From Macrostomum lignano (lineage: Eukaryota), in contig NIVC01000573.1 of assembly GCA_002269645.1 (NCBI GenBank), positions 434,001 through 498,000 on the forward strand: 64,000 nt of DNA, read 5' to 3'. The notes beneath the pieces were generated by a model, which had not been told where the DNA came from, made no database searches, and was given only the letters and a program-made list of their open reading frames with translations. Shown here piece after piece: positions 1-64,000 of the stretch. The position numbers and the translations under genes were made by a program. Each line of letters begins with the position of its first letter. Position 1 is the first letter of the stretch.

Positions 1-638
1 GCCGCATTGCTTCAACATCATCAGTTGATGGCTGCTCAGAGCGCCTACGCGCAGCATTTTCTTCAGCAGCAGCAGCAGCAGCAATTGCTGGCCGCGGCCG
101 CCGCTGCCAGGTCGCCGCATATCGCTAAAGATTTTCAGCAGCAGCAGCAGCATCAACTGCTTCAGCAGCAGCAACACCAACAGCAGCAACAGGCGGCTGC
201 GGCTGCCCAACAGCTGCTTTTGCAGCAGCAGCAACAGCAGCAGCTTCACCAGCAAGTGCCGCAGTCATCGATGGCTCCAGCCGTGTCTGTTGAAGCCGCC
301 GTGTCGGCTGCCAACGCCAACAATACGCCGCCAGCGTCTGCTGCATCAGCGGCAGCCGAGGCTGGCAAGCAGCCAACTACTCAGACTGCTCAGCAGCAGC
401 AGCAGGAAGATGATCCCAACTGCACCATAGTCCGCCGGCCTGTGCTGTACAACAAAGACGGCAGCGCCAATGGCGCTTCATCGGCGGCTGCGACAGCATC
501 TCCGGCTTCGACTGCGACGGCTGGTGCCGCGCTGACGCCGACGGCAGCGACTTCGGGCCCCGGCGGCGACACCGACAAAAAGTGCAGCGGACCGTGGCGC
601 CGGCTCATCCGCGAGGACGGCACCGTGGCTTTCACCAG
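1..638 (+). CDS. Internal exon (5'-truncated by window) of an unidentified Gln/Ala-rich protein
   Basis: Frame 1 is open from base 1, GC-rich, with polyQ/polyA runs. It ends at a consensus donor CCAG|GTGAGG (GT at 639-640, phase 2), so the ORF-track stop at 642 is probably intronic. No recognisable domain. Confidence 0.7.
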
Positions 639-1107
639 GTGAGGCGGCAGAACTCCAGTTTCGGGATGTGGGGGGGGGGGGCTTCCTGTGTGCCTCATCA
701 ACCGAGTCGGTGTTGCAAATCCATTGATTGCATTTCACTCACCTGCAGGGCCGCCGCTCAGTCTGCATTTTGCCCAGCAACGAAATTGCATTGTTACATT
801 ATGATGGAAACTCAGCATTTTCTATTCCAGATGCAGTTTATAAAGATAGAAAATATCCCCAATTATTTGGGATCAAATTGCTGCTTACATCTTTACATTT
901 ATTTGTGTTTTTTAGCGTATTTAAGATTGCTTTACATTGATTTATTGGGCCAGGTTTCATCGATCCCGTTGCTACGGTAAACATTGCCGTTGCTAAGAGA
1001 TTGATAACTAGAATAGATTCAATGTTAGTCTAGGGGGAATGCTAATTAGTAGTGTGTAACGCAAATTTACTCCCTATTTTTATTGACATTTGTCTCCTTT
1101 ATTTCAG

Positions 1108-1162
1108 GTTCCAAAAAGCATTTGCGGAGAGAGTGCGGTCACAGCGCACTCAACTCGTTTAA
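1108..1162 (+). CDS. Putative terminal exon of the Gln-rich gene (RFQKAFAERVRSQRTQLV*)
   Basis: Pyrimidine-rich acceptor TTGTCTCCTTTATTTCAG|G ending at 1107. Phase-2 compatible with the donor at 638; stop TAA at 1160-1162; AATAAA near 1802. Confidence 0.45.
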
Positions 1163-2201
1163 GTATGATGATTGATAGCTGAGGAATTAATTTTTATTTC
1201 TAATAACGATTAGATTGTCACTAGACTGTTGCTTTAGGGCTTGTTACCGAAATCGTTAATTTCGATAGTTTTAAGCAAGGCTGTTATCAGGCATAGTGGA
1301 AGGAGAGCTGTGAAGGTGTGTGAGCTGGTTTATAGCCGCAGCGCAAAGGTACGTCAGAGGCCATACAGTGGCTCAAAATTAGACTGACAGTTTTTGTGCT
1401 CAGTTTCCAAATTAATTGTCCCGCGAAATTTGTTTGCCTGCCTCATTAAAACAACAACAACAACAACAACATAAAATACAGCTGCTAAGCAACAAGGCAT
1501 AATCTTGTACTCTATGTATATGTACCGTGTTTATTTATTGTTCATAACCGCTTGCATAAACTGGTTGGTCACGTTATGTTTACTGCCTTTTCTCTCTTTT
1601 GCACTCTTCTCATTTTTTGCAGTCTGGCAAATTTGAGCAGTTAATTCATAATTAAGGAACAACAAGTTCTATTAGAGAGTGACGTTGAGTGTGCAGAGGA
1701 TAATATTAGCTATGAGCTGAGTCAGCCTGCTTTGTGTATTCTATCTCAGTCTCAAATTCTCCATCACCCATTGGGCTGCATAGACCAGTGGAACATGAAT
1801 GAATAAAAGTACTATAATAAGATTTTATAAGCAGAATGTAAGCTTTTAGTCGCTTCTCTCTCGGCCTAACCTCCACCGCAACCACACAACAGCAGCACCC
1901 ACTGAGTGTCAGTTAATACATATCTTTAATCTGTTATTTTTTGGTTTAATTGTGATATTTTATATTGAATTCATTTGTCTTAGTAGTTAATCTCTCTTGA
2001 ATTCACCACTCGGATTTGTATATAGAGACTCCTACAGACAGCAGTTCTTTAACCCGCTCAGGCACTTGGTATTGTTTATTGTGTAGCTTTCTAATTAACG
2101 ATATTATGCTAGAAATTAACTGGGACTAATGCTATAGGTAAGGTGAAATTCTCTACTTGGTTGGGGTTTAACCATAGAGTGGAGCCTTGAACAGTTTGAT
2201 C

Positions 2202-2525
2202 GGCTTTACTGTCTATGGCCGAATGCAGTTCTGTGGCAAGTGGCTTTACTGTCTATGGCCGAATGCAGTTCTGTGGCAAGTGGCTTTACTGTCTATGGCC
2301 GAATGCAGTTCTGTGGCAAGTGGCTTTACTGTCTATGGCCGAATGCAGTTCTGTGGCAAGTGGCTTTACTGTCTATGGCCGAATGCAGTTCTGTGGCAAG
2401 TGGCTTTACTGTCTATGGCCGAATGCAGTTCTGTGGCAAGTGGCTTTACTGTCTATGGCCGAATGCAGTTCTGTGGCAAGTGGCTTTACTGTCTATGGCC
2501 GAATGCAGTTCTGTGGCAAGTGGCT
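2202..2525. repeat. 40-bp minisatellite, ~8 near-perfect copies
   Basis: Unit TGGCTTTACTGTCTATGGCCGAATGCAGTTCTGTGGCAAG; explains the repetitive ORFs at 2187-2641. Confidence 0.95.
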
Positions 2526-2570
2526 GCTGCAGCTTCTTGGTTCTTGAGATTCTTGGTTGGATAGGCTTAG

Positions 2571-2861
2571 CACTCAACAACAATAAAAAGTCGCCACCTA
2601 TGAGAGTGCGCAGTAAATTCCAGTTCAGTTTTGACTTTTGAGTGACGCAACTTGCGCCACGGGACGCAGAGTTTGGGCTGGGTGAGGAGGGATTGGGAAG
2701 AGCGGAGGGCGAAGATTGAATGGATTGAAGCTTCCGCCCGGTTTTCATAGTTTTCTTCAAGCGTTTTGTTAATATCAAAATGGTTGGCCAGGTGACAGAC
2801 GCTGGTCGAAAAACACTGCTCACTGGGGCAAAGGGTGGCGACTCTTTGATGTTGCTGAGTA
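2571..2861. mobile_element. Degenerate MITE with ~29-bp imperfect TIRs (Tc1/mariner-like ends)
   Basis: Left CACTCAACAACAATAAAAAGTCGCCACC versus reverse complement of right end TACTCAGCAACATCAAAGAGTCGCCACC. TA follows the right end; the left TA is not exact. Confidence 0.65.
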
Positions 2862-3719
2862 TAACTGTCAATTGACTCCCTTCTCTCTCCCTTCTGTCTT
2901 AGTGCCACACATTGCCAATCCCATCACGTGATTTTTTAGTTAACTATAACTTCTAGGCCAGCTGAAATTTGCACTAACCAATTATGTACTGGCTTAACTA
3001 GCTGACTGCATGCTGACAATCTGACCAATTGATGGTTTTTAATAATTATCATCTTGCAGAGCGAAACAACTGCAGTAGTGATAAAATCCACTGAAATATT
3101 GAAAAATGTAGGGTCTTAGCCTTAAAATTGTTCTCAAATCACCCGAGAACTCAGCCCCATCAGTAAATATTTATTCGCTTAGTTAGCTGATGACTGACTT
3201 GTGTTGCCACCCGCCAGTGTAAATTAACGGTGTACCGGTGTGCTTTAACTCTACATTTGTGTTTAGAATCTTATTATATAATGCATCTGTGTTACCAGTG
3301 ATATTTAAGTGCAACTCTATCGGGCTGATGTAGATGGTCTAGAAGTCTCATGAAAAAATATTAAGCTAACGTATATCATAGTCACTCAGTACTAAACTTT
3401 GTTTAAGAAAAGGTTGTGCAATAGACTGCTATACTCAACTTATATAACCATAATATTTTAATATTGCAATCAATAAATCACTAAGTAGCTTTTTTACTAC
3501 TAAAGTAACAAATTTACCCTTCTACTGATTTTTAGCTACCTCACTAGTGATAACTTTTATGATTTTTAATATAGATATTGGAAAATTTCAGCTAGTTGGT
3601 ATAAAAGATTTAGTTAGAGAAACAGCTTTGATTTTATAAACTTCTGGTGATCTGCGAAAATTTGTTGTCATGGCTAATAAATAATGCTAATCATTGTAAT
3701 GGAGCTATCCCATGAGCAA

Positions 3720-4765
3720 AGTGAGGTGGCTTAATAGTAATTAGTTTTGATTGGCTTTGCTCGGGCTGAGGGTGAGGTTGCTAGATAGTAAATTATTCTG
3801 ATTGGCTGGGCTGTGGCTGAGGGTGAGGTTGCTAGATAGTAAATTATACTGATTGGCTGATCTCTGGCTGAGGGTGAGGTGGCTAGATAGTAAATTATAC
3901 TGATTGGCTGATCTCAGGGTGAGGTGGCTAGATAGTAAATTATACTGATTGGCTGATCTCAGGGTGAGGTGGCTAGATAGTAAATTATACTGATTGGCTG
4001 ATCTCAGGGTGAGGTGGCTAGATAGTAAATTATACTGATTGGCTGATCTCTGGCTGAGGGTGAGGTGGCTAGATAGTAAATTATACTGATTGGCTGGGCT
4101 CGGGCTGAGGGTGAGGTGGCTAGATAGTAAATTATACTGATTGGCTGGGCTCGGGCTGAGGGTGAGGTGGCTAGATAGTAAATTATACTGATTGGCTGGG
4201 CTCGGGCTGAGGGTGAGGTGGCTAAATAGTAAATTATACTGATTGGCTGATATCTGGCTGAGGGTGAAGTGGCTAGATAGTAAATTATACTGATTGGCTG
4301 ATCTCTGGCTGAAGGTGAGGTGGCTAGATAGTAAATTATACTGATTGGCTGGGCTCGGGCTGAGGGTGAGGTGGCTAGATAGTAAATTATACTGATTGGC
4401 TGGGCTCGGGCTGAGGGTGAGGTGGCTAAATAGTAAATTATACTGATTGGCTGATATCTGGCTGAGGGTGAAGTGGCTAGATAGTAAATTATACTGATTG
4501 GCTGATCTCTGGCTGAAGGTGAGGTGGCTAGATAGTAAATTATACTGATTGGCTGATCTCTGGCTGAGGGTGAGGTGGCTAGATAGTAAATTATACTGAT
4601 TGGCTGGGCTCGGGTTGAGGGTGAGGTGACTAGATAGTAAATTATACTAATTGGCTGATCTCTGGCTGAGGGTGAGGTGGCTAGATAGTAAATGATTCTG
4701 ATTGGCTAGGCTCAGACGCAGAGTGAGGTGACTAGATAATAAATGAATCTGATTGGCTGTTCTCG
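3720..4765. repeat. 45/51-bp minisatellite (~20 copies) containing an inverted CCAAT box
   Basis: Unit (GGCTG)AGGGTGAGGTGGCTAGATAGTAAATTATACTGATTGGCTGATCTC(T). Confidence 0.95.
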
Positions 4766-5546
4766 GGCTGGGCTTCTGCTCAGTAATAGAATGCTTCGCA
4801 TTGAGCAAGCCGAGTTGAGTAGGCAGCGTGAGTAGGGTGGCTGGAGCTCAGGCTGCCAGAAGGCGTGCTTCGCAGCTTATTAGCTTGGCATCCCTCCGTT
4901 GGAGCTGGCAGATCCCCCAGTGCGAGCTGCCAACCGGTTTAATTTTATTTTTTCTTAAAACATTTTTGGTGTGTCGCGCATTACACATTTAGAACTGCTA
5001 ATGTGTGTTTTTGGACCTCCTTTGTCCAATTTTGGCAGCAGGCATTTTGATTATTATACTTATTTTTTTGTTTCACAATCCAATCTGTACCGCACGGCAG
5101 TCAGATATGTGTTTTAGATAACCGCTGCTCTGTGATCATGTTTAATGATATGCCAAACGTAGTCAATTAATTAGCTTTTCTATCCTAACTGGAATGATGC
5201 CACTTGCTTGATTTCTAGTGTGACATTAAATAAAAAACTTCTCATTTTTATCTCTCGCATTTTTATTATACAAAGAATATAAAAGTTTCGAATAAAGGAG
5301 AGAGAGAGAGAGAGTGATCGATAAGTTAGCTAGAGATAATTCAGTTTGAAAACACACTAAAACAGAAGCAGACAAGACTAGAAAAGCAGAAAAATTGTAA
5401 AGAACAAGAGTAAAATAAAAAAGCAGAAACGGTGATAAAAAGCAAAGCAAGACAGCACCTTGGCCAGCCTCTCACCTGCTGCTCCCCCTGGCGCCCCGGG
5501 GGCTCCACCCCCTCCTTTCCGCTTTCATCCGCTGGCCCGCGTGCAG

Positions 5547-6243
5547 CTGCTCAGGGGAACTGCTCGACTCTCCGGCTGCCCTGGCCGCCTACCGCTTGCG
5601 GCCGGGTGCCTGCCTGCGCTGCCTGCCTGACGCCTGCGACTCCCTGCTCAGCTTCGATGCCGCCGCCCCGGACCCCGCGGCCGCTTTTGAAGCCGCCGCC
5701 GCCGCCGCTGCCAGCCAGGGAGTCAAGCGGCGCCGGGTGAACGGCACGGCCGACGCCGCCGGCAGAAATGACGACGACGGGAAAGGCGATGCCGCAGCCG
5801 ACGGCGAGGCATCGGAGGCCACCCCGGCCAAGCGGCAGCTGCTGGCCGGCGGCCAGGCTGGCGGCGGGCCGGCGGACGCGGACGAGCGCGAGCTGGACGA
5901 CTACCTGTCCCGACAGGAGGCCGCCTACCGCGGCGTCAACGACGACTCGGCGCCTCCCGCCCGGCCGCCGTTCCACGGCCACCAGCCGCACCACCGGCCG
6001 CCGCCGCTGCCGCTGCAGCACCCGCGCTGGCCCAAGCCGTTCGGTCCGCGTGGCCCGCCGCACCCGCACCATCAGCACCACCCGCACCACCATTCGGCCA
6101 GGCCGCCCATGTTCGGCGCCGGCTTCCACCACCGGAGTCCCGGGCCCCGGTTCCGCGGCGGCTACCAGCCGAGGCAGCCAAAGTTCCCCGCCGGCAACCA
6201 GCAACAGCAGCCGCCTCCGCCGCCGCAGCCGCCCGCCCAGTAA
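5547..6243 (+). CDS. Terminal exon of an unidentified protein (possible ubiquitin-like segment, NLS, Pro/His/Gly-rich tail)
   Basis: Frame 1 is open from 5419 to TAA at 6243 and is GC-rich. Candidate acceptor ...CCTTTCCGCTTTCATCCGCTGGCCCGCGTGCAG|C at 5546. Contains KRRRV and PHPHHQHHPHHH. The exon start is uncertain. Confidence 0.6.
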
Positions 6244-6268
6244 CTGAAGTGTGAGTTCGATTTGGCTC

Positions 6269-7070
6269 ATTTAGAATCGCCCTAATAATCATTCAGAATC
6301 GCCCTGAGTGAATAGAATCACCTAATAATCATTCAGAATCGCTCCAATAATCATTAAGAATCGCTCCAATAATCATTAAGAATCGCCCTAATGATCATTC
6401 AGAATTGCTCCAATAATCATTAAGAATCGCTCCAATAATCATTAAGAATCGCCCTAATGATCATTCAGAATTGCTCCAATAATCATTCAGAATCGCCCTA
6501 ATTATCATTCAGAATCGCTCCAATAATCATTAAGAATCGCTCCAATAATCATTCAGAATCGCCCTAATGATCATTCAGAATTGCTCCAATAATCATTCAG
6601 AATCGCCCTAATTATCATTCAGAATCGCTCCAAAAATCATTCAGAATCGCCCTAATTATGATTCAGAATCGCCCTAATAATCATTCAGAATCGCCCCAAT
6701 AATCATTCAGAATCGCCCTAATTATCATCCAGAATCGCCCTAATAATCATTCAGAATCGCCCCAATAATCATTCAGAATCGCCCCAATAATCATTAAGAA
6801 TCGCCCTAATAATCATTCAGAATCGCCCTAATGATCATTCAGAATCGCCCTAATAATCATTCAGAATCGCCCCAATAATCATTAAGAATCGCCCTAATAA
6901 TCATTCAGAATCGCCCCAATAATCATTAAGAATCGCCCTAATAATCATTCAGAATCGCCCTAATGATCATTCAGAATCGCCCTAATGATCATTCAGAATC
7001 GCCCTAATAATCATTCAGAATCGCCCTAATGATCATTCAGAATCGCCCTAATAATCATTCAGAATCGCCC
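6269..7070. repeat. 22-bp minisatellite (~36 copies)
   Basis: Unit AATCATTCAGAATCGCCCTAAT with variants, starting shortly after the stop at 6243. Confidence 0.95.
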
Positions 7071-7480
7071 TTGCCCTCGCATATATGTTCAACCCAACCC
7101 TGTGATTACAGCTTTGCCATGGCAACAGGAATTTCTGAATAAATCATGTCTACACAAAACTGAAAATGAACTGATCTTATATTCGCAGAGTTGCGGACTT
7201 TGCTTATAAAGCAATCCTTACTCTGGCTTTCCCTTTCCACTGTTTTTCCACTGTCTGTCCCACACGGCTAAGAGATTTCATCGCTGTTCGCCTCACGATC
7301 TCGAACCCTCCCTCCCCTTCTGTATCGCTGTTGTGCAATTGTCTTTTTTTACAATGTCCCTTGCTTCTTTACTGCGCTTGCATCGCATCTCTGCTCCTAA
7401 CTATTATGCTATATTATTGTATATTATGTTATATTATTACCCTGTGAAGTGAGGCCGGTCGTTGGCATCAGGTATCAGGT

Positions 7481-8103
7481 ATAATGTGCTTGTTGTGGAT
7501 GATAATGTGCTTGTTGTTGATGATAATGTGCTTGTTGTGGTTGATAATGTGCTTGTTAATTGTGGATGATAATGTGCTTGTTGTTGATGATAATGTGCTT
7601 GTTGTGGATGATAATGTGCTTGTTGTGGATGATAATGTGCTTGTTGTTGATGATAATGTGCTTGTTGTGGTTGATAATGTGCTTGTTAATTGTGGATGAT
7701 AATGTGCTTGTTGTTGATGATAATGTGCTTGTTGTGGATGATAATGTGCTTGTTGTGGATGATAATGTGCTTGTTGTTGATGATAATGTGCTTGTTGTGG
7801 ATGATAATGTGCTTGTTGTTGATGATAATGTGCTTGTTGTGGATGATAATGTGCTTGTTGTGGATGATAATGTGCTTGTTGTTGATGATAATGTGCTTGT
7901 TGTTGATGATAATGTGCTTGTTGTGGTTGATAATGTGCTTGTTGTGGATGATAATGTGCTTGTTGTGGATGATAATGTGCTTGTTTTGGATGATAATGTG
8001 CTTGTTGTTTATGATAATGTGCTTGTTGCGGGTAATAATGTGCTTGTTGTGGATGATAATGTGCTTGTTGTGGATGATAATGTGATGTTGTGGATGATAA
8101 TGT
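7481..8103. repeat. 21-bp minisatellite (~30 copies)
   Basis: Unit GATAATGTGCTTGTTGTGGAT and variants. Confidence 0.95.
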
Positions 8104-8625
8104 AACAGTACAAGGATGCCGTATCCAAGGTAAATCACCGTTGCTAAAGCCACCAGGTAATCGTACGTAGCAGCACCCAAATTTTAAATTAGTTATTCTT
8201 GATGTTGCAAGATACAGATGTACTTTGTTGGCCAATGTTGGGCGTTGATTTTGTTCCGCAGACCCCCTATTAGCAACTGGTGTGTTCTGCTTTCCTACTG
8301 CACCTGTTTTGTCCAGCCCGTGTCACACAGGTTTTTCATCATTTTTTTCTCGACCCTAACTCACACTACTGGTATTAATAAGTAGTATATTAAGCTTAGC
8401 TATAAAAATTGGTTTGAGAGCTCTCTGTCCGATGTTAAAAGTTTTGTACTTCTCGCACTTTTATTCACCGTCCGCTGAACTAATAGGGTATAACTTTGCA
8501 CACAGAGTTCAAGAGTGTATCTGATGTATTAAATTAATATTCAATGTACCAGGATGTTTCATTATGTGTCGTGGTTCACAAAAAAAATTCATAAAATACT
8601 TATCTAATTCGTGTATAACGGCTAA

Positions 8626-11600
8626 ACCCAAGAATGGAGCAAAAAAGTCAACTTTGTTAGTCTTATTGTGTCACCAATTTTATACGAGTGTGCCTTACAA
8701 GTACTAATGATTGATATAATGATTGATATAATGATTGATTCGTAAGAAAGTTTGATCACAATAATTATGGACAAAAAATCACTAATGTTGAGACCCCCTC
8801 AGCCCAATTAGTAGCCCGCCGGGAAATTTAATGGCTGTGTGAGCTTTTAAGCGCACACAGAAATTTACGGCATGAATCATATCGCGTGAATAACACACAA
8901 GCTCACACAGCCCTCAAATTTCCCACCGGGCAGTTTTGATGACGGAGCTTTTGGGAAAATGCACTTCATCCATAATCTCTTTAGATTTCCAAAGAAATCT
9001 GTAAACATTGGGGTCGACTTTACTTAAACCTACTAATGAATCAACTTCTATGACAAATTTACAACAGAAATCTTCCCCCAATTGTCTCGGCAGGCTCCTA
9101 TTATACGCGACATGGACCTAATCATAAATTCAAGTAGCAGCTTGCTTGAAGAAACACACCCAGTACATGCAAAAAGTTCTTGCATATCAAGTAGAAATTT
9201 TAAAGTACCGAATGTTAATCAGGCACTCAAAACCACTAGCTACTACGAGTATAAGGTTACTGAAATTATAAGGCTGCTTAAATGAATTGAAAACAAAAAC
9301 AGGGAACTAAAGTTTCAAGACCCGGCCGTTTGTTCCTTATGAGTGAGTAATGAGTCATGGAAACTAGGAACTACACACGTCAATTCTAATAATAGAACCA
9401 GGAACCTCACCCACCCCCAGAGACAATGCACTGTTTTATTTAAAGGCTTTGTATAAGGCAGGGCGTAGCTAGAATAGGAAGGACGTGGCACTAAGCACTA
9501 AGTTCTGATATTTGGAAAATTTGGCTATTTTTTGCCGTCAAAGAAGTCAGTCATACAGGCACGTGTCGTCAGTAAAAAGTCTGCTGCTCTGTAAGTCAAC
9601 ATTTCTGCAAAGTACATCTTTAATTTACCTATTTAATGTAATATCCATATCCTATCTGCTAATGGAACTAATCTCATCTAGAGACCTCGTCAACTCATCT
9701 AGACACCCCGTCAACTCATCTAGAGACCCGTCAGCTCATCTAGACACCCCGTCAACTCATCTAGAAACCCCATCAACTCATCTAGAGACCTCGTCAACTC
9801 ATCTAGACACCCCGTCAACTCATCTAGAGACCCGTCAACTCATCTAGAAACCCCATCAACTCATCTAGAGACCTCGTCAACTCATCTAGAGACCCCGTCA
9901 ACTCATCTAGAGAACCGCCAACTCATCTAGAGACCTCGTCAACTCATCTAGAGACCCTAAGAATGGAGCAAAATTGTCAACTTTGTTAGTCTTATTGTGT
10001 CACCAATTTTATACGAGTGTGCCTTACAAGTACTAATGATTGATATAATGATTGATATAATGATTGATATAATGATTGATATAATGATTGATTCGTAAGA
10101 AAGTTTAATCACAATAATTATGGACAAAAAATCACTAATGTTGAGACCCCTTCAGCCGAATTAGTAGCCCGCCGGGAAATTTAATGGCTGTGTGAGCTTT
10201 TAAGCGCACACAGAAATTTACGGCATGAATCATATCGCGTGAATAACACACAAGCTCACACAGCCCTCAAATTTCCCACCGGGCAGTTTTGATGACGGAG
10301 CTTTTGGGAAAATGCACTTCATCCATAATCTCTTTAGATTTCCAAAGAAATCTGTAAACATTGGGGTCTACTTGATTCGCCATCTTCCGAAATCATACGT
10401 CGAACTTGCCGCTTACTTAAACCTACTAATGAATCAACTTCTATGACAAATTTACAACAGAAATCTTCCCCCAATTGTCTCGGCAGGCTCCTATTATACG
10501 CGACATGGACCTGATCATAAATTCAAGTAGCAGCTTGCTTGAAGAAACACACCCAGTACATGCAAAAAGTTCTTGGATATCAAGTAGAAATTTTAAAGTA
10601 CCGAATGTTAATCAGGCACTCAAAACCACTAGCTACTACGAGTATAAGGTTACTGAAATTATAAGGCTGCTTAAATGAATTGAAAACAAAAACAGGGAAT
10701 TAAAGTTTACAGACCCGTTTGTTCCTTGTGAGTGAGCAATGAGTCATGGAAACTAGGAACTACATACGTCAATTCTAATAATAGAACCAGGAACCTCAAC
10801 CACCCCCAGAGACAATGCACTGTTTTATTTAAAGGCTTTGTATAAAGCAGGGCGTAGCTAGAATAGGAAGGACGTGGCACTAAGCACTAAGTTCTGATAT
10901 TTGGAAAATTTGGCTATTTTTTGCCGTCAAAGAAGTCAGTCATACAGGCACGTGTCGTCAGTAAAAAGTCTGCTGCTCTGTAAGTCAACATTTCTGCAAA
11001 GTACATCTTTAATTTACCTATTTAATGTAATATCCATATCCTATCTGCTAATGGAACTAATCTCATCTAGAGACCTCGTCAACTCATCTAGACACCCCGT
11101 CAACTCATCTAGAGACCCGTCAGCTCATCTAGACACCCGTCAACTCATCTAGAAACCCCATCAACTCATCTAGAGACCTCGTCAACTCATCTAGAGACCT
11201 CGTCAACTCATCTAGAGACCCTAAGAATGGAGCAAAATTGTCAACTTTGTTAGTCTTATTGTGTCACCAATTTTATACGAGTGTGCCTTACAAGTACTAA
11301 TGATTGATATAATGATTGATATAATGATTGATATAATGATTGATATAATGATTGATATAATGATTGATATAATGATTGATATAATGATTGATATAATGAT
11401 TGATTCGTAAGAAAATTTGATCACAATAATTATGGACAAAAAATCACTAATGTTGAGACCCCTTCAGCCCAATTAGTAGCCCGCCGGGAAATTTAATGGC
11501 TGTGTGAGCTTTTAAGCGCACACAGAAATTTACGGCATGAATCATATCGCGTGAATAACACACAAGCTCACACAGCCCTCAAATTTCGCTCAGGGCAGTT

Positions 11601-14600
11601 TTCATGACGGAGCTTTTGGGAAAAATGCACTTCATCCATAATCTCATTAATTTATATATTTATTATTTCCAAAGAAATCTGTAAACATTGGGGTCGACTT
11701 GGTTCGCCATCTTCCGAAATCATACGTCGAACTTGCCGCTTACTTAAACCTACTAATGAATCAACTTCTATGACAAATTTACAACAGAAATCTTCCCCCA
11801 ATTGTCTCGGCAGGCTCCTATTATACGCGACATGGGCCTGATCATAAATTCAAGTACCAGTGCTTGAAGAAACACACCCAGTACATGCAAAAAGTTCTTG
11901 CATATCAAGTAGAAATTTTAAAGTACCGAATGTTAATCAGGCACTGATTTCGCATTTTGTTTTCAATCAGACAGCTACTACGAGTATAAGGTTACTGAAA
12001 TTTTAAGGCTGCTTAAATGAATTGAAAACAAAAACAGGGAATTAAAGTTTACAGACCCGTTTGTTCCTTGTGAGTGAGCAATGAGTCATGGAAACTAGGA
12101 ACTACATACGTCAATTCTAATAATAGAACCAGGAACCTCAACCACCCCCAGAGACAATGCACTTTTATTTAAAGGCTTTGTATAAAGCAGGGCGTAGCTA
12201 GAATAGGAAGGACGTGGCACTAAGCACTAAGTTCTGATATTTGGAAAATTTGGCTATTTTTTGCCGTCAAAGAAGTCAGTCATACAGGCACGTGTCGTCA
12301 GTAAAAAGTCTGCTGCTCTGTAAGTCAACATTTCTGCAAAGTACATCTTTAATTTACCTATTTAATGTAATATCCATATCCTATCTGCTAATGGAACTAA
12401 TCTCATCTAGAGACCTCGTCAACTCATCTAGACACCCCGTCAACTCATCTAGAGACCCGTCAGCTCATCTAGACACCCCGTCAACTCATCTAGAAACCCC
12501 ATCAACTCATCTAGAGACCTCGTCAACTCATCTAGACACCCCGTCAACTCATCTAGAGACCCGTCAACTCATCTAGAAACCCCGTCAACTCATCTAGAGA
12601 CCCGTCAGCTCATCTAGACACCCCGTCAACTCATCTAGAAACCCCATCAACTCATCTAGAGACCTCGTCAACTCATCTAGAGACCCCGTCAACTCATCTA
12701 GAGAACCGCCAACTCATCTAGAGACCTCGTCAAGTCATCTAGAGACCCTAAGAATGGAGCAAAATTGTCAACTTTGTTAGTCTTATTGTGTCACCAATTT
12801 TATACGAGTGTGCCTTACAAGTACTAATGATTGATATAATGATTGATATAATGATTGATATAATGATTGATATAATGATTGATTCGTAAGAAAGTTTGAT
12901 CACAATAATTATGGACAAAAAATCACTAATGTTGAGACCCCCTCAGCCCAATTAGTAGCCCGCCGGGAAATTTAATGGCTGTGTGAGCTTTTAAGCGCAC
13001 ACATAAATTTACGGCATGAATCATATCGCGTGAATAACACACAAGCTCACACAGCCCTCAAATTTCGCTCAGGGCAGTTTTCATGACGGAGCTTTTGGGA
13101 AAATGCACTTCATCCATAATCTCTTTAGATTTCCAAAGAAATCTGTAAACATTGGGGTCGACTTTACTTAAACCTACTAATGAATCAACTTCTATGACAA
13201 ATTTACAACAGAAATCTTCCCCCAATTGTCTCGGCAGGCTCCTATTATACGCGACATGGACCTAATCATAAATTCAAGTAGCAGCTTGCTTGAAGAAACA
13301 CACCCAGTACATGCAAAAAGTTCTTGCATATCAAGTAGAAATTTTAAAGTACCGAATGTTAATCAGGCACTCAAAACCACTAGCTACTACGAGTATAAGG
13401 TTACTGAAATTATAAGGCTGCTTAAATGAATTGAAAACAAAAACAGGGAACTAAAGTTTCAAGACCCGGCCGTTTGTTCCTTATGAGTGAGTAATGAGTC
13501 ATGGAAACTAGGAACTACACACGTCAATTCTAATAATAGAACCAGGAACCTCACCCACCCCCAGAGACAATGCACTGTTTTATTTAAAGGCTTTGTATAA
13601 AGCAGGGCGTAGCTAGAATAGGAAGGACGTGACACTAAGCACTAAGTTCTGATATTTGGAAAATTTGGCTATTTTTTGCCGTCAAAGAAGTCAGTCATAC
13701 AGGCACGTGTCGTCAGTAAAAAGTCTGCTGCTCTGTAAGTCAACATTTCTGCAAAGTACATCTTTAATTTACCTATTTAATGTAATATCCATATCCTATC
13801 TGCTAATGGAACTAATCTCATCTAGAGACCTCGTCAACTCATCTAGACACCCCGTCAACTCATCTAGAGACCCGTCAGCTCATCTAGACACCCCGTCAAC
13901 TCATCTAGAAACCCCATCAACTCATCTAGAGACCTCGTCAACTCATCTAGAGACCTCGTCAACTCATCTAGAGACCCGTCAACTCATCTAGACACCCCGT
14001 CAACTCATCTAGAGACCCGTCAGCTCATCTAGACACCCCGTCAACTCATCTAGAGACCCGTCAGCTCATCTAGACACCCCGTCAACTCATCTAGAGACCC
14101 GTCAGCTCATCTAGACACCCCGTCAACTCATCTAGAAACCCCATCAACTCATCTAGAGACCCCGTCAACTCATCTAGAGAACCGCCAACTCATCTAGAGA
14201 CCTCGTCAAGTCATCTAGAGACCCTAAGAATGGAGCAAAATTGTCAACTTTGTTAGTCTTATTGTGTCACCAATTTTATACGAGTGTGCCTTACAAGTAC
14301 TAATGATTGATATAATGATTGATATAATGATTGATATAATGATTGATATAATGATTGATTCGTAAGAAAGTTTAATCACAATAATTATGGACAAAAAATC
14401 ACTAATGTTGAGACCCCTTCAGCCGAATTAGTAGCCCGCCGGGAAATTTAATGGCTGTGTGAGCTTTTAAGCGCACACAGAAATTTACGGCATGAATCAT
14501 ATCGCGTGAATAACACACAAGCTCACACAGCCCTCAAATTTCCCACCGGGCAGTTTTGATGACGGAGCTTTTGGGAAAATGCACTTCATCCATAATCTCT

Positions 14601-17272
14601 TTAGATTTCCAAAGAAATCTGTAAACATTGGGGTCGACTTTACTTAAACCTACTAATGAATCAACTTCTATGACAAATTTACAACAGAAATCTTCCTCCA
14701 ATTGTCTCGGCAGGCTCCTATTATACGCGACATGGACCTAATCATAAATTCAAGTAGCAGCTTGCTTGAAGAAACACACCCAGTACATGCAAAAAGTTCT
14801 TGCATATCAAGTAGAAATTTTAAAGTACCGAATGTTAATCAGGCACTCAAAACCACTAGCTACTACGAGTATAAGGTTACTGAAATTATAAGGCTGCTTA
14901 AATGAATTGAAAACAAAAACAGGGAATTAAAGTTTACAGACCCGTTTGTTCCTTGTGAGTGAGCAATGAGTCATGGAAACTAGGAACTACACACGTCAAT
15001 TCTAATAATAGAACCAGGAACCTCAACCACCCCCAGAGACAATGCACTGTTTTATTTAAAGGCTTTGTATAAAGCAGGGCGTAGCTAGAATAGGAAGGAC
15101 GTGGCACTAAGCACTAAGTTCTGATATTTGGAAAATTTGGCTATTTTTTGCCGTCAAAGAAGTCAGTCATACAGGCACGTGTCGTCAGTAAAAAGTCTGC
15201 TGCTCTGTAAGTCAACATTTCTGCAAAGTACATCTTTAATTTACCTATTTAATGTAATATCCATATCCTATCTGCTAATGGAACTAATCTCATCTAGAGA
15301 CCTCGTCAACTCATCTAGACACCCCGTCAACTCATCTAGAGACCCGTCAGCTCATCTAGACACCCCGTCAACTCATCTAGAAACCCCATCAACTCATCTA
15401 GAGACCTCGTCAACTCATCTAGAGACCTCGTCAACTCATCTAGAGACCCTAAGAATGGAGCAAAATTGTCAACTTTGTTAGTCTTATTGTGTCACCAATT
15501 TTATACGAGTGTGCCTTACAAGTACTAATGATTGATATAATGATTGATATAATGATTGATATAATGATTGATATAATGATTGATATAATGATTGATATAA
15601 TGATTGATATAATGATTGATATAATGATTGATATAATGATTGATATAATGATTGATTCGTAAGAAAATTTGATCACAATAATTATGGACAAAAAATCACT
15701 AATGTTGAGACCCCTTCAGCCCAATTAGTAGCCCGCCGGGAAATTTAATGGCTGTGTGAGCTTTTAAGCGCACACAGAAATTTACGGCATGAATCATATC
15801 GCGTGAATAACACACAAGCTCACACAGCCCTCAAATTTCGCTCAGGGCAGTTTTCATGACGGAGCTTTTGGGAAAAATGCACTTCATCCATAATCTCATT
15901 AATTTATATATTTATTATTTCCAAAGAAATCTGTAAACATTGGGGTCGACTTGGTTCGCCATCTTCCGAAATCATACGTCGAACTTGCCGCTTACTTAAA
16001 CCTACTAATGAATCAACTTCTATGACAAATTTACAACAGAAATCTTCCCCCAATTGTCTCGGCAGGCTCCTATTATACGCGACATGGGCCTGATCATACA
16101 TTCAAGTACCAGTGCTTGAAGAAACACACCCAGTACATGCAAAAAGTTCTTGCATATCAAGTAGAAATTTTAAAGTACCGAATGTTAATCAGGCACTCAA
16201 AACCATTATGACAGCTACTACGAGTATAAGGTTACTGAAATTTTAAGGCTGCTTAAATGAATTGAAAACAAAAACAGGGAATTAAAGTTTACAGACCCGT
16301 TTGTTCCTTGTGAGTGAGCAATGAGTCATGGAAACTAGGAACTACATACGTCAATTCTAATAATAGAACCAGGAACCTCAACCACCCCCAGAGACAATGC
16401 ACTTTTATTTAAAGGCTTTGTATAAAGCAGGGCGTAGCTAGAATAGGAAGGACGTGGCACTAAGCACTAAGTTCTGATATTTGGAAAATTTGGCTATTTT
16501 TTGCCGTCAAAGAAGTCAGTCATACAGGCACGTGTCGTCAGTAAAAAGTCTGCTGCTCTGTAAGTCAACATTTCTGCAAAGTACATCTTTAATTTACCTA
16601 TTTAATGTAATATCCATATCCTATCTGCTAATGGAACTAATCTCATCTAGAGACCTCGTCAACTCATCTAGAGACCTCGTCAACTCATCTAGAGACCCGT
16701 CAGCTCATCTAGACACCCCGTCAACTCATCTAGAAACCCCATCAACTCATCTAGAGACCTCGTCAACTCATCTAGAGACCCCGTCAACTCATTTAGAGAA
16801 CCGCCAACTCATCTAGAGACCTCGTCAAGTCATCTAGAGACCCCGTCAACTCATCTAGAGACCCCGTCAACTCATCTAGAGACTCGTCAACTCATCTAGA
16901 GACCTCATCAACTCATCTAGAGACCTCGTCAAATCATCTAGAGACCCCGTCAACTCATCTAGAGACCTCATCAACTCATCTAGAGACCTCGTCAAATCAT
17001 CTAGAGACCCCGTCAACTCATCTAGAGACCTCGTCAACTCATCTAGAGACCCCGTCAACTCATCTAGAGACCTCGTCAAATCATCTAGAGACCTCATCAA
17101 CTCATCTAGAGACCTCGTCAAATCATCTAGAGACCCCGTCAACTCATCTAGAGACCTCGTCAACTCATCTAGAGACCCGTCAAATCATCTAGAGACCCCG
17201 TCAACTCATCTTGAGACCTCGTAAACTCATTTAGAAACCTCGTCAGCTCATCTAGAGACCTCGTCAACTCAT
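8626..17272. repeat. Tandem array of six ~1.2-1.8 kb units, each with an internal 12-bp VNTR, a 21/22-bp VNTR and a hairpin
   Basis: Unit start (CCC)TAAGAATGGAGCAAAATTGTCAAC recurs at about 8626, 9956, 11219, 12746, 14223 and 15447. Identical short ORFs (MSRQAPIIR..., MENLAIFCR...) recur. Internal (AATGATTGATAT)n and (GTCAACTCATCTAGAGACCCC)n vary in copy number. Confidence 0.95.
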
Positions 17273-18228
17273 TTAGGGGCTACACATCAGCCAATGTAGA
17301 TGCGTGCCATTGTGGTGGATAAAATTCATAAAAGTACACAGTAAAGGCAATAAAATAGCCGCTTGCCTGGAAGGGCGAAGCTGGTCTCTGGAAGGGTGAC
17401 TAAGCCAGGATGAAATTAAGGCGCAATTAAGCAATATCCAGTCTTGTCCCAAAGTAGGCAAAAAATCGAATTTTTTTATTATAAGGCCTTGAAGTAGCCT
17501 TGGAATAACTAACTGTTTTTCTCAGTCGATCAGTCTATCAAATCAGTTAGCAATATTGCCAATAGTGCAGAATCATACGCTAGAGATGTACATGTACTCT
17601 GTGCACTCTAGATTCGCCAAGCGGCTCGGGTTAATGAATCATGCGGTCTCTGAAGTTCGAGTTAGCCTATCAGCAGCGCTACGAGAGGCTGGTTGGCGCG
17701 TTGAGGGTCAAAAGTACAATCCCTCGTATTTAGCTATTGCGGACTCGCCACCGCAAGAATCCCCTGCACAAGTCCCCTCTGTACCTGCATGGCCAATGCG
17801 ATCAAGTCCCAGCAGAGTCCCCTCCCTTATCATCGGCTATGACTTCGAGATTGACAGCAAAAAGACACTAGTTGGCAGGTAAGTGCCAAGCCCCCTCTAG
17901 TCGGAAGCCCGATTTCGAAAGTCCCGGTTTGGTGAGCCAGGACGCACGGGCTGGTGGCAGCGGGTTAGTTAATCTGTGGATTAGCTGATCTCTACCTTCA
18001 AAATGCTCCCTTCTTGTCTCTCGCTGTCCCTCTCTTAGCTATAGGACCTAGACTTCTCACCACAGATCAAACAACATATTGCGAAATTGTTTGAATGATA
18101 TTTGCAAGTGTTGCGTCCTGATTCAACGGTAACTTTTAGTGCTCCTTGATATAAGATTGCATGGTACTTTGGAGCAAAAACTCGTCATAATATTATTATT
18201 GCAGAGAGCGGCGCTCGCATCACGAGAA

Positions 18229-21200
18229 ATGGCGACAGACGTTGCGAATCAAAGTCTGTCAATCCCGTACATAGGAGGACCTGCATCGCTCGGAACCCTG
18301 TACGATGCTCAAACAGGCAAATACCTGACGGGTCCCAAGCTCTGGTCTCGGAAGACAACCGACGAAATGACCGTCACCAGGCCCAATGTGAGTCAGGCAA
18401 TCAGCATTGAATCACAGTCCAGCTTTTCCGACAGAGCAAAAAAGCTAGAGATGAGCGCCGATTTAAAACTCAGCTTTCTGTGCGGTTCCGCCGAAGTGGA
18501 AGGCTCAGGAAAGTACCTCACTGAGAAACTGACTCGAGTCAACTCAGAGAGTCTCGTATTTGCATACAAAACCTTGACTGAGTTCAAGGAGCTGCACCTG
18601 GGTCCTGAAGTTGAATACCCGCAATTTCTCGATGACGAATCAGCCACGCACGTTGTGACCGGGATCCAGTACGGCGGCAGGGCGTTTCTTGTGTTTGAGC
18701 GAGAGAAGCAAGAAAGTGAAAGCAAGACTGGGATTTCAGGCTCATTCAGAGGCCAGGTGTCTAAACTGAAGAGCCTTTTCGAAGTTTCTGGTCAACTGCA
18801 GGCAGAGCACTCAAAGAATGACGCCACGGAGACAGAGAGTATTCGATGCCGTTACTATGGCGACTTCAAGCTGGAACCGCCTCCGCTCACACTCAGGGAG
18901 GCCTTCGGTTGTGTGCAGAGCTTCAAGAGCGAAAACGCCGGCTCTCCGGTCCAGGTGTATCTCACGCCTCTCAGCAAAATCGGAGGAAAAGATCAGAAAC
19001 TGATGAGAGGCATCAGTGAAGAATGCTTGAACGAAGCCGGAAATTACTGCCAGCTGCTAGACGACATAATAAACGCTGCCGATGACAAGATTAAGGAGCT
19101 TGAAGACACGCCGTGGCGAATGCAGTGCGAAGTGTTGGCCACGTTTAGAGATCGGGTGCAGGCATACCGGACCCGCTTTAGAGACCAGCTGATGTCAATT
19201 TTGCCCAGGGCGCGTCAAACAGGAGATGTAAGTAGAGAGATTTCCGAGCTCATTTCGCGTCAGAAAGACGAATGCGGAGCCTCACCTCAACAGCTATTGA
19301 TGTGGTTGAGAAACAGAGAAAGAGAGTGCATGGCGCTGCAGCATTCCGCCCGTGTTCTCTCAGACAACGGTGCTCGCGTTCTGAATGAAAGAGAAAAGGA
19401 TGAGTTATTCGTCGCAAACAGATCCGATTACAAACTTTTGTTTGAGGTCCAGGCACCAAGATCACATTTTCCACAGTACTTGCCGCAGCCAACGTGTGCG
19501 GAGGAAGTAGGAAAAACTTGGATCGAATCGGAAGATTACCGCAGCTACCGGAGAGATTTGGACAGGGCAGTGAGATTTCTTCAACAAAATCGTGGATCGG
19601 CTGCGGTAGCAGTTATTGAAGGCTCTCCACATGACCAACAAACTGTCAAGTTGCAAATAAAGTGTTACAAAGACTTTGCATGGACTGAAACGGAACTGCC
19701 AAAGCCACCAACTGAGCTGCAGTGCTCAGAAGTGGATGAAAACACAGCCAAGTTTTCTTGGAAAGCCGAACCAAATGCATCGAACGGATATGTAGTCTAT
19801 GTTCTTAGACAACGGGAGGCTGACTTACTACCATATCACAGAGAATCAACTGAGACCAACAGCATTACTGTAAGCTCTCTGTATGCGGGAACTCCTCACA
19901 AAGCGTATGTCACTGCCGTGACAGAACTCGGAGAATCTGAGCCCAGCGAGCAGATCAGTTTTACCACTGAGCCTGCGTTGAACTGCTCAGAATTCGTTCT
20001 GCAGAACTTTTGCGAAGACAATCCGACTCCAGCTCAGAAAAGAGAAACCTTTGCTGGGAATATTTTTCAGTTAAGGGTTCGGCAGATTCCATCACCAGAA
20101 TGCAAGTGCTCTCAGAGTTGCATCTGTCCCAACTCTTTCGAAGTCGGCAACCGGAATGCAGGCGGAGGGCCACCGAAGTTCCTGCTTCTAATTGGAGAGA
20201 CAGGAGCAGGCAAGAGCACCCTAATCAATGGCATTGCAAATGCCTTTTACAGGGTACAGTTCGATGACAATTTTAGACTGAAACTAGTTGGACAGCTCGA
20301 AAGTCGCCACAAAAGTGCAGCTGCAAGCCAGGCTCATTCGCAGACCGCTGGCGTGTCCGTGTACACACTCTTTCCTGTGGACACAGGAGGCACGGAGGAC
20401 AGTCACAGAAGTGCAATGGACTGTCCTCTCACCATCATTGACACGCCGGGATTCGGGGACACTCGGGGTCCGGCTCAGGATAAAATTAATATTAAGAAAA
20501 TAGCGAAAATGCTTGGTGAAGACGGGCAATATATTCCTGGAATGACGGGGGTTTTGCATGGAATCGGTTTCGTTGTGAAAGCTTCCCAAAACCGACTGAA
20601 CGCAACGCAGAGGTACATCTTTGACCAAGTACTATCTCTTTTTGGAAAGGACGTGAAGCCCATCATTTATCCTCTTTTTACATTCGCCGATAGCGAAGAA
20701 CCGGAGGCTCTGGATGCCTTGGATGAAGACAAAGTGCCTTACAAAACGTATCTAAGCTTCAACAATGCTGCGTTGTACGCCAACAACACAGAGTCTGAGG
20801 GCCCCGAAGCGAGCCGTGGAGAGTCTAAGAGCTCGCAGTTTCACTTGAAAGCCCCACAATGGAAAAAATGTAATTACAACTATCAACAACTCTTTGAGAA
20901 GCTCGAAAGCAGCCACGATGGGGTCTCATTGCTCAGCACCCGAGAGACTCTGAAAAGTCGCAGATCGATGGAAGTCTGCGCGGAGAAACTGAAGTTAAGT
21001 GTCCAGTCAGACCTACAAAAGCTGACCAATCTAGCGGAGTATGTTAAACTAGTTGGCTCTTGTGGCAAGTTCTTTTTTAGCTCGGATTTTAGTAAGACAT
21101 GCGAAGTTAGGTCCTTGGAAGTTCGAGAGGTTAAACTGCCCCATGATCAGTTTGCCACGAACTGCATGGCATGTCGAAGAACTTGTCATGACAAATGCAG

Positions 21201-21864
21201 TCAGAAAGACAGCGCCTTGTGCTCTGTTATGGACTCTAGCGGCTGCTGCATAGTTTGTCCGAAAAATTGTGTTTTGTCTGAGCACCGCAACAGCGAATAT
21301 CGCTTTGAAGAATACGAAGTCGCGAAAACCGTGACTGTGGAGGAAATTGCTAAAGAGTATGGAGTAGTAATGCATGTAGTACCAATCGTAAAAATGCATG
21401 AAATAAAAATTGCAAAACTTTTTGCAAAACAATTTTGCAAAACTGAAGGTCTTCTATTAAAAATCAAAGCAGACATAGACGCAACTTTCGATGAGCTGTC
21501 CTACAACATTGTGACAATTCACAAATGCCTGCAGTCACTTGAGCAGATGGCTCTGCGCCAGTACCCGTTAAGCGTGAGGGAGTACGTGGACCATCTTATT
21601 GAGATGGAAGACACCCAGAAACGTCCTGGCTGGGAAAATCGGACGAAGCTACTGCAGGAGGCCAAAAAGTCTGCAGAGATCATCGCTGCAGCTCGCGATG
21701 GACAAGACCCGTTCGAGAGCAACAAGGAAAGAATTTTAAAACAGTGTGAGAAAGCCCTTCGGGTGATCCGGATCCGTGACTTATTTGGATATTACCTATG
21801 TTTTTGCTTGGAGTTTCTCTCTTATAAGCACTATAAAGCTGCTAGCAGGAAATCTGCCGGCTGA
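18229..21864 (+). CDS. Stonustoxin/verrucotoxin-like MACPF + helical domain + FN3 + AIG1/septin-like P-loop GTPase + Cys/His-rich domain + coiled coil (~1211 aa)
   Basis: Uninterrupted 3.7-kb ORF; first ATG at 18229, just after acceptor TATTATTATTGCAG| (18204). SNTX-like motifs SLGTLYDA..G..LW and THVVTGIQYGGRAFLVFE (~18646), and a helical segment F.D.L.SILPRAR...LLMWLRNRERE. FN3 from PKPPTELQCSEVDENTAKFSW to SEPSEQISFTT (~19699-19970). G1 GETGAGKS (20194), G3 DTPGFGDT (20440), G4-like FTFAD (20677). TNCMACRRTCHDKC...CIVCPKNC...H (~21157-21290). Family assignment is by motif recognition. Confidence 0.85.
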   Translation: MATDVANQSLSIPYIGGPASLGTLYDAQTGKYLTGPKLWSRKTTDEMTVTRPNVSQAISIESQSSFSDRAKKLEMSADLKLSFLCGSAEVEGSGKYLTEKLTRVNSESLVFAYKTLTEFKELHLGPEVEYPQFLDDESATHVVTGIQYGGRAFLVFEREKQESESKTGISGSFRGQVSKLKSLFEVSGQLQAEHSKNDATETESIRCRYYGDFKLEPPPLTLREAFGCVQSFKSENAGSPVQVYLTPLSKIGGKDQKLMRGISEECLNEAGNYCQLLDDIINAADDKIKELEDTPWRMQCEVLATFRDRVQAYRTRFRDQLMSILPRARQTGDVSREISELISRQKDECGASPQQLLMWLRNRERECMALQHSARVLSDNGARVLNEREKDELFVANRSDYKLLFEVQAPRSHFPQYLPQPTCAEEVGKTWIESEDYRSYRRDLDRAVRFLQQNRGSAAVAVIEGSPHDQQTVKLQIKCYKDFAWTETELPKPPTELQCSEVDENTAKFSWKAEPNASNGYVVYVLRQREADLLPYHRESTETNSITVSSLYAGTPHKAYVTAVTELGESEPSEQISFTTEPALNCSEFVLQNFCEDNPTPAQKRETFAGNIFQLRVRQIPSPECKCSQSCICPNSFEVGNRNAGGGPPKFLLLIGETGAGKSTLINGIANAFYRVQFDDNFRLKLVGQLESRHKSAAASQAHSQTAGVSVYTLFPVDTGGTEDSHRSAMDCPLTIIDTPGFGDTRGPAQDKINIKKIAKMLGEDGQYIPGMTGVLHGIGFVVKASQNRLNATQRYIFDQVLSLFGKDVKPIIYPLFTFADSEEPEALDALDEDKVPYKTYLSFNNAALYANNTESEGPEASRGESKSSQFHLKAPQWKKCNYNYQQLFEKLESSHDGVSLLSTRETLKSRRSMEVCAEKLKLSVQSDLQKLTNLAEYVKLVGSCGKFFFSSDFSKTCEVRSLEVREVKLPHDQFATNCMACRRTCHDKCSQKDSALCSVMDSSGCCIVCPKNCVLSEHRNSEYRFEEYEVAKTVTVEEIAKEYGVVMHVVPIVKMHEIKIAKLFAKQFCKTEGLLLKIKADIDATFDELSYNIVTIHKCLQSLEQMALRQYPLSVREYVDHLIEMEDTQKRPGWENRTKLLQEAKKSAEIIAAARDGQDPFESNKERILKQCEKALRVIRIRDLFGYYLCFCLEFLSYKHYKAASRKSAG

Positions 21865-22243
21865 AGTTTGTTATCTGCAATTTGATAGCTGGGATTTTGC
21901 GAACTTCGTTGTATTCTTTACCGAGTAATTCTTTTCCAATTATTTGAAGCACAAAAAATTCTGTTTTACAATACAAGCTTATTAGCCTTCTTAGCAGTCT
22001 ATTTTTCTTCGAAATATAACAATTTTAGCATATGGGCTTTTACAACTTCACAAAAGTAGTGTGCCTAAGTTAAAAATGCATTATTTAGCAATTAAACAAC
22101 AAATTTAAGTCCCAGTGTTACTGGCAGTGCTAACAATCATATCATAACTAAAAGCTTTATGTGATTAATAATTGCTAAGGAAATATGCCTAATTTTAGCA
22201 TGAAAAATTCTAGCCAGCAAAATTTCTTCTAGAAAACCTCACT

Positions 22244-22486
22244 AAGCCTCTTCATATCGCCGGTTCGAAAAACGGAACCGGTTTTGAACCGGTTCGACGT
22301 TCTTCATATCGATGGTTCGAAAAACAGAATCAGTTCCGGAACATGGTTCTGGTTCTAGAATATGGTTCGAGAAATTTTATCGAACCGTTTATGCGTTATG
22401 CGTTCGAAGCTCCTCATTTCACACCGGTTCTGGTTCTAGAACTCGAATTTATTCTGGTTCTAGAACCGATTGCCATGAAGAGGCTC
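22244..22486. mobile_element. MITE-like element with imperfect TIRs and internal GGTTC/GAACC palindromes
   Basis: Left AAGCCTCTTCATATCGCCGGTTC versus reverse complement of right end GAGCCTCTTCATGGCAATCGGTTC; ACT on both flanks (possible 3-bp TSD, PIF/Harbinger-like). Confidence 0.6.
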
Positions 22487-22658
22487 ACTGACACTGAAGC
22501 TGACACTGACTGACTCTATATAGACTCTATGACACTGACGGTATGCATGGACTCTCCTGATTGTCATCTGTTGAGAGAGTGGAAAAACTATTCTAATATA
22601 TGAGTTATAATCATATCGCTACCAATTATCCACATTACCATTCCGAATGAGTCTTTTT

Positions 22659-23421
22659 TGTTTATCTTGTTTAATCTTGTATATTCTTGTTTAGTCTTGT
22701 TCAGTCTTGTTTTATCTTGTTTAATCTTGTTCAATCTTGTTCAATCTTGTTTATTCTTGTTCAGTCTTGTTTTATCTTGTTTAATCTTGTTCAATCTTGT
22801 TTAATCTTGTTTAATCTTGTTTAATCTAGTTTAATCTTGTTTATTCTTGTTTAATCTTGTTTAATCTTGTTTAATCTTGTTTAATCTTGTTTAATCTTGT
22901 TTAATCTTGTTTAATCTTGTTTAATCTTGTTTAATCTTGCTTAATCTTGTTCAATCTTGTTCAATCTTGTTTAATCTTGTTTAATCTTGTTTAATCTTGC
23001 TTAATCTTGTTCAATCTTGTTCAATCTTGTTTAATCTTGTTCAATCTTGTTTAATCTTGCTTAATCTTGTTCAATCTTGTTCAATCTTGTTCAATCTTGT
23101 TCAATCTTGTTTAATCTTGTTCAATCTTGTTCAATCTTGTTCAATCTTGTTCAATCTTGTTTAATCTTGTTCAATCTTGTTCAATCTTGTTCAATCTTGT
23201 TCAATCTTGTTTAATCTTGTTCAATCTTGTTCAATCTTGTTTAATCTTGTTTAACCTTGTTTAATCTTGTTTAATCTTGTTCAATCTTGTTTATTCTTGT
23301 TTAATCTTGTTTAATCTTGTTTTATCTTGTTTAATATTGTTTAACCTTGTTTTATCTTGTTTAATCTTGTTCAATCTTGTTTAATCTTGTTTAATCTTGT
23401 TTAATCTTGTTTAATCTTGTT
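22659..23421. repeat. 10-bp minisatellite (TTAATCTTGT/TCAATCTTGT), ~76 copies
   Basis: Direct reading of the sequence. Confidence 0.97.
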
Positions 23422-23698
23422 CTGCTATCCAAGCCGTTCTCCAGCCTTTGCAGCCGTATGTATTTCAGCAACATTGAAAGGACCTGAAAAGACCTAAGGA
23501 ATTTTTCTAAATTAACCATTTTGTAATTCAAATTTTGCTGTCAGGGTTATAAAAACTAAACAAACAATGTTATCATTGTTTTTGTGTCAAAGCCCATTGC
23601 TCAGCATGGTGGTTACGCAATGCATGCCCCGCAGTGTAGAGTGCGAGTTGTGCGACTTTTAGGGGAGATCCGATGAGATCGAAGTTCGTTTGTGGCAC

Positions 23699-23730
23699 AA
23701 AGGGTGGCGACTTTTCAAAGTTGTTGAGTG
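23699..23730. mobile_element. Solo right TIR of the same Tc1/mariner-like family as the 2571-2861 MITE
   Basis: AAAGGGTGGCGACTTTTCAAAGTTGTTGAGTG followed by TA; matches the right end at 2830-2861. No partner left TIR was found. Confidence 0.6.
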
Positions 23731-48524: not shown

Positions 48525-50300
48525 GGGATAGCGACGTTTGCCTGCGGGACGTTTGCCAGCCGACATTTGCCAGCCGACGTTTGCCAGCCGACGTTTGCCA
48601 GTGGGACGTTTGCCAGCCGAAGTTTGCCTGCCGGACGTTTGCCAGCCGACGTTTGCCTGCGGGACGTTTGCCAGCCGACATTTGCCAGCCGACGTTTGCC
48701 AGCCGACGTTTGCCAGCGGGATGTTTGCCAGCCGAAGTTTGCCTGCCGGACGTTTGCCTGCCGGACGTTTGCCAGCCGACGTTTGCCAGCCGACGTTTGC
48801 CTGCCGGAAGTTTGCCAGCCAAAATTTGCTAGCCAATATAAAGCCAGTCAGTGAAAAATTTGATACTGAAACATTCGCAGTTTAGCGGTTTGACAAAAAC
48901 CATTTTTACTCCAACTTTTTGACGGTTATTCGCATGTATACAAGTTTGAAAGCAAATCTATAAATTATGCAGTTCATCAGTCTAACGTCTAATATCTATT
49001 TTATCAACGATTTTGGCACAACATATCAAAAGATGAACATTGGGTTTGCCTCGTATGAAAGCAATAACAATTGTTGTGCTGAAAAGATGAAAACTTCCTA
49101 TCTCCCTATGGCCTTCAAAACATTTTTCATAGATTTCGAGTGCTGCGTACTTCTACTTTAGTAGTCCTTGGCGTGACTAAGCTTTGCATACGTAGTGTCT
49201 AGCGCTTGCTATTCTACTAGCTTGCTACTGGCGGCTTGTCTGGCTATTCAGCTATATAGCTTACTATAAAAACGTACCGCATTCGACTCGTCTACACATG
49301 TACGTTGAGATCGCGGTTTCCTGGCTTACTTGAGTAGTAATACAACAGAATTGGAATCAATTTGCTTACTTTTGGATCTCCCCATGAACTGAGAAATATA
49401 TGAGCCAGAATTACCGCTCAGCAGCTCTTTTTGTTTGCCTCATAACTTAATCGCTGGAGATTCCCGTTGTAATCTGCGCGTCTTCTTTCGCACATCAAAA
49501 ATCAAACATCTCAAACTGGGAAAAACGATACACAATTGCCAAAAGTAAACAATATATTCACATTCAAAGAAAATCGTTGTTAAACTGGATATTAGATGTA
49601 AATCTATATAAATTGCATAATTTATATAGATTTTGCATAAATTTCATAATTTATATATTTTGCTTTCAAACTTGTATACATGCGAATAACCGTCAAAAAG
49701 TTGGAGTAAAAACGGTTTTTGTCAAACCGCTAAACTGCGAATGTTTCAGTATCAAATTTTTCACTGACTGGCTTTATATTGGCTAGCAAATTTTGGCTGG
49801 CAAACTTCCGGCAGGCAAACGTCGGCTGGCAAACGTCGGCTGGCAAACGTCCGGCAGGCAAACGTCGGCTGGCAAACGTAGGCTGGCAAATGTCGGCTGG
49901 CAAATGTCGGCTGGCAAACGTCGGCTGGCAAACGTCGGCTGGCAAACGTCCGGCAGGCAAACGTCGGCTGGCAAACGTCGGCTGGCAAATGTCGGCTGGC
50001 AAATGTCGGCTGGCAAACGTCGGCTGGCAAACGTCGGCTGGCAAATGTCGGCTGGCAAATGTCGGCTGGCAAATGTCGGCTGGCAAATGTCGGCTGGCAA
50101 ACGTCGGCTGGCAAACGTCGGCTGGCAAACGTCGGCTGGCAAACGTCCCGCAGGCAAACGTCCGGCAGGCAAACTTCGGCTGGCAAACGTCCCGCTGGCA
50201 AACGTCGGCTGGCAAACGTCGGCTGGCAAATGTCGGCTGGCAAACGTCCCGCAGGCAAACGTCGGCTGGCAAACGTCCCGCAGGCAAACGTCGTAGACCC
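48525..50300. mobile_element. Non-autonomous Mutator-like (MULE)/Foldback element with long TIRs and a 9-bp TSD
   Basis: Perfect 9-bp direct repeat TTTTCAATG at 48516-48524 and 50301-50309. Arms begin GGG, carry a ~14-bp subrepeat (ACGTTTGCCAGCCG left, CGGCTGGCAAACGT right) and a shared non-repetitive inverted block (~48830-49015 versus ~49570-49800); ~550 bp non-coding core. Confidence 0.9.
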
Positions 50301-50955
50301 TTTTCAATGATAATATTAAGATTTCATTAATTAATTAATCCCACCAAGGCACAGTGAAGTGTACTCGTATACGTGCCTAACGATAAGTTAATAGGGCCGC
50401 TGAACACTCCTGTGTTGTGAGTGTGTGCCTGTGCGTATGGGCAGTAATGCCTCCTGCCGGTTGGCAGTGGCAATATGTCGCTTAAAGTAAAGTGCACCAA
50501 GGTGCACACAGCCCCTGACTCTTATCTAATTAAATTTGAAATGCTGGTTGAGATCATTGAAACAAGCGACAGGCATAACCGCGTGCTTTCAACAACAATT
50601 TTTGATGAATAATAATCTTTGAAGAAAGAATTTTGCTGCAGGCAATCTCCAGTCGAGAACAGTTCATGAAATGTTTATTTCCTTTTCCTGTGTTGTAAAA
50701 AATCCTGGACAAATCCATGCACAGAGTTCGGAGATTTCTGTCATAATCCAGAGTTCAAGGGGGTCAGTTGCCCTCACGTTGAAATGCGGGATCACATGTT
50801 CCCTAAAAAATTTTTTTTGCCGCGCTAACTTTGACTTTAAAGCAGAACCAAAAATATCTTTGAAAAGTTCCACGGCCTCTTAAAACTTCCTGTCTTACTA
50901 CTGAAGGCATGTTGAAGCAAATTCGAGCCTTTTCACATCAATTTTACTCATTTGA

Positions 50956-51145
50956 GGAGTGCCTCAACTACAGGACTGGGAGTGCCTCAACTACAGGACA
51001 GGGAGTGCCTCAACTACAGGACAGGGAGTGCCTCAACTACAGGACAGGGATCGTGCCTTAACTACATAACTGGCTTGGGAGCTATAGAGCTTCAACTACA
51101 GGAATGGGCTGGGCGTGCCTCAACTACAGGATTGAAATGCCTTAA
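50956..51145. repeat. 23-bp minisatellite, decaying (~7 copies)
   Basis: Unit GGAGTGCCTCAACTACAGGACAG. Confidence 0.85.
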
Positions 51146-54100
51146 CTGCCCAACCCACTGGATTTCTGCACTTTGGCCCGCGTCGGTTACAGCAGCCCAG
51201 TAGTAACTTCTGTATTCAAATGTTTTTTCTGCCACAGTGCGGAAAAACAAAAAATCAGAGATAACGACAGATATTCTTACGTATCAAATGTAGACAACTG
51301 CGTAAGATTGGATTTGGAGAAAAATCCAAAATTTGGAAATTCAAAATGCAAATTCTAAGAAAATACAAAATCTAAATTTTGAATTGGATATGATTAGATT
51401 CGTCCTAAGTTCGGTTTTTTATGCTGCAGCAAACCTCGTGGCCCCTTCTGGGGTCTTACCTCCTGGGCTTCTCTCACTTACTGCACTGACCACTCACGCG
51501 CTAGACTGTGCATGCATTAAATTTTCGTGTCATCACTGTGACGTGACAGAATTTCATCAGCTAAAAAATGTAAGCATAGCAATTTATCAGGCGTCTTGTC
51601 ATAAGCCAACGCCTTGAAGTATACAGCGGTCCATATTTAAATGCGCAAAAAATTTTAAGGTTAATTTTTCTGCTTTTTATTTTGAACTATAGGCTTTCAT
51701 ATCAGGATTTTAATTCATTGGCCCTTTTGTTAACTTTGCGTAATTTTTAAAATATCACTTTCTTGGAATCATCGGTCAAGTCCGCCAGTAGTCGACTCAA
51801 CACTGAACCAACCCGTCAGGCCGTCAATACAATATCATATGCCAATACAATAAATCCTCGGCCTCGTTTACTGATAGATATACGTTTTTATACAAATTGA
51901 AATCCGCGAAGGTAAATTTACCTTCATTAAATGTCATTATCAATATCAATCTAATCTAATCTTGTTATCGTGGCACGTGTGTTGTAGTGTTGGCCTATTC
52001 TTGGCTTACTATGCCTATGCGGGCCGGCTAGGCCTATGCCTATGGTACCAGTACCAGGCGCCAGGCGGCCCAGGCCTAAATAGACCAAGTTTTGTTTGGT
52101 ATTAAGGCAATAAATATACTGCCTCATACTCAGTGCTTTATTCATTAATGCTATGCTATACCAGCTATACAGTATAATATACTGTATAATATACTGTATA
52201 GCTGGTACAGATACTGTCAAAAAATTGCATACTTATGGGCATGGCATAGCCTGCAGCCCTTGTGCTTTGGCCCCTGGACAAAATTTAAATTTTATTTTGT
52301 TTTGAATACTTGGCCTACTTTTGAATTTTATAGAGATTCATATACCTTACTTAACTTAGTAGTTGCATTGTTTTATCATTTCAGGGTTATATTGCCAAAC
52401 TCCTAACTATATTATATTCTTTATATAACTTTATTTTTAACAATGTTAAACCATCATTATTAAAATGTATATAGTGGGAGTAGGGTGGCTATACACTGGA
52501 CAACAAGCAGAATAAAATGGCTAACCAAGGGATGAAAAGTAAGTAGGTCATCATCATCAATGGAATCATGCCATTTGCTTAGTTTGTGATATGCATTGGC
52601 TAGGCCTATATATATTTAGGTATAGGTCATTTTGTTTGCTATTGGTTTTTTTGCTGGAGGTCCATGCTAATTAGCTAAGGTAGATAGTTTGTTTGCTAGG
52701 CCTATTATGTCCAATAAAAACAATATTTAGCAATAAAGCTATGAAGTATATATTAGTGCAAAGAGTAGTATTTGTGGCAAAAAAGCATTTTTACCATTTA
52801 GTACTAAAATTTTTAGTACTACTTTTTTAATGAATATAGATTTATCTCAAGTTTTGAATGAATATTTTAGTAGAAATTTTGTACAAAGTACAGAGTTCAT
52901 ATAGTTTCTCTATATATTTCTTGTAGTGCTGTGAAGTGCAATGAATTAAAATTCATCACATTGTCAAAGGTTATGCTACAAAATGTTGTAAAGCTTAAAT
53001 TTAAAGTTTAAAATCACAGTTCAAATAAAAGCTAAATTATGCAAGATCAATCAATATCTCTTTAAAGTTTGTAAACAAACTATAATAATTTTTAACAATT
53101 GATATAAAAACCAATCAGCCAAAGTTATATCCATCCTTTCAGTCATGAATCTAACATTCTAACTACTGCACTAGGCAGATAGAGGCATTTAATAACAAAT
53201 TGTAATTTTCTATAAGTTTACTTGTAAAGATAGGCCTAGGCCTATTTATATTTAAATGACATAATGTATATTGTATAATCATTTTTAGTATTGCAATATT
53301 GCATTTGGCAATTTTGTTACACACCCTTGGCCTTTGATCAATCTGTAGCAAATATATATTTATCAATATATTTTTTGTTTTATTAGATCCCTGTAGTTTA
53401 GATAGATACACAACTTATTTTTAGTATAGTAGATTGTGATATCTTCTCACTTGCTTATAGTTTTTGTCAGTTTATCAAAAATAGAAAAATATTTATAGAA
53501 AAGATATTCATTTGATTAATGGCCATTAGAGTAATAAATTGAGCATATTTTAGATTTAAGTATATATACTTTATTCAATTTTTTTATTACATTCTTTCTT
53601 GGCTTGCCACAAGGGGGGGCACTGATAGAAGAAGAGTCATGTAAAAAAGAAAAGAAGCACTATGTATACATAAAAGTCATGTCAAAGTTAAAATATTCAT
53701 TTGGGAATTGCGACGATGTCAAGGCTTGGAGGGAATTGTTATAAGTACTGTGATTATTAAAGAAGAAATCACTAAAATGTCAAGGCTTAGGAAAAAAGAA
53801 TTGCTGAGATTTCAAGGCTTTTATACTTTGGGTTAAAGTTAGGTTTAGGTCAGGTTTGGGTTGAGGATTAGATTTTAGCGGGTTTCAAGGTCATACATGC
53901 GCAACCTCCAAAATTCGGTCGGCCGTGCGAATTAGTTTTAACAAAAATGCGAAAAAACCCTAAAGCAAAATTAACGCAACTTAGGGTAAACGGCAGGAGT
54001 AACTTATTAAGCCAAAATGCCTCGTCAGCTACTTAGTACTACTACTTGGGTGTTATTTTGGGTGGGCATTTTTGCGACTTCCTTGGTTGGCCGCCAAATC

Positions 54101-54814
54101 GGTTGGCCAGATTGGCCGACTTGGCCGACTGTTGGGCATGTATGTTCAAGGTTAACAGGGGATTTTTTATATTTCAAAGGTTTATGGGAGGCATTGCTGA
54201 CATGTCAAGGCTCACGGGGGTATAAATGAGATATCAAGGCTAAAGTCAGAAGCACATGTAGTTTATTGAAAACTTTTTATTACATTATTTGTTGGCTCTT
54301 CACGGGAGGGATTGCTGATAGAAAAGGTGTAATGTAAAAAAATAAAAGAAGCTTCATGTCAAAGTTAAGAGATTCATTTGGGAATCCATACGATGTCAAG
54401 GCTTGTAGGGAATTGCTATAATGCTGTAGTAGTGCTATAATTACTCTCGGAGAGTATTACTGAAATGTCAATGGTTTAGGGTTAGGATTAGGGTTAGGCT
54501 AGGGTTAGAAAGTAGACAGATTTTTTAAGATTTCAAGGCTTATGGGGGCATCGCTGAGATGTCAAGGGGGGTTGATATGTTAAGGCTTGTGGGAGGAATT
54601 GCTGACATGTCAAGGCTTACAAGGGACTGCTGGGGTAAAATGCAAAGAGACACTACATGTAGTTTATTAAAACAACTTGTACTGCATTTTTTTGGCTCCC
54701 CAATGGGGGGCGCTGATTGCTAGTTGGTATCTATCTACTTCCTTGCATCATATGATTCAGGGTCATTTAAAAAAGATACATAATCTCAATTTCAGTGAAA
54801 AGTAATTAAATACT

Positions 54815-54855
54815 ATGGCTGCTTATCCTCCACAACATCCTGCTGGGGCTCCATT
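54815..54855 (+). CDS. VAMP2: Synaptobrevin/VAMP exon 1 (MAAYPPQHPAGAP)
   Basis: ATG at 54815; donor TT|GTAAGT (phase 2), in frame with exon 2. The symbol denotes the VAMP1/2/3 family. Confidence 0.75.
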
Positions 54856-54959
54856 GTAAGTTGTTTGTCACCCCTTGACTATGAGTCAATACCAAGTAGA
54901 TGACTGAATTTAAATCGAATTATTGCTGGTTTCTAATCAATATATTTTCTGCCTCCTAG

Positions 54960-55050
54960 GCCTCAAAGTGGCGGGCACCCTAATGAAGCCTCAAGCTCAG
55001 GTTATCAGCCCAACAGGCAGCTGCAGCAAACGCGGGCCCAGGTAGATGAG
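54960..55050 (+). CDS. VAMP2: Synaptobrevin/VAMP exon 2 (...PNRQLQQTRAQVDE)
   Basis: Acceptor TTTTCTGCCTCCTAG|G, donor GAG|GTAAAG; matches VAMP2 SNRRLQQTQAQVDE. Confidence 0.9.
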
Positions 55051-55164
55051 GTAAAGCTTCGATTCAAATTTTTTTAAACTTTTTTTTAATTTTTTTTTAA
55101 CTTTTATTTGTAGAAAATATCGTATTTGAAAAGAATTTCTTTTTTATTGCTGATTTCTTATATT

Positions 55165-55690
55165 CTGGGGTCATGATTTCTCATGTCCTCAATTCATGAC
55201 CTTTGATTTCCTAAAGTCATGATTTCTCATATCCTGAAGTCATGATTTCTCATATCCTGAAGTCATGATTTCTCATGTCCTGAAGTCATGATTTCTCATA
55301 TCCTGAAGTCATGATTTCTCATATCCTGAAGTCATGATTTCTCATATCCTGAAGTCATGATTTCTCATATCCTGAAGTCATGATTTCTCATATCCTGAAG
55401 TCATGATTTCTCATATCCTGAAGTCATGATTTCTCATATCCTGAACCCATGATTTCTCATATCCTGAAGTCATGATTTCTCATATCCTGAAGTCATGATT
55501 TCTCATATCCTGAAGTCATGATTTCTCATATCCTGAAGTCATGATTTCTCATGTCCTGGGTCATAAGCTCTCATGTCCTGAATTCATGATTTTCATGTCT
55601 TTAATTCATGATTTATTATGTCCTTGGGTCATGATTTCTTATGCCCGCGATTTTGATTTCTCATATCCTGGGATCATGATTTCTGATATC
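55165..55690. repeat. 23-bp minisatellite in VAMP intron 2
   Basis: Unit CATGATTTCTCATATCCTGAAGT with decayed flanks. Confidence 0.92.
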
Positions 55691-55774
55691 ATAGTGTTAT
55701 TAGTTCTCATGCCCTAGTGTAATTTGTTAATTGGTGACACTCGAGCACCTTCACCCCAACACCCTGGGCCGCAG

Positions 55775-55853
55775 GTTGTGGACATTATGCGACTCAATGT
55801 GGAGAAAGTGCTCGATCGAGACGCCAAAATTTCGAACTTGGACGATCGGGCCG
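55775..55853 (+). CDS. VAMP2: Synaptobrevin/VAMP exon 3 ([26 protein letters not shown]), R-SNARE zero-layer Arg
   Basis: Acceptor CCGCAG|GTT, donor G|GTGAGT (phase 1); matches [26 protein letters not shown]. Confidence 0.95.
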
Positions 55854-56081
55854 GTGAGTGGGCGAGTTTTTTATCCATTCGTAGCATTCACGTTTGTGCC
55901 AAATTAACATATTTAGTATATGGGTATTGCGAAAATTACCGTAGGATATTTAGATCTGTAATTGACCACTGCGTTTTGTAAAGCATTTATGCTGTGGATG
56001 TTTGTTTAGATGCTTATATCTGGAAAAATTGATGTTGTTTGACTCAACTTTATAGCTTGTGCCTTATCGATCCTATTAAAG

Positions 56082-56780
56082 CCTGACCCTAATTGACCCC
56101 TTTACCTGACCCTAATTGACCCCTTTACCTGACCCTAATTGACCCCTTTACCTGACCCTAATTGACCCACTTACCTGACCCTAATTGACCCCTTTACCTG
56201 ACCCTAATTGACCCCTTTACCTGACCCTAATTGACCCACTTACCTGACCCTAATTGACCCCTTTACCTGACCCTAATTGACCCCTTTACCTGACCCTAAT
56301 TGACCCCTTTACCTGACCCTAATTGACCCCTTTACCTGACCCTAATTGACCCCTTTACCTGACCCTAATTGACCCCTTTACCTGACCCTAATTGACCCCT
56401 TTACCTGACCCTAATTGACCCCTTTACCTGACCCTAATTGACCCCTTTACCTGACCCTAATTGGTCCCTTTACCTGACCCTAATTGGTCCCTTTACCTGA
56501 CCCTAATTGACCCCTTTACCTGACCCTAATTGACCCCCTTACCTGACCCTAATTGACCCCTTTACCTGACCCTAATTGACCCCTTTACCTGACCCTAATT
56601 GACCCCTTTACCTGACCCTAATTGACCCCTTTACCTGACCCTAATTGGTCCCTTTACCTGACCCTAATTGACCCCTTTACCTGACCCTAATTGGTCCCTT
56701 TACCTGACCCTAATTGGTCCCTTTACCTAACCCTAGTTGACCCCTTTACCTGACCCTAATTGACCCCTTTACCTGCCCTT
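56082..56780. repeat. 23-bp minisatellite in VAMP intron 3 (~30 copies)
   Basis: Unit CTGACCCTAATTGACCCCTTTAC. Confidence 0.95.
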
Positions 56781-56859
56781 AATTAATCTCAATTCATACT
56801 GGCTTCCGAAGTTCCGAATTCGAACCCCCAACCTCGCCTCCCTGCTGCCCATCTCGCAG

Positions 56860-56939
56860 CCGAGCTGTCCATTGGCTCTCAGCAGTTCGTGGCCACAACA
56901 ACGCGAATTCAGCGGAAATACTTCTGGCAGAATGTCAAG
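56860..56939 (+). CDS. VAMP2: Synaptobrevin/VAMP exon 4 (AELSIGSQQFVATTTRIQRKYFWQNVK)
   Basis: Acceptor CCATCTCGCAG|CC (phase 1), donor AAG|GTAAAG; aligns with [27 protein letters not shown]. Confidence 0.92.
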
Positions 56940-57217
56940 GTAAAGCAGCTGCGCTCTTAGTCTTTACCCAATAATCCAATTACCTGTTTACTTGCGTTCC
57001 TCAGTTTAGTTTGTCAGTTGATTATTAGCTACTGTATTAGCACACAGACTGGTTACCCTTGCTTAATCAGATTAATCCCAATCTCAGCATGAAGGGTTCC
57101 TCAATTTTTGTTTTTTGCTGTTTTTTCCGTTCCGTACTCTGTCTGTTGAGCCATAGTCAGGCTTTAATCTTCTTGTTGCTTTCATTTGAGCCCACATTGG
57201 CATCTGACTCATTTCAG

Positions 57218-57269
57218 ATGATGATCATCATTGGAGTGATTGTGGCCATTCTCATCATAATTATTATTG
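57218..57269 (+). CDS. VAMP2: Synaptobrevin/VAMP exon 5, transmembrane anchor (MMIIIGVIVAILIIIII)
   Basis: Acceptor CATTTCAG|ATG, donor G|GTGAGG (phase 1). Confidence 0.92.
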
Positions 57270-57304
57270 GTGAGGTTTTGCAAATGAATTGTTGGCTGTG
57301 GGAA

Positions 57305-58485
57305 AGGCCCAATCAGAAGGTGGGGCAGGTGATAACCAATCAGAAGACAGGGGCAGGTAATGGCCAATCAGAAGGTGGGAGCAGGTGACGGCCAATTAGG
57401 AGACGGGGTGATGGCCAATCAGGAGAGGGGAGTGATGGCCAATTAAAAGACAGGGACAGGTGATAGCCAATCAAGACACAGGGGGGCAGGTGACGGCCAA
57501 TCACCTGAACCATTTCAAACCAAACCACAGGGGGCAGGTGACGGCCAATCAGGAGACGGGGGGCAGGTGATGGCCAATCAGGAGACGGGGGGCAGGTGAT
57601 GGCCAATCAGGAGAGGGGAGTGATGGCCAATTAAAAGACAGGGACAGGTGATAGCCAATCAAGACACAGGGGGGCAGGTGACGGCCAATCACCTGAACCA
57701 TTTCAAACCAAACCACAGGGGGCAGGTGACGGCCAATCAGGAGACGGGGGGCAGGTGATGGCCAATCAGGAGACGGGGGGCAGGTGATGGCCAATCAGGA
57801 GACGGGATGCAGGTGATGGCCAATCAGGAGATGGGGGGCAGGTGACGGCCAATCAAGACACAGGGGGCAGGTGACGGCCAATCAGGAGATGGGGGGCAGG
57901 TGACGGCCAATCAAGACACAGGGGGCAGGTGACGGCCAATCAAGACACAGGGGGCAGGTGACGGCCAATCAGGAGACGGGGGGCAGGTGATGGCCAATCA
58001 GGAGATGGGGGCAGGTGATGGCCAATCAGGACACAGGGGGCAGGTGATTGCCAATCAGCAGACGGGGGGCAGGTGATGGCCAATTAGGACACAAGGGGCA
58101 GGTGATAGCCAATCAGCAGACGGGGGGCAGGTGATGGCCAATCAGCAGACAGGGGGCAGGTGATGGCCAATTAGGACACAGGGGGCAGGTGATGGCCAAT
58201 TAGGACACAGGGAGCAGGTGCTGGCCAATCAGCAGACGGGGGGCAGGTGATGGCCAATCAGCAGACGGGGGGCAGGTGATGGCCAATCAGCAGACGGGGG
58301 GCAGGTGATGGCCAATTAGGACACAGGGAGCAGGTGATGGCCAATCAGCAGACGGGGAGCAGGTGCTGGCCAATCAGCAGACAGGAGGCAGGTGATGGCC
58401 AATTAGGACACAGGGAGCAGGTGATGGCCAATCAGCAGACGGGGGCAGGTGATGGCCAATCAGGAGACGTGGGGTGATGGCTAAT
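57305..58485. repeat. ~28-30-bp CCAAT-containing minisatellite in VAMP intron 5 (~40 copies)
   Basis: Unit GGCAGGTGA(T/C)GGCCAATCAG(G/C)AGAC(G/A)GGGG with variants; a ~180-bp sub-block is duplicated (offset 188 bp between the ORFs ending at 57606 and 57794). Confidence 0.92.
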
Positions 58486-58605
58486 CACCTCAGTCAATCA
58501 TGAGAATGGCCAATCAGGTGAAAAATATTTTGTACCATTTACAAGTTAAGGTATCGATTAATATTTTTTAAATGTAACGGTTTACATTTCAAACCAAATT
58601 TTCAG

Positions 58606-58625
58606 TTGCCATTGCAAATAAGTGA
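58606..58625 (+). CDS. VAMP2: Synaptobrevin/VAMP putative exon 6 (VAIANK*)
   Basis: Acceptor AATTTTCAG|TT, phase 1; TGA at 58623-58625, giving a ~120-aa tail-anchored protein. Confidence 0.6.
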
Positions 58626-58933
58626 CAGCCGAATGAATGAGTGCTAGGATTTGGTCAACGAATGCGCTGGAGATCTGTTTAGTTCGATCTTATGCAAACT
58701 TGCTGGCGACCAGTTCAAATTTTATAAACATATTTTTTGTGTACATAGCATAGTGCTTCCGCCGAAACTAAATATTGTCTTCCGGAATCCGGATTTAAAA
58801 AATTCCTTCTTAGCGGCCAAATATTTTCTTATAGCTATTTTTGTTAGTATGAGTGTTTTGTTTAATTCAGTTGTTTCACTGATTTTTATTTCATTCTGCT
58901 GACCGCTTTTCCTGCGCTATTGCTGTCGCTGCT

Positions 58934-59185
58934 GAGGGATGAGAGCGGGGGAGACGAGAGGGGAGATAAGAGAGGGGAGACGAGAGGGGAGACGAGAGGG
59001 GAGATAAGAGAGGGGAGACGAGAGGGGAGATAAGAGAGGGGAGATAAGAGAGGGGAGACGAGAGGGGAGATAAGAGAGGGGAGACGAGAGGGGGATAAGA
59101 GAGGGGAGATGAGAGAGAGGAGATGAGAGTAAGAAGATGAGAGAGAAGATGTGATAGGAGATAAGAGAGGGGAGATGAGAGAGAA
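58934..59185. repeat. Purine-rich ~14-bp minisatellite
   Basis: Units GAGAGGGGAGATAA / GAGAGGGGAGAC. Confidence 0.9.
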
Positions 59186-60054
59186 AGAGGCACCAACACT
59201 GAAAACCATTTTTGCTGTGTCCGTTTATTCTAGCCTAAATTTTCGGTCTAGCCTACTGATAATAACGCGCAGCGGAACTGCTTGGAAAATTTTCAGATTC
59301 TTTACAAGAATAATACTACAGAATGATATCCAGTCACTCATGTCAGCATTGTCTCAGTGGCAATCAGTGTTGGCACTGGAATATGAAAATTTATATTTTT
59401 ATTTCTGCATCGGCCAAGTCTCGAAAATAATTTTTATATCTGGATTTATTTATAAATTATTTCAATGAATCGCAGTTGCTTCTGGCAGAAATTACAGCTG
59501 AACTTCGTGTTTTATTCTGTATTGTTTTACTGCAAAAAGTCTCATTAGTTAAGCCTTTTACTATACATATCGGCACTTGCCAGTAATAAGGTGGTGCAGT
59601 GGTACCTCTTCCTCCCTCTGACCCTGTCCTGCATATCTAAGTATGCTTTTATGTCTGTCTTCCAATAAATTTATCGCCCAAATAATACAGTTTTAAATTG
59701 CGCTTGACAAAGTTGTTTACGCAACATATCGGCTCTAGTGTCCCATAGGCAGAGTGCCATCAAACATTGACAGGCAATTTATCTATTTCTGTCTGCACGT
59801 TGAGTCTCACCTACATGCCAGTTGCTTAAATGTATTTTTCGTTAGTCAGTGCAGATGATACGTATTTATGGAAAAATGTTTATAAATAAAAAGTGCCTAA
59901 AAATTAATTTATTAGCTTTTGTTAAAGCCTTTAAATAATTTTCTTTGCTTTAAACCATTCATTGTCCTGTAGTAATCAGTCCGTTATTAAGTCTTTATTT
60001 AAAAATTGAGTTGTTCAGACTTTCCACCTCAATTTTTCACCAGTAAAGTCTGTC

Positions 60055-60160
60055 AAAATCTCACCATTATAGTCTCAAAATCTCACCATTCGAGTCTCTC
60101 TCAAAATCTCACCATTATAGGCTCAAAATCTCACTATTTGAGTCTCTATCAAAATCTCAA
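60055..60160. repeat. Short degenerate ~22-26-bp repeat
   Basis: TCTCAAAATCTCACCATTATAG-like units, 4-5 copies. Confidence 0.7.
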
Positions 60161-60161
60161 C

Positions 60162-60526
60162 CACACCTGAAGGTCACATCTGAAGGTCACACCTGAAGGT
60201 CACACCTGAAGGTCACACCTGAAGGTCACATCTGAAGGTCACACCTGAAGGTCACACCTGAAGGTCACACCTGAAGGTCACACCTGAAGGTCACACCTGA
60301 AGGTCACATCTGAAGGTCACACCTGAAGGTCACACCTGAAGGTCACACCTGAAGGTCACACCTGAAGGTCACACCTGAAGGTCACACCTTAAGGTCACAC
60401 CTGAAGGTCACACCTGAAGGTCACATCTGAAGGTCACACCATAAGGTCACACCTGAAGGTCACATCTGAAAATCACACCTTAAGGTCACACCTTAAGGTC
60501 ACACCTGAAGGTCACACCTGAAGGTC
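60162..60526. repeat. 13-bp minisatellite (~28 copies)
   Basis: Unit CACCTGAAGGTCA. Confidence 0.95.
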
Positions 60527-60614
60527 AAGGCCACACCTAAATCTGTCATTGATGCTCTATCAGCAATGAAAAAGCAAATCTACTAAATTAAAGAAGTTTC
60601 TTGCCGACCCAGCC

Positions 60615-60983
60615 ATGGCCTCGGGGGACCTCGCTGGCCCAGCCGGCCTCTCCGGTCTCCGCCTGCTGCAGCAGGGCGCCGAGGCGCGCCTGTACGCCGC
60701 CGAGTTCTACGGCCGCCCTGCCATCGTCAAGGAGCGGTTCGCCAAGCGGTACCGCCACCCGCAGCTGGACGACCACCTGGCGAGGGAGCGGACCAAGAGC
60801 GAGGCCAAGAGCCTCCTGCGCTGCCGCCGGGCCGGCATCCGCGTGCCAGCCGTGTTCCACCTGGACCTCGGCAGCCGGCGCCTCTGCCTGGAGCTGATCG
60901 AAGGCGGCCTCACCGTGCGCGACTTCGTCAACAGGGCGATCGGCTGCCCGTCTGTCAGCGCCAGGGATGCCGCGCTGGCTCGG
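60615..60983 (+). CDS. TP53RK: TP53RK/Bud32 (KEOPS atypical kinase) exon 1
   Basis: [37 protein letters not shown] and LELIEG motifs; donor CGG|GTGAGA at 60983 (phase 0). Confidence 0.95.
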
Positions 60984-60993
60984 GTGAGACCGG

Positions 60994-61141
<148 letters not shown>

Positions 61142-61189
61142 ATGCAGGAGAGCCCCATCCAAAAGCCATCCCTCCAACCCGCACCGCAG

Positions 61190-61549
61190 CTGAGCCTCCA
61201 GCTCGGCCAGACCCTGGCCAGCATGCACGCGGCGAACATCGTCCACGGCGACCTGACCACCTCCAACATGCTGCTCACCCTGGCGCCCGACAGCGGCGCT
61301 GAGCTGCCCGACTGGAACAGCCTGGCGATGATCGACTTCGGCCTGTCCTTCGTGTCCGCCGAGGTCGAGGACAAGGCCGTGGACCTGTACGTGCTGGAGC
61401 GCGCCTTCATCAGCTCGCATCCCAACACCGAGGCGCAGTTTGCCGCGGTGCTGGACACCTACAGGCGGCTGAGCAAGCAGGGCAAGATTGTGCTCAGGAA
61501 GCTGGATGAGGTGCGAGCCAGGGGCCGGAAGCGGCTCATGATTGGCTGA
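61190..61549 (+). CDS. TP53RK: TP53RK/Bud32 exon 2
   Basis: [30 protein letters not shown] and C-terminal RGRKR. Acceptor CCCTCCAACCCGCACCGCAG|CTG at 61190 gives native spacing; an in-frame alternative at 61148 adds 14 aa. AATAAA near 61653. Confidence 0.93.
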
Positions 61550-62231
61550 TGATGCAGTCTTATGCTTTCTTAGAATATTTCTAGTTGTCAATGTGCCATA
61601 AATCATAAGTTTTGCTTGTTGCCAGTGCCGGCCAATCAGACCAGTCATGCTGAATAAATGCAGCCAGCTGTGTCGTCAGGCAGCTGTGATGGGGCTGTAA
61701 AGTTCCAAGTTAATAAATACAATTATAGACCAACTGTGTGCAATTTCTGGTCCAGTTCATTTGAATTGCAAGTGCAATAAGTTTCAATAAGCTGTATAGC
61801 ATTTGCGGCTTTTCTAAATCATGTACACGTGCCATTTGGCCATAGACTATAGCTGCATGTGCAAGCATACAGATCACTAAGCCAGCCAGAGGCATTCAGT
61901 TTTGTCTATGGTCTAATCCCCACGGTCAGACCTGTACCATATCAAAGGATCGAAAGCATGATGGCTTGCGCCTACTCATTTGTTATTTAGTAAGTAGCAT
62001 ATAGCGCATTTACGTGTAGAAGGCATTAAAAGGTTAATTAAAGTGCAAGTATTGCTTTTTTCATAATATGTTGAATAGGGGACATTCGAAACGGAACGGC
62101 CCATAGAGTTCTATGGCCTAGCGTTTGAATCAACTCGAGACAGCAAGCATAGACAACTAAATTAGTCATTCAATATGTAACGATAAGCAGAAATAGAAGG
62201 AACGATTTGAGCTTTTTAAAGAGGTTTGCTC

Positions 62232-62445
62232 TTTACGGTCAAACTTGCTACCAAGGGGGACGGATGTGCGCCAAATGCACCAGCTGAGTCGAAAGAAGCG
62301 AATACGCTAACTTCATGTTCCACTTAGCTCCAGAAGTTCACACCGTCTACTTAGACGAGACCGGTTTCAACTTGTGGACCTGGAGGTTCGTGGACACCCA
62401 TTAAAGCGCAGAGGGGTCCTAACGTTATGGTTTGCATAGTTTAAC
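62232..62445 (+). mobile_element. Relic of an IS630/Tc1/mariner DDE transposase (frameshifted, internally deleted)
   Basis: Translates to FTVKLA...RSEYANFMFHLAPEVHTVYLDETGFNLWT (first catalytic Asp motif) and, in another frame shortly after, QRGPNVMVCI. Confidence 0.7.
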
Positions 62446-62773
62446 AATGGTACATACTGCTTCCTATTGGCCGACACTGAGGTCGTAATATCCTCAGCTT
62501 TGCTTGATTTTCATTGGTTGATAATTCACTCAAACCTGAATGGAAACTTTAGGGCCGAAAATAGATCACTTCAGTAGTTTATAATCGAATTTAATAGAAT
62601 TTACACAGGCCTGATTTGGCTAACATCCGCAAGAGTATCACGCATTCCCGTTTTCACCATAGATAATTCTTGCAGTTGCTGTCTCTCAGCCTTTCTAATT
62701 AAAAATACACGCACGAGTAAAATTGGATAAAAAACATCAGTTGTAAAATTGAACGCGCTCTCAGCAAGGCGCC

Positions 62774-63085
62774 ATGCCCAAAAGAAAACCAACACTGAAG
62801 GCTGCTGCTGCCAGCGGGAGCCAACAACCAACTGCGGCTGCTGCCTGCCAGCCGCTGAGTATTCGCTGCACCTGCAAGTCCTGCTCCTACTATGCCAATG
62901 TAACCTCGCGCATTGACAGGCGCCTGGTAACCAGAAACGCACGGCCTGCAGCTGGAAGCGGCAGGTGCGCGGTCTGCTGCCCCAGGCTGCTGGCAGCCAG
63001 CATTCAGGAGGCCGAGGCCGAGTGGCAACGCGCTCGGCGATGCGCTGAACTGCGAAAACTCCGGCGGCTGGTCTGGACTATGCGG
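62774..63085 (+). CDS. Putative first coding exon of an unidentified Cys-rich protein (MPKRK...CTCKSC...CAVCC...)
   Basis: ATG in GCGCCATGC context, locally GC-rich, donor CGG|GTGAGG at 63085; the unspliced ORF ends at 63148. No family recognised. Confidence 0.45.
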
Positions 63086-63227
63086 GTGAGGGAAGCTGGT
63101 CGAACTGGTTGTACTTTCTGCGAGCAATGTACTTTTAAAACATCGTGAAAACCAATCAGGCCACGCCAATTTGCTCAAATCAATGTACAGTTAACAGTAG
63201 GAATACCAAGTCATTTGTCCGCCCGTC

Positions 63228-63835
63228 GAACTAGCAAGAGGGGGGAATCCCCCCCGGAAGATTTTTTTTTGCTGCGCCAAAACGGAGCAACGCAGGCACA
63301 CGAAATTCAATAACACGTCCTAATTTTTTGTTGCGCACCTTCTCAAACAAGAATCAAGTCGCCAACCCTCCGGACCGTCGAGATATACGACGATTCTGCC
63401 AGAAGGTCGGATTTTTCAGTACACCCCTGTGTGTATTCAGTACACCCCTGTGCGCCTATCAGCACTGCGCCTCAGTGCAGCTTTGCCAAGCCTCAAAATT
63501 TCATCAGCAAGTCGACCACATTTACATGTATCTGCATCAGCTCTGACTTCGTTGGTCACTGGCCTTCACCCAGGCGGAGCTTCTGGACCTTCAACAGGTG
63601 GCACCAGGTGACCAGGAACACCTTGATGCGAATTTCTCGAGCTTCGCTGATCAAGCCTCGACTGCTGGACATCCTCAGCGAGTCTCCCAAGCATTTAGTT
63701 ATCACTCGGACGCCGTCGACAACTTCAAGAAGACAAAACCAGCCCGTGTTCTTGAATTTCGTGTGGCCTGCGTTGCTCCGTTCCAGAGCAGCAAGAATCG
63801 TCACGGGGGGGGGGAATTCCCCCTCTTGGTGGTTC
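63228..63835. mobile_element. MITE-like element with long imperfect TIRs
   Basis: Left GAACTAGCAAGAGGGGGGAATCCCCCC...CGGAGCAACGCAGGCACACGAAATTCAA is mirrored by right TTGAATTTCGTGTGGCCTGCGTTGCTCCG...GGGGGAATTCCCCCTCTTGGTGGTTC. No clear TSD. Confidence 0.7.
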
Positions 63836-64000
63836 TACTGTTAATTCAGAGCCTTAATTTTTAAATTGGTTTGAACAATATGTGACCTCGCGAAGCTACT
63901 GACGACAGTGTGAACCGGTGAGACGAATTGTACAAGAGTAGATAAGGTAAACATGAGATAAGAATTGAGGTGGGTGAATGGGGACGGCATAAAAAATCAA

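Follow-up and report, generated by a model that had tools for sequence, protein, structure and literature searches.

Within 64 kb of Macrostomum lignano DNA (the window, i.e., the whole stretch that was analysed), one long reading frame seems to join a stonustoxin-type pore-forming domain to a GTPase. Is this frame a genuine gene, and what might a protein of this composition do? The frame spans 18139..21864 (+), its first in-frame ATG is located at 18229, and its TGA ends at 21864. The expected chance of 1,241 open codons is approximately 2e-30 at the local base composition. The GenBank annotation of assembly NIVC01, derived solely from RNA-seq-based transcripts, contains the same CDS (Table 1), which bears out the single ORF of an earlier note on this DNA and agrees with a continuous fusion transcript. 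The DNA around the gene is rich in minisatellites; the frame is the sole long ORF in the 64 kb, and no second copy of the gene was found in the window. Such surroundings, together with approximately 35 C-terminal residues unmatched in homologs, could point to an artefact, such as a chimeric or pseudogenised ORF or one that reads through from one gene into its neighbour. This is highly improbable against the length of the open frame, the transcript-derived gene model, the intactness of all catalytic and ligand residues, and the collinear architecture found in 4 M. lignano paralogs and in proteins of at least 4 phyla. The segment 18229–21864 is a genuine transcribed gene of M. lignano and a member of an undescribed bilaterian protein family. 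The upstream TTATTATTGCAG is a possible acceptor for SL trans-splicing or for a 5′UTR intron; trans-splicing occurs in 38.8% of M. lignano genes (PMC5730564).

Table 1. Features of the MACPF–GTPase gene and its predicted product, with positions in the window.
Feature	Residues	Position	Strand	Basis
Splice-acceptor-like TTATTATTGCAG		18193..18204	+	Sequence read directly; ATG 24 nt downstream
Complete single-exon CDS	1,211 aa + TGA stop	18229..21864	+	Identical NCBI gene product on NIVC01000573.1
SNTX-type MACPF/CDC pore-forming domain	~1–262	18229..19014	+	Pfam, phmmer, AF2 + Foldseek
TMH1 helical cluster, predicted membrane-inserting hairpin	63–105	18415..18543	+	AF2, SNTX alignment
MACPF signature variant A-T-H-V-x6-G-G	139–149	18643..18675	+	Conservation
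TMH2 helical cluster	160–205	18706..18843	+	AF2 + sequence pattern
FAT-like helical domain	264–379	19018..19365	+	Pfam, AF2, SNTX alignment
Alpha/beta domain at SNTX THX position	380–487	19366..19689	+	AF2 topology
Fibronectin type III (FN3) domain	490–581	19696..19971	+	Pfam, PDB FN3 matches, AF2
Cys-rich linker (...PSPECKCSQSCICPNSF...)	582–645	19972..20163	+	Paralog comparison
Septin/GIMAP/Toc-class G domain	646–870	20164..20838	+	Foldseek, family profile, motifs
Helices exiting G domain	875–894; 46-residue helix 902–947	20851..21069	+	AF2
Beta-rich Cys8His2 domain, putative Zn-binding module	957–1036	21097..21336	+	AF2 strands, conservation
C-terminal helical region	1058–1210	21400..21858	+	AF2, conservation
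First poly(A)-signal-like hexamer ATTAAA past stop		22091..22096	+	Sequence only

From the N-terminus, an SNTX-type MACPF/CDC domain is followed by a FAT-like helical domain, an alpha/beta domain, and FN3. A Cys-rich linker then leads into the G domain, after which the protein continues with a long helix, the beta-rich Cys8His2 domain, and a helical bundle; no sensor domain was identifiable in its 1,211 residues. The Pfam model MACPF_SNTX was matched at residues 12–188 (33.1 bits, curated cut-off 27) and Stonustoxin_helical at 302–367 (27.5 bits, cut-off 27), while phmmer against PDB sequences aligned residues 10–380 with stonustoxin beta (4wvm_B, E = 1.3e-37). The AF2 model of this N-terminal half (pLDDT 80) matched 4wvm_B in Foldseek (E = 1.2e-26, TM 0.56–0.58) and also matched the MACPF domain of TgPLP1 (5own, E = 3e-6). 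The N-terminal 380 residues model as the stonustoxin MACPF/FAT fold, so the failure to do so that the earlier note named as refuting was not observed; its SNTX-like MACPF, helical, and FN3 domains are all found above Pfam cut-offs, and each of the domains that it read is right. Four long AF2 helices (264–291, 297–331, 335–348, and 353–379) make up the FAT-like domain, the counterpart of SNTX residues 266–385 (boundaries from PMC8704401). ATHVVTG occurs at residue 139, where SNTX has ATHVV.GI.YGA, and T140, H141, V142, V143, T144, and G149 are invariant across 13 SNTX-type sequences. TMH1 comprises AF2 helices 66–72, 77–84, and 92–98 between strands 48–62 and 106–122, with a hydrophobic/polar alternation (LEMSADLKLSFL / AEVEGSG); TMH2 comprises helices 164–167, 171–185, and 196–204 between strands 141–159 and 206–211, with the pattern GISGSFRGQVS / LFEVSGQLQAE. 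Both regions align to SNTX without gaps. On a crude amphipathicity score, TMH1 and TMH2 were not exceptional within the protein.

Stonustoxin and neoverrucotoxin alpha and beta of Synanceia (PDB 4WVM) thus resemble the M. lignano protein in their N-terminal MACPF/CDC and FAT-like domains, in the ATHVV.G...GG signature variant, and in the lengths of TMH1 and TMH2. They differ in size (approximately 700 aa versus 1,211 aa) and in the C-terminus, which is PRYSPRY in stonustoxin and is replaced by FN3 and a GTPase–Zn–stalk region of ~630 aa in the flatworm, an animal without known venom context. In SNTX, PRYSPRY holds the position of a target-recognition domain; stonustoxin, the closest characterised relative, is a genuine pore-forming toxin (PMC8704401). 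Its THX domain lies at the site of the M. lignano alpha/beta domain, in which Pfam Thioredoxin_11 was not detected; this model is matched at the equivalent position in the shrimp, reedfish, and Varanus homologs. An hhalign comparison of residues 380–487 with THX was in register, as a weak match (probability 9%, P = 0.0036), and the segment may be a degenerate thioredoxin-like domain. FN3 was detected at 493–578 (Pfam fn3, 39.5 bits, cut-off 25, E = 6.6e-10), with seven AF2 beta-strands. The Cys-rich linker has no Pfam match; it is common to paralog P0002 and missing from P0004 and P0005. SNTX-like proteins of non-venomous vertebrates, such as the ‘neoverrucotoxin subunit alpha-like’ protein of Megalops cyprinoides (P0007), show the order MACPF–helical–Thioredoxin_11–fn3 shared with residues ~1–580, but they stop after FN3 or bear PRYSPRY and lack the GTPase module. 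Hints of infection-responsive expression exist for such proteins (PMC5910588).

The C-terminal half (AF2 pLDDT 79.5, pTM 0.75) begins with a G domain in which the GETGAGKS, DTPGFGDT, and FTFAD motifs read earlier were located as G1 (656–663), G3 (738–741, in the motif starting at 738), and G4 (TFAD, 818–821, in the motif starting at 817), alongside G2 (T706) and a G5-like FNN (844–846). They are conserved at 96–100% among 252 family members, and all are intact in the M. lignano protein. Foldseek matched the domain to GIMAP7 (3zjc), Toc34 (1h65/3bb1), and septins with TM to target of 0.5–0.58, and a profile of the GTPase family matched septins at E = 1e-7 within G1–G3 only. By predicted fold and profile, the domain belongs to the class of GIMAP/AIG1, Toc34/Toc159, and septins (TRAFAC, septin-like superfamily). 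The earlier naming as a GIMAP/septin-like GTPase hence stands for the class, but by Pfam thresholds the domain is neither a GIMAP nor a septin proper (AIG1, 21.9 bits against 27; Septin, 18.8 against 26.2). The G3 sequence DTPGFGD is identical in septins, G4 is TFAD and not the canonical NKxD, and FNN presumably recalls the G5 region of GIMAPs. GIMAP, Toc, and septin GTPases work via nucleotide-dependent dimerisation or oligomerisation of G domains; in these families, nothing corresponds to the ~340 aa of stalk, Zn domain, and helical extension in the M. lignano protein.

The helices that exit the G domain, with the motif SL.LT..VL.ER conserved at 900–911, are predicted to form the outward arm of this stalk. 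The Cys/His cluster that follows is real: all ten positions (C979, C982, C986, H987, C990, C998, C1007, C1010, C1014, and H1019) reach a conservation of at least 96% among the 252 members. The Cys8His2 domain has no sequence relative in Pfam, NCBIfam, or PDB. C-terminal AF2 helices were assigned to 1058–1107, 1116–1130, 1135–1156, and 1163–1210, with a conservation maximum at 1104–1138 (L..MALRQYPL...EYVDHLIE.....RPGW..R) and no Pfam model; the unmatched tail is hydrophobic and Cys-rich. What stands of a formerly proposed terminal coiled coil is long predicted helices (902–947, 1058–1107, and 1163–1210). Dynamin-like and GBP GTPases (bacterial dynamin pair 5OXF, GBP1 8R1A, and MxA) likewise have a long helical stalk after the G domain, but the resemblance is weak (Foldseek TM 0.16–0.22), the G-domain class differs, and no MACPF is present there.

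The GTPase–Zn–stalk module (~560 aa) defines an unnamed family of animals and cyanobacteria that is represented at 50% identity by 2,948 sequences, of which 725 match at E ≤ 1e-30; it is almost always C-terminal, and its Pfam coverage ends at the G domain. An N-terminal SNTX-MACPF also occurs in 44–46 of ~260 fetched members. Full-architecture homologs were found in crustaceans (XP_068232724.1, Palaemon carinicauda; XP_053648736.1/XP_069958579.1, Cherax quadricarinatus; XP_057377823.1, Daphnia carinata), echinoderms (XP_071833385.1, the sea cucumber Apostichopus japonicus; XP_033624670.1, the starfish Asterias rubens), and vertebrates (XP_051781755.1, the reedfish Erpetoichthys calabaricus; XP_044275469.1, the Komodo dragon Varanus komodoensis), as well as in the M. 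lignano paralogs BOX15_Mlig008863, Mlig029040, and Mlig019872. The full Pfam domain order was verified for Palaemon, Erpetoichthys, and Varanus, and the others are defined by local phmmer matches to both halves. They share 25–45% identity, and every one is labelled “uncharacterized”. The fusion is not restricted to flatworms and recurs across phyla; the reedfish protein agrees with the fish architectures mentioned in the earlier note, whose flatworm-centred framing was too narrow given crustaceans, echinoderms, a basal ray-finned fish, and a reptile. Homologs vary in the number of FN3, MACPF, or G domains (two MACPF units in P0164 and P0228, eight FN3 in P0183), and the M. lignano copy is set apart by its Cys-rich linker and C-terminal tail. 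The MACPF and GTPase halves co-diverge (Mantel r = 0.70, p = 0.001; non-redundant set, r = 0.37, p = 0.005). The NJ tree of the GTPase module, itself poorly resolved, scatters the MACPF-bearing members, with 32 state changes versus ~43 when shuffled. This leaves both a single origin and strict co-inheritance unproven. A second architecture, probably fungal, also pairs SNTX-MACPF with a related G domain. No published description of a MACPF–GTPase fusion was found in the literature.

Most members of the family are MACPF-free and carry only FN3 repeats, B-box, or kinase, so the module functions independently of pores. The M. lignano protein might then be a large GTPase for membrane remodelling, trafficking, or scaffolding, with a repurposed MACPF/FAT part that binds membranes or proteins without lysis, as in astrotactins. 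Perforin-like proteins without lysis are well documented (for example, PMC5483515 and PMC4892435), and the weak likeness of the whole module to bacterial dynamin, GBP1, and MxA fits such a role. We consider it quite improbable, since the protein retains its MACPF signature as well as TMH1 and TMH2, with SNTX-like lengths and alternating patterns, features often lost in repurposed MACPFs, and the nearest characterised relative forms pores.

Somewhat favoured, by analogy, is a cytosolic protein whose GTP-driven oligomerisation would lead to a membrane pore, as the earlier note proposed. In agreement with that note, no signal peptide was found in the 1,211-aa protein, and no TM segment either (polar N-terminus; maximal Kyte–Doolittle 19-residue window, 1.2), and none of the aligned homolog N-termini has a signal peptide. 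The protein would remain intracellular because of these absences, its presumed need for GTP, and the putative Cys-rich metal site. GTP binding would then cause G-domain dimerisation or stalk-mediated oligomerisation, as for septins, GIMAPs, Toc34, and dynamin-like GTPases; the assembly would align MACPF domains side by side on a target membrane, similar to the prepore-like stonustoxin alpha/beta dimer, and TMH1 and TMH2 would unfurl into a beta-barrel pore. A missing signal peptide is, however, weak evidence for the cytosol, because stonustoxin, a venom protein, also opens at the MACPF domain without a leader (alignment from SNTX residue 4–6). FN3 is typical of extracellular proteins, and venom studies of nemerteans, glycerids, and cerianthids report SNTX-like transcripts. 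Furthermore, an FN3-containing ‘neoverrucotoxin beta-like’ protein was found in carp skin mucus, increased 3.5-fold after parasite infection (PMC5910588), though lysed-cell contents occur in mucus proteomes. FN3, the carp protein, and leaderless yet extracellular stonustoxin make intracellular action a tentative reading. The M. lignano protein could be a released cytolysin, stored in gland or epidermis and discharged by an unconventional or holocrine route at prey, predators, or microbes, with the module acting only inside the cell (storage, auto-inhibition, or packaging) or in nucleotide-independent targeting outside. Such release is unlikely, given the leaderless homologs and the nucleotide-binding motifs conserved in ~250 members, which with Cys8His2 fit a reducing, GTP-containing cytosol.

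For a possible GTP-driven assembly of the M. lignano protein on membranes, GBP1 provides a working analogy, as it assembles on pathogen membranes in a GTP-dependent manner (PMC11746146, PMC12091997). Defence, or else a regulated lysis of cells, is the most likely biological function, and the MACPF–GTPase fusion may be a candidate for a nucleotide-controlled, membrane-perforating defence protein.

An open frame was identified at 18139–21864 on the forward strand, which has its first ATG at 18229, ends with a TGA stop at 21864, and encodes a product of 1,211 residues. The probability of such a 1,241-codon frame arising by chance was estimated as approximately 2e-30 from the base composition of the window, and this gene is the sole long credible ORF in the 64 kb of minisatellite-rich DNA. 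No further copy of the gene was detected within the window by tblastn, and an Rfam scan of the window gave zero matches. An exact look-up located the protein on contig NIVC01000573.1 of GCA_002269645.1, on which the annotated gene range equals the CDS range, indicating a single exon. NIVC01 represents Mlig_3_7 of M. lignano, whose GenBank gene models come exclusively from a genome-guided RNA-seq transcriptome with experimentally supported boundaries (PMC5730564). This transcript-based, single-exon gene model provides indirect but real evidence that the MACPF-GTPase fusion is transcribed as one unit, a continuity on which the earlier note had made its reading depend. The motifs it had named were all located in the product (GETGAGKS at residue 656, DTPGFGDT at 738, and FTFAD at 817). 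The N-terminus is polar, and no 19-residue Kyte-Doolittle window had a mean above 1.2, indicating that the protein possesses neither a signal peptide, as had been noted, nor a TM helix.

Upstream of the gene, seven arrays of a 21-bp minisatellite (CTCATCTAGAGACCCCGTCAA) are spaced by approximately 1.3–1.5 kb over 9673–17276. They form a higher-order repeat that stops approximately 950 bp before the gene and yields spurious repeat-encoded ORFs at 16481–16816 and 16876–17163. A 255-residue ORF at 7468–8235 on the reverse strand lies in another 21-bp tandem array (7481–8103) and matches the Pfam model New_glue below threshold (25.6 versus 31 bits); it is probably a repeat artefact. Many more minisatellites occur window-wide, such as a 10-bp array just downstream of the gene (22658–23421), and a 9.1-kb tandem array at 38310–47409 holds 285 copies of a 32-bp unit with 94% matches. 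A GC-rich block at 24000–34000 (55–61% versus 32–48% around it) contains long overlapping ORFs on both strands. These ORFs, including one of 641 residues at 25358–27283 on the reverse strand, gave zero Pfam matches and are probably driven by repeats or base composition.

The N-terminal part of the protein was assigned to the stonustoxin (SNTX) branch of the MACPF/CDC superfamily by the Pfam model MACPF_SNTX, whose score of 33.1 bits exceeds the curated cut-off of 27. Against PDB sequences, phmmer aligned residues 10–380/400 nearly without gaps to the beta (4wvm_B, E=1.3e-37) and alpha (E=3.6e-32) chains of stonustoxin. The AlphaFold2 model of residues 1–593 (pLDDT 80.4, pTM 0.68) exhibited the canonical order of MACPF elements (E48-62, helices, E106-122, E141-159, helices, E206-211), forming a bent beta-sheet between two helical clusters, TMH1 and TMH2. 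Its best PDB matches in Foldseek were 4wvm_B (E=1.2e-26, TM 0.58) and 4wvm_A, and the MACPF domain of Toxoplasma PLP1 (TgPLP1) was also retrieved (E=3e-6). Since the N-terminal ~350 residues, whose failure to adopt this fold the earlier note had regarded as fatal to its reading, were modeled as MACPF, that reading is not refuted on this point. The MACPF signature of the window protein is A139-T-H-V-V-T-G-I-Q-Y-G-G149, namely A-T-H-V-x6-G-G, of which T140, H141, and G149 are invariant across 13 SNTX-type sequences. It deviates from the canonical (Y/W)-G-(T/S)-H-(F/Y)-x6-G-G at the first two positions and at the aromatic residue after His, as does SNTX. TMH1 (63–105), the predicted membrane-inserting hairpin, and TMH2 (160–205) are of SNTX-like lengths and have a visible hydrophobic/polar alternation. 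In a simple alternation score for amphipathicity, they ranked at the 76th and 27th percentile of the protein and were not separable from background, so that this reading leans on the visible alternation and the gapless SNTX alignment. A word-indexed search with the N-terminal half gave 5 matches, which were too few for a deep alignment.

The Pfam models Stonustoxin_helical and fn3 also scored above their curated thresholds, the latter with 39.5 bits against a cut-off of 25, and FN3 structures matched with TMt of up to 0.89 in Foldseek. Between these domains, an alpha/beta domain occupies the position of the thioredoxin-like (THX) domain of SNTX. Pfam gave no match to Thioredoxin_11 in the window protein, and hhalign aligned residues 378–490 with Thioredoxin_11 segments in register but weakly (probability 9%, P=0.0036); in the homologs from shrimp, reedfish, and Varanus, Pfam detects Thioredoxin_11 at the equivalent position. 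Residues 380–487 are hence a probable degenerate THX domain. Stonustoxin-type toxins proper are composed of MACPF-FAT-THX-PRYSPRY, whereas the window protein continues after residue 490 with FN3 and a GTPase, and gave no Pfam match to SPRY/PRY at E<=1. The segment that joins FN3 to the G domain (19972–20163, residues 582–645) is a Cys-rich linker (PSPECKCSQSCICPNSF). It is common to the paralog P0002 (ESCQCPADHCICPESF) and is missing in the paralogs P0004 and P0005 and the wider family; possibly, it forms a small additional knuckle that binds metal.

Positions of the features assigned to the gene and its product
Feature	Position	Strand	Evidence
Splice-acceptor-like TTATTATTGCAG	end 24 nt 5' of ATG	+	sequence
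FAT-like four-helix domain	residues 264–379	+	AF2, Pfam
Alpha/beta domain at THX position	residues 380–487	+	AF2; SNTX boundaries PMC8704401
Helices leaving G domain	residues 875–894, 902–947	+	AF2
Beta-rich domain (putative Zn module)	residues 957–1036	+	AF2
50-residue helix	residues 1058–1107	+	AF2; three more helices reach C-terminus

The AlphaFold2 model of residues 594–1211 (pLDDT 79.5, pTM 0.75) contained a Toc/GIMAP-type G domain. Its nearest folds in Foldseek were GIMAP7 (3zjc, E=1e-6, TMt 0.54), Toc34/Toc33 (TMt 0.56–0.58 for Toc34), GIMAP4 (3lxx, TMt 0.65), and septins, the TM to target lying between 0.5 and 0.65. A profile of 45 family members matched septins at E=1e-7, over G1–G3 only, followed by Toc34. 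In Pfam, the window protein scored below the gathering thresholds of both AIG1 (21.9 versus 27 bits, a partial match at 723–833) and Septin (18.8 versus 26.2, positions 7–75 of the 280 in the model), and it does not match the complete septin G-domain model, of which the septin unique element is part. Most relatives match AIG1, Septin, or both; AIG1 was detected at E<=1e-4 in 27 of the 37 sampled family members, with P0134 and P0015 above the cut-off. These fold and profile matches, combined with the sub-threshold Pfam scores, place the G domain in the septin/GIMAP/Toc class and outside every named family. The GIMAP/septin-like GTPase of the earlier note was therefore retained as a class and not as membership of a named family. 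A G-domain-plus-stalk plan is also found in the bacterial dynamin pair, GBP1, and MxA, which the whole chain resembles loosely (TM ~0.2); the Foldseek E-values of 1e-7 to 1e-4 for dynamin/GBP were accompanied by a TM of only 0.16–0.22, and Dynamin_N gave E=0.069 in Pfam.

The motifs of P-loop GTPases (TRAFAC) were located as G1 (G656–S663), G2 (T706), G3 (D738–G741), and G4 (T818-F-A-D821). Among 252 aligned family members, G1 (G656...K662), the switch-I SQT (T706), G3 D738-T-P-G, G4, and F844-N-N are 96–100% conserved, and all are present in the window protein. The nucleotide-binding motifs are thus retained at the sequence level, including the Asp of G4 expected for guanine specificity, and guanine nucleotide is the putative ligand. 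R789, which is 97% conserved and lies ~48 residues past G3, is roughly where we take the catalytic arginine of Toc34 and GIMAP7 to be, and serves as a lead only. Ten Cys/His residues in the putative Zn module (C979, C982, C986, H987, C990, C998, C1007, C1010, C1014, and H1019) are also 96–100% conserved among the 252 members, and all are kept. A further strongly conserved motif was located at residues 1104–1138. The family motifs, an SL.LT..VL.ER helix and IALKPNPL...EYIDLLIE...KPGW, are collinear with the G domain and Cys8His2 beta-domain, and the conserved positions are all present in the window protein apart from a small number of exchanges such as W1016L and P1111Q. Pfam at E<=10 gave nothing credible for the linker, the Zn module, the stalk, or the C-terminal helices, and beyond the G domain no match was detected in Pfam, NCBIfam, PADLOC, or PDB sequences. 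For the module and its cyanobacterial members, NCBIfam gave only P-loop-level matches; similarly, the PADLOC anti-phage defence models gave only P-loop-length matches (E>=2e-5) for the window protein and these members. The tail (21763–21861, residues 1179–1211) is aromatic, Cys-rich, and hydrophobic (IRDLFGYYLCFCLEFLSYKHYKAASRKSAG), and is unique to the window protein among the paralogs. A C-terminal tail anchor as in Toc34 and GIMAPs was rejected for this segment, as 1179–1197 is too short and too weakly hydrophobic (KD 1.2) for a TM helix, and is unconserved in the paralogs; the tail may instead serve for lipidation or as an amphipathic contact with a membrane, or may just be a recent extension.

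An exhaustive HMMER search with residues 594–1211 gave 2,948 representatives at 50% identity (E<=1e-3), including 725 at E<=1e-30. The window protein shares with this GTPase-Zn-stalk family the collinear G domain, helix, Cys8His2 domain, and C-terminal motif, with best E-values to members of 1e-131 over residues ~650–1160. The module is nearly always C-terminal, in proteins of 500–2,300 residues, and the named members are from sponges, cnidarians, molluscs, crustaceans, echinoderms, fishes, and cyanobacteria. Among 37 sampled members without MACPF, FN3 was the most frequent N-terminal partner (20/37), and there were occasional cases of B-box (5), the thioredoxin domain of SNTX (3), and a kinase (1). 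Among P0134, P0135, P0164, P0228, and P0183, some members have 3–4 tandem G domains, two complete MACPF-FAT-THX units, or eight FN3 domains before the module. Tandem G domains likewise occur in GIMAP8. A complete module with 32–33% identity to the flatworm protein was also observed in Roseofilum (loci L005/L006, 8001–11033) and Microcoleus anatoxicus (L003, 2930–4927). The Roseofilum gene has PSII, EF-G, and aconitase genes as neighbors, indicating that it is genuinely bacterial. DUF4351 genes flank it on both sides, with HTH_VMAP-M9 just downstream and another ~7 kb upstream, and the Microcoleus gene is preceded by two co-directional genes of unknown function. The module may hence have been transferred between cyanobacteria and animals, and may belong to a conflict system. 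AIG-type GTPases have been described as bacterial effectors in conflict systems, where neither this family nor MACPF is mentioned (PMC7159879).

An N-terminal SNTX-type MACPF was detected by local phmmer in 44–46 of ~260 fetched members. The carriers that have names are all entered as "uncharacterized protein" and come from the crustaceans Palaemon carinicauda, Cherax quadricarinatus, and Daphnia carinata, together with Apostichopus japonicus, Asterias rubens, Erpetoichthys calabaricus, and Varanus komodoensis. The Pfam order MACPF_SNTX, helical, Thioredoxin_11, fn3, Septin/AIG1 was obtained for the shrimp, reedfish, and lizard proteins, and the reedfish (E. calabaricus) bears out the similar fish architectures mentioned in the earlier note. 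Pairwise divergence of the MACPF half correlated with that of the GTPase half (Mantel r=0.70, p=0.001; r=0.37, p=0.005 without close relatives), as joint inheritance of the fused halves would predict. In a neighbor-joining tree of the GTPase module, the MACPF bearers are scattered and not monophyletic (32 changes versus ~43 when shuffled); the tree is star-like, and many of the models may be truncated N-terminally. A second architecture was found in P0009 (L008, 6073–8970, Logan SRR27126261), which is probably from a fungus and comprises MACPF_SNTX, DUF7656, a Cys-rich segment, and a G domain homologous to that of the window protein (E=7e-14). This indicates that the MACPF-GTPase association arose or was kept more than once. 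The gene next to P0009 encodes a sugar transporter and is split by short introns, and P0132, which is from Mycena, has MORN repeats together with MACPF_SNTX. The only close relatives of the window protein are four M. lignano proteins, which are old paralogs with 37–43% identity and full-length collinearity. Its MACPF half is nearest Mlig029040/Mlig019872 (53% identity) and its GTPase half nearest Mlig008863 (48%), for which Mlig029040/Mlig019872 are no nearer than non-flatworm members; this pattern suggests that the paralogs exchanged domains or evolved at very uneven rates.

In SNTX, the alpha/beta MACPF pair is a prepore-like dimer, and PRYSPRY occupies the position of the target-recognition domain in perforin and CDCs (PMC8704401). 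This position is taken in the window protein by FN3 and the GTPase. Members of the septin/GIMAP/Toc class undergo nucleotide-dependent dimerization or oligomerization. Most economically, the C-terminal module would assemble in a GTP-driven manner and gather the MACPF domains on a membrane; the Zn-bearing beta-domain, located at the far end of two long helices, would be a candidate ligand- or membrane-binding tip, and TMH1 and TMH2 would then insert. We consider this explanation as a whole to be mildly probable; the architecture is all but certain, the chances of pore formation are about even, and GTP gating is doubtful. The presumed dependence on GTP, the Cys-rich putative metal site, and the missing leader hint at a site of action inside the cell. 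The sequence of stonustoxin, a venom protein, also begins at the MACPF domain with no leader in the phmmer alignment, and presumably lacks a signal peptide. An FN3-bearing SNTX-like protein in carp skin mucus is induced 3.5-fold by a parasite (PMC5910588), which supports a defence role but is equally well accommodated if the protein is a released toxin. For an intracellular protein, a broader reading is that the family represents a nucleotide-gated perforin, a cell-autonomous effector found bilaterian-wide from flatworm to reptile. The septin/GIMAP-class GTPase with its Zn-tipped stalk would then assemble on a pathogen-containing or self membrane, and the assembled GTPase would drive pore formation by the SNTX-type MACPF; we regard this as unlikely.

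SNTX-like MACPF proteins outside venom are already known, and the stonustoxin structure paper reportedly noted their wide distribution. In a literature search, neither a fusion of MACPF with a GTPase nor the GTPase-Zn-stalk family was found to be described, and the fusion proteins are in public databases under automatic names only. This agrees with the earlier note, which knew of no functional description in a flatworm-like invertebrate; the architecture itself is specific neither to the window nor to flatworms. More than half of the ~560-residue module is without a curated domain model, in a family common to animals and cyanobacteria. In the characterized MACPF/CDC pore formers that we know of, control is exerted through secretion, binding to a receptor or lipid, pH, or proteolysis, and none is wired to a nucleotide switch. 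Here, a single chain links an SNTX-type cassette to a GTPase whose motifs are fully conserved and to a conserved, putatively metal-binding stalk. That flatworms, crustaceans, echinoderms, a basal fish, and a lizard all retain this fusion argues that it has a common function under selection. Transgenesis and RNAi are available in M. lignano, so that the question can be approached by experiment. If the nucleotide-gated reading is true, the family would unite in one MACPF-bearing chain the GBP/IRG-plus-pore-former logic known from vertebrate cytosolic immunity, and would provide the first GTP-controlled perforin-like protein. If the GTPase gates assembly, the family would represent a new regulatory principle for perforin-like proteins and would be a candidate for an ancient branch of cell-autonomous immunity or of regulated lysis.
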